A stretch of 42,457 nt of DNA, from the sequence record DRR723986_793; one strand, written 5' to 3'. Below, one piece after another: positions 1 to 42,457 of this stretch (position 1 is the stretch's first letter; each line of letters begins with the position of its first letter). The notes under the pieces are model-generated. The model did no database searches and was not told the origin of the DNA. It worked only from the letters and a program-made list of their open reading frames with translations. The position numbers and the translations under genes were made by a program.

Positions 1-840
1 CTCTTCGCCAAGCTCGACCAGGGTTTCGATATGCTCCGATACGAACGCGATCGGGGCGATCAGAATGTTTTTCCCGGCCTTCGATTTCTCGGCGATCACT
101 TCCTCGGTTGGCGGGCCGATCCATTTCAGCGGGCCAACCCGGGACTGGTAACAGGCAGTGACTTCCCAATCACGCGGCACACGCCCCGTGATCATCTCCG
201 CCATGGTTTCGCATTGCCACTGATAGGGATCGCCGTCTTTCACGATCTTTTCCGGCAGACCGTGCGCCGACAGGAGCAGGGAGACATTCTCCGGCCGCCC
301 GGCTTTTTCCCAGGCCTGCATGATCCGCTCGATGTGAGCCGAAACGAAGTTTTCCTCGAACGGGTAACAACAAATGGTCCGGACCGGATCCTTGTAAGCC
401 TTCTTCCAGGCTGTCAGCGAGGACCCCGTCGTCGTCGTGGAGAATTGCGGATAGAGCGGCAACAGGACGACTTCATCCGCGCCCCAGGCTTTCACGTCTT
501 TCGCGGCCTGTTCGGTAAACGGGTGCCAATAGCGCATGGCGATGAAGCAGCGCACTTCATCATCCGGCAGGCGCTTTGACAGCTCTGCCTGCAGGGCTTC
601 GGCCTGTTTTTCCGTTTCCGGCAGCAGGGGAGACCCGCCGCCCGCATCCATCATCGCATAGTTTTTGATGACACTTGGTGCCCGCGTGCGTGAAATCAGC
701 CGTGCCAGGAACCACCGGATTGGCAGCGGTGCAGTGATAATGGCCGGATCGCGGAATAGGTTTTTCAGGAACGGCCGGACGGACTCTGCCTTGTCAGGCC
801 CCCCCAGATTAAACAATACGACGGCGACTTTCCGGCCCAT
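1..840 (-). CDS. hemH: Ferrochelatase (3' end runs off the window)
   Basis: Manual translation from ATG at 840: MGRKVAVVLFNLGGPDKAESVRPFLKNLFRDPAII...GGGSPLLPET...FIAMRYWHPF. These are ferrochelatase motifs, and the gene starts 2 nt after the hemE stop. Absent from the ORF track because it has no stop in the window. Confidence 0.95.
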   Translation of the reverse strand, partial: MGRKVAVVLFNLGGPDKAESVRPFLKNLFRDPAIITAPLPIRWFLARLISRTRAPSVIKNYAMMDAGGGSPLLPETEKQAEALQAELSKRLPDDEVRCFIAMRYWHPFTEQAAKDVKAWGADEVVLLPLYPQFSTTTTGSSLTAWKKAYKDPVRTICCYPFEENFVSAHIERIMQAWEKAGRPENVSLLLSAHGLPEKIVKDGDPYQWQCETMAEMITGRVPRDWEVTACYQSRVGPLKWIGPPTEEVIAEKSKAGKNILIAPIAFVSEHIETLVELGEE

Positions 841-842
841 AC

Positions 843-1880
843 TCAACCTTCCCGCAGAATCTTCAGAACGCGTTCGACATTTACGATTGGTGTCTCCGGA
901 CGGACGCCATGGCCGAGATTAAATATATGGGGGCGGCCCGAATACGCCGCCATCAATTCCCGCACGCGGTCGTCCAGGCGCGGGCCGCCTTCGATCAGCA
1001 GCAAAGGATCCAAGTGGCCCTGAACCGGCATGTCAGCCGGAAGCGCGGAGTTCACGAAGGAAGGCACAGCTGCCGTGTCGAGGCCGACTGCGGTCACGCC
1101 GGTCTCCTTGGCATAGGCTTCCAACATGACGCCTGCGCCTCTAGGGAAACCGATCACCGGCACGGTTACACCGCGCTCACGGAGGCGGGCGACCAGGTTC
1201 CTGGTCGGTGCGATGATGACTTCGCGGAAAATATTGTCCGGCAGGCCTTCTGCCCAGCTGTCAAACAGCATCAGCGCTTCGGCACCGGCTTCCACCTGGC
1301 GGGCGAGATACTCCACCGTCGCTTCGCCGACCTTGTCCATGACCGCTGCCAGATCTTCCGGCCGGCCATGTGCCCAGCGCCAGGCATCGGACTTGTCGGT
1401 CTTTCCACGCCCCTCAATGGCATAAAGGCTGACCGTCCAGGGAGACCCGGCAAATCCGATCAATGCGGTTTCCGCCGGCAGGCCCTCTCGCACACGGGAC
1501 ACTGTTTCATAGACGGGTGACAGTCTGTCGGCCGCTTTGACGGCCGGTACGCGGTCGAGGTCCGATGGTCCGGAAATCTGTTCCACCAGCGGGCCGACGC
1601 CTTTTTCGAATTTCACCTCCAATCCCATCGCATCCAAGATCAGCAGGATATCAGCAAACAGAATCGCTCCATCCATGCCGTAGCGGCGTATAGGTTGCAG
1701 CGTCGCTTCAGCTGCCATGGAAGGCGTATAGCAGAAATCGAGGAAGTTCTTCGCCCGGGACCGGAGCTCAAGATATTCGGGCAGATGGCGCCCGGCCTGG
1801 CGCATCATCCATACCGGCGGCTTTTCAAATCGCTCTCCACCGAGAACCTGAAGAAGTTTTTTCGATCCATCGGTGCCCAT
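843..1880 (-). CDS. hemE: Uroporphyrinogen decarboxylase
   Basis: PVWMMRQAGR, AILFADIL, IGFAGSPWT and HIFNLGHG motifs. Start placed at ATG 1880 (MGTDGSKK) rather than the longer track start. Confidence 0.95.
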   Translation of the reverse strand: MGTDGSKKLLQVLGGERFEKPPVWMMRQAGRHLPEYLELRSRAKNFLDFCYTPSMAAEATLQPIRRYGMDGAILFADILLILDAMGLEVKFEKGVGPLVEQISGPSDLDRVPAVKAADRLSPVYETVSRVREGLPAETALIGFAGSPWTVSLYAIEGRGKTDKSDAWRWAHGRPEDLAAVMDKVGEATVEYLARQVEAGAEALMLFDSWAEGLPDNIFREVIIAPTRNLVARLRERGVTVPVIGFPRGAGVMLEAYAKETGVTAVGLDTAAVPSFVNSALPADMPVQGHLDPLLLIEGGPRLDDRVRELMAAYSGRPHIFNLGHGVRPETPIVNVERVLKILREG

Positions 1881-2015
1881 GGCATTTTTCCCAAAAACAA
1901 AAACCAAGCCCGTCAGGGCGCTTATGACTATTAGACGGTGAGTCCGTGGGAAAAAGGGTGATGTGCGGATTTGTCCAGAGAATTCCACACAGGAGTCACA
2001 GGCCGGTAGACAGGG

Positions 2016-2030
2016 TTAAGAGGGTCTTAA
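2016..2030. promoter_or_regulatory. CtrA binding site (perfect TTAA-N7-TTAA)
   Basis: TTAA-GAGGGTC-TTAA(C) inside the origin region. Confidence 0.85.
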
Positions 2031-2047
2031 CACCCGGGATTCAATAG

Positions 2048-2062
2048 TTAACCAAACGTAAA
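2048..2062. promoter_or_regulatory. CtrA binding site (one mismatch)
   Basis: TTAA-CCAAACG-TAAA(C), 17 bp from the perfect site. Confidence 0.65.
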
Positions 2063-2160
2063 CGGGCCAATTGGAGTCACAGGCCGGAACGGAAGGTGAT
2101 TCCGTGGAGTCGGATTCCGTCGCCTGTGGGATTTTTGTGATTCCAGCGGGACAAAAAGCG

Positions 2161-2169
2161 CTATCCACA
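2161..2169 (+). promoter_or_regulatory. DnaA box (one mismatch)
   Basis: CTATCCACA versus consensus TTATCCACA, inside the origin region. Confidence 0.65.
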
Positions 2170-2221
2170 GGCGAGTCACAGGTCTTGTGAAATCCCCAAA
2201 CCTCGGCAAGACAAGGAGACC

Positions 2222-3064
2222 ATGACTCGGTCCCAACGCCCCAGCATCTATTTCAATGTGCATCTCGTCTCCGATTCCACGGGCGAGACCCTGAACGCCA
2301 TCCAGCGAGCGGCCTGCGCCCAGTTCGAAAATGTGCAGGCGCTGGAGCACAATTATTACCTCGTCCGGTCTGAACGCCAACTGGAACGCGTGATGCGGGA
2401 GATCGAAGCTGCGCCTGGCGTAGTCTGGTACACGATCTCGGACGAAATCCTGCGCGGACGTCTGGAATCCTTTTGCCGCGAGAAGTCCGTTCCGACGCTG
2501 CCGGTGCTGGACGCTTCCATCGCCATGCTCAGCCGCCATCTTGGCATTTCAGCCAATCAGAAAGTCGCCGGACAGCACGCGCTGGACGATGACTATTTCG
2601 AACGCATGGAGGCGATTAATTTCACGCTGGCGCATGATGATGGCCAGAATGTTGAAAGCCTGACCGGCGCCGATGTGATCCTGCTGGGCGTCAGCCGGAC
2701 TTCCAAGACACCCACCTGTGTGTATCTGGCCAACCGGAAAGTCCGTGCCGGGAACATTCCGCTTGTGCCAGGGGTGCAGCTCCCGCCACACATAGAGAAG
2801 ATGGGCGATAAAGGCCCGCTGATTGTCGGGCTCAAGATCAGCGCTGAACGTCTCGTGCAGATACGCCGCGCCCGCCTGATCTCGCTGAATCAGGACGAGC
2901 ACACAATTTATGCCGACGAAGATTCGGTGCGCGATGAAGTGACCCAGGCGAACCGCCTCTTCCAGCGTAACAAGTGGCGGACAATCGATGTCTCTCGCCG
3001 CTCCGTCGAGGAAACGGCCGCCGCAATTCTGAACCTGCTGAATGAACGCCGGGGGCATTTGTGA
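2222..3064 (+). CDS. Pyruvate, phosphate/water dikinase regulatory protein (DUF299, PDRP/PSRP)
   Basis: HLVSDSTGET, AINFTLAHDDG and GVSRTSKTP motifs. AAGGAG SD upstream. Confidence 0.92.
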   Translation: MTRSQRPSIYFNVHLVSDSTGETLNAIQRAACAQFENVQALEHNYYLVRSERQLERVMREIEAAPGVVWYTISDEILRGRLESFCREKSVPTLPVLDASIAMLSRHLGISANQKVAGQHALDDDYFERMEAINFTLAHDDGQNVESLTGADVILLGVSRTSKTPTCVYLANRKVRAGNIPLVPGVQLPPHIEKMGDKGPLIVGLKISAERLVQIRRARLISLNQDEHTIYADEDSVRDEVTQANRLFQRNKWRTIDVSRRSVEETAAAILNLLNERRGHL

Positions 3065-3657
3065 GTCTTGAGGTAATTCTCGCGTCCGGGAGCGAAAGCC
3101 GCCGGCGATTGCTGACTTCTGCTGGCGTGGAGGCGACAGCTGTTCGCCCGAACGTCGATGAAGATGCGATGAAAGCCGGGCTGCGCGCCGAAGGTCTGCC
3201 CGTGCGCGATCAGGCCATGCGGCTTGCTGAACTGAAAGCCGTCAAGATTTCCCAGCGCCAGCCAGGGCTTGTCATTGGCGGCGACCAGATGCTGGCGCTC
3301 GGCGACGAGGCTTTCGACAAGCCGAAGGATCTGGACGGCGCGCGCGATCACCTGCGGAAACTGTCCGGCAAGGCACATACGCTCGAGACGGCTATTGTGG
3401 TCTGCGAAAACGGCCAGCCTGTCTGGAGACACCTCGCACGGCCAAAGCTTACCATGCGTCCGCTCAGCGAGGACTTTATCGAACAATATGTGGAGCAGGT
3501 GGGCGATGCGCTTCTGTCCACTGTCGGGGCCTACCAGCTGGAAGGCCTCGGCGCGCAGCTCTTCAACAAGATCGAGGGGGACTACTTCTCCATACTCGGC
3601 CTGCCATTGCTGCCATTGCTTGATTATTTCCGTATCCGGGGGGTGCTGCCGTCATGA
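3061..3657 (+). CDS. maf: Maf family nucleoside triphosphate pyrophosphatase
   Basis: ILASGSESRR, IGGDQ, VGAYQLEG and ILGLPL motifs. GTGA overlap with the upstream stop. Confidence 0.9.
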   Translation: MSLEVILASGSESRRRLLTSAGVEATAVRPNVDEDAMKAGLRAEGLPVRDQAMRLAELKAVKISQRQPGLVIGGDQMLALGDEAFDKPKDLDGARDHLRKLSGKAHTLETAIVVCENGQPVWRHLARPKLTMRPLSEDFIEQYVEQVGDALLSTVGAYQLEGLGAQLFNKIEGDYFSILGLPLLPLLDYFRIRGVLPS

Positions 3658-4469
3658 CCTGGCTGCTGGGTGTGATCGGCGATCCGGTCTCGCATTCGCT
3701 ATCTCCTGTAATCCACAATATGTGGATCCGCGAAAATGGCTTCGATGCGAGCTATGAAGCGTTGCGGGTTGAGCGTGGAAATCTTGGAAGTGCGCTCGAA
3801 ACGCTTTCGGAGCGCAACGCCCTCGGCTTCAACATCACTCTTCCGCACAAGGAGGATGCACTGGAGCTGTCAGATGAAACAAGCGACATCGCGCGCCGCA
3901 TCGGTGCCGCAAACACGCTGATACGCCGGGAGCAGGGGGGGTGGCGCGCCGAGAATACGGATGCGCCCGGCTTTGTGCGCAGCCTGCTGGATGCCGGTAT
4001 CGAAGTAGCCGGATGCCGGGTGACCTTGCTGGGGGCCGGCGGCTCTGCCCGCGCTGTCGCCATCAGCCTGATGGACCTGCGCGCGGAGATCACGATTGCG
4101 AACCGTACCCGCGAACGTGCAGAGACGTTGATTTCCGAGACGGGCATCACCGCGGATATCTGCTCACTGGAACAGGGGATCTCTGAAGCCGCGACGGCCG
4201 ATGTCGTGATCAACACGCTCAGCCTTGGTCATTCAGGCGAAAGCCTCGAACTGCCGGAAGCGACCGGCCAGTATTTCTACGACATCTCCTACGGCAAGCC
4301 TGCTGCGGCGATCCGGGCCGAGGCGCTGGCCAAGAACTGGCAGCCGATGGACGGGCTTGGCATGCTGGTGGCGCAGGCAGCGTACAGCTTTGAACACTGG
4401 TTCGGTGTTTTGCCGGATACGAAGGAAGCGCTCGCCCATTGCCGCAAACTCGTGGAGGCGACGACGTGA
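3654..4469 (+). CDS. aroE: Shikimate dehydrogenase
   Basis: [32 protein letters not shown] and [10 protein letters not shown] motifs. Confidence 0.95.
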
Positions 4470-5074
4470 TCATCCTCGGCCTCACAGGTTCCATCGGAAT
4501 GGGGAAATCCGCTACGGCCACTCTGTTCCGGGATGAGGACGTACCGGTTTACGATGCCGATGCGGCAGTTCACCAGCTCTACCAGAAGGGCGGCGCGGCT
4601 GTGGACCCGGTCGAAGCGGCCTTTCCCGGTGTAAAAGTCGAAGGTGCCATCGACCGCACTTTGCTGCGCGAACGCGTACTGAACGATGCCGCCGCGATGA
4701 AGCAGCTGGAAAGCATCGTCCATCCGCTGGCAGGTGCTGCGCAGCAGGATTTCCGGGAAGCCGCCCGAAAATCCGGTGCAGCCTTTGCGGTGCTGGATAT
4801 TCCGCTGCTCTATGAGACCGGAGGGTCAGGCTATTGCGACTATGTGCTCGTCGTTTCAGCGCCTCCGGACGTGCAGCGCAAACGTGTGCTTTCCCGGCCG
4901 GGTGTCACGGAACAAACCTTCGAAGCCATTCTGGCCCGCCAGGTGCCGGATGCGGAAAAGCGCGCCAAAGCAGATTTTATCCTGTCGACAGCGCATGGGT
5001 TCGAATTTGCACGCGATCATGTTCGCGCCATAATCGCCCTTATGAATCGCAAGGCCGCAGGGGATAATGCATGA
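4466..5074 (+). CDS. coaE: Dephospho-CoA kinase
   Basis: [12 protein letters not shown]-loop, DAD, LESIVHP and DIPLLYE motifs. GTG start overlaps the aroE stop. Confidence 0.95.
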
Positions 5075-5772
5075 GCCAGATCCGCGAGATCGCTTTCGAT
5101 ACCGAGACGACGGGCCTCAACCCCAATGAGGGCGACCGGATCATCGAGCTTGGCGCTGTCGAGATGATCAACCACATCCCGTCGGGCCGCACTTTCCGGA
5201 CGCTGATCAATCCGGGCCGGGAAGTGTCCGCGGATACGGTTCGCATCACCGGCATTACCGATGACGACCTGAAGGATGCGCCGCCGTTTGAGGCACCGGA
5301 AGTGATTGATGCGTTTCTGGAGTTCATCGGTGACGCGACGCTGGTTGCGCACAATGCCGGATTTGACCGGTCATTCCTGAACATGGAGCTCAGCCGGTGC
5401 GGGCGTGACCCCATTCCGGATGACCGCTGGGTGGACACGGCAGCGATGGCCCGCCGCAAGTTCCCGGGCGCACCCGCCAGCCTCGACGCGCTTTGCAAGC
5501 GTTTCGACATCTCGCTGGAAAGCCGGACATTCCACGGCGCTCTGCTGGACAGCCAGCTGCTCGCGGCGGTGTACCTAGAGCTCATGGGCGGACGGGCCCG
5601 GGCGTTTTCTTTCGAGGCCGTCGTCGAAACCGAGATCGTGGAAGAGATCCAGCCGGCGCGCCAGCGTCCCAAACCGCTCGCAGCACGGCTGACCGAGGAT
5701 GAAAAAGCCGCCCACGAGGCGTTCGTGAGCGGCCTTGGCGATGATGCTTTCTGGAAGCGTTACGCGTCCTGA
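5071..5772 (+). CDS. dnaQ: DNA polymerase III epsilon subunit
   Basis: DTETTG, AHNAGFD and HGALLD DEDDh motifs. Confidence 0.95.
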
Positions 5773-6272
5773 GGGGGCGGCGCCTGGCCTGAAGCGGCGG
5801 CGGCTTCCTGCGCGCGGCGGTATTGCTGCTGATAAAGCTGCACGAAATCGACCGGATCGATCAGCAGGGGCGGGAAACCGCCTTCGCGCGTGATCTCTGC
5901 CACGATGCGGCGGGCAAACGGGAACAGCAGCCGCGGGCATTCGATCAGCAGCAGCGGCTCAAGCTGGGCCTGCGGCACGTTCTGAAGCTGGAACAGGCCG
6001 GCATAGTCAAGCTCGGTGATGAACAGCACCGTGCCGTCGGCAACCGCCTTGGCCGACAATTTCAGCGAGACTTCGTAAAGCCCGTTGCCGTCGGCATGCG
6101 GGGTTGCGCCGACATCGATGCCAAGATCGATATTCGGCTGCGACTGCACGGCGGCGTGCCCCGGATTCTCGAAGGACAGGTCCTTCACATACTGGCCGAG
6201 CACGCGCAAACCCGCCGGGGTCGCGCCGTTCTGGCCTTGGTTTGGTGCTTGCGGCGCACTTGTATCAGTCAT
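5760..6272 (-). CDS. secB: Protein export chaperone SecB
   Basis: QYVKDLSFENP, ECPRLLFPFAR and GGFPPLLIDPVDF motifs. Converges on dnaQ with a 13-nt overlap. Confidence 0.95.
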   Translation of the reverse strand: MTDTSAPQAPNQGQNGATPAGLRVLGQYVKDLSFENPGHAAVQSQPNIDLGIDVGATPHADGNGLYEVSLKLSAKAVADGTVLFITELDYAGLFQLQNVPQAQLEPLLLIECPRLLFPFARRIVAEITREGGFPPLLIDPVDFVQLYQQQYRRAQEAAAASGQAPPPQDA

Positions 6273-6404
6273 GTCTACCTCCCAACTCTACCGGCCGGGC
6301 GCTAGCATGCGGCCCCTTAACGCGCAATGATCACTGGCACTTCCAGCCTGGCGGCCCTATCTTGTGGGCTGAGTGAACACGAATGCAAGGACACGCCACC
6401 ACCA

Positions 6405-7013
6405 ATGGACCCCGTGATGCAAGTCATGATCCTGGCAGCCGTTGCGCTGTTTGTCCTGTCGCGCCTGTATTTTGCGCTCGGCAAGGGTGACAATGACAAC
6501 CCCGTGAATCGCCCGTCTCCGGCGACGGCCGGTGATGAAGCCCCCGGCCAGACGAAAGCCCGCGATGATGCAATGGCCCATGCAGACCAGCCAATTTTCA
6601 CCGGCCCGGCAGCAGGCGGGCTCGAAGAAATCTACAATATTGACCGCAGCTTCAGCACACCTGCCTTCATGAGAGGCGCTCGCGCGGCGTATGAAATCAT
6701 CGTTTCGGCCTTCGCACGCGGCGATCGCGACAAGCTCCGCCCCATGCTGGACGACGATGTCTACGAAGCTTGGGATGCGGCTATTTCCGAACGGACACCG
6801 GACCAGCCGGGCTTTGAGCTGCTGCGCATCCGCAAGGCGGAAATCGAAAGCGCTGAACTGGACGGGGACATCGCGCGGGTTGCAGTTCGCTACGAAGCTG
6901 AACTCGGCGATGGTGAAATGGTGCGCACGGCGAAGGAAATCTGGACCTTCATGCGCAATGTCCGGGCAGATGATCCAAACTGGATTCTGGACGACGTCGA
7001 AGTCGCCAACTAG
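6405..7013 (+). CDS. Tim44/TimA family putative adaptor protein
   Basis: N-terminal TM helix, F..GARAAYEIIV.AFARGD and EIWTF.R....DPNWIL. Sits in the conserved secB-Tim44-mltA-smr context. Start set at ATG 6405. Confidence 0.85.
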   Translation: MDPVMQVMILAAVALFVLSRLYFALGKGDNDNPVNRPSPATAGDEAPGQTKARDDAMAHADQPIFTGPAAGGLEEIYNIDRSFSTPAFMRGARAAYEIIVSAFARGDRDKLRPMLDDDVYEAWDAAISERTPDQPGFELLRIRKAEIESAELDGDIARVAVRYEAELGDGEMVRTAKEIWTFMRNVRADDPNWILDDVEVAN

Positions 7014-7073
7014 GGCCTGCCGGCAGAACATTTCCGAGTGACACTCCGGCAGGAAGCACGCCATAAAGCGTGC

Positions 7074-8297
7074 ATGTGGCCGCGTTTCCGTTCGTTTCTC
7101 CTCCTGATCCTGCTGGCCGCTTGCCAGACCCAGCCCGCACCGATCAAGGTGATCACGCCTCCGGCCCCCGCAGCGCCCCCCGCGGCCTTGCGTCCGCAGC
7201 TTCCGGCATGGGAAACACCTGCGGCTTTTTCCGACCTGCCGAACTGGCCGGCTGCCAGACTCGAAGCAGCGGTGAGTGCCTTCAAGCGCTCGTGCGAAAA
7301 GTTCTCCGGCCTGGAGATCACAGCTGATCTTTCCGATGCCGCGCCATGGGCCGGGCGGGTGGAAGACTGGGCTGAGCCTTGCGGCGCTCTCTCCGCGGCC
7401 CGCAGCGAAGATGAAGCCCGCGCCCTGATCGAACAGGTCTTTGTGCCGATCGAAATCATCCCGCCGGACGGCGCGCGCAAGTTCACAGGCTATTTCGAGC
7501 CGACCTATGAGGCGCGCCGGACGCCGACACCACCCTTTACCGAACCTGTCCCGGCCCTGCCGTCTGACCTCATTCCGAACAATGGGACGCCGTTGCAGCG
7601 CCTGCCGGACGGCACGACGCGGCCCTATCCCTCGCGGGCGCAGATCACGACGTCGGGCGTGCAGGCGATTGCCTATGCCCATCCGGCGGATGTGTTCTTT
7701 CTCCAGATTCAGGGTTCCGGCCGGCTGACCTTTCCCGATGGCACGACCATGCGCGCTGTCTATGCGGCGCATAATGGGCACAAGTTCAAATCGACCGCCA
7801 ACTGGCTGATCCGTACCGGGCGCATTTCCAGCGGGGAAGCCAGCATGCAGGGCATCCGGGCCTGGATGAATAGGGCAGGACCGGCGGAGACGCGGATGGC
7901 GATGAACCAGAATCCGCGTTTCGTGTTCTTCCGGGCTGAAGCGGAGGGCGATCCGGAGCTCGGCCCTGTAGGCGCGGAAGGCGTGCCGCTGACGCCGCTT
8001 GGCTCGATGGCTGTGGACACCAGCCTTCATCCGCTTGGCGTGCCCATGTTCGTGCAGACGACGGCGCCGGGTCTCGGCGGGGATTGGTCCGGCATGTTGG
8101 TGGCGCAGGACACTGGCGGGGCCATCAAGGGTGCGGTGCGCGGCGACATCTTTTTCGGCACAGGCACCGAAGCGGGCGAGCGGGCCGGAACGATGAATGC
8201 GCCCGGGCGTCTCTGGGTTTTCCTGCCGCGCGACGTGGCGCAGCGGATGCGGGCCGAAGGCTATGCCAGCCTCGACATGAACCCGCCGGCGCCGTAA
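7074..8297 (+). CDS. mltA: Membrane-bound lytic murein transglycosylase A (lipoprotein)
   Basis: Lipobox LAAC; TGYFEP, FFLQIQGSG and QDTGGAIKGAVRGDIFFG (3D domain). Confidence 0.92.
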   Translation: MWPRFRSFLLLILLAACQTQPAPIKVITPPAPAAPPAALRPQLPAWETPAAFSDLPNWPAARLEAAVSAFKRSCEKFSGLEITADLSDAAPWAGRVEDWAEPCGALSAARSEDEARALIEQVFVPIEIIPPDGARKFTGYFEPTYEARRTPTPPFTEPVPALPSDLIPNNGTPLQRLPDGTTRPYPSRAQITTSGVQAIAYAHPADVFFLQIQGSGRLTFPDGTTMRAVYAAHNGHKFKSTANWLIRTGRISSGEASMQGIRAWMNRAGPAETRMAMNQNPRFVFFRAEAEGDPELGPVGAEGVPLTPLGSMAVDTSLHPLGVPMFVQTTAPGLGGDWSGMLVAQDTGGAIKGAVRGDIFFGTGTEAGERAGTMNAPGRLWVFLPRDVAQRMRAEGYASLDMNPPAP

Positions 8298-8307
8298 GGG
8301 GGCGGGC

Positions 8308-8835
8308 ATGAGCCACCGCCGCCTGACCCCTGACGAAGCCCGCGCCTGGGCCCGCGTTGCGCGGACGGTCAAGCCGATCGGTCCGAAGACGGAAGATATC
8401 GAAACCTTCATCGACGCGCTGGAGCATGGCGAGCCAGTGCTGCGCCATGGCAAGGCGAAAGCGCCGCCTGTGCCGCAGGAAACGCCCGCGCCGAAACCGG
8501 TGAAAACGCCTGCGCCGCCGCAGAACCGGGCCAATGAGAAGCGCGTACGACGGGGGAAGCTGGAACTGGCGGGCCGGTTCGATCTGCATGGTCATACCCA
8601 AATCAGTGCCGATGCGGCGTTGCCAGATTTCCTCGCCCGGAAACAGGCAGAAGGTGCGCGCTGCGTGCTGGTCATCACCGGCAAGGGGAAAGGCGGGGAG
8701 GGCGTCCTGCGCCGCAACTTCCTGCGCTGGCTGGAGATGCCTGCGGCGCGCGCCTTTGTGTCCGGCTATTCGGAAGCCCACCCGCGACATGGCGGGTCTG
8801 GTGCCTGGTATGTGTTCCTGAGAACCAATACCTGA
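8308..8835 (+). CDS. Smr/MutS2 C-terminal domain protein
   Basis: DLHG, LVITGKG and HGGSGAWYV Smr motifs. Confidence 0.92.
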   Translation: MSHRRLTPDEARAWARVARTVKPIGPKTEDIETFIDALEHGEPVLRHGKAKAPPVPQETPAPKPVKTPAPPQNRANEKRVRRGKLELAGRFDLHGHTQISADAALPDFLARKQAEGARCVLVITGKGKGGEGVLRRNFLRWLEMPAARAFVSGYSEAHPRHGGSGAWYVFLRTNT

Positions 8836-9400
8836 AGCCGGACTGGCTTCGGCCATCCGGTGACGGAACATTGGTCGAGCATAAGCCCTCCGCTTACGCT
8901 TGGGCCTTCTCGGGGAAATTGATCCACTGGATCGATTTGTGACCCCTAGAAAAGGCCAGGGCGCAGCGGGCGCCGTGGCGCTCCGCCCGCCGCGCCGATC
9001 GGAGATTTCGGCATCCGCGGGCGCGACCGCTGGTTTATGACAGGATGCACCTGCCATGCCCGGCCGGCCCAGCAAGGGGGCAAGCCCCCGAACCGGATCG
9101 GCCATAGCGGGATTGGCCTTGGTAAGTGGTGTTTCCCGCACCCTCGCCCGACCGAACTCCCTAGACGCAAGGCAGGCCGTTACCCCTGCCATGCATCAAT
9201 CTCTCCAATCCTCCCCAAGGCAAACCGAACGGTACCGGCCCGGCCCCAGCCCCGAGGAGACGTGCAGGAAGGCCGGGAAGGGATGTGGGGTGGATTGAGA
9301 TTGGGGATCGCGCGTTGATCTCGAGTAACGGCGGAGGAGGGAGGTTGCCGCCAGTGGCGGACAGAGAATACCTAATCCCCACCCGAGATCCCGGCGCAAA
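8836..9400 (-). ncRNA. Unidentified large structured non-coding RNA or non-autonomous element
   Basis: More than 10 nested helices, including the long-range pair 9146-9153 with 8873-8880. Most plus-strand A-C mismatches become G-U pairs on the minus strand. No credible ORF. Family not recognised. Confidence 0.55.
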
Positions 9401-9401
9401 C

Positions 9402-9434
9402 AAAAAACCGGCACTCATTGAGTGCCGGCTTTCT
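9402..9434 (-). terminator. Intrinsic terminator of the DUF1013 gene (possibly bidirectional)
   Basis: CCGGCACTCA-T-TGAGTGCCGG inverted repeat with A6 on the left (U-tract on the minus strand) and CTTTCT on the right. Confidence 0.85.
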
Positions 9435-9454
9435 ATTGAACGGTTGCGTCAGGA

Positions 9455-10126
9455 TCAGCTGAAGTCGCGGAACACGTCGTCTGCGGAGACGTCTTTTTTC
9501 GCGGCGTCTTCATCCGACGTGTCGTAGGCATCCGGATCGTCCTGGGCCGGGGCGAGGCCCGGGCCTTCGCTGCGCAGGGCTTTCTCGGCTTCCATCTTGC
9601 GGCGCTTTTCGGCCGATTTCGCGATCACTTCGTCGAGCTCGATCTGGGTGCAGAGGCCGAGCGTCACCGGGTCGACCGGGCGGATGTTCGGCGAGTTCCA
9701 GTGGCTCTTGTCGCGCACATTGTTGATCGTCGACTTGGTGGTGCCGATCAGCTTGGAGATCTGCGCGTCGGAGACTTCCGGGTGGTTGCGGATGAACCAT
9801 GCCACGGCGTCCGGCTTGTCCTGGCGGCGGATGACCGGGGTGTAGCGGCTGCCCTTGCGCTTCGGCTGCGGGATGTGGGCGATTTTCGACTCGGCGACCT
9901 TCAGGCGGTAGCTCTCGTCATTCTCTCCGCGCTGGATTTCCTCGCGCGAGAGGATGCCGCCGGCGATCGGGTCGACGCCGCGCATATTCTCGGCCACGTC
10001 GCCATCGGCGATGCCTTTGACTTCAAGGTGATGCAGGCCGCAGAAATCTGCGATCTGGGCAAAGGTGAGGCTGGTATTGTCGAGCAGCCAGACGGCGGTG
10101 GCCTTCGGCATGAGGACTTCGGACAT
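9455..10126 (-). CDS. trcR: DUF1013 family protein (TrcR-like cell-cycle transcriptional regulator)
   Basis: LMPKATAVWLLDNTSLTFAQIADFCGLH.LEV.GIADG, RYTP..RRQDKPDA and PVDPVTLGLCTQ are DUF1013 signatures. Start at ATG 10126. Confidence 0.85.
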   Translation of the reverse strand: MSEVLMPKATAVWLLDNTSLTFAQIADFCGLHHLEVKGIADGDVAENMRGVDPIAGGILSREEIQRGENDESYRLKVAESKIAHIPQPKRKGSRYTPVIRRQDKPDAVAWFIRNHPEVSDAQISKLIGTTKSTINNVRDKSHWNSPNIRPVDPVTLGLCTQIELDEVIAKSAEKRRKMEAEKALRSEGPGLAPAQDDPDAYDTSDEDAAKKDVSADDVFRDFS

Positions 10127-10288
10127 GAGGCTCTCCCTGTTGTTTTTACGCCGCCTGAAATGCAGCCGCCCGGCACGTCGTGCCGGGCGGTTGGGGTCAG
10201 GCGCGTGCTGAACCTTGCCCGTTTCTATAGTACAGCTGCCTTGTATTGGAAAGGCATCAGCCACAGGGGCCTGTAAAATGGGCCTTTT

Positions 10289-11263
10289 TTACCAGGACAG
10301 CAGGATTTTCCCGGAATGTGTCCCGGACGCCATCAGCTGGTGGGCCTGTTCGGCGTCGGCGGCGGGGAAGACTTTCTGCAGCACCGGAATGATCGCGCCC
10401 GAGGCAATGTGCGGCCAGAAATCGGCTTCGACCGCGTCGCGGATACGCCTTTTTTCCGGCAGCGGCCGGGCGCGCAGCGTGGTGGCGGCGAGGGTCAGGC
10501 GCTTCATCAGGACGGGCGCGAAATTGACGTTCGCCTGGAAGCCGTTCTGGTAGGCGATGTTGATGATCCGCCCGTCGGGATTGGCCGCCGAGATGTTCTT
10601 CTGGATGTAGTCGCCGCCGACCATGTCCAGCGTGACGTCGGATCCGCCTTCCGCTTTGACGATTTCGGCGAAATCCTCGGTCTTGTAGTTGATCGCGCGG
10701 GTCGCGCCGAGGCTGGTCGCCAGCTGGCATTTCTGGTCCGTCCCGGCCGTGGCGAAGATCTTCGCCGCGCCTGCCGCATTTGCCATCTGGATGGCCATCA
10801 CGCCGATGCCGGATGTGCCGCCATGGCAGAGGAAGTTCTCCCCGGCCTTCAGGCCGACACGGTCGAACACGTTCGCCCAGACCGTCATCATCGCTTCCGG
10901 CAGGCACGCGGCCTGATCGAGGCTCATGCCGTCGGGCACCGGGAACAGGGAGCCTTCATCGACGGTGACATATTCGGCATAGCCGCCACCTGCGAGGAGA
11001 CCGCAAACCTTGTCGCCCGCTTTCCAACGCGTGACGCCGCTGCCGACAGCTTCGACCGTGCCGGAGATTTCGAGGCCGAGGATGGTCGAGGCACCAGGCG
11101 GCGGGGGATAGGCGCCGGCGCGCTGGACGAGATCCGCCCGGTTCAGGCCGGAAAAGGCCGTCCTGACCAGAACCTCGTTTTCGCCCGGGTCCGGCTTTGG
11201 CAGGTCCGCCAGGTAAAGTGGCCCGTCCTTTTCGATTTCGACGGCTTTCATCGTCTCGCCCAT
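10289..11263 (-). CDS. NAD(P)H-quinone oxidoreductase, PIG3/zeta-crystallin family
   Basis: NRADLVQRAGAYPPPPGAS.ILGLEISG, HGGTSGIG and H.GKILL motifs. Start uncertain (11251-11269). Confidence 0.9.
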   Translation of the reverse strand: MGETMKAVEIEKDGPLYLADLPKPDPGENEVLVRTAFSGLNRADLVQRAGAYPPPPGASTILGLEISGTVEAVGSGVTRWKAGDKVCGLLAGGGYAEYVTVDEGSLFPVPDGMSLDQAACLPEAMMTVWANVFDRVGLKAGENFLCHGGTSGIGVMAIQMANAAGAAKIFATAGTDQKCQLATSLGATRAINYKTEDFAEIVKAEGGSDVTLDMVGGDYIQKNISAANPDGRIINIAYQNGFQANVNFAPVLMKRLTLAATTLRARPLPEKRRIRDAVEADFWPHIASGAIIPVLQKVFPAADAEQAHQLMASGTHSGKILLSW

Positions 11264-11346
11264 GTGCATGACTCCCGTGTTGAGGAGTCGCATGTAAGGC
11301 CTGTTTCTGCTTTGATGAACCCCAAGAGACCGATCGGGAGGCGAAG

Positions 11347-11535
11347 ATGGCAATTTCGGATGAAGAGCCAATCCTCGTGAACACACCGCAGACGCTGGAG
11401 CAGATGTCAGTGGACGAGCTGGAAGCGCGCATTGTGCAGCTGAAAGACGGCATTGCCGCCTGCGAACGGGAAATCGAGAAGAAACGCGCCCAGAAATCAG
11501 CAGCCGATGCGTTGTTTGGTGGCGGCGGGGATTAA
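11347..11535 (+). CDS. DUF1192 family small coiled-coil protein
   Basis: LEQMSVDELEARIVQLK..I...E.EI.KK.AQKSAADALF. Usual position between the quinone oxidoreductase and DUF1465. Confidence 0.85.
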   Translation: MAISDEEPILVNTPQTLEQMSVDELEARIVQLKDGIAACEREIEKKRAQKSAADALFGGGGD

Positions 11536-11546
11536 GCGGACATAAA
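11532..11546. promoter_or_regulatory. Putative CtrA box upstream of rcdA
   Basis: TTAA-GCGGACA-TAAA(C), about 50 nt upstream of the rcdA start and overlapping the DUF1192 stop codon. Confidence 0.5.
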
Positions 11547-11597
11547 CATCGCCATGGTAAAGCATGTGTTGGTGTCCAGAACGTCAGGGACAGATTT

Positions 11598-12146
11598 ATG
11601 GCAGCGGAACAGTCGCAGGATGAAGGCATGAGCATGTCGGACGGGTTCACCGGCGGCAAGCTGTTCGATACCGTCTTCACACGCGGCATGGCGCTGGTCG
11701 AGGAAACCGCCACCTATCTGGACGGGCCGGGCCGCGAACACGCCAAGACGCTGGATCGTGAACCGGGGCTGACCTATGCCGCCTGGAGCATGGAGCTGAC
11801 GACGCGCCTGATGCAGGCGGCGAGCTGGCTGGTCATGCAGAAGGCCGTGCGCGACGGCGAGATGAAGCGCGACGACGCTGCTGCCAAGAAATACCGCATA
11901 CGGAGAGAGGATCCTCCGCTCGACGTGAAGGCGCAGGAAGGCAGGGGCCTGCCGGCGCGTTTCTTGGAACTGGTGGATCGGTCAGAGGCCCTGTTCGAAC
12001 AGATCTGCCGCCTGGATGAAGCACTTTACGGTGCGCAGGCCAAGGCGAACGGGGCAAACCCGGTGTCGGAGCAGATCGCGCAGCTTCAGAAAGCAGCCGA
12101 AACGGGCGCTTTCGACCCGCTCATGGTGTGGAACCGCGGGCGCTAG
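11598..12146 (+). CDS. rcdA: Regulator of CtrA degradation RcdA (DUF1465)
   Basis: F..GMALVEETATYLDGPGR and SMELTTRLMQAASWL..QKAV.DGEM, which are DUF1465/RcdA signatures. Confidence 0.88.
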   Translation: MAAEQSQDEGMSMSDGFTGGKLFDTVFTRGMALVEETATYLDGPGREHAKTLDREPGLTYAAWSMELTTRLMQAASWLVMQKAVRDGEMKRDDAAAKKYRIRREDPPLDVKAQEGRGLPARFLELVDRSEALFEQICRLDEALYGAQAKANGANPVSEQIAQLQKAAETGAFDPLMVWNRGR

Positions 12147-12156
12147 GCGCCAATTA

Positions 12157-13209
12157 TCAAGCGTCTGGCTGCGTCGGGGACACCAGCAAGGTGCCGCGCT
12201 GCGAGGTCTGAGACCGTTTCAGCCTGAAAATCCGGGGGCGAACATACAGCATCCGCAGTGGTGTCTCCATCGCCAGACGATGCATGCCGAGCGCGATCAT
12301 CAGCGCGGCGGCGGCAACCGCAAGGCTGGCGGCCCCGGCATCCGCGAAGATGCCGCTTGCCTGCACGAGGGTCACCAGAACCTGGAGCGGAATGAAGAAG
12401 CCGAGATAGATGGCCATCGACTGGCGGCCCGCATCGCCGATGAAGTGCGCGGCGGGCAGCGTTGAAAGAAGAACTCCCATGCCGATCAGGGTGAAGCTGC
12501 CGGCAAAGCCGAGGATCAGCGAAACAATCGGCAGGCCGGCAATCCCCATGGCGACAAAGGCAGTGTGTACGCCGGCCCAGATGCCGAGCGCCCAGCCTAT
12601 GTCCCGCCAGCGTGTGGTCGCGCTTTGCGCGAAGGAAAAAACCAGCGATGCCCCGGCATAGCCGGCGTAGAAGAAGATGTAATTACTGGCAAAATGATCG
12701 GCCACGGACCAGCCGGTCTGGAACAGGCCCGCTGCGGCCAGCATCTGCAACAAGGCTCCCGCGGCGAGTACGCGCGAGGCTTTCAGCCGCCGGATGGCGC
12801 GCGTGACGAGATAGAAGAGGGCAAGCTGCTGCAGGAACCAGAGCGGGCTTTGCGGCGCGATCCAGCCGGAAATATAGATGCGCGCGAGTTCCGCCGGGCC
12901 GCGGGTGAAGGCGCCTGCATTCAGGATCACCGTCTCAATGGCCAGCCAAAGAGCGAAGAAATAGACGAGGCGCAGCAGCTTGCGGTCAAAATAGGCCGGG
13001 GCGGATCCGAAAAGGGAGCGGTGCAGGAACAGGCCCGCAATCAGGAAAAAAGCCGGAACGACAAATGGCTGTGCCCATGCCGCAACCCCCAGCATCCAGT
13101 TGGATCCCCCGTCGGGCGCGTCGAAACTTAGCGCGGCGACCGACATCACCACGAGGATGATACCAAGGCCTTTTGCGTGATCGATCCAACCCATTCGTCC
13201 GGCGTGCAT
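12157..13209 (-). CDS. Acyltransferase family 3 integral membrane protein
   Basis: R.GWID.AKGLGIILVV, P.FFLIAGLF, LWFL and G.QSMAIYL motifs; many TM helices. Confidence 0.85.
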   Translation of the reverse strand: MHAGRMGWIDHAKGLGIILVVMSVAALSFDAPDGGSNWMLGVAAWAQPFVVPAFFLIAGLFLHRSLFGSAPAYFDRKLLRLVYFFALWLAIETVILNAGAFTRGPAELARIYISGWIAPQSPLWFLQQLALFYLVTRAIRRLKASRVLAAGALLQMLAAAGLFQTGWSVADHFASNYIFFYAGYAGASLVFSFAQSATTRWRDIGWALGIWAGVHTAFVAMGIAGLPIVSLILGFAGSFTLIGMGVLLSTLPAAHFIGDAGRQSMAIYLGFFIPLQVLVTLVQASGIFADAGAASLAVAAAALMIALGMHRLAMETPLRMLYVRPRIFRLKRSQTSQRGTLLVSPTQPDA

Positions 13210-13307
13210 AGGGGGATCCTCCCTGTTTGGGGAAACCCGCTGCAAGATTCGTGCAGGAAGAGATCAAGCCTGTCCGGAAGGGCGGCGATTTCGCCGATAT
13301 TGGCGTG

Positions 13308-13907
13308 TCAGATCGTCGAATAGACGCGCAGGGCGTAGCGGGCCTGCTGTACGCTGTAGCCCTCTTTCACCGGGGCACGGAGCACACAGATCCGGTGCCA
13401 GAGCGGTCCGAGCAGCTGTTCGATCACTTCATCCAAGTCGAAATCGCGCCGGATCACGCGTTTTGCGGCCAGTTCGGCAAGGACCATGCGCATCGGCTGG
13501 CGGATGTCGCGGCCCATCCAGGCACGCCAGGCCTCGCCGGCATGCTGGTCGTCGGCCGCCGCCATCAAGGCGCCGCGCAGTACGGCATGTCCGTTTCCGG
13601 TGCGGGCGGCCGCTTCCAGCGGGACAATCAGCGTGGCGATGCGTTCCTGCGGATCGCGTCCGCCATCCGGGCTGTCCGGAACCAGTGCCAGCGCCGCATC
13701 CACGCACATGGCGCCAATGGACGGCCACCAGCGATAAATCGTCTGCTTCGAGGCACTTGCCCGCTTGGCCACGGCATCCACGCTGAAGGTCCGCCAGCCG
13801 CTTTCGGCCAGTTCGGCGCGGGTGGCTTCTAGGATGGCGGCGCGGGACTCCTCGCTGCGCGAAGGGCCTTTGCGGGAAGTCTTCTTCACGCTGGCGTCTG
13901 TCGACAT
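13308..13907 (-). CDS. TetR/AcrR family transcriptional regulator
   Basis: N-terminal HTH: AILEAT...LAESGW..FSVDAVAKRASASKQTIYRWWPS. Confidence 0.9.
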   Translation of the reverse strand: MSTDASVKKTSRKGPSRSEESRAAILEATRAELAESGWRTFSVDAVAKRASASKQTIYRWWPSIGAMCVDAALALVPDSPDGGRDPQERIATLIVPLEAAARTGNGHAVLRGALMAAADDQHAGEAWRAWMGRDIRQPMRMVLAELAAKRVIRRDFDLDEVIEQLLGPLWHRICVLRAPVKEGYSVQQARYALRVYSTI

Positions 13908-14076
13908 TCGAATGGTCTCCCTTGCGGAACGAAGCGGCACTTGCGGTGTTATTGCGGAGGCCTCGTTCGTGAAACTAGGCCAAACACGTAAACAATGTCC
14001 GATTCACATTGGCGACTTCTGCAGTATGCAATAGAGAAGCGCCGGCAGGAACAGGCTTGGAAACTGGATTGAGATC

Positions 14077-14700
14077 ATGAAATCGATTGAAGAGCTGATT
14101 GAAGGCTACAGACGCTTCCGCGGCGGCGTCTATTCTGAACAAGCGGCCCTCTATCGCGAACTGGGCGAGGGCCAGAGTCCGGCCATCATGCTGATCGCCT
14201 GCGCTGACAGCCGTGCGGAGCCTTCCGACATCTTTTCAGCGGCGCCGGGCCAGCTGTTTGTTGTTCGAAACGTCGCCAACCTCGTGCCGCCCTACATGCC
14301 GGACGGAAAGCTGCACGGCGTCAGCTCGGCGCTCGAATATGCGGTGAATGTGTTGAAGGTACAGCACATCGTGGTGATGGGGCATGGCGGCTGCGGCGGT
14401 GTCCAGGCGTCACTTGCCGGCGGAGACAACCCGCTGATCGGCGAATTCGTGACCCCATGGGTCTCCCTGCTCGATGAAGCGCGCGACCGGGTGCTCGAAT
14501 CCGGCTCGATCAATCCGCAATTCTCGCTGGAACTGGAAGGGATCGAAACCTCCCTCAAGAATCTGATGAGCTTCCCCTTCGTGGAAAAAGCCGTCAGTGC
14601 GGGCGAGCTGGAGCTGCATGGCGCCTGGTTTGCGATCAAGCATGGCGAACTGCACTGGCGGAACGCGAAAACCGGCCGGTTCGAGGTGGTCGACCGCTAA
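14077..14700 (+). CDS. Beta-class carbonic anhydrase
   Basis: GQSP...IACADSR, LFVVRNVANLVP and GHGGCGG zinc ligands. Confidence 0.95.
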   Translation: MKSIEELIEGYRRFRGGVYSEQAALYRELGEGQSPAIMLIACADSRAEPSDIFSAAPGQLFVVRNVANLVPPYMPDGKLHGVSSALEYAVNVLKVQHIVVMGHGGCGGVQASLAGGDNPLIGEFVTPWVSLLDEARDRVLESGSINPQFSLELEGIETSLKNLMSFPFVEKAVSAGELELHGAWFAIKHGELHWRNAKTGRFEVVDR

Positions 14701-15326
14701 GTGTGCGGTGTAAACGTCGAAACTGAAGCAAAAATGGCTGACGCCAGCATGGCGAGCGCGGCCCCGCGATTGAACCAGCGGGTAAAGGCGGGCGACTCGA
14801 AATGGTGGTTCATGCCGTCCGCCAGCCAGGCGTAGAGCGTCAGGCCGGTCATTTCACACACGGTGATCGTGGCCATCATGATCAGGGTTTGCGGCACGAC
14901 CGGATGCGTCATGTCGAAATAGGACGGCAGAAGCAGGCCGAAAAAGACCAGCGCATTGGGGTTCAGCACCTGCAGGCCGACGCCGCGGGCGAACAGCTTG
15001 CCGCGCGGCGGGGCGTCCTTCGCGCTGGCATGAGGGCTCGATGGGTCTGCCATGGCCAGAGACCAGGCGAGCCAGGCGATAAAGCAGATCCCGGCGATCT
15101 TCAGCCCATTGAGCAAAACGGGAAATTGCGCGGCAAAGGCGGCAATGCCGCCCGCGGCCAGCGAAATCCAGACAAGGTTGGCGGCGGCGACGCCGAGCGC
15201 CGGGATGAGCGCCGTCGGCGCGCGATAGCGCAGCGAGGTGCTCATCACCAGCATGACGGCCGGGCCGGGGGTCAGGCCGCCTGCAATGAACAGGGCCACC
15301 AGGGCAATCCAGACCGAAAGGTCCAT
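14697..15326 (-). CDS. LysE/RhtB family translocator
   Basis: TPGPA motif, LNPNAL.FF and about six TM segments. Confidence 0.9.
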   Translation of the reverse strand: MDLSVWIALVALFIAGGLTPGPAVMLVMSTSLRYRAPTALIPALGVAAANLVWISLAAGGIAAFAAQFPVLLNGLKIAGICFIAWLAWSLAMADPSSPHASAKDAPPRGKLFARGVGLQVLNPNALVFFGLLLPSYFDMTHPVVPQTLIMMATITVCEMTGLTLYAWLADGMNHHFESPAFTRWFNRGAALAMLASAIFASVSTFTPHT

Positions 15327-15352
15327 TCAGGCCCCCGTCAGGTGTTGGAGGA

Positions 15353-15883
15353 TCAGCTCTCGACGCCGCGCTTGACGGCGGCGTCGATCAGCTCACGGGC
15401 TTTCTCGATGCCATACCAGCCCTCGATCCGGGTCCATTTGCCCTGTTCGAGGTCTTTGTAGTGCGTGAAGAAGTGAGCGATCTTGTCACAAAGTGTCTGC
15501 GGCAGATCGTGATAGGTCGCGATCTTGTCGTAGTAGGCCGTCAGCTTCGGGTGCGGCACGGCGAGGATCTTCTCATCCGGGCCCTTGTCGTCCGTCATCA
15601 TCAGGACGCCCACCGGGCGGGCGCGCACGACGGATCCCGGAACCAGCGGGCGGTTGCCAACGACCATGACATCGATCGGGTCGCCATCCAGGCTCATCGT
15701 GTGGGGCACGAAGCCGTAATTACAGGGATAGCGCATCTCGGTGTAGAGATAGCGGTCGACGAACATGGCGCCGGAATCCTTGTCGATCTCGTATTTGATC
15801 GGGTCGCCGCCGAGGGGTACTTCGATCAGAACGTTGAGGTCATCCGGCGGGTTCTGGCCCGCGCTGATCTTTGAAAGGTCCAT
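15353..15883 (-). CDS. ppa: Inorganic pyrophosphatase
   Basis: KYEIDK, YPCNYGFVP, DGDPID and FFTHYKDLE motifs. Confidence 0.97.
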   Translation of the reverse strand: MDLSKISAGQNPPDDLNVLIEVPLGGDPIKYEIDKDSGAMFVDRYLYTEMRYPCNYGFVPHTMSLDGDPIDVMVVGNRPLVPGSVVRARPVGVLMMTDDKGPDEKILAVPHPKLTAYYDKIATYHDLPQTLCDKIAHFFTHYKDLEQGKWTRIEGWYGIEKARELIDAAVKRGVES

Positions 15884-15980
15884 TATCTGCGCTCGCTTAG
15901 GGAGGAAGTGAGAGTTCGCGTGGCGATGGCCTTTTGAGGCCTCAACGTCAAGAGTGGCGTTGCCGCAGACGACTAATGTC

Positions 15981-16283
15981 TTAGGCCTCTGCCTCTACTT
16001 CTTCCGCTTCGAAGATCCGCATGGGCGTTCCGCCGGCAGAGAGGCGCCGGGCCGCTTTGACGAAATCGCGGCTCTCTTTCAGCGCGAAATGGGCCTTCAG
16101 CGCGGCCATGTCACGCCAGTATTCGACGAAGACCAGACGGGCAGGATCGTCGCAATCGGCGTGAACATTATGGGCGATACAGCCGTCTTCGGTGCTGGAG
16201 CGGGCGCAGTGTTCCCGACACAAGGCAAGGAGTTCTTCCGCTGTCCCGGGCTGGGTGCGGACGCTGCCGGTGACGATGATCAT
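15981..16283 (-). CDS. Putative quinol / antibiotic-biosynthesis monooxygenase (ABM)
   Basis: S..EDGCI...V, FVEYW.D.AAL.AHF pattern. GAGG SD upstream. Confidence 0.85.
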   Translation of the reverse strand: MIIVTGSVRTQPGTAEELLALCREHCARSSTEDGCIAHNVHADCDDPARLVFVEYWRDMAALKAHFALKESRDFVKAARRLSAGGTPMRIFEAEEVEAEA

Positions 16284-16296
16284 GGCAGGAGCCTCC

Positions 16297-16911
16297 TCAG
16301 TCGCGGATCAGGGCGTAGTTGAAGCTGATCGACACGCGCGGCTCTTCGGCCCGGTTCGGCATCACTTCATGGCGCAACCAGGATTCCCAGAACAGGGCAT
16401 GGCCTTCCTTCGGCTCCAGATAGACGAAACGGCGGGCGCTTTCCGGCGCGTCGTCTGTGGGCTGTGGCGCGCCCATCATGAAGGTGAGGCGCGGGTCTTC
16501 CATCTTCAGCGTGCCGGCGCCGTCGGGCACGGCGACATAATAGGTGCCGGAGATGACGCTGCCTGGATGGATATGGCCGGAATGGCTGCCGCCTTCGCCA
16601 AGGATGTTCACCCAGAGCGCGTCCAGTTCCAGATGAAAGCCGTTCATGTCCCAGTGCAGCTCACGGGCAAATTCTTCAGCCTGCCGGTCGAGCAGGTCTT
16701 TCAGCGCCGCGAATTCCGGGAAGCGTTCCGGCAGGTCATCCAGCGAGGCGTAGGACGTGTAGCCGTCATACCCCTGTTCGTCGCACCAGTCGTTTCCGGC
16801 GGTGTCTTCGTCTTCCAGCAGCCAGCAGACGGCTTCGAGTTCGGAGCGCAGCGCATCGGTGCCGAGGGCCGCTTCTTTTACAAGGGTGGGGAACAGGGAT
16901 TTGAGTGACAT
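16297..16911 (-). CDS. TIGR02466 family 2OG-Fe(II) oxygenase-like protein
   Basis: WVNIL..GG.HSGHIHP.SVISGTYYV, FWESWLRHEV and RVSISFN motifs. Confidence 0.88.
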   Translation of the reverse strand: MSLKSLFPTLVKEAALGTDALRSELEAVCWLLEDEDTAGNDWCDEQGYDGYTSYASLDDLPERFPEFAALKDLLDRQAEEFARELHWDMNGFHLELDALWVNILGEGGSHSGHIHPGSVISGTYYVAVPDGAGTLKMEDPRLTFMMGAPQPTDDAPESARRFVYLEPKEGHALFWESWLRHEVMPNRAEEPRVSISFNYALIRD

Positions 16912-16920
16912 GGCAGACCC

Positions 16921-16954
16921 AAAAAGAAAGACCCCGCCGGACTGGCCGGCGGGG
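16921..16954 (-). terminator. Intrinsic terminator after the methyltransferase gene
   Basis: CCCCGCCGG-actgg-CCGGCGGGG stem followed on the minus strand by TCTTTCTTTTT. Confidence 0.75.
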
Positions 16955-16976
16955 CAGGCGTAATTCTTGAGACGGA

Positions 16977-17885
16977 CTATTCCGCCGGCTTGATGAATTT
17001 CAGCGTCATGCGGTCACTTTCGCCGATGGCCTGGTAGGCTTCCGGATCCCAGCCTTCGGGGGCTTCTTCGCCTTCCTTCGGCTGGTTGCTGACCGGCGGC
17101 AGCGTCCAGACACCGTATGGATGGTCTGCGGTGTCAGCCGGATTTGCATTGATCTCGGAGGATCCGTCGAACTGGAAACCGGCATTGGCCGCCAGCGTGC
17201 GCACATAGTCTTCGTGGACATAGCCGCTGGGGGCTTTCGGGTCCTGCACGGCCGTTGACGGCAGGCGGTGCTCGACCACGCCGAGGATGCCGCCGGGCTT
17301 GAGGGCCGCATAGGCATCGTCGAAGAATTTCTGTTCGTAGCCGCCAGCCATCCAGTTGTGGATGTTGCGGAAGGTCAGCACGACGTCGGCCGTGCCGGGC
17401 TCGGTCAGCGGGCCGCTGTTCGCCGAGAAGCCGGAATAGGTGATCGTGCCGAATTTCGGGTCGGTATAGTTCGATTTGAAGTTTTCATTGTTGGTCTCGA
17501 TCCGGGCAACGCGCTCGGCGTCATCAATACCTTCTGGCGAGAACAGGACAGCGACCAGCTTGCCGCCGCCGGAGGCCAAGTATGGCGCGAGGATGTTGGT
17601 GTACCAACCGCCGCCCGGCCAGATTTCCACGACGGCGTCATCCGGTTCCACGCCCAGGAATTCCAGCGTTTCCTTCGGATGGCGCCACACATCGCGGGCC
17701 TTTTCCTCGGGCGAGCGCACATCGCTGGCGATGGCGGCTGCCAGCGCGCTTACAGGCGCGGGCGTCTCTGCGGCTGCGGTTTCGGTATCGAGTTCGGCAA
17801 CGGCTTCCGGGCTGTCTGCCGGGGCAGGGGAGCAACCGGCGAGCAGCGCCAGGGAAAGGAGGGTAGCGGATACGGCGGTTTTCAT
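16977..17885 (-). CDS. Class I SAM-dependent methyltransferase-like lipoprotein (COG4798-like)
   Basis: Lipobox LAGC; RD.WRHP.ETL.F, VEIWPGGGWYT, TFRNIHNW and LKPGG.LGVVEHR motifs. Confidence 0.85.
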   Translation of the reverse strand: MKTAVSATLLSLALLAGCSPAPADSPEAVAELDTETAAAETPAPVSALAAAIASDVRSPEEKARDVWRHPKETLEFLGVEPDDAVVEIWPGGGWYTNILAPYLASGGGKLVAVLFSPEGIDDAERVARIETNNENFKSNYTDPKFGTITYSGFSANSGPLTEPGTADVVLTFRNIHNWMAGGYEQKFFDDAYAALKPGGILGVVEHRLPSTAVQDPKAPSGYVHEDYVRTLAANAGFQFDGSSEINANPADTADHPYGVWTLPPVSNQPKEGEEAPEGWDPEAYQAIGESDRMTLKFIKPAE

Positions 17886-17910
17886 CTGTGTTTCTCCGTC
17901 GATGGGACCT

Positions 17911-17940
17911 CTTGAACAGCCCTTTTAGGCACCCACATGT
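17911..17940 (+). promoter_or_regulatory. Putative sigma32 (RpoH) promoter of hsp20
   Basis: CTTGAA-N15-CCCACATGT upstream of a small heat-shock gene. Confidence 0.65.
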
Positions 17941-17947
17941 ACCTTTG

Positions 17948-18089
17948 TCACGGTGCTGCGACGCGGGCCGTGGCCGGGTTTCGTGCCGGTGCCATCATTC
18001 GGGCCGGGTGTTTGCGAAGTCCGAACCCCAGACGGAACCCCCCGATCAGGGTGTTCCCAGTCGCTTTGAGACAGAGGACTGAACACATG
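17948..18089 (+). promoter_or_regulatory. ROSE-like RNA thermometer in the hsp20 5' UTR
   Basis: CAGTC-G-CT (18058-18065, UCGCU motif with bulged G) pairs with AG-GACTG (18075-18081) over the AGGA SD. GTGTTC (18051-18056) can also pair with GAACAC (18081-18086) next to the ATG. Confidence 0.7.
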
Positions 18090-18563
18090 TCGAATATAGA
18101 TCTGACCCCCCTTTACCGCACCATGGTCGGCTTTGACCGCATGGCAAACATGATCGATCAGGCCGCGCGCCTGGACGGTTCGCAGGGCTATCCCCCTTAT
18201 AATATCGAGCGAGTCGACGAAAACGCCTTCGCCATCGAGATTGCTGTTGCCGGCTTCACGCAGGACGATCTCGAGATCGAGACGAAGGAAGGCCTGCTGA
18301 CCGTGGCTGGCAAGAAAACCGAAACCGAAGACGCCAGCGGCAGGGATTATCTGCACCGCGGCATTGCCCAGCGCAGCTTCATCCGCCGCTTCCAGCTGGC
18401 CGATCACATTCTCGTGACCGGCGCGCAACTGGACCATGGCGTCCTGAAAATCGATCTCGTCCGTGAACTCCCGGAAGAGAAAAAGCCCCGCAAGATCGAG
18501 ATCGGGACCTCCGAAGCGCCGGAGCCGAAACTGATCGGCAAGAAAAAGGCTGACGCAGCCTAA
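18087..18563 (+). CDS. ibpA: Small heat-shock protein (Hsp20, IbpA-like)
   Basis: PLYRTMVGFDR, YPPYNIE, IAVAGF, YLHRGIA.RSF.RRFQLAD and EEKKPRKIEI motifs. Confidence 0.92.
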   Translation: MSNIDLTPLYRTMVGFDRMANMIDQAARLDGSQGYPPYNIERVDENAFAIEIAVAGFTQDDLEIETKEGLLTVAGKKTETEDASGRDYLHRGIAQRSFIRRFQLADHILVTGAQLDHGVLKIDLVRELPEEKKPRKIEIGTSEAPEPKLIGKKKADAA

Positions 18564-18591
18564 GTCCGGCCCTGTCCGATCGACACACAAT

Positions 18592-18628
18592 GCGGCGCGC
18601 TCCTGACCGGGGCGCGCCGTTTTATTTT
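18592..18628 (+). terminator. Intrinsic terminator after hsp20
   Basis: GCGGCGCGCTCC / GGGGCGCGCCGT stem followed by TTTATTTT. Confidence 0.85.
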
Positions 18629-18639
18629 ACGCGCAATGA

Positions 18640-19665
18640 TCAGGTACCGGCGCTGGCCTGTTTTTCCGCATGGCGGAACACTTGAAGGCAATTGGCGGCG
18701 CTGAGGAAATCTTCCAGCGCGAGCGATTCCTTCAGTGTGCGGCAGACAAGACGGTCGACCGCATTGAAGGCTTCTGCTGCGTGCTTCTGGGCCGATTGCA
18801 CGAAGGTGCCGGCCTCGAGGTCAACGGAGACCTTGTCTTCGCCTGCGCGCACGGCGTCGGCGTTCGCCTTCGTCCAGGGCAGGTAGGTCTTGCCGACTTC
18901 TTCCGCGAACAGCGGTGCAAGGGTCGGCTGAAGCGCGGCCATGTCCGCAAACGGACCACCGGCTTTCGGATCATCCATGTTTTCGCACCAGGCTGTGATG
19001 AAGGGTGCGCGGTCTTTCAGCCATTCTGCCGGAGTCGGGTCCAGCAGCATTTGCTGGAACTGGGCGGCAAGGCTGAAATCGGCAAAGGCCGGACGGCCGC
19101 CGAGGATGAAAAGATGCTGTTTCAGGTGCGTGTTCAGCAGTTCCGCAAAACGGCGCCAGGACACATCCAGCACCGGCTGATTTTCAGCTGAAGCGCCGAC
19201 CAGCGGCAGGCGGTCGGCCATGCGCTCGGCAATCTGGACCGATGGTTTCTTCCAGGCGCGCGGGCGCTTGCCGCCCGACAATTGCACAAGCGCGCGCAGG
19301 CCCGCCTGGTCACAGTCCGGCTTGTTGCCCCAGCGCTGCTGGAACATGCACTTGTTCAGCCACTCGTCCCCATAATCCTCGAGGATCAGCGACAGGGCTG
19401 CGAGAGCGGGATCATCAGGTGTGGCCGACGGGTCCGGCTGTGCCGTTTCCAGTGCGAACAACATGCGGGTCGATTCCTGGCTCACCGGACGGTCAGGTGC
19501 GACCAGAAGCGGCACGGTCGCGATACGCGCCAATGCGCGAAAATCGGTTTCCGTGTCGCGGGACCGGGTGATCCATTCGAACTTGACTCCCTTGTACCGC
19601 AGAAAGGCACGCACTTTCAGCGAGTAGGGCGAGGTTTCGGCGCCGAAGAGGCGATAGGCTGACAT
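18640..19665 (-). CDS. Glutathione S-transferase family protein
   Basis: SPYSLKVRAFLRYKG, TVPLL...QEST, EDYGDEWL.K.MF..RW and FILGGRP..ADF motifs. Confidence 0.85.
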   Translation of the reverse strand: MSAYRLFGAETSPYSLKVRAFLRYKGVKFEWITRSRDTETDFRALARIATVPLLVAPDRPVSQESTRMLFALETAQPDPSATPDDPALAALSLILEDYGDEWLNKCMFQQRWGNKPDCDQAGLRALVQLSGGKRPRAWKKPSVQIAERMADRLPLVGASAENQPVLDVSWRRFAELLNTHLKQHLFILGGRPAFADFSLAAQFQQMLLDPTPAEWLKDRAPFITAWCENMDDPKAGGPFADMAALQPTLAPLFAEEVGKTYLPWTKANADAVRAGEDKVSVDLEAGTFVQSAQKHAAEAFNAVDRLVCRTLKESLALEDFLSAANCLQVFRHAEKQASAGT

Positions 19666-19798
19666 GGCTTTGGTTCCCGTCTCGGCTCGGCCCCTGCTTA
19701 GGCATTTCAGCCCTCACTGCCAACCAGTGTTTGCCGCCGCGCCTGTAAATGGCTATGCGCGTCACCAGATATCCTGACCTGACATGAAGGAGAGGCCG

Positions 19799-20848
19799 AT
19801 GCGCGTGATGCACGTGATGGCCGGTGCCCCGGAGGGGGGCGCGGAAAATATCATGCTGGAATCGGTTCTGGCGCTTGCCGAAGCCGGTCTTACCCAACAC
19901 GTCGTGACGCGGCCGGACAATCAGTTCCGCGTGCAAAGATTCCGCGAGGCTGGAATCGGCGTCGATGTGGCGCCGTTCAACAATGCCTGGCCGTTTCCCA
20001 CCCGCCGTGTGCTGGGCGAGGCGATCAAGACATTCAAACCGGACGTTATCGAATACTGGATGGGCCGCGCGGGGCAGTTCGCGCCGAAGGAATACCGCAA
20101 CCGGTCGATCGGCTGGTATGGCGGCTATTACAAGCTTGCCCGCTTCGTGAATTGCGAATGGCATGTCGGCCTGACGATCGACCTGTTGCGGCATATCCGC
20201 GAACAGGGGGTCAGCGAGGACCGGTCCGGCATCATCCACACCTATGCTGATTTCGAAGGCGAAGACCCTGTCGACCGGGCAAGCCTCGATACGCCGGAAG
20301 ATGCGCCGGTTGCTCTGGCGCTGGCCCGTCTGCACGAGAAGAAAGGTCTCGACACGCTGCTCGATGCGGCGGCGAAAGTGCCGGGCCTTTATGTCTGGAT
20401 CGCGGGGGAGGGTCCGCTGGAGGCAGAACTGCGCGCGCATTGCAAGCGGCTGAACCTGGATAACCGCGTCCGCTTCCTCGGCTGGCGGAACGATCGCGGC
20501 GCGCTGCTGGCGGCCTGCGATGTCGTGGCCTTCCCGTCACGCTATGAGCCGTTCGGCACGGTGACAGTGGATGCCTGGGCGGCATCGCGCCCACTGGTCG
20601 CGGCAGATGCTGTGGGGCCCGCGGCCTATGTGAAGGATGGCGAGAACGGCGTGCTGATACCCAAGAACGATGTCGATGCGCTGGCGAATGCTCTGACCAA
20701 GGTGATTTCGGATAAGGAGTTCGCCGCGAAGATCGTCGCCGGTGGCCGGGCGTCTTATGAGGCGCAATTCAACAAGGCCGCGTTCCAGCGCGACTCGAAG
20801 GCCTTCTATCAGAAGATCATCGATTATGCGGGGCCGTTCCCGGGCTAA
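19799..20848 (+). CDS. Glycosyltransferase family 4 (GT-B)
   Basis: GGAE, ARLHEKKG.D.L and PSRYEPFGTVTVDAWA motifs. AAGGAG SD before ATG 19799. Confidence 0.9.
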   Translation: MRVMHVMAGAPEGGAENIMLESVLALAEAGLTQHVVTRPDNQFRVQRFREAGIGVDVAPFNNAWPFPTRRVLGEAIKTFKPDVIEYWMGRAGQFAPKEYRNRSIGWYGGYYKLARFVNCEWHVGLTIDLLRHIREQGVSEDRSGIIHTYADFEGEDPVDRASLDTPEDAPVALALARLHEKKGLDTLLDAAAKVPGLYVWIAGEGPLEAELRAHCKRLNLDNRVRFLGWRNDRGALLAACDVVAFPSRYEPFGTVTVDAWAASRPLVAADAVGPAAYVKDGENGVLIPKNDVDALANALTKVISDKEFAAKIVAGGRASYEAQFNKAAFQRDSKAFYQKIIDYAGPFPG

Positions 20849-21288
20849 CCGACACTCTCAAAAAAAGCGCGGTAGAGGCCTTCGGCTGCATGGCGGCCGG
20901 GGCCGACATCGACCTGAATGCCTGCCCGGCGCAGACGCAGGATGCCCCCATTGGCGACCGGGTGCGGGTCCAGCACACTGCAGACGACGCGGGCGATGCC
21001 GGCTTCTTCCAGCTTCATAGAGCAGGACTTGCCGCCGGCTGAGCGTTCGCGGCAGGGTTCCAGCGTGACATAGGCCGTACCGCCGCGGGCGGCCTCTCCG
21101 GCCTCTTCCAGCGCAATCTCTTCAGCATGGGGCCGGCCGCCCCAGCCGGTCACGCCTTCCCCGACAATGTGTCCATGGGAATCGAGGATTACGCAGCCGA
21201 CGGACGGGTTCACGCCGGTCAGGCCGTGATTGAGACGGGCGAGCGCAAGCGCCCGCCCCATCATGCGCTGGTCGCGCCGTTTGCTCAC
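20845..21288 (-). CDS. Stand-alone RibD-like zinc deaminase (no reductase domain)
   Basis: [24 protein letters not shown]...C and DP motifs in only 147 aa. GTG start overlaps the gpmA stop (GTGA). Confidence 0.82.
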
Positions 21289-21998
21289 GGCAGGTCCGGC
21301 AGCGCCTGGGCGCGGTCGGCATCGAGATAGCGCACAGCGACCGGCTTCAGATTGTCGTCCAGATCGATCAGCAGCGGGTTGCCCGTCGGGATCTCGACGG
21401 ACGTGATCTTGTCGTCCGGCACGTTGAACAGGTGCTTCACGAGCGCGCGCAGCGAGTTGCCGTGCGCAGCGATGACGACGTCTTTGCCGGATTTCAGCAC
21501 CGGCGCGATCTCGGTCTCCCAATAGGGCAGCACGCGGTCGAGTGTCAGTTTCAGGCTTTCCGTATCCGGAATGTCGATGCCCTTGTAACGCGGATCGGTG
21601 GAAAGGTCCCAGGTTGAGCCCTTTTCCAGCGGCGGCGGTGGCACGTCATAGGAACGGCGCCAGACATGAACCTGCTCGTCGCCATGCTTGGCCGCGGTCT
21701 CCGCCTTGTCGAGGCCGGTCAGGCCGCCGTAGTGGCGCTCGTTCAGCTGCCAGGCTTTTTCCACCGGCACCCAGGCGCGGCCCATCTCCGTCAGCGCGAG
21801 CCAAAGCGTGCGGATGGCGCGGGTCTGGTAGCTGGTGAAGGCAGCGCGGAAATCAGCGTCGACGCTTTTCAGCAACTGGCCGGCCTTCTTGGCTTCGGCT
21901 TCGCCTTTTTCGGTCAGGTCGGCATCCCACCAGCCGGTGAAGCGGTTTTCGAGGTTCCAGGCGGATTGTCCGTGGCGGACGAGAGCTAGCTTCGGCAT
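21285..21998 (-). CDS. gpmA: 2,3-bisphosphoglycerate-dependent phosphoglycerate mutase
   Basis: [31 protein letters not shown] and [10 protein letters not shown] motifs. Confidence 0.97.
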
Positions 21999-22068
21999 CG
22001 CGATCAGTGGTCCTTTTATAGTCCTGAATGTCTTTCTGGCGGCCTTTTCGGCGTAAAACGCCGCCGAT

Positions 22069-23211
22069 TCAAGCGTCCATGATCCGCATCAGCTCCACCA
22101 TGGCCAGGACGACATGATAGCCTGTTGAGGCTGGCATCATGTGGGCGACCGGCTTGCCGGTGGCGTCGTACCTGTCGATCCAGCCGCCCTCCGGGGTGAG
22201 GTGTTCGTCCATAAGCACATCGAAACTGCGGCAGGCTGCAGCCGCAAAGCTTTCCTCGCCAGTCGCTTCGAACATGGCGAGATGGGCCTTCAGGGATTCG
22301 GTCTGTGGCCAGGTGCGGCGCGACCCGTCGGCGACCGCGCCCTCGCGGGTCACCTCCAGCAGGGCCCTGCCTTCCTCGTCCAGCGTTGAACACGCAAAGA
22401 CGTAAAGGGTCTCGGCCCGGGGCGACACAGGCGTGCCGCTGGCTTTCGCGAAAGTATGCAGCAGCCAGACCCATTCGAACTGATGGCCGGGCTCGACAAT
22501 CTCCGCATCGCGTCCGGTCGGCTGGGTCCAGCCGGGGGCGAAATGCTCGCCCAGCAGGTCTCCCGGTCCGGCAGTCAGGAACCGGTCGAACAGGCTGATG
22601 ATTTCGCCCGCGCGGGACAGGTGGCCGCCGTCCCGATCTGCTTGGTGCAAAGCGAGGCACGCTTCCAGGAAATGCATGTGGGGGTTCTGATGGCGATTCT
22701 GGTCTATGCCCGGAATGTGCTCGAAATACCCGCCATCAGGCGCGCGCATTTTTGCGTCGACCGTTTTGAGGATGCCCGCCGCGCCCGCCAGAGCCTCTTC
22801 CGCACCGTCGAGGGCGATGGCGGATTCGGCCAGGGCATAAAGAACAAAGGCGATGTCGTAGAGGTCGACCGTATCGTCGGCCAGACCCGAACCATCCGCA
22901 TTCAGAACGCATCCGGGGAGCCCGTCGCTGCGCAGGGCCGGGCCGGCCAGTGTGGACAGGCCCATACCGATATGGTCGGCGGCGGTGTCCGGTTTCCAGC
23001 CCATCCGCAGGGCTTCGGTGAAGACATAAGTCTGACGTCCCTGAACTCGGACGCGGGTCGTTTTCTGGTCTCCGGCCTGGTGGTCCAGCGTCAGCGATTC
23101 GCGGAACAGGCCATGGTCGCCGACACCGCGTTCAGACCAGAGGGGAAAACAGGCATCCATCAGCCAGTGACGGGCTTCCCGCGCCCGGCGCTTCAAGGCT
23201 GACTTTGACAT
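22069..23211 (-). CDS. AGE family epimerase/isomerase (mannose-6-phosphate isomerase type III-like)
   Basis: [44 protein letters not shown] and ASTGYH motifs. Start at ATG 23211. Confidence 0.88.
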
Positions 23212-23353
23212 ATGGCGCAAACCCCGTAGCAGATGCGTCGGCGAATGCCGCTCGCCAGAACCGACGCGCACCTGCTAACAGGAGCGGGCCCGGTTGACCA
23301 GCGGCGACCAGCGGTTGCAGCGTTACGAATGCACCAGAGTGAGAAAGGCCACG

Positions 23354-23947
23354 ATGAAGGACAGGATATTCTTTCCTCTTGCTCTGCTTGTTGCGGCCGG
23401 AATGGTGGGAATTGCCATCATGCCGGGCGTCGGCCGACTGCCGTCCGGCGCAGTCACCGGAGATGGCCAGAATTACAACGAAATCACTGTTTCCGGGGCC
23501 TATCTGAACAAGGTCGTTGCGGGCGGAGATGCCACCACCCGGCTGATTGACGGGTCGAATGGACGCAAGCAGCTTTATATCGAGGTCGAGGCGGACACTC
23601 TCGAGCGCGCGCCTGAACTTGGGCCCCACTTCCGGCTGGCGGCGGACATGGAAGTTCAGTTTTCCGGCTTTACGGTCCAGTGCACCATACGGGCCCGCCC
23701 GGCGGACACGCGGGGCGCCCTTCAGATGGAGGCAAATTATTCCGCCGGCCGGGTCGGTGATTCGGGCTGGCAGGTGTTCGACCTGCAACGCGAATTCCAG
23801 GATTACAGCTTTGAATATGATGTGCCGGTCATCGAAGGCGAGCAGGGGGTTGATTATCTCGGCATCCGCCCGGTCGTGCCGGACAAGTCCCGGGCGCTGA
23901 TCGTTGAATCGGTCAAATTCGAACGCCTTGGCCGCTGGGCTGAATAG
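23354..23947 (+). CDS. Hypothetical membrane-anchored exported protein
   Basis: AAAGG SD, N-terminal hydrophobic helix and a beta-rich soluble domain. Fills the gap before the peptidase. Confidence 0.75.
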   Translation: MKDRIFFPLALLVAAGMVGIAIMPGVGRLPSGAVTGDGQNYNEITVSGAYLNKVVAGGDATTRLIDGSNGRKQLYIEVEADTLERAPELGPHFRLAADMEVQFSGFTVQCTIRARPADTRGALQMEANYSAGRVGDSGWQVFDLQREFQDYSFEYDVPVIEGEQGVDYLGIRPVVPDKSRALIVESVKFERLGRWAE

Positions 23948-23964
23948 CCGGCAGATCCTGCGGG

Positions 23965-26148
23965 TTGCTCAAGCGCAGCATTTCCATTTGTCTGATCGCA
24001 CTGGCGATCGCCGCATGTGCGGTGACACAAAACCCGGAGAGCAAATTGGCCGATACAGAATCCCCGAAACCTGCCGGGTCCCTTCCGGGCGAAGATCCGT
24101 ACCTCTGGCTCGAAGAGGTTGAAGGGGACGACGCGCTCGCCTGGGTTCGCGCGCAGAATGCGCGGACGCTGGCAGAGCTGCAGGCGGACCCCCGTTACTC
24201 AGGCTTTGAGGCGGCGGCGCTGGATGCGCTGAATTCCAAGGAGCGGATTGCCTATGGCGTGGTGCGCTCCGGTTATGTCTACAATTTCTGGCAGGACGAC
24301 ACCAATGTGCGCGGCCTTTGGCGCCGGGCATCCATCGCGTCTTACCGCACCGATGAACCGGATTGGGAAACCGTGGTTGATTTCGACCAGCTGGCGGAAT
24401 CGCAAGGCAAGAACTGGGTCTACAAGGGCGCGAACTGTTTCGAGCCGAAAGGCACAGGGACCTATAAGTGCATGGTCTCGTTGTCGGATGGCGGCAAGGA
24501 TGCCGTGATCCAGCGCGAATTCGATCTGGCCTCCAAGTCATTCGTAGCGGACGGCTTTGTCACACCGGAAGCCAAACAGGGCCTTGCCTGGGCCGGGCCG
24601 GATACGGTGCTGCTCGCGACCGACTGGGGCGAAGGCACGGTGACGGAGTCGGGCTATCCCTTTGTCGTCAAACGCTGGGCGCGGGGCGCATCGCTGGACA
24701 GCGCGGAAGAAGTCTTCCGCGGCAAAGTCACGGATGTCGGCGTCTGGCCGATGACGCTGGAGCTGGATGACGGCACAGTGCTTCAGGGCGCTATCGAGGC
24801 GGAAACCTTCTTCACGTCCAGCTATTGGTGGTTCCCGGAAGGGGAGACCACGCCGGTCCGGTGGTCGATCCCGATGAAATCGTCTCCGGAAGGCATCTAC
24901 CGGGGCCAGTTCCTTGTCTCCCTGCAGGAAGACTGGGCGCCGCAAGGACAGTCAGGCGCGTTCAAATCCGGCGATCTCGTTGCCTTCGATGTGGCCGCGT
25001 TCATGGAGACCCGGGCGTTGCCGACGGTCTCCCTCGTCTTCCGGCCTTCCGAAGCGCAGGCACTGGAGGGCGTCGCCATCGCCAGGGACGCCATGCTGCT
25101 GTCCGTCAGCGATACGGCGGTCGGCAAGGTGATGCGGGCTGAGCCAGACGGCGATGGCTGGCGGACCTGGAGTGTCGCGCTGCCGGGCGAAGGCCAGGCC
25201 AGCATTGCCTTTGCCAATCCACACGAAGAGACCGTCTTCCTGAACTATGAGGACTTCCTGACCCCGGACTCACTGCTTGAATACGACGCCGCGAGCGATG
25301 CGGCGGCGCTGCTGAAAAGCGTGCCGGCCAAGTTCGATGCGGCGGGCCTGAAGGTCGAGCAGCACTTCGCGACCTCCAGGGACGGAACCCAGGTGCCGTA
25401 TTTCCTCGTCGCGCGGAAAGACATCCCGATGGATGGGACCACGCCGACCTTGCTCTATGCCTATGGCGGTTTCCAGGTGTCGATGAACCCGGCCTACAGC
25501 CCCGTGACCGGCAGGCTCTGGCTGGAACAGGGCGGGGCCTATGTGTTGGCGAATATCCGCGGCGGCGGTGAGTTCGGCCCGGCCTGGCATCAGGCCGGCC
25601 TGAAACAGAACCGCCAGCGGATCTATGACGACTTCATCGCCGTGGGCGAGGATCTCATTGCCTCTGGCGTGACCAGCGCGGATCATCTCGGCATCATGGG
25701 CGGCTCCAATGGCGGCCTGCTGATGGGCGTGATGCTGAATCAGCGGCCAGATCTCTGGAATGCCGTTGTGGTGCAGGTCCCGCTGCTGGACATGCTGCGC
25801 TATCATCTCCTGCTGGCCGGGGCGTCCTGGGTCGATGAATACGGGTCTCCGAGCGTGCCGGAGGAGCGGGCCTTCCTCGAGACGATCTCGCCCTACCAGA
25901 ATTTCGACGCCGCAAAGCCCTATCCGGAGCCTTTCTTCGTCACCTCGACAAAGGATGACCGGGTGCACCCCGGCCATGCGCGCAAGATGGCGAAGAGGTT
26001 CGAGGCGGCGGGCCTGCCGTTCCTCTATTACGAGAACATCGATGGCGGACATGCGGCAGCGGCCAACCAGACCGAGCGCGCCAAGCGGACGGCCCTGGAG
26101 TTCACCTATCTCAGCCGGAAGCTCGCAGGACCACCTGGCAGTCCGTGA
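23965..26148 (+). CDS. Prolyl oligopeptidase family serine peptidase (S9A), probable lipoprotein
   Basis: EDPYLWLE, YAYGGF, NIRGGGEFG, GGSNGG nucleophile, DDRVHP and GGH motifs. Lipobox IAAC; TTG start. Confidence 0.93.
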   Translation: MLKRSISICLIALAIAACAVTQNPESKLADTESPKPAGSLPGEDPYLWLEEVEGDDALAWVRAQNARTLAELQADPRYSGFEAAALDALNSKERIAYGVVRSGYVYNFWQDDTNVRGLWRRASIASYRTDEPDWETVVDFDQLAESQGKNWVYKGANCFEPKGTGTYKCMVSLSDGGKDAVIQREFDLASKSFVADGFVTPEAKQGLAWAGPDTVLLATDWGEGTVTESGYPFVVKRWARGASLDSAEEVFRGKVTDVGVWPMTLELDDGTVLQGAIEAETFFTSSYWWFPEGETTPVRWSIPMKSSPEGIYRGQFLVSLQEDWAPQGQSGAFKSGDLVAFDVAAFMETRALPTVSLVFRPSEAQALEGVAIARDAMLLSVSDTAVGKVMRAEPDGDGWRTWSVALPGEGQASIAFANPHEETVFLNYEDFLTPDSLLEYDAASDAAALLKSVPAKFDAAGLKVEQHFATSRDGTQVPYFLVARKDIPMDGTTPTLLYAYGGFQVSMNPAYSPVTGRLWLEQGGAYVLANIRGGGEFGPAWHQAGLKQNRQRIYDDFIAVGEDLIASGVTSADHLGIMGGSNGGLLMGVMLNQRPDLWNAVVVQVPLLDMLRYHLLLAGASWVDEYGSPSVPEERAFLETISPYQNFDAAKPYPEPFFVTSTKDDRVHPGHARKMAKRFEAAGLPFLYYENIDGGHAAAANQTERAKRTALEFTYLSRKLAGPPGSP

Positions 26149-26248
26149 GTCCGGACATCAGACTCCACAAGATCACATTCCGATCACGATCCCGGGTTTT
26201 TCTATTCCGGAGCCTTGCCAAAATGCCCAAGCATGAGACTGTCAGGGC

Positions 26249-26839
26249 ATGAAACTGGACGATCCGGGCTTTGAGAATGAGCTGGTCAGCCTGAAAGTGC
26301 TGACGGAAGCCGACCGGGACGTTTTGATGAACACGTCTGCGGTCGAGGCCATGTGGCAATGGATGCCGGTCATCGCGACCGGCACTAATTTTCATTCCTA
26401 TTTCGACCATACGCTGGAGCTTAAGAAGTCCGGCGACTACATCCCGTTCACGATCTGGCGGAAGTCGGACGGCGCCTTTGCCGGCGTGGTCGCCTATGCG
26501 GATATATCCCGCACCCACCGGCGCCTGCGGATTGCTTCGCTCTGGATCGTCGACGAGATGCGCGGCACCGCAATCGTCCCGGCGGTTCAACTTGCCACCA
26601 TCCAGCGTGCGTATGCCTCACGTATGCGGCGGATCGAGATCCTGACGCCGGAAAGCAATGAACGCTCCATCCGTTCCATCGAACGGTTCGGGGCCAAGCG
26701 CGAAGGCACGTTGCGCAGCTATTTCCGCATGGCCAATGGTACCTGGGCCGATATGGCCGTCCTGTCGCTGGTCGGGGATGAGGCGAAAGCGGCAATCACC
26801 CTGCTGCAGGACCGGGTGCGGGAACTGCAACAGGCTTAA
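26249..26839 (+). CDS. GNAT family N-acetyltransferase (RimJ/RimL-like)
   Basis: NERSIRSIERFGAKREGTLR and GTW.D..V.SL motifs. Confidence 0.88.
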   Translation: MKLDDPGFENELVSLKVLTEADRDVLMNTSAVEAMWQWMPVIATGTNFHSYFDHTLELKKSGDYIPFTIWRKSDGAFAGVVAYADISRTHRRLRIASLWIVDEMRGTAIVPAVQLATIQRAYASRMRRIEILTPESNERSIRSIERFGAKREGTLRSYFRMANGTWADMAVLSLVGDEAKAAITLLQDRVRELQQA

Positions 26840-26931
26840 ATGCTTGACGCCGCTGGCATTCGCGTGCTTTAGGCGCGCCAAATCTGCGCAAATCCAGAAG
26901 CGCGCCTTGACCGTTCCCGTGAGGACAGCGA

Positions 26932-26980
26932 GGCCCCCCGCCCGGCGAAGTGTCGCTCAGCGGGGTTCTTGGTCTTTGCG
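26932..26980 (+). ncRNA. Putative ffh leader RNA hairpin
   Basis: CCCCGC(26936-41)/GCGGGG(26960-65) stem enclosing GGCGA-agtg-TCGCT in the 5' region of ffh, where alphaproteobacteria carry a conserved ffh leader motif. Family match not computed. Confidence 0.5.
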
Positions 26981-27040
26981 TTGAACCCATGGAGCGCCCA
27001 TGTCAGGACAGGTCTGACAGACGGCATAAGGAGTAACGCG

Positions 27041-28498
27041 ATGTTTGACGCCCTCAGCGAACGGCTCGGCGGCATTTTCGACAACCTGACGGGGCGCGGC
27101 GCGCTGTCCGAGAAGGATGTGTCCGAAGCGCTGCGCGAAATCCGTGTTGCGCTGCTGGAAGCAGACGTCGCGCTGCCCGTGGTCAAGGACTTCATCGCCA
27201 AGGTGAAGACCCGCGCCGTGGGCGAGGAAGTCATCCGCTCCGTGAAACCGGGCCAGCAGGTCATCAAGATCGTCTATGACGGCCTGGTCGATATGCTGGG
27301 CGGGGAAGACGCCGATACCAGCCTGCGCGTCGACAGCCCGCCGGCTGTCGTCATGATGGCGGGCCTTCAGGGGTCCGGTAAAACGACCACGACCGGCAAG
27401 CTGGCCAAGCGCCTGTCGGAGAAGGGCCGCAAGAAAGTCCTGCTCGCCTCGCTCGACGTGCGCCGCCCGGCGGCCATGGAACAGCTGGCGATCCTGGCAG
27501 ACCAGTGTGGCGAGAATGTCAGCTCCCTGCCGATCGTGCAGGGTCAGCTGCCGGCGGACATCGCCCGGCGCGCCATGAACGCCGCAAAGATCGGCGGCTA
27601 TGACGTTCTCTTCCTCGATACCGCCGGCCGGACCAGTATCGACGAACAGATGATGACCGAGGTGGCCGAGATCGCAGAGATCGCCCAGCCGCAGGAAACG
27701 CTGCTCGTCGCAGATGCCCTGACCGGCCAGGATGCGGTCGAAACCGCGCGGCGTTTCCATGAACGCCTGCCGCTGACCGGCCTTGTCCTGACCCGGATGG
27801 ATGGTGATGGCCGCGGCGGCGCAGCGCTCTCCATGCGCGCGGTCACCGGCCTGCCGATCAAGTTCCTCGGTGTCGGCGAAAAGCTCGACGGGCTCGACGC
27901 TTTCGATGCGAAGCGCGTCGCGGGTCGCATCCTGGGGCAGGGGGACATCGTCTCGCTGGTCGAAAAAGCCGCCGAGCAGATGGACGCCGCGAAGGCCGAG
28001 CGGATGGCGGAGAAGATGCGCAAGGGCATCTTCGACCTCAACGATCTGGCTGATCAGCTGCGCCAGATGCAGCAGATGGGCGGTCTTGGCGGCCTGATGG
28101 GCATGCTGCCCGGCGCCCGCAAGGCCAAGCAGGCCATGGAAGCGGCAAACCTCGATGACAATGTCCTGAAACGTCAGGAGGCGATCATTTCCTCCATGAC
28201 GAAAGCCGAGCGCGAAAAGCCCGCGCTTCTCAACGCCTCGCGCCGCAAGCGCATCGCCGCCGGCTCCGGCACCACGGTGCAGGACGTGAACAAGCTGCTG
28301 AAGATGCACCAGCAGATGGCGGGCATGATGAAGAAGATGCGCACCAAGGGCGGCATGAAGAACATGTTGAGCATGGCGCAGCAGGCCGGCATCTCGCAGG
28401 CTGATCTTGCAAAGATGGGCGGGCAGCAGCTGCCGGGCCTTGGAGGCGGATCGCTGCCACCGGGCATGGGCGACCTGTTGGGGGGTAAAAAGAAATGA
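27041..28498 (+). CDS. ffh: Signal recognition particle protein Ffh
   Basis: MFDALSERL, GLQGSGKTTT, DTAGR and DGDGRGGAALS motifs, Met-rich M domain. Confidence 0.97.
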   Translation: MFDALSERLGGIFDNLTGRGALSEKDVSEALREIRVALLEADVALPVVKDFIAKVKTRAVGEEVIRSVKPGQQVIKIVYDGLVDMLGGEDADTSLRVDSPPAVVMMAGLQGSGKTTTTGKLAKRLSEKGRKKVLLASLDVRRPAAMEQLAILADQCGENVSSLPIVQGQLPADIARRAMNAAKIGGYDVLFLDTAGRTSIDEQMMTEVAEIAEIAQPQETLLVADALTGQDAVETARRFHERLPLTGLVLTRMDGDGRGGAALSMRAVTGLPIKFLGVGEKLDGLDAFDAKRVAGRILGQGDIVSLVEKAAEQMDAAKAERMAEKMRKGIFDLNDLADQLRQMQQMGGLGGLMGMLPGARKAKQAMEAANLDDNVLKRQEAIISSMTKAEREKPALLNASRRKRIAAGSGTTVQDVNKLLKMHQQMAGMMKKMRTKGGMKNMLSMAQQAGISQADLAKMGGQQLPGLGGGSLPPGMGDLLGGKKK

Positions 28499-28806
28499 CC
28501 GACATCGACACGACGCTGGCCAAGTTCCAGCTGAGCCAGTTCCGCGACAGCATCGACAATCTCGATGCCATCCTCGTCCACACGCTGGCCGAGCGGTTCA
28601 AGCTGACCCAGCAGGTCGGCAAGCTGAAAGCCCAGCACAATCTTCCGCCCGCGGACAAGGCCCGCGAAGCAGAACAGATCGAACGGCTCCGCGCCATGGC
28701 GCAGGACTCAGGCCTCGACCCGGCCTTTGCCGAGAAATTCCTCAATTTCATCGTGGCGGAAGTGATCCGCCATCATGAGCATATCCGCGGCCTAGAGGCC
28801 GACTAG
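28495..28806 (+). CDS. Chorismate mutase (AroQ type)
   Basis: [26 protein letters not shown] and [16 protein letters not shown]. Conserved position after ffh. Confidence 0.9.
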
Positions 28807-28843
28807 AACATTCCAGAGACGCCAGTACACAGGAGATAACCCC

Positions 28844-29287
28844 ATGGCCCTCAAAATCCGGCTCGCTCGCGGCGGGTCCAAGAAACGCCCTTTCTACTCC
28901 GTCGTTGTTGCCGACGCTCGCGCCCCGCGTGACGGCCGCTTCATCGAGAAGATCGGCACCTATGATCCGCGCCTTCCGAAAGATTCGGAAAACCGCGTAC
29001 AGATCGATGCCGAGAAAGCCGCTGAATGGGTCCGCAAGGGCGCCCAGCCGACCGACCGCGTCGCCCGCTTCCTGTCGCAGCTCGAAGTCGACGGCAAGCC
29101 GGTCGTGACCTGGACGCACGGCAACAACCCGAACAAGGGCGAGCCGGGCAAGAAAGCTCAGGAGCGCATCAAGGAACGTGAAGAGAAAGCCGCTGCTGCC
29201 GCGGAAGCCGCTGCTGAAGCTGCTGCCGCTCCGGCCGAAGAAGCACCGGCTGAGGAAGCCCCGGCAGAAGAAGCCGCTTCCGAATAA
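28844..29287 (+). CDS. rpsP: 30S ribosomal protein S16
   Basis: [18 protein letters not shown]...[19 protein letters not shown]; Ala/Glu-rich tail. Confidence 0.97.
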
Positions 29288-29311
29288 GCTGCCTGCCATC
29301 TGGCAAGCCAT

Positions 29312-29348
29312 GGAAGGGCCGGTACCCGCGCGGGTGCCGGCCTTTTCC
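29312..29348 (+). terminator. Intrinsic terminator after rpsP
   Basis: GGAAGGGCCGGTACCC-gcgc-GGGTGCCGGCCTTTTCC hairpin. Confidence 0.75.
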
Positions 29349-29456
29349 GTATGCGGCCCGAAAACCCGCCGGGAAGCTGAATGCAGGATAACGGGGAATC
29401 CCGATCGGGTTCAGATCGCTTCATCTAAAAGCGGCCTGTCCGAAAAGGAGCCTGTT

Positions 29457-30170
29457 ATGAAGACGACACTTGTTTCCGCGCTCGCCTTTGCGGCGGGTCT
29501 TGCAGCCCTGGCCTTGCCCGCAAGTGCCGATCATCGCGGTGACCGGGATACCTGGCGCGGCGGAGACTATCAGGGCCGCCAGGGCGGGGCCGTCCTCTAT
29601 TCCAATGCCGGTTTCCGTGGAGAAGCCGTGCGGATCGACGGCGCGGTGCCCAGCCTTGGCCGTATCGGTTTCAACGACCGGGCCTCTTCCATCGCGATCA
29701 ATCGCGGCGTGTGGGAAGTCTGCGTGAACGCGAACTTCCGTGGCCGGTGTGAAATCATCGATGCCAGCACAAGGCATCTGAATGCCTACCGCCTGAACGA
29801 CAATATCTCCTCGATCCGCCCGGCGGGGTATGACCGGGGCGGACGTCATGACCGGTGGGACGACCGACGGGATGGCCAGCGCGACGGCCGCCGAGGCGAC
29901 AGGGGTGGCAGACAGGGTGTCGTCCTGTTCCCGGATTCCAATCAGGGCGGCTATGCAATGGAGATCAGCCGGGATGTCGCCGATCTCAGCCAGTACCGAT
30001 TCAACGACAAGGCCAGTTCCTTCTATGTCAGCGGCGGCACCTGGCAGGTGTGCGAACACGCGAACTATCGCGGCCGCTGTGCGATCCTGACGGCAGGGGC
30101 CGGTGACCTCGGCCCGATCCGGATGAACGACAATATCTCGTCCATCCGCCGGTACAGTGGCTGGCGCTGA
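29457..30170 (+). CDS. Secreted beta/gamma-crystallin domain protein (two domains)
   Basis: AAGGAG SD and signal peptide (..PASA). Two domains with FNDRASS/LNDNISS and FNDKASS/MNDNISS motifs plus WEVC..ANFRGRC. Confidence 0.88.
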   Translation: MKTTLVSALAFAAGLAALALPASADHRGDRDTWRGGDYQGRQGGAVLYSNAGFRGEAVRIDGAVPSLGRIGFNDRASSIAINRGVWEVCVNANFRGRCEIIDASTRHLNAYRLNDNISSIRPAGYDRGGRHDRWDDRRDGQRDGRRGDRGGRQGVVLFPDSNQGGYAMEISRDVADLSQYRFNDKASSFYVSGGTWQVCEHANYRGRCAILTAGAGDLGPIRMNDNISSIRRYSGWR

Positions 30171-30221
30171 GGCACGGCAGCTGCCGCTTGCCCTTGGCGC
30201 GCGCGCCGCTACACAGGCGGC

Positions 30222-30773
30222 ATGAGCAAGACAGCAGACAACAGGCTGATCGTGGTGGGCGTCCTGAAGGGTGCCCATGGCGTTCGCGGCGATGTGCGGG
30301 TGAGAAGTTTCACCTCAGATCCTGACGCCGTATTCGATTTCGGCCCCCTGCTGGATGAATCCGGCAACGTGATCCTGACGCCGAAATCTGCCCGTCCGGG
30401 AAAGGACCATTTCATCGTCCGCCCGAAAGAGCAGAAGCAGAAGGAAGACTGGGATGCTCTGCGCGGCACCCTGCTGTACGTGCCCCGCGCCAGCCTGCCG
30501 GATGCGGACGAGGACGAGTTCTATATCGAGGATCTTGTCGGTCTCGATATCTATGGCGGCGGCAATGAACGAGCCGGCAGCGTTCGCGCCGTGCAGGATT
30601 TCGGGGCAGGGGATCTGCTGGAGATAGACCTCACCGGTGGCGGAAGTGTGTTCGTGCCTTTTACCCTGGCCGATGTGCCGGTTGTGGACCTCGCCGCCCG
30701 CCGCGTCGTGGTGGCGACGCTGGACGAATGGATGGCGGCACTGGACGAGGAAGAACCCCCGCCCGAGGCCTGA
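30222..30773 (+). CDS. rimM: Ribosome maturation factor RimM
   Basis: GAHGVRGDVRVRSFT, EFYIEDLVGL, DFGAGDLLEI and VPFT motifs. Confidence 0.95.
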   Translation: MSKTADNRLIVVGVLKGAHGVRGDVRVRSFTSDPDAVFDFGPLLDESGNVILTPKSARPGKDHFIVRPKEQKQKEDWDALRGTLLYVPRASLPDADEDEFYIEDLVGLDIYGGGNERAGSVRAVQDFGAGDLLEIDLTGGGSVFVPFTLADVPVVDLAARRVVVATLDEWMAALDEEEPPPEA

Positions 30774-30843
30774 CACAGTTTGTTGCGGGCCGTTCAGACA
30801 GGATTTGCCATACTTTCTGCCAGACTGAGTGAAAGTATGGCCG

Positions 30844-32547
30844 ATGATGACAAGGTTCCTCCGCCTCCTGGCAATGCTCGCCGCGCCGATCGCAATGGCT
30901 GCGGGAGTGCAGGCCCAGACAGAAACCTATGACTACGACCCCGCGACGGATGACGGGCCGCCGACGCTGATCCTCTACAGCGGCGCCAATTATTCCGGCG
31001 AAGCCCGCGAAATATACGACCCGGTCTACGCCCTGCCGAACCTGCAGTTCAACGACCGGGCCCGCTCCATCGCGGTGCTGTCGGGGCAGTGGGAAGTCTG
31101 CCAGCACAGTGACTTCACCGGCCGCTGTGTCTTCCTGCGCTATGACGTGCCGGATCTTGCCTGGTATGGCATGGACGCAGAGATCTCATCGGTGCGTCCT
31201 GTATATGAATATACAGATGCCGAGCATGGCCTGATGTTCGTGCGCGATGAGAATGGCTACATCCGTTATGTCGATGACGAGCAGTATGGCTATGACACCT
31301 ACAGCTATGGCTATGGCGCCTCGACCTCGATCCAGGTCTATCACTATGGCTATTCGCCTGATTACCGGCGCTACGGCTATTACGATCCGCGCCTTGGCTA
31401 CGACCCGTACGGCTTTGGCTGGTATGGCTACTCCCAGCCCTATTATTCCTCGACCCATTACCGGCGGGAACGTCCACCGCTGCGCGGGCACTATGGCGCG
31501 CGGGATGCGGCGGTCACGCTGTATACCGACTCCTATGACCGCGGCGCCTCGCTGGGCATCAATCGCGGCATCCGCGATCTCAGCCGCTACCGGTTCAATG
31601 ACAATGTGTCGTCGATCCAGATCCGGTCCGGCAAATGGGAAGTCTGCGAGCACGCCAATTTCCAGGGCCGGTGCCAGATCGTCGATGCCTCGGTCGACAA
31701 GCTGAACGGTCTGCGCCTGAACGACAACATTTCCTCGATCCGCCCGGTCGGCAGCACCGGCCATGACCGGTGGGACCGCCATGAACGGGACGGCCGGGAT
31801 GGGCGCCGGGGCGACTGGACAGGGGGCGACCGGAGGGACGGAGACCGCCGGGATGGAGACCGCACAAGACGCGATGCGCCGCAGGCGGGTATCAGCGCCG
31901 GCACCTATGATTCCGCCGCCCGTACGCCGCCAAAGGCAGGCCGCCTGCCGCCAGGCATCCGGAACATGCAATCTGAAGCCGCCGCTGCACAATCGGCCGC
32001 GCCGCTCCCGCGTGCAGTGACCTCCCCACCGGTCCGTCGGCCGGGTGAGCGCGTGGAAGAACGCCGGATTGAGCGGAGCCTCTCGGGTGGCCCGGCGGGG
32101 CGCAGCGGAACAGGCGTTCGCGCAACGCCTGCACCAAACCGCGCCCGGATCGAGCCGCCACGCATCAGCGCGCCGGAGCGCCGGGGAACGCCGCGCAGCC
32201 TGACACCAAAAGCCCCGGAGGTGCGCGCCGCGCCAACGCGTGACACCCGTCCGCCGGGCATGCGCCGGATCGAACCGCAGAGCCGTCCGGCAACGCCGGT
32301 CCGCCGCGCGCCGGAAGTCCGTCAGCCTGCGGTACGCGCGCCTGCAACACCCGCGCCGCGCATGACCCGGCCAGCCAGTCCGCCGCCACAGGCAAGAGCG
32401 CCCGCGTCGCAACCGGCTTCGCGCCCGGCCCCTTCGCCGCCGCCACGTGCCAGCGCGCCGCGCCCGGCCCCTCAGGCCGCGCCGAAACGGGATACCCGCC
32501 CACCTGCCATGCGCAGTTCAGGCCGCCCGACGCGGACGCAGGATTAA
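30844..32547 (+). CDS. Secreted beta/gamma-crystallin domain protein with Tyr/Gly-rich linker and Pro/Arg/Ala-rich tail
   Basis: Signal peptide (..VQA), two crystallin domains (FNDRARS, FNDNVSS, LNDNISS) and low-complexity segments. Start lies at 30829-30847. Confidence 0.85.
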   Translation: MMTRFLRLLAMLAAPIAMAAGVQAQTETYDYDPATDDGPPTLILYSGANYSGEAREIYDPVYALPNLQFNDRARSIAVLSGQWEVCQHSDFTGRCVFLRYDVPDLAWYGMDAEISSVRPVYEYTDAEHGLMFVRDENGYIRYVDDEQYGYDTYSYGYGASTSIQVYHYGYSPDYRRYGYYDPRLGYDPYGFGWYGYSQPYYSSTHYRRERPPLRGHYGARDAAVTLYTDSYDRGASLGINRGIRDLSRYRFNDNVSSIQIRSGKWEVCEHANFQGRCQIVDASVDKLNGLRLNDNISSIRPVGSTGHDRWDRHERDGRDGRRGDWTGGDRRDGDRRDGDRTRRDAPQAGISAGTYDSAARTPPKAGRLPPGIRNMQSEAAAAQSAAPLPRAVTSPPVRRPGERVEERRIERSLSGGPAGRSGTGVRATPAPNRARIEPPRISAPERRGTPRSLTPKAPEVRAAPTRDTRPPGMRRIEPQSRPATPVRRAPEVRQPAVRAPATPAPRMTRPASPPPQARAPASQPASRPAPSPPPRASAPRPAPQAAPKRDTRPPAMRSSGRPTRTQD

Positions 32548-32634
32548 GGCCGCAAAGGCAATGAAGAAAACCATTTATGGGCCATGTACGGACCGTTTAT
32601 ATGCCGGTTCCGGCAGGCCTGGTGCGCGGCTGGC

Positions 32635-33390
32635 TCAAGGCTTTTCTGCGCGCGGGTCGTTCCATTCGGCGGCGATGCCATAGCCGCCCCGGCGGACCAG
32701 CCAGAACATGCCGATCAGGTCGAAGATCCCGGCGCCGAGCCGCCCGAGGAAACCGTATTTGGATTCCCCGGCCAGGCGCCGGCGGTCGTTCACCAGTTCC
32801 TCGCGCACGTCCCAGCCCGCGCGTTTGACCAGCGCCGGCAGGAAGCGGTGCATGGAGGCGAAATAGGGCAGGTCCCGGAAGGCGGCCGTACGGATCAGCT
32901 TCCAGCCGCAGCCCGTGTCAGTCGCATCATCCTGCAGGACGAAGCGGCGCACGCCGTTGGCGACACGTGACTGGACCCATTTGAAGCCGGAATCGTTCCG
33001 GCTGTTCCGCTTGCCTGCGATGAGGCCGAGCCGGCCCGGCGCACCCGGGGCGACAATCGCCTTCCACAAACGGGCGGTGTCGCCGGGGTCGTTCTGGCCA
33101 TCTCCATCCAGAAGTTGGACCCATTCGCCGCGTACAGATTTCAGGCCCGTGAAAAGTGCAGCGGATTTCCCGCGGCGCTGAATGTGGCTGAGTACAAAAA
33201 CCGTATCCGGATGCTTCGCCTTCGCTTCGGCGAGTTCGGCGCCCGTCGCGTCCGACGACTGGTCGTTCACGCAGATGATTTCGAACGGAATCCCGGCCAG
33301 CTGTTCATGCACCTCGTCGATCACGGGGTGGACGTTTCCGGCTTCATTGAAGAAGGGAATGATAACAGAGAGAGCGGGGGTCGCGGTCAT
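32635..33390 (-). CDS. Glycosyltransferase family 2 (dolichol-phosphate mannosyltransferase-like)
   Basis: SVIIPFFNE, VNDQSSD, GKSAAL, LDGDGQND, DTGCG and HRFLPAL motifs. Confidence 0.9.
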   Translation of the reverse strand: MTATPALSVIIPFFNEAGNVHPVIDEVHEQLAGIPFEIICVNDQSSDATGAELAEAKAKHPDTVFVLSHIQRRGKSAALFTGLKSVRGEWVQLLDGDGQNDPGDTARLWKAIVAPGAPGRLGLIAGKRNSRNDSGFKWVQSRVANGVRRFVLQDDATDTGCGWKLIRTAAFRDLPYFASMHRFLPALVKRAGWDVREELVNDRRRLAGESKYGFLGRLGAGIFDLIGMFWLVRRGGYGIAAEWNDPRAEKP

Positions 33391-33448
33391 ATCCTTTCCC
33401 GTATAGAAGACTGCGCCTTCCGGCAAACTTATTTGCGAGTGATTTGCA

Positions 33449-33778
33449 ATGGATATCTATCACATCTGGTTTGATCTGAAGCCGGGCACAGACGAGCGGG
33501 CCTTCGCAAAGGCACTGCCCGCCTTCCTTGACCGGATGAAAGCTGATGGGCAGATCGAGGCCTGGCGCATGATGCGCTGCAAGTTGGGCCTGCGCCCCGA
33601 TGCGATCCGCGAGTTCCACATCATGATTGAAACGCGTGACCTCGCCCAGCTGGACGAGGCCTTCCGCGCGGCGGCAGCGCGGGAAGGGGGGGTGGACGAG
33701 CTTCACTTCTCCGCCAACGCCATGGTGACGAATGTGAAATTCGGCCTGTTCCGCGACTGGCCGGATTGGCAGTCCTAA
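33449..33778 (+). CDS. Small conserved hypothetical protein (DUF6614-like)
   Basis: YHIWFDLK...R.KLGL...EFHIMIE..DLAQLD.AF...LFRDWPD. Family name recalled, not searched. Confidence 0.7.
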   Translation: MDIYHIWFDLKPGTDERAFAKALPAFLDRMKADGQIEAWRMMRCKLGLRPDAIREFHIMIETRDLAQLDEAFRAAAAREGGVDELHFSANAMVTNVKFGLFRDWPDWQS

Positions 33779-34290
33779 ACCACTCCGTCCCCGGCCTTTG
33801 CGCCATCCCCCATCCCGGCAATCGCCTCGATGGCTTCCCACTCCGCGACGATCTCGTCGACATAGGCGACGAAGCTTTTGGCGTAGAAGGGTTTCGACTC
33901 CTTCCACCAGTCACGGATGGCGGCAGAATCCAGGCTGTCGCGCAGGCGGGCCTCGGTGCCGCCCCATAACTCTTCCTCGAACACGCCGAAGCGTCTGTGC
34001 GTATGCAGAACTTCATAATGGCGGAAACTGGCGGACAGGAAGTTTGTCGCCCGCAGGCGCTCCGGCCGGGACCAGCTTTCCGGTGCGCCCTCTCTGGTGA
34101 TCAGTTCGGCCAGGTCCGGGCTTTCGATGATCCGGCCGAGATTGGTGGACATCATCTGCGCGGAGGTCTGCGCGGCGGCCATGCGCGTCAGTTCCGCATT
34201 CTGTTTCAGCTGGATGCCGATGAAGACCAGCGTCAGCACCACGGCGGCGGACGCTAAAATATTGGCGATGGTGGCGATGGTGTCGAGCAT
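33775..34290 (-). CDS. Hypothetical protein with N-terminal transmembrane helix
   Basis: GGAGG SD before ATG 34290; hydrophobic N-terminus followed by a helical domain (IRDWWK...F..YVD). Confidence 0.75.
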   Translation of the reverse strand: MLDTIATIANILASAAVVLTLVFIGIQLKQNAELTRMAAAQTSAQMMSTNLGRIIESPDLAELITREGAPESWSRPERLRATNFLSASFRHYEVLHTHRRFGVFEEELWGGTEARLRDSLDSAAIRDWWKESKPFYAKSFVAYVDEIVAEWEAIEAIAGMGDGAKAGDGVV

Positions 34291-34362
34291 GGAATGATCC
34301 TCCCCAGGACTTGGAGCCATCAAGCGCCAGCCCCCGGGAAAAATCAATTCGGCCGGAAAGGC

Positions 34363-34767
34363 TCAGGCGGTCTGTGCGTCCGCCGTGTCATCGGAATAGA
34401 CATCGTGGCGCAGGCTGGCGCGGGTCGCATTCAGCATCATCAGGCCCAGCCCGAAATAGGCGGCCATCCACGCAAAACCAAACGCGCCATCATGCAGGCC
34501 GCGCATCGTGGCGAGCACGAGCAGCGCCATCAGCAGGATCGAACTGACCAGACCGCGGCCGGACCAGACCCGCCATGCGAGGAACAGGATGAGCGAGGTC
34601 TCAAGCCCCGTCGCGGCCAGCTGGAAATTTGCCGGGATGACGGAGGCGGCTCCCAGAAGGCCTTCGAGGAAGAGAATGCCGGCAAAGACAATTCCGGCAA
34701 TCGCGCCGCCCCGTGCCAGACGCACCACATCCCCGAGGGAGGTGATTTCCGGAAACAATCTGTTCAT
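34363..34767 (-). CDS. Hypothetical membrane protein (about 4 TM)
   Basis: MNRLFPEIT... with four hydrophobic segments. Fills the gap below the TMEM165 gene. Confidence 0.7.
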   Translation of the reverse strand: MNRLFPEITSLGDVVRLARGGAIAGIVFAGILFLEGLLGAASVIPANFQLAATGLETSLILFLAWRVWSGRGLVSSILLMALLVLATMRGLHDGAFGFAWMAAYFGLGLMMLNATRASLRHDVYSDDTADAQTA

Positions 34768-34840
34768 TCTGATTTCCCCACCGCGTAACTCTGCGCTTCT
34801 ACTTTTGATTTCATTGCAGATTCTGTCAATGGCAGTTTTG

Positions 34841-35410
34841 TCAAACCCAGCCCGCTGTCTGGGCCGCCAGCCACACGCCGATGACAATGAACAAGGCCGC
34901 CGCTATGAAGCGGACGATATTCAGCGGCACGCGCTCGATCAGTTCATGCCCCAGGAACACGGCCGGTACATTGGCCAGCATCATGCCCAGCGTCGTGCCG
35001 GCGGTGACCCAGACGATCTGGTCGAAGCGGGCGCCGAGCGCGATCGTGGCCAGCTGGGTCTTGTCGCCCATTTCGACGAGGAAGAAGGCAATCAGCGTGG
35101 CGAAGAAGGCGCCGAAGCGGGTCGGCTTGTCGTCGAGGTCGTCCAGCTGGTCGGGGATCAGCGTCCATAAGCCCATGATCACGAAGGACGCGGCAATGAT
35201 GTAGCGGAACCATTCGCCGTCCAGAATATTGGCGACACTTGCGCCGACGAGAGCTGCGAGGAAATGGTTCGCCAGTGTCGCGATCAGGATGCCGAGGATG
35301 ATTGCCAGGGGAGAGCGGAACCGGGTTGCCAGAAGAATGGCGAGCAGCTGTGTCTTGTCGCCGATTTCGGCCAGCGCGACGACAGCGGTGGATGTGAACA
35401 GGGCTTCCAT
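34841..35410 (-). CDS. TMEM165/GDT1 (UPF0016) family putative Mn2+ exporter
   Basis: Two E-x-G-D-K-T motifs (AEIGDKTQL and VEMGDKTQL). Lies under a yybP-ykoY riboswitch; start at ATG 35410. Confidence 0.93.
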   Translation of the reverse strand: MEALFTSTAVVALAEIGDKTQLLAILLATRFRSPLAIILGILIATLANHFLAALVGASVANILDGEWFRYIIAASFVIMGLWTLIPDQLDDLDDKPTRFGAFFATLIAFFLVEMGDKTQLATIALGARFDQIVWVTAGTTLGMMLANVPAVFLGHELIERVPLNIVRFIAAALFIVIGVWLAAQTAGWV

Positions 35411-35486
35411 GAGGGTCAGGTCTCCATGCCGGGCCTTGTTCGAGTCCAACGACATCGCTCCCCACGCCCGGCAAGGCAGGAGGCGA

Positions 35487-35600
35487 CGTCATTGGTCTCG
35501 CCCGGACGGTCATGACCGCCCCTTCCGCACCACGGCCTCTCAGCCGAGTATGTTGACACGGAAGCCCGCCTTTCGGCGGCTGGCTACTCCCCAGATGACG
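35487..35600 (-). ncRNA. yybP-ykoY manganese riboswitch
   Basis: Minus strand reads CGTCAT-CT-GGGGAGTAGCC...CGTGTCAACATACTCGG...CCGTGGTGCG...GGCGAGACC-A-ATGACG, the canonical conserved segments with a closing P1. Confidence 0.92.
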
Positions 35601-35691
35601 GGCTGGGGGTAATCGGGATCATCGTGAAGGGCAAGAGGGGACGCAGCGATGAAACGGTGACGCGTGGCCATGCCTGCGCTAAAGGCAGCCC

Positions 35692-36417
35692 ATGTTCGAG
35701 ACGAGTTTCATCACATTGTTTCCGGAGGCCTTTCCGGGCCCGCTGGGCGTGTCCATCCTGGAGCGCGCCCGCAGGGAAGGCATCTGGGACTGGGAAACCA
35801 TCCAGCTGCGCGACTTCGGTATCGGCAAGCACCGCAATGTCGATGCGCCGCCGACCGGGGGCGGGGCGGGCATGGTGCTGCGCCCGGATGTGGCCGCGGC
35901 CGCACTGGACAGCATCGTCACCACGAACAAGCACCTCATCTATCTCTCCCCGCGCGGGAAACCGTTCACACAGGCAATGGCGCATGAATTCGCCGCCAGC
36001 CCGGGGCTCGTCATGTTCTGCGGCCGGTTCGAAGGCCTCGATCAGCGCGTGATCGAAACCCATGGCCTGGAAGAGGTCTCCATGGGCGATTTCGTCCTCG
36101 CCGGCGGGGAAGTGGCGGCCATGGCGCTGACCGAAGCGGTGGTGCGCCTGCTGCCCGGCGTGGCCGGCAATGCGGACTCGTTGAGTGAGGAATCCTTCGA
36201 GAATGGTCTCCTGGAACATGACCAGTATACGATGCCCAGACAGTGGGGCCCGTACGGGACCCCGGATGTCTTGCTGTCCGGCGATCACAAACGCATCGCA
36301 GAATGGCGTTTGAACAGCGCAAAGGCGTTGACAAAACAACGCCGCCCCGATTTATACGCCGCTTACTCCGAAACCCACGATATCCAAGCGCCGGAGACAG
36401 GCGATGAACATTATTGA
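35692..36417 (+). CDS. trmD: tRNA (guanine37-N1)-methyltransferase
   Basis: [43 protein letters not shown] and LLSGDH motifs. Confidence 0.96.
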
Positions 36418-36967
36418 ACAGCTGGACGCAGAAGAAGTTTCCCGCGTCCTCGGCGGCAAAGAAATCCCGGCTTTCTCGCCCGGCGACACGCTGGCCGTGA
36501 ACGTCCGCATTACGGAAGGCGACCGAGAGCGCGTGCAACGTTTTGAAGGCGTTTGCATTGCTCGTTCGGGCGCTGGCGTGAACGAGAGCTTCACGGTCCG
36601 CAAGATCTCTTTCGGTGAAGGTGTGGAACGTGTGTTCCCGCTGGTTTCGCCGATGATCGAGTCGATCGAAGTGAAGCGTAAGGGCCGCGTTCGCCGCGCC
36701 AAGCTCTACTATCTGCGCGGTCTGCGCGGTAAGGGTGCCCGTATCGCTGAGCGGACCACCGGCCACGGCATCGAGCAGGTCGAGATTGCTGTCTCGAAAA
36801 CCGAGCGCCGCCGCCAGAAGGACGCCGAAAAGGTTGCCCGCAAGGAAGCCGCTGCAAAAGAGCGCGAAGCTGCTGCCAAGGCGAAAGCTGAAGCAGAGGC
36901 CGCTGCTGCCGCAGCCGCCGAAGCTGACGCCGCTGCAGAAGCTGCAGAGGGCGGCGCTGAGGAATAG
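36404..36967 (+). CDS. rplS: 50S ribosomal protein L19
   Basis: [33 protein letters not shown] and [12 protein letters not shown] motifs; Ala/Glu-rich tail. Confidence 0.97.
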
Positions 36968-37003
36968 TCCTCTTCTGCCCCAGATCTGCTATTGGCACAT
37001 GAC

Positions 37004-37039
37004 AAGCGCCCCTGCCGAAAGGCGGGGGCGTTTTCATTT
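37004..37039 (+). terminator. Intrinsic terminator after rplS
   Basis: AAGCGCCCCTGCC-GAAA-GGCGGGGGCGTTT followed by TCATTT. Confidence 0.85.
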
Positions 37040-37045
37040 CAGGGG

Positions 37046-37957
37046 TCAATGGAAGCCGAGACTCGCCTTCGCATGGGCAGACATGTCGGTGACGAGGCGG
37101 TCGAAGACGAGCCGCATGCGGCGATTGCCGCGCAGGTCCTCATGCATCGTGATCCACGTCTCCAGAAAAAAACTCATTTCTTCCGGGAAGAGGCGGACGA
37201 GGTCCGGACAACTCCGGGCGAGGTTCGTCTGGCAGATGCCGATGCCGAAGCCCGCGCGGATCGCGGAGAGCTGGGCGACGTCGTTGTCCGTGCGAAAGGC
37301 GAAAATCTCCCGCTTCAGCGGCATGCCGATGTTCTGCAGCGCCTGAAGGCCCGCCGTCTGCCGGTCGAAGCCGACAATGGCATGGTCCTGCAGGGCGTCG
37401 ATGGACTCGGGACGCCCGCGCCGGGCGAGATAATCCTTGTGGGCATACATGGCGAGCTGGATATCTCCCGCCTTCTGCGCCACCAGCGCGCCCTGAGCAG
37501 GCCGGACCATGCGCACAGCGATATCGGCATCGCGGCGGAGCAGGTCTGACGTTTCGTTCGTCGCGACGAGCTCGAAGTCGATTCCGGGATGATCTGCCGC
37601 GATGCGGGTGAGCATGGGCGGCAGGACTTCCACGCCGATGATCTGGCTCGCACTCAGGCGCACGGCGCCGGCAATGTCCCCGTCAGCGCCTGAGGCGGCC
37701 CGTAACATGGCCGCGGCGGAGGCTTCCATGGCCAGCGCATGCGGCACGAGCGAGCCGGCAAGATCCGTCGGGGAAAGGCCATGCGGAGACCGGATGAACA
37801 GGGCGCCACCATCAAGCGCCTCTTCCAGCAGGGTGATGTGGCGGGCGACGGTGGGCTGGGTCAGGCCGCTGGCCCGGGCCGCCGCCGACAGGCTGCCGGT
37901 GCGCCAGACACCGAGGAAAGACCGGCAATGGTCCCAGGAGAGGGAGATTTGTTCCAC
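37046..37957 (-). CDS. LysR family transcriptional regulator
   Basis: GSLSAAARASGLTQPTVARHI..LE HTH and DLLRRDADIAVR. Start set at GTG 37957; divergent from the epimerase. Confidence 0.92.
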   Translation of the reverse strand: MEQISLSWDHCRSFLGVWRTGSLSAAARASGLTQPTVARHITLLEEALDGGALFIRSPHGLSPTDLAGSLVPHALAMEASAAAMLRAASGADGDIAGAVRLSASQIIGVEVLPPMLTRIAADHPGIDFELVATNETSDLLRRDADIAVRMVRPAQGALVAQKAGDIQLAMYAHKDYLARRGRPESIDALQDHAIVGFDRQTAGLQALQNIGMPLKREIFAFRTDNDVAQLSAIRAGFGIGICQTNLARSCPDLVRLFPEEMSFFLETWITMHEDLRGNRRMRLVFDRLVTDMSAHAKASLGFH

Positions 37958-38048
37958 TATTTTTCTATAGCTAATGCAGAAATTATCGCAATTTTCTTTA
38001 GTATGGATCGTGGGCATTTTTGTGGAACAGACGCAAAGGAGATGTCCC

Positions 38049-39053
38049 ATGAACCGCTCACGCACAGCTCTCGTCCTCGGCGCCACAGGCGGGGCGGGGT
38101 TTGAGATTGCCGAAGCCCTCCGCCGCCGGGGCTGGCAGATCCGGGCGCTCAGCCGCCGTCCGGATTATGGCCAGACGCTGCTGTCCTATGCCGACTGGCT
38201 GAAGGGCGATGCGATGAATGCGGCCGACGTGGCTGAAGCCGCCATCAATACCGACCTGATCGTTCATGCCGTGAACCCGCCGGGCTACCGGAACTGGCGC
38301 GGTCTTGCCCTGCCGATGCTGGACGATACGATCGCCGCCGCGAAGGCCTCGGGCGCGCGGATCATGTTTCCGGGCACAGTCTATAATTACGGGCCGGATG
38401 CCTTCCCGTTGCTCAAGGAAACCGATCCGCAAAACCCGCGCACCCGCAAAGGTGCGATCCGGGTGGAGATGGAAGAGCGACTGGAACGGGCCGCCGGGCA
38501 GGGGACGCGGGTGCTGATCGTGCGGGCCGGCGACTTTTTCGGGCCGCACAGCACAGGCAATTCCTGGTTCTCCAGCGCAATCGTCAAGCCGGGCAAGCCG
38601 GTGAAGTCGCTCACCTGGCCTGGCCGGAAAGGCATCGGCCATGCCTGGGCCTACCTGCCGGATTATGGCGAGACCGTCGCCCGGCTGATCGACAAGGATA
38701 CCGAGTTCTCGGCTTTCGAAATCTTCCATTTCGGTGGCCATTGGTTCGAAGACGGACACGACTTTGCAGACAAGATCCGCCGCGCGGCCGGGGCACCGGA
38801 TGCGCCCGTCCGGGCCTTGCCATGGCTGGTCGTGAAAGCTTTGTCGCCCGTCGTGCGCCTCTTCCGGGAACTGGCAGAGATGAAATATCTCTGGGACGTG
38901 CCGGTGCGCCTCGACAATACGAAACTGGTGCAGCGGCTTGGCGCCGAACCGCATACTCCAATCCGCGCGGCCTTGCACACGACGCTCGATGCAATGGGGT
39001 GCCTTCCCGAAACGATCCGGAGACAGAGCGAACTCAACTTAAGGGATTGTTGA
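38049..39053 (+). CDS. NAD-dependent epimerase/dehydratase (atypical SDR) family protein
   Basis: ALVLGATGGAG Rossmann motif; HAVNPPGY, PGTVYNYG, RAGDFFG and HAWAYLPD. AAGGAG SD upstream. Confidence 0.9.
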   Translation: MNRSRTALVLGATGGAGFEIAEALRRRGWQIRALSRRPDYGQTLLSYADWLKGDAMNAADVAEAAINTDLIVHAVNPPGYRNWRGLALPMLDDTIAAAKASGARIMFPGTVYNYGPDAFPLLKETDPQNPRTRKGAIRVEMEERLERAAGQGTRVLIVRAGDFFGPHSTGNSWFSSAIVKPGKPVKSLTWPGRKGIGHAWAYLPDYGETVARLIDKDTEFSAFEIFHFGGHWFEDGHDFADKIRRAAGAPDAPVRALPWLVVKALSPVVRLFRELAEMKYLWDVPVRLDNTKLVQRLGAEPHTPIRAALHTTLDAMGCLPETIRRQSELNLRDC

Positions 39054-39095
39054 TGGGTCTATGGTCTTCTGCCTTGGGTGGAGGAGTGTCGGACG

Positions 39096-41108
39096 ATGAC
39101 CGGTCGCGGCAAGCTTGAATTGCTGATGGGGGTGCTGAACCTCCTGCCCAATCCTGTTTCCATCAAGAATGCGAACCATGACTGGGTTGAGGTCAACGAT
39201 GCGTTCTGCCGGTTTGTCGGTCTGTCGCGCGAAGACCTGACCGGCCGTCCGGAGCATGAAGTCTTCCCGAAGGAACAGGCCGATATCTTCCGGGAAATCG
39301 ATGATCGTGTGTTGAAAACCCGTACACAGATTGTGAGTATGGAGCAAATCTCCAATGCCGCTGGAGAAGCGCGTTGGGTCGAATCTTCCAAATCCTTTTT
39401 CGAAGATGCTGTCGGCAACGCCTTTGTCGTGAGCATCCTGACGGATTTCACGGAATTGAAGAACCAGGAAACAGTGCTGGAAGACGCCCGCAAGACAGCG
39501 CTGAATGCATCAAAGTCGAAAACGGAATTCCTGGCCAATATGAGCCATGAAATCCGTACCCCAATGAATGGCGTCCTCGGCATGTCGCAGGTCCTGCGCA
39601 GGACAACGCTGGATGAAGATCAGGTCGAGATCGTCGAAATGATCGAACGGTCCGGCGAAGCCCTGCTGACTGTGATCAACGACATTCTCGACTTTTCCAA
39701 GATCGAGGCCGGGAAGCTGGCGATCGATTCAGAACCTTTCTCCCTTCCTTCCGTGCTGGACGATGTTGCCGCGCTGCTCGGCTCCGGCGCCAACGAGAAG
39801 GGGATCGAGCTGATCACCGACATCAGCCGCGAGGTGCCCGATGAAGTGGTCGGCGATGCGGGCCGGATCCGCCAGATCCTGACCAATCTTGTCGGCAACG
39901 CGATCAAGTTCACGACCGAAGGCCATGTCCTCGTCCGTATCTCCGGGTCCGGTGAGAATGGGTATGCCCATCTGGCGATCACGGTGGACGATACCGGCAT
40001 CGGCATTCCGGAAGACAAGCTGGAAACCGTGTTCCACCAGTTCGAACAGGCGGATGCCTCCGCCACGCGCCGCTTTGGCGGCACAGGCCTTGGCCTTTCG
40101 ATCTGCCGCAGCCTGGTGGAGGCCATGGCCGGGCAGATCGGTGTGACCTCGACCTTCGGTGTCGGGTCTACTTTCCGCGTCGAGCTGACGCTGCCGATTG
40201 CCGATGATGAGCCACGCCTTTTCCTGGAGCCGGTGGAGCGGCCGGACCTCGGTCATGTGCATGCGCTGGTGATCGACGATATTTCGCTGAACTGCCGGAT
40301 CTCGGCCAGCCAGCTTGCTCTTTACGGTATCCGGTCTGACCATGAGACCGATCCGCGCCAAGGCCTGCGGCGCCTTGCCGACGCGCACAATCGCCGGGAA
40401 CCTTATGACCTTCTGGTGCTGGACTATCAGATGCCCGGGATCGATGGCCTGCGTGTCGCAAGAATGATCCGCTCCAAGCCGGCCTTCAATCGATTGAAGA
40501 TCGTGGTCGTGTCCTCGGTGGATTCCCAGGAGGCGAAAGACGCTTTCCTGGAAGCGGGGGTGAACGCATTCCTGGTCAAGCCCTTGCGCAGCGGTGCGCT
40601 GGGCGAGGCGGTCAGCGCCGTGATCGGCAAGGCCCCAAGGCCCGCCCCGGTGAAAACGCCAAAGCCGAAGCCTGTGGCGGGGCCCATGCCAACGCGCGCG
40701 CCGGCCCGCGCCTCTGCAGGGCGCATCCTGATTGCCGAGGACAATGAGGTGAACCAGCGGGTGATGGCCGGACTGCTGAACGGGTCCGGCTATGAGCTGC
40801 ACTTCGCGGTGAATGGGGAGATCGCCGTCGACCTCTTCCGCCAGAACGCCTACGCCCTTGTGCTCATGGATGTGTCGATGCCGGTCATGGACGGATTGGC
40901 GGCGACAAGGGTGATCCGCGATTTCGAGGCATCCGGAGGCCGCTCCCCGACGCCGATTATTGCCGTCACGGCCCACGCGATGACGGAGGAGCGGCGGGAT
41001 TTCCTGTCCCGCGGGGTGGATGCGGTTCTGACCAAGCCGGTCGACAAGGCCGAATTGCTGGAAGCGGTACAGGAATGGAGCGGGCGGCCTGTCCGCCGGG
41101 TTGCCTGA
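39096..41108 (+). CDS. Cytoplasmic hybrid sensor histidine kinase (PAS-HisKA-HATPase-REC-REC)
   Basis: FLANMSHEIRTPMNG H-box; NLVGNAIKFT, DTGIGI and GGTGLGL; two receivers (LDYQMP, LMDVSMP). No TM helix. GAGGAG SD upstream. Confidence 0.93.
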   Translation: MTGRGKLELLMGVLNLLPNPVSIKNANHDWVEVNDAFCRFVGLSREDLTGRPEHEVFPKEQADIFREIDDRVLKTRTQIVSMEQISNAAGEARWVESSKSFFEDAVGNAFVVSILTDFTELKNQETVLEDARKTALNASKSKTEFLANMSHEIRTPMNGVLGMSQVLRRTTLDEDQVEIVEMIERSGEALLTVINDILDFSKIEAGKLAIDSEPFSLPSVLDDVAALLGSGANEKGIELITDISREVPDEVVGDAGRIRQILTNLVGNAIKFTTEGHVLVRISGSGENGYAHLAITVDDTGIGIPEDKLETVFHQFEQADASATRRFGGTGLGLSICRSLVEAMAGQIGVTSTFGVGSTFRVELTLPIADDEPRLFLEPVERPDLGHVHALVIDDISLNCRISASQLALYGIRSDHETDPRQGLRRLADAHNRREPYDLLVLDYQMPGIDGLRVARMIRSKPAFNRLKIVVVSSVDSQEAKDAFLEAGVNAFLVKPLRSGALGEAVSAVIGKAPRPAPVKTPKPKPVAGPMPTRAPARASAGRILIAEDNEVNQRVMAGLLNGSGYELHFAVNGEIAVDLFRQNAYALVLMDVSMPVMDGLAATRVIRDFEASGGRSPTPIIAVTAHAMTEERRDFLSRGVDAVLTKPVDKAELLEAVQEWSGRPVRRVA

Positions 41109-41212
41109 ACTGCCATCTGACACATTGACGCGATGCCTTGTGTGTTGCACGAGACGCGCTGGCGCGCGCGTTTACGCGCAATATTTTTCTACAAGCAGGG
41201 ATTTTCCGGCCC

Positions 41213-42457
41213 ATGGCAGGCAAGACACTCTACGACAAGATTTGGGATGCGCATCTGGTGCACACCGATGAGGCGTCGGGGGAAAGCCTACTCTATATCG
41301 ACCTGCACCTGATCCACGAAGTGACCACGCCCCAGGCCTTTGCCGGGCTGAAAGCCGCTGGGCGCGGCGTGCGCCGTCCGGATCTGACGCTCGCCACGCC
41401 GGACCACAACACGCCAACCGAAAACCAGGCGGCCGGCCTTGCCGGGGTGAAAGACCCGGAAGCGCGCAACCAGCTCGAAACGCTGATGCGCAATGTGGAA
41501 GAGTACAAGATCGAGATCTTCCCGATGGGCGATATCCGAAATGGCATCGTCCACGTGATCGGGCCGGAGCAGGGCCGCACCCAGCCGGGCATGACGATTG
41601 TCTGCGGCGACAGCCACACTTCCACGCATGGTGCGTTCGGCGCGCTGGCGCACGGGATCGGTACGTCCGAAGTGGAACACGTTCTGGCAACGCAAACGCT
41701 TCGTGCCCGGAAGATGCAGAACATGGCGATTGAAGTGACCGGCAAGCTGAAACCGGGCGTGACTGCGAAGGACCTTGCCCTGCACATCATTGCCCAGATC
41801 GGCACGGCCGGCGGCACGGGCTGCGTGATGGAGTATCGCGGCGAAGCAATCCGTGACTTGAGCATGGAAGGGCGCATGACACTGTGCAATTTGTCCATTG
41901 AGGGCGGAGCGCGCGCAGGTCTCGTCGCGCCGGACGATAAGACGTTCGCCTATATCAAGGGTCGCCCATCCGCGCCGAAGGGCGGGGCATGGGAAGTGGC
42001 CGAAAGCTTCTGGAAGACGCTCTATACGGATGAAGACGCCGTGTTCGACCATATCGTCGAGATCGATGCCGAAAATGTCGAGCCCACCGTTACCTGGGGC
42101 ACCAGCCCGGAGCAAGGCATTCCGGTCTCCGGTATCATTCCGAAGCCGGAGGATTTCTCCGATCCGGTGAAAGCCGCCGCCTGTGAGCGAGCGCTGGCCT
42201 ATATGGGTCTTGAAGGCGGAGTGCCGATCGCAGGCACGCCGGTGCAGCGCGTTTTTATCGGCTCCTGCACCAATTCTCGAATTGAGGACCTGCGTGCGGC
42301 GGCAGAAGTCGCTAAGGGCAATCATGTTGCCGAAGGCGTGCGTGCCATGGTCGTGCCGGGCTCCGGCCTCGTCCGTGCGCAGGCGGAGGAAGAAGGCCTC
42401 GACCAGATCCTGATCGAAGCAGGTTTCGAGTGGCGCGAGCCGGGCTGTTCCATGTGC
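41213..42457 (+). CDS. leuC: 3-isopropylmalate dehydratase large subunit (3' end runs off the window)
   Basis: Manual translation: [16 protein letters not shown]...[49 protein letters not shown]. Confidence 0.97.

Follow-up and report, generated by a model that had tools for sequence, protein, structure and literature searches.

The window analyzed here is a stretch of 42,457 nucleotides (sequence record DRR723986_793), in which the element under study occupies the spacer between two convergent genes, a DUF1013 gene on the minus strand and smr on the plus strand. The DUF1013 protein of the window shares 100% identity with its counterpart in Hyphomonas sp. CY54-11-8. The element itself is ~515 bp long in this copy, runs from ~9341 to 8825 on the minus strand, and is one copy of an undescribed dispersed Hyphomonas family whose members measure ~450–620 bp. 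The locus is laid out as follows.

8308–8835, plus strand: smr, with its stop codon (8833–8835) inside the 3′ tail of the element
8825–8860, minus strand: 3′ tail of the element with the terminal hairpin P12 (8860–8838); flanks of the copies diverge past the tail
9265–9341, minus strand: conserved upstream part of the repeated unit, where paralogue homology begins
9405–9432, minus strand: intrinsic terminator of the DUF1013 gene, a hairpin followed by a T-run, outside the element
9455, minus strand: end of the DUF1013 gene

The conserved fold occupies 9264–8829, within a repeated DNA unit that spans ~9341 to 8825. Homology between paralogues begins ~104 nt 5′ of a GGTACC motif and stops a few bases past the terminal hairpin; the two copies of genome G183 share 96.7% identity over 490 nt, and the match between the window and the CY54-11-8 copy begins at query position 120 (~9341). 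An earlier note on this DNA had placed a multi-helix RNA on the minus strand at 8836–9197. The RNA is real and lies on that strand, but part of its fold differs from the one proposed, and the limits were too narrow, missing the 5′ domain and the upstream block because the unit spans ~9341 to 8825. The DUF1013 terminator is kept in relatives that lack the element, and its plus-strand mirror was picked up by a terminator scan.

The final smr codons in the window differ from those at the empty site of L001, one of the two closest relatives. Positions 8825–8835 of the element tail provide the smr stop and the last three codons, so that the C-terminus of Smr differs with and without the element. 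Far from this site, at 29670–31750, the window carries three to four direct repeats of 27–41 nt at spacings of 330, 1048 and 546 nt, which are probably repeated domains within one or more coding regions.

We collected 29 distinct copies of the element. Five of these have an interrupted central domain and were left out of the structural alignment, A5, which holds the remaining 24 intact copies. RNAalifold on A5 yields 95 consensus pairs, 26 of them with compensatory changes on both sides. The predicted parts of the RNA, in window coordinates and all on the minus strand, are listed below.

9209–9260, minus strand: 5′ domain, in which P1 encloses hairpin P2
9260–9249 with 9221–9209, minus strand: P1, three pairs changed on both sides, 95.7% of cells paired
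9241–9235 with 9228–9222, minus strand: P2, 100% paired, one-sided G-U/A-U/G-C changes only
9000–9207, minus strand: central domain, closed by the long-range helices P3 and P5 and holding P8 and P10
9207–9202 with 9005–9000, minus strand: P3 (UGGAGA/UCUCCA), long-range, nearly invariant, 99.3% paired
9164–9197, minus strand: P4, with a highly variable stem and a conserved apical GUAA-containing loop
9161–9145 with 9023–9010, minus strand: P5, long-range, 5 of 12 pairs with both-side changes, 99–100% of cells paired
9089–9076, minus strand: P8, 5 of 5 pairs with both-side changes
9057–9037, minus strand: P10, 4 of 5 pairs with both-side changes
8960–8996, minus strand: outer stem of P11, 13 bp, shortened in the window
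8873–8959, minus strand: insertion found in the window copy only, made of the palindromic repeat module C and a short GUAA-loop hairpin
8860–8838, minus strand: P12, terminal hairpin, 8 of 8 pairs in 24 of 24 copies

Throughout A5, 97.6% of the cells are paired, compared with 37.9–44.8% when the partners are slid by 1–3 columns. Cells with changes on both sides number 187, against 68.3 ± 6.5 in shuffles, a number that none of 500 shuffles reached; the corresponding covariation scores are 0.305 and 0.161. The fold was derived from A5 and then scored on A5, which favors it somewhat. Despite this sharing of one alignment by structure and test, the width of the margin and the counts for single helices make the predicted fold convincing in our judgment. 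The window copy keeps 62 of the 64 core pairs and all eight pairs of P12. A helix joining the two ends of the RNA (alignment columns 9–11 with 505–507) was considered and set aside as too weak, amounting to just 3 bp with one-sided changes.

The alignment also indicates which strand carries the RNA. G-U or U-G combinations occupy 333 of the 2280 cells and A-C or C-A combinations only 19, an excess that identifies the RNA strand as the minus strand of the window and bears out, over 24 copies, the asymmetry that had been read from the window copy. Minus-strand folding reaches −194.2 kcal/mol, against −162.65 ± 6 in 100 shuffles (z −5.26), none of which was as good. The plus strand, too, folds better than shuffled versions of it (z −4.02), and folding energy alone cannot therefore pick the strand. 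Two of the properties on which the earlier note had made its RNA depend, covariation and a folding energy better than that of shuffled controls, are thus present, the former in a compensatory and strand-specific form.

At the level of single helices, the structure drawn from the window copy survives in part. Its first hairpin (9197–9164) is the family feature P4, in whose outer stem five of seven pairs have changed on both sides, and its hairpin at 9057–9037 is P10, with both-side changes in six of seven pairs; the terminal hairpin also stands. Of the long irregular arm at 9103–9062, the apical hairpin is sound (100% of cells paired, five of six pairs with both-side changes), and the lower part is 81.7% paired and mostly invariant. 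The 13-bp helix at 8996–8960 is likewise a family feature, but as the outer stem of the longer P11, which hardly varies, each of the 23 other copies keeping 23 of 23 pairs; the window copy is internally deleted here and lacks ~34 nt that the other copies have inside, as seen in alignments A3 and A5. The helix supposed to close a ~280-nt domain (9153–9146 with 8880–8873) is not a family feature, its 3′ arm being present in the window row alone and replaced by gaps in 23 of 24 rows; the central domain is closed instead by P3 and P5. The helix at 9139–9107 is unsupported, with 54.7% of cells paired. The arm at 8957–8903 and the GUAA hairpin do not belong to the RNA architecture: they lie, together with the 3′ arm of the discarded closing helix, inside the insertion of a palindromic repeat at 8873–8959, which is absent from the 23 other intact copies.

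Two loops and one stem deserve separate mention. The P2 loop bears a GGUACC palindrome that is invariant in 24 of 24 copies of A5. The P4 stem occurs in two variants that are split among otherwise near-identical copies in G218, and the same is seen in G177.

The RNA does not correspond to a known family. At gathering scores, the whole window is unmatched in Rfam 15, whose families include SRP RNA, group I and II introns and small ribozymes, and in E-value mode the region 8700–9500 returns only far sub-threshold matches, one of them to the DUF1013 terminator and none near gathering on the minus-strand element. There is also no Rfam match overlapping the element in four other copies, and the HEARO, intron and retron models of Rfam do not match it. 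ARAGORN predicts neither a tRNA nor a tmRNA gene in the window, and in five of five related genomes the genes for RNase P RNA, alpha tmRNA and 6S RNA are located at other sites; the exclusion of RNase P, tmRNA and 6S RNA, first argued from missing hallmarks, holds. No conserved ORF is common to the 24 copies of A5, which answers the question of a hidden protein-coding signal. The element thus displays what is generally expected of a structured noncoding RNA, namely compensatory changes, strand asymmetry and no conserved ORF. A literature search of limited extent found nothing relevant to it.

Upstream of the fold, the copies share an ordered block consisting of AATCC(A/G), ~17–19 nt, an A/T-containing −10-like block and the start of P1. 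Since the AATCC(A/G) and −10-like blocks are kept at a fixed distance in diverged subfamilies, we infer a putative promoter at 9265–9341. In the window, a conserved A of the −10-like block is replaced by T. A sigma-70 consensus scan returned no promoter in the element, and no U-tract terminator was found at its 3′ end. RNA libraries offer a hint of transcription at most: a 207-nt metatranscriptome contig of depth 2.5 lies over 9006–9205, strandless and possibly derived from DNA carry-over, and a second contig of 153 nt lies on 9235–9387 next to pieces on the flanking genes, giving neither strand nor RNA ends. Both are assembled contigs, from two weakly matching runs (word shares 0.11 and 0.06).

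Within our searches, the family was seen only in genomes of the Hyphomonas group and in five metagenome contigs; each carrier genome has from 1 to 8 or more copies. Whole-genome BLAST gave matches in 20 of 201 genomes sampled at the family level and in 21 of 80 at the genus level, leaving 59 of 80 Hyphomonas genomes without a match. A core-pattern search recovered the five metagenome contigs, no viral contigs and, with up to 2 mismatches allowed, nothing in a sample of 400 further alphaproteobacterial genomes. R1, a covariance model built on the 5′-most 130 positions, reaches more divergent copies, in 16 of 151 family genomes, with seven copies in G205, six in G149, five each in G218, G086 and G134, and four each in G131 and G039; it finds one copy in the 42-kb window. 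On G177, R1 gives no match at E ≤ 0.001; this genome holds eight full-length copies of a divergent subfamily with the same layout.

The site itself is not always occupied. The closest relatives, L001 and L003, have an empty site, with a DUF1013–smr gap of ~100 nt compared with ~580 nt in the window, and ~480 bases of the window spacer are missing from both. H. jannaschiana VP2 carries the element at the same site (73–83% identity) and two copies elsewhere, and Hyphomonas sp. CY54-11-8 has one copy, at a different locus. The copy-number and empty-site comparison called for in the earlier note thus reveals a dispersed multicopy family with an unoccupied site in both L001 and L003.

BLAST had at one stage suggested that P11 plus P12 might form an independent short repeat, present alone in G131, G115, G074 and G177. 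This reading was withdrawn, as full-length divergent elements lie upstream in all four genomes, detected by the covariance model in G131, G115 and G074 and by alignment in G177. Two further observations concern incomplete occurrences. In eight assemblies (L009–L015 and L031), the contig ends 230–1150 nt downstream of the DUF1013 gene, and R1 matches partially at the contig ends of L010 and L014; the spacer next to this gene may hold an assembly-breaking repeat in more species. In G003 (L181, ~3180–3250), a lone terminal hairpin and tail, with the tail motif tandemly duplicated and without the RNA core, sits downstream of truB and one further ORF, and may be a remnant of the element.

One location of the element recurs. 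A copy adjoining truB, in convergent orientation and no more than ~2 kb from the 3′ end of that gene, is present in 11 assemblies or contigs belonging to several subfamilies (G026, G201, G008, G002, G183, G195, G091, G152, G205 and two metagenome contigs); judged by coordinates, G131 also belongs here. In six syntenic genomes (G026, G201, G008, G002, G183, G091), the copy directly follows truB on the side of the conserved flank, which, judging from ORF sizes, probably holds rpsO and pnp. This recurrence in several subfamilies suggests that the element has resided at the truB locus since long ago. Paralogues within a genome are more alike (98% for the G002 pair, 99% for the G183 pair) than copies at the same locus in G002 vs G183 (95–96%), and this higher likeness within genomes points to gene conversion or repeated insertion as the probable source of homogeneity.

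An expectation that the element would be better conserved than truB failed. Between close species, its identity is 94.5–96.4%, compared with 96.4–97.9% for truB, and lies only slightly above that of truB third codon positions (91.8–94.2%). As the element evolves no slower than truB, selection is shown by the compensatory changes and not by rate.

Over 1.2–1.7 kb (L103–L108, L129–L131), the DNA upstream of the truB-side copy is unalignable between close species, at 47–51% identity, and its gene content differs by species, including a PIN_8 protein and a DUF6236 protein. The region has the appearance of a small island of variable content. In G001, an HNH_2 protein is encoded upstream of the copy at a third locus.

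The truB-side copies bear on the possibility that the element is an ordinary host gene for a regulatory or scaffold RNA, an old truB-side gene that was duplicated through recombination between nearby palindromic repeats. Their presence in several diverged subfamilies would fit long vertical inheritance, the compensatory changes imply lasting selection on the fold, and the promoter-like block is conserved. A host gene of this kind sits poorly, however, with the patchy distribution, with up to 7–8 copies among unrelated genes, with the empty site in the closest relatives, with copies interrupted by a foreign repeat, and with several assemblies that break shortly after the DUF1013 gene, as they do at repeats. 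On balance, we hold this explanation to be unlikely.

The foreign repeat, module C, is a ~68-nt palindromic sequence at 8884–8951 of the window that is scattered in Hyphomonas genomes and unrelated to the element. On the plus strand, its palindrome (8904–8946) partially matches the Brucella sRNA BASRCI153, scoring 24.6 bits where gathering requires 137. Module C also lies inside the copies at L082, L106, L107, L146, L180, L232 and L233, at a similar place in the central domain; in the window, it is inserted after P11 rather than in that domain. In the five interrupted copies among the 29, this repeat replaces the central ~130 nt, and it also interrupts the central domain in two of the eight G177 copies. 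These interrupted copies, together with the many Hyphomonas genomes that gave no match, indicate that the RNA is dispensable. With its deletion in P11, its foreign repeat insertion and its weakened −10-like block, the window copy may be decaying, though its core fold is kept.

Short palindromes invite comparison with bacterial interspersed repeats. The inverted-repeat build of P11, two inverted GC-rich repeats, resembles REP doublets; as in REP, REPIN and BIME sequences, the copies lie in intergenic spacers, and P12 and the hairpins preceding some copies are short GC-rich palindromes. The element unit differs in its length, which is 4–5 times greater, and in its ~300-nt core, which is not palindromic and contains long-range helices that covary. 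Since the terminal hairpin resembles one that stands ahead of many copies, mobilization by a RAYT protein was considered. This idea was dropped because the Y1/RAYT family PF01797, matched in 17 of 80 Hyphomonas genomes (E ≤ 0.001), has no match in six multicopy genomes of the element (G218, G205, G149, G134, G086 and G131) or in the carriers G183 and G026.

The same comparison weighs on a reading of the element as a cis-acting repeat of the REP, BIME or ERIC kind, working in DNA or at mRNA 3′ ends as terminator, insulator or stabilizer. Such a role would account for the usual position in spacers at gene ends, for the REP-like palindromes P11 and P12 and module C in the window, and for the better-than-shuffled folding of both strands. 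It would not call for long-range helices such as P3 and P5 plus five covarying helices, which exceed the needs of a terminator; the excess of G-U over A-C (333 to 19) suggests that a single strand is transcribed, the copies share a conserved upstream block, and the PF01797 searches of the six multicopy genomes went unmatched. We regard a purely cis-acting repeat as highly improbable. Transcribed miniature elements such as Correia and ERIC are likewise non-autonomous, dispersed, intergenic and foldable as RNA; here, by contrast, no terminal inverted repeats or target duplications were recognized by eye, and the element has a strand-asymmetric fold of at least 12 helices and its own promoter-like block.

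No partner gene was seen beside the copies examined. The genes flanking them are unrelated, of housekeeping type (truB, smr, acyl-CoA dehydrogenases, aldehyde dehydrogenase, glutamate dehydrogenase, a TetR regulator, PriA and others), and no transposase, nuclease or reverse transcriptase is among them. The earlier observation that no protein partner is encoded beside the window copy thus extends to the other copies examined, for which no recurrent neighbor gene was found. A wider search for a trans-acting enzyme yielded no candidate with PF01797, PF07282, PF00078 or PF01548. The TnpB zinc ribbon (PF07282) and reverse transcriptase (PF00078) are each found in none of five multicopy genomes, and no gene of the former type flanks the examined copies; the IS110 domain (PF01548) is present in two of the five.

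In G149, an IS110-family insertion sequence of ~1.2 kb encoding a DEDD recombinase (L222, 411–1649; L223; L226) lies directly upstream of three of the six copies of the element. The insertion sequence, which has four copies, is complete and ends before the element, and two of its four copies have no element beside them. Five of five G149 sites examined, including L224 and L225, share the short motif CCGCCCTATCCRACA just beyond the end of the insertion sequence, which suggests that this motif, and not the element, is what the insertion sequence targets. Following this comparison and the domain searches, TnpB, reverse transcriptase and IS110 were dropped as partners.

These results frame the possibility that the element is the guide RNA of an RNA-guided transposon, of the TnpB/IscB omega RNA or IS110 bridge RNA type, with the enzyme encoded elsewhere and P4 setting specificity. 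The multicopy state, the empty sites and the homogeneity within genomes would be as expected, P4 stems vary while the remainder of a copy is near-identical, and the IS110-family elements stand just upstream of half of the G149 copies. Set against this are the domain counts for PF07282 (0 of 5) and PF01548 (only 2 of 5), and the G149 insertion sequence, which is complete without the element and has two of its four copies at element-free sites sharing the short upstream motif. The variable P4 positions are base-paired rather than exposed, the same P4 stem occurs with different flanks, and the Rfam HEARO model finds no match. A guide RNA of this type seems to us decidedly unlikely.

Among known RNAs, the HEARO/IscB omega RNA (RF02033) is an ornate RNA of ~300 nt or more, dispersed in many copies with empty sites in relatives, many of the copies having no adjacent ORF. 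The element is alike in being large, covarying, dispersed and multicopy, with empty sites and with many copies that have no ORF beside them; it differs in having no match in Rfam 15, no adjacent HNH or RuvC gene in the examined copies and no recognized exposed variable guide segment. It differs from the bridge or seek RNAs of IS110/IS1111, which lie within the insertion sequence beside the DEDD recombinase gene, in standing outside the G149 unit. With OLE, GOLLD and ROOL, it shares the size class, many helices, a GNRA-type loop and a partial association with mobile DNA. In contrast to these, it matches no Rfam family, is confined to the Hyphomonas group in what was searched, and occurs in several chromosomal copies instead of one copy or a prophage copy.

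Taken together, the evidence strongly supports an undescribed family of structured RNAs, as judged from sequence comparison, carried on a dispersed and non-autonomous repeat. The alternatives put forward at the outset, an undescribed noncoding RNA or a non-autonomous mobile element, both accord with the absence of an Rfam match, the strand-specific covariation, the multiple copies, the empty sites and the lack of an adjacent partner. Mobility of the transposon type is an inference, since neither terminal inverted repeats nor target duplications could be recognized by eye (in copy-end alignments and in the filled vs the empty site), and the left boundary of the element differs between copies.

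As to what the element is, we favor, with moderate confidence, a self-contained RNA gene whose product would act in trans as a protein-bound scaffold or guide, and which would be non-autonomous and possibly selfish. The element would form a transcription unit in which the promoter-like block is followed by a ~430-nt minus-strand RNA, made up in order of the 5′ domain with P1 and P2, P4, the central domain closed by P3 and P5, P11 and P12. This RNA would be the functional product. Copying would take place at the DNA level, as the promoter-like block is copied too, and the copies would land mostly in spacers at gene ends; gene conversion or re-insertion would keep them alike within a genome. The factor with which the RNA acts would be encoded elsewhere.

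A bolder version of the self-contained RNA gene would make it an RNA-only selfish element. The ~430-nt RNA would then represent a new class and be itself the active part, as a ribozyme or as the guide or scaffold of an unrecognized enzyme encoded elsewhere, and it would promote its own copying or retention at gene-end sites, with the invariant, self-complementary GGUACC loop and the GUAA loop serving assembly. We consider this version rather unlikely.

To our knowledge, large bacterial RNAs with such covariation but without an Rfam family are uncommon. Earlier RNAs of this kind proved to be ribozymes, guides for the nucleases of transposons or RNA assemblies of an unusual sort. The family described here comprises more than 40 copies and includes paralogues in the same genome, unoccupied sites and copies that a foreign repeat has interrupted; this natural variation makes both its function and its mode of spread directly testable. 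For the Hyphomonas genomes themselves, the element accounts for long spacers and probable assembly breaks, and it merits annotation both as a repeat and as an RNA family.
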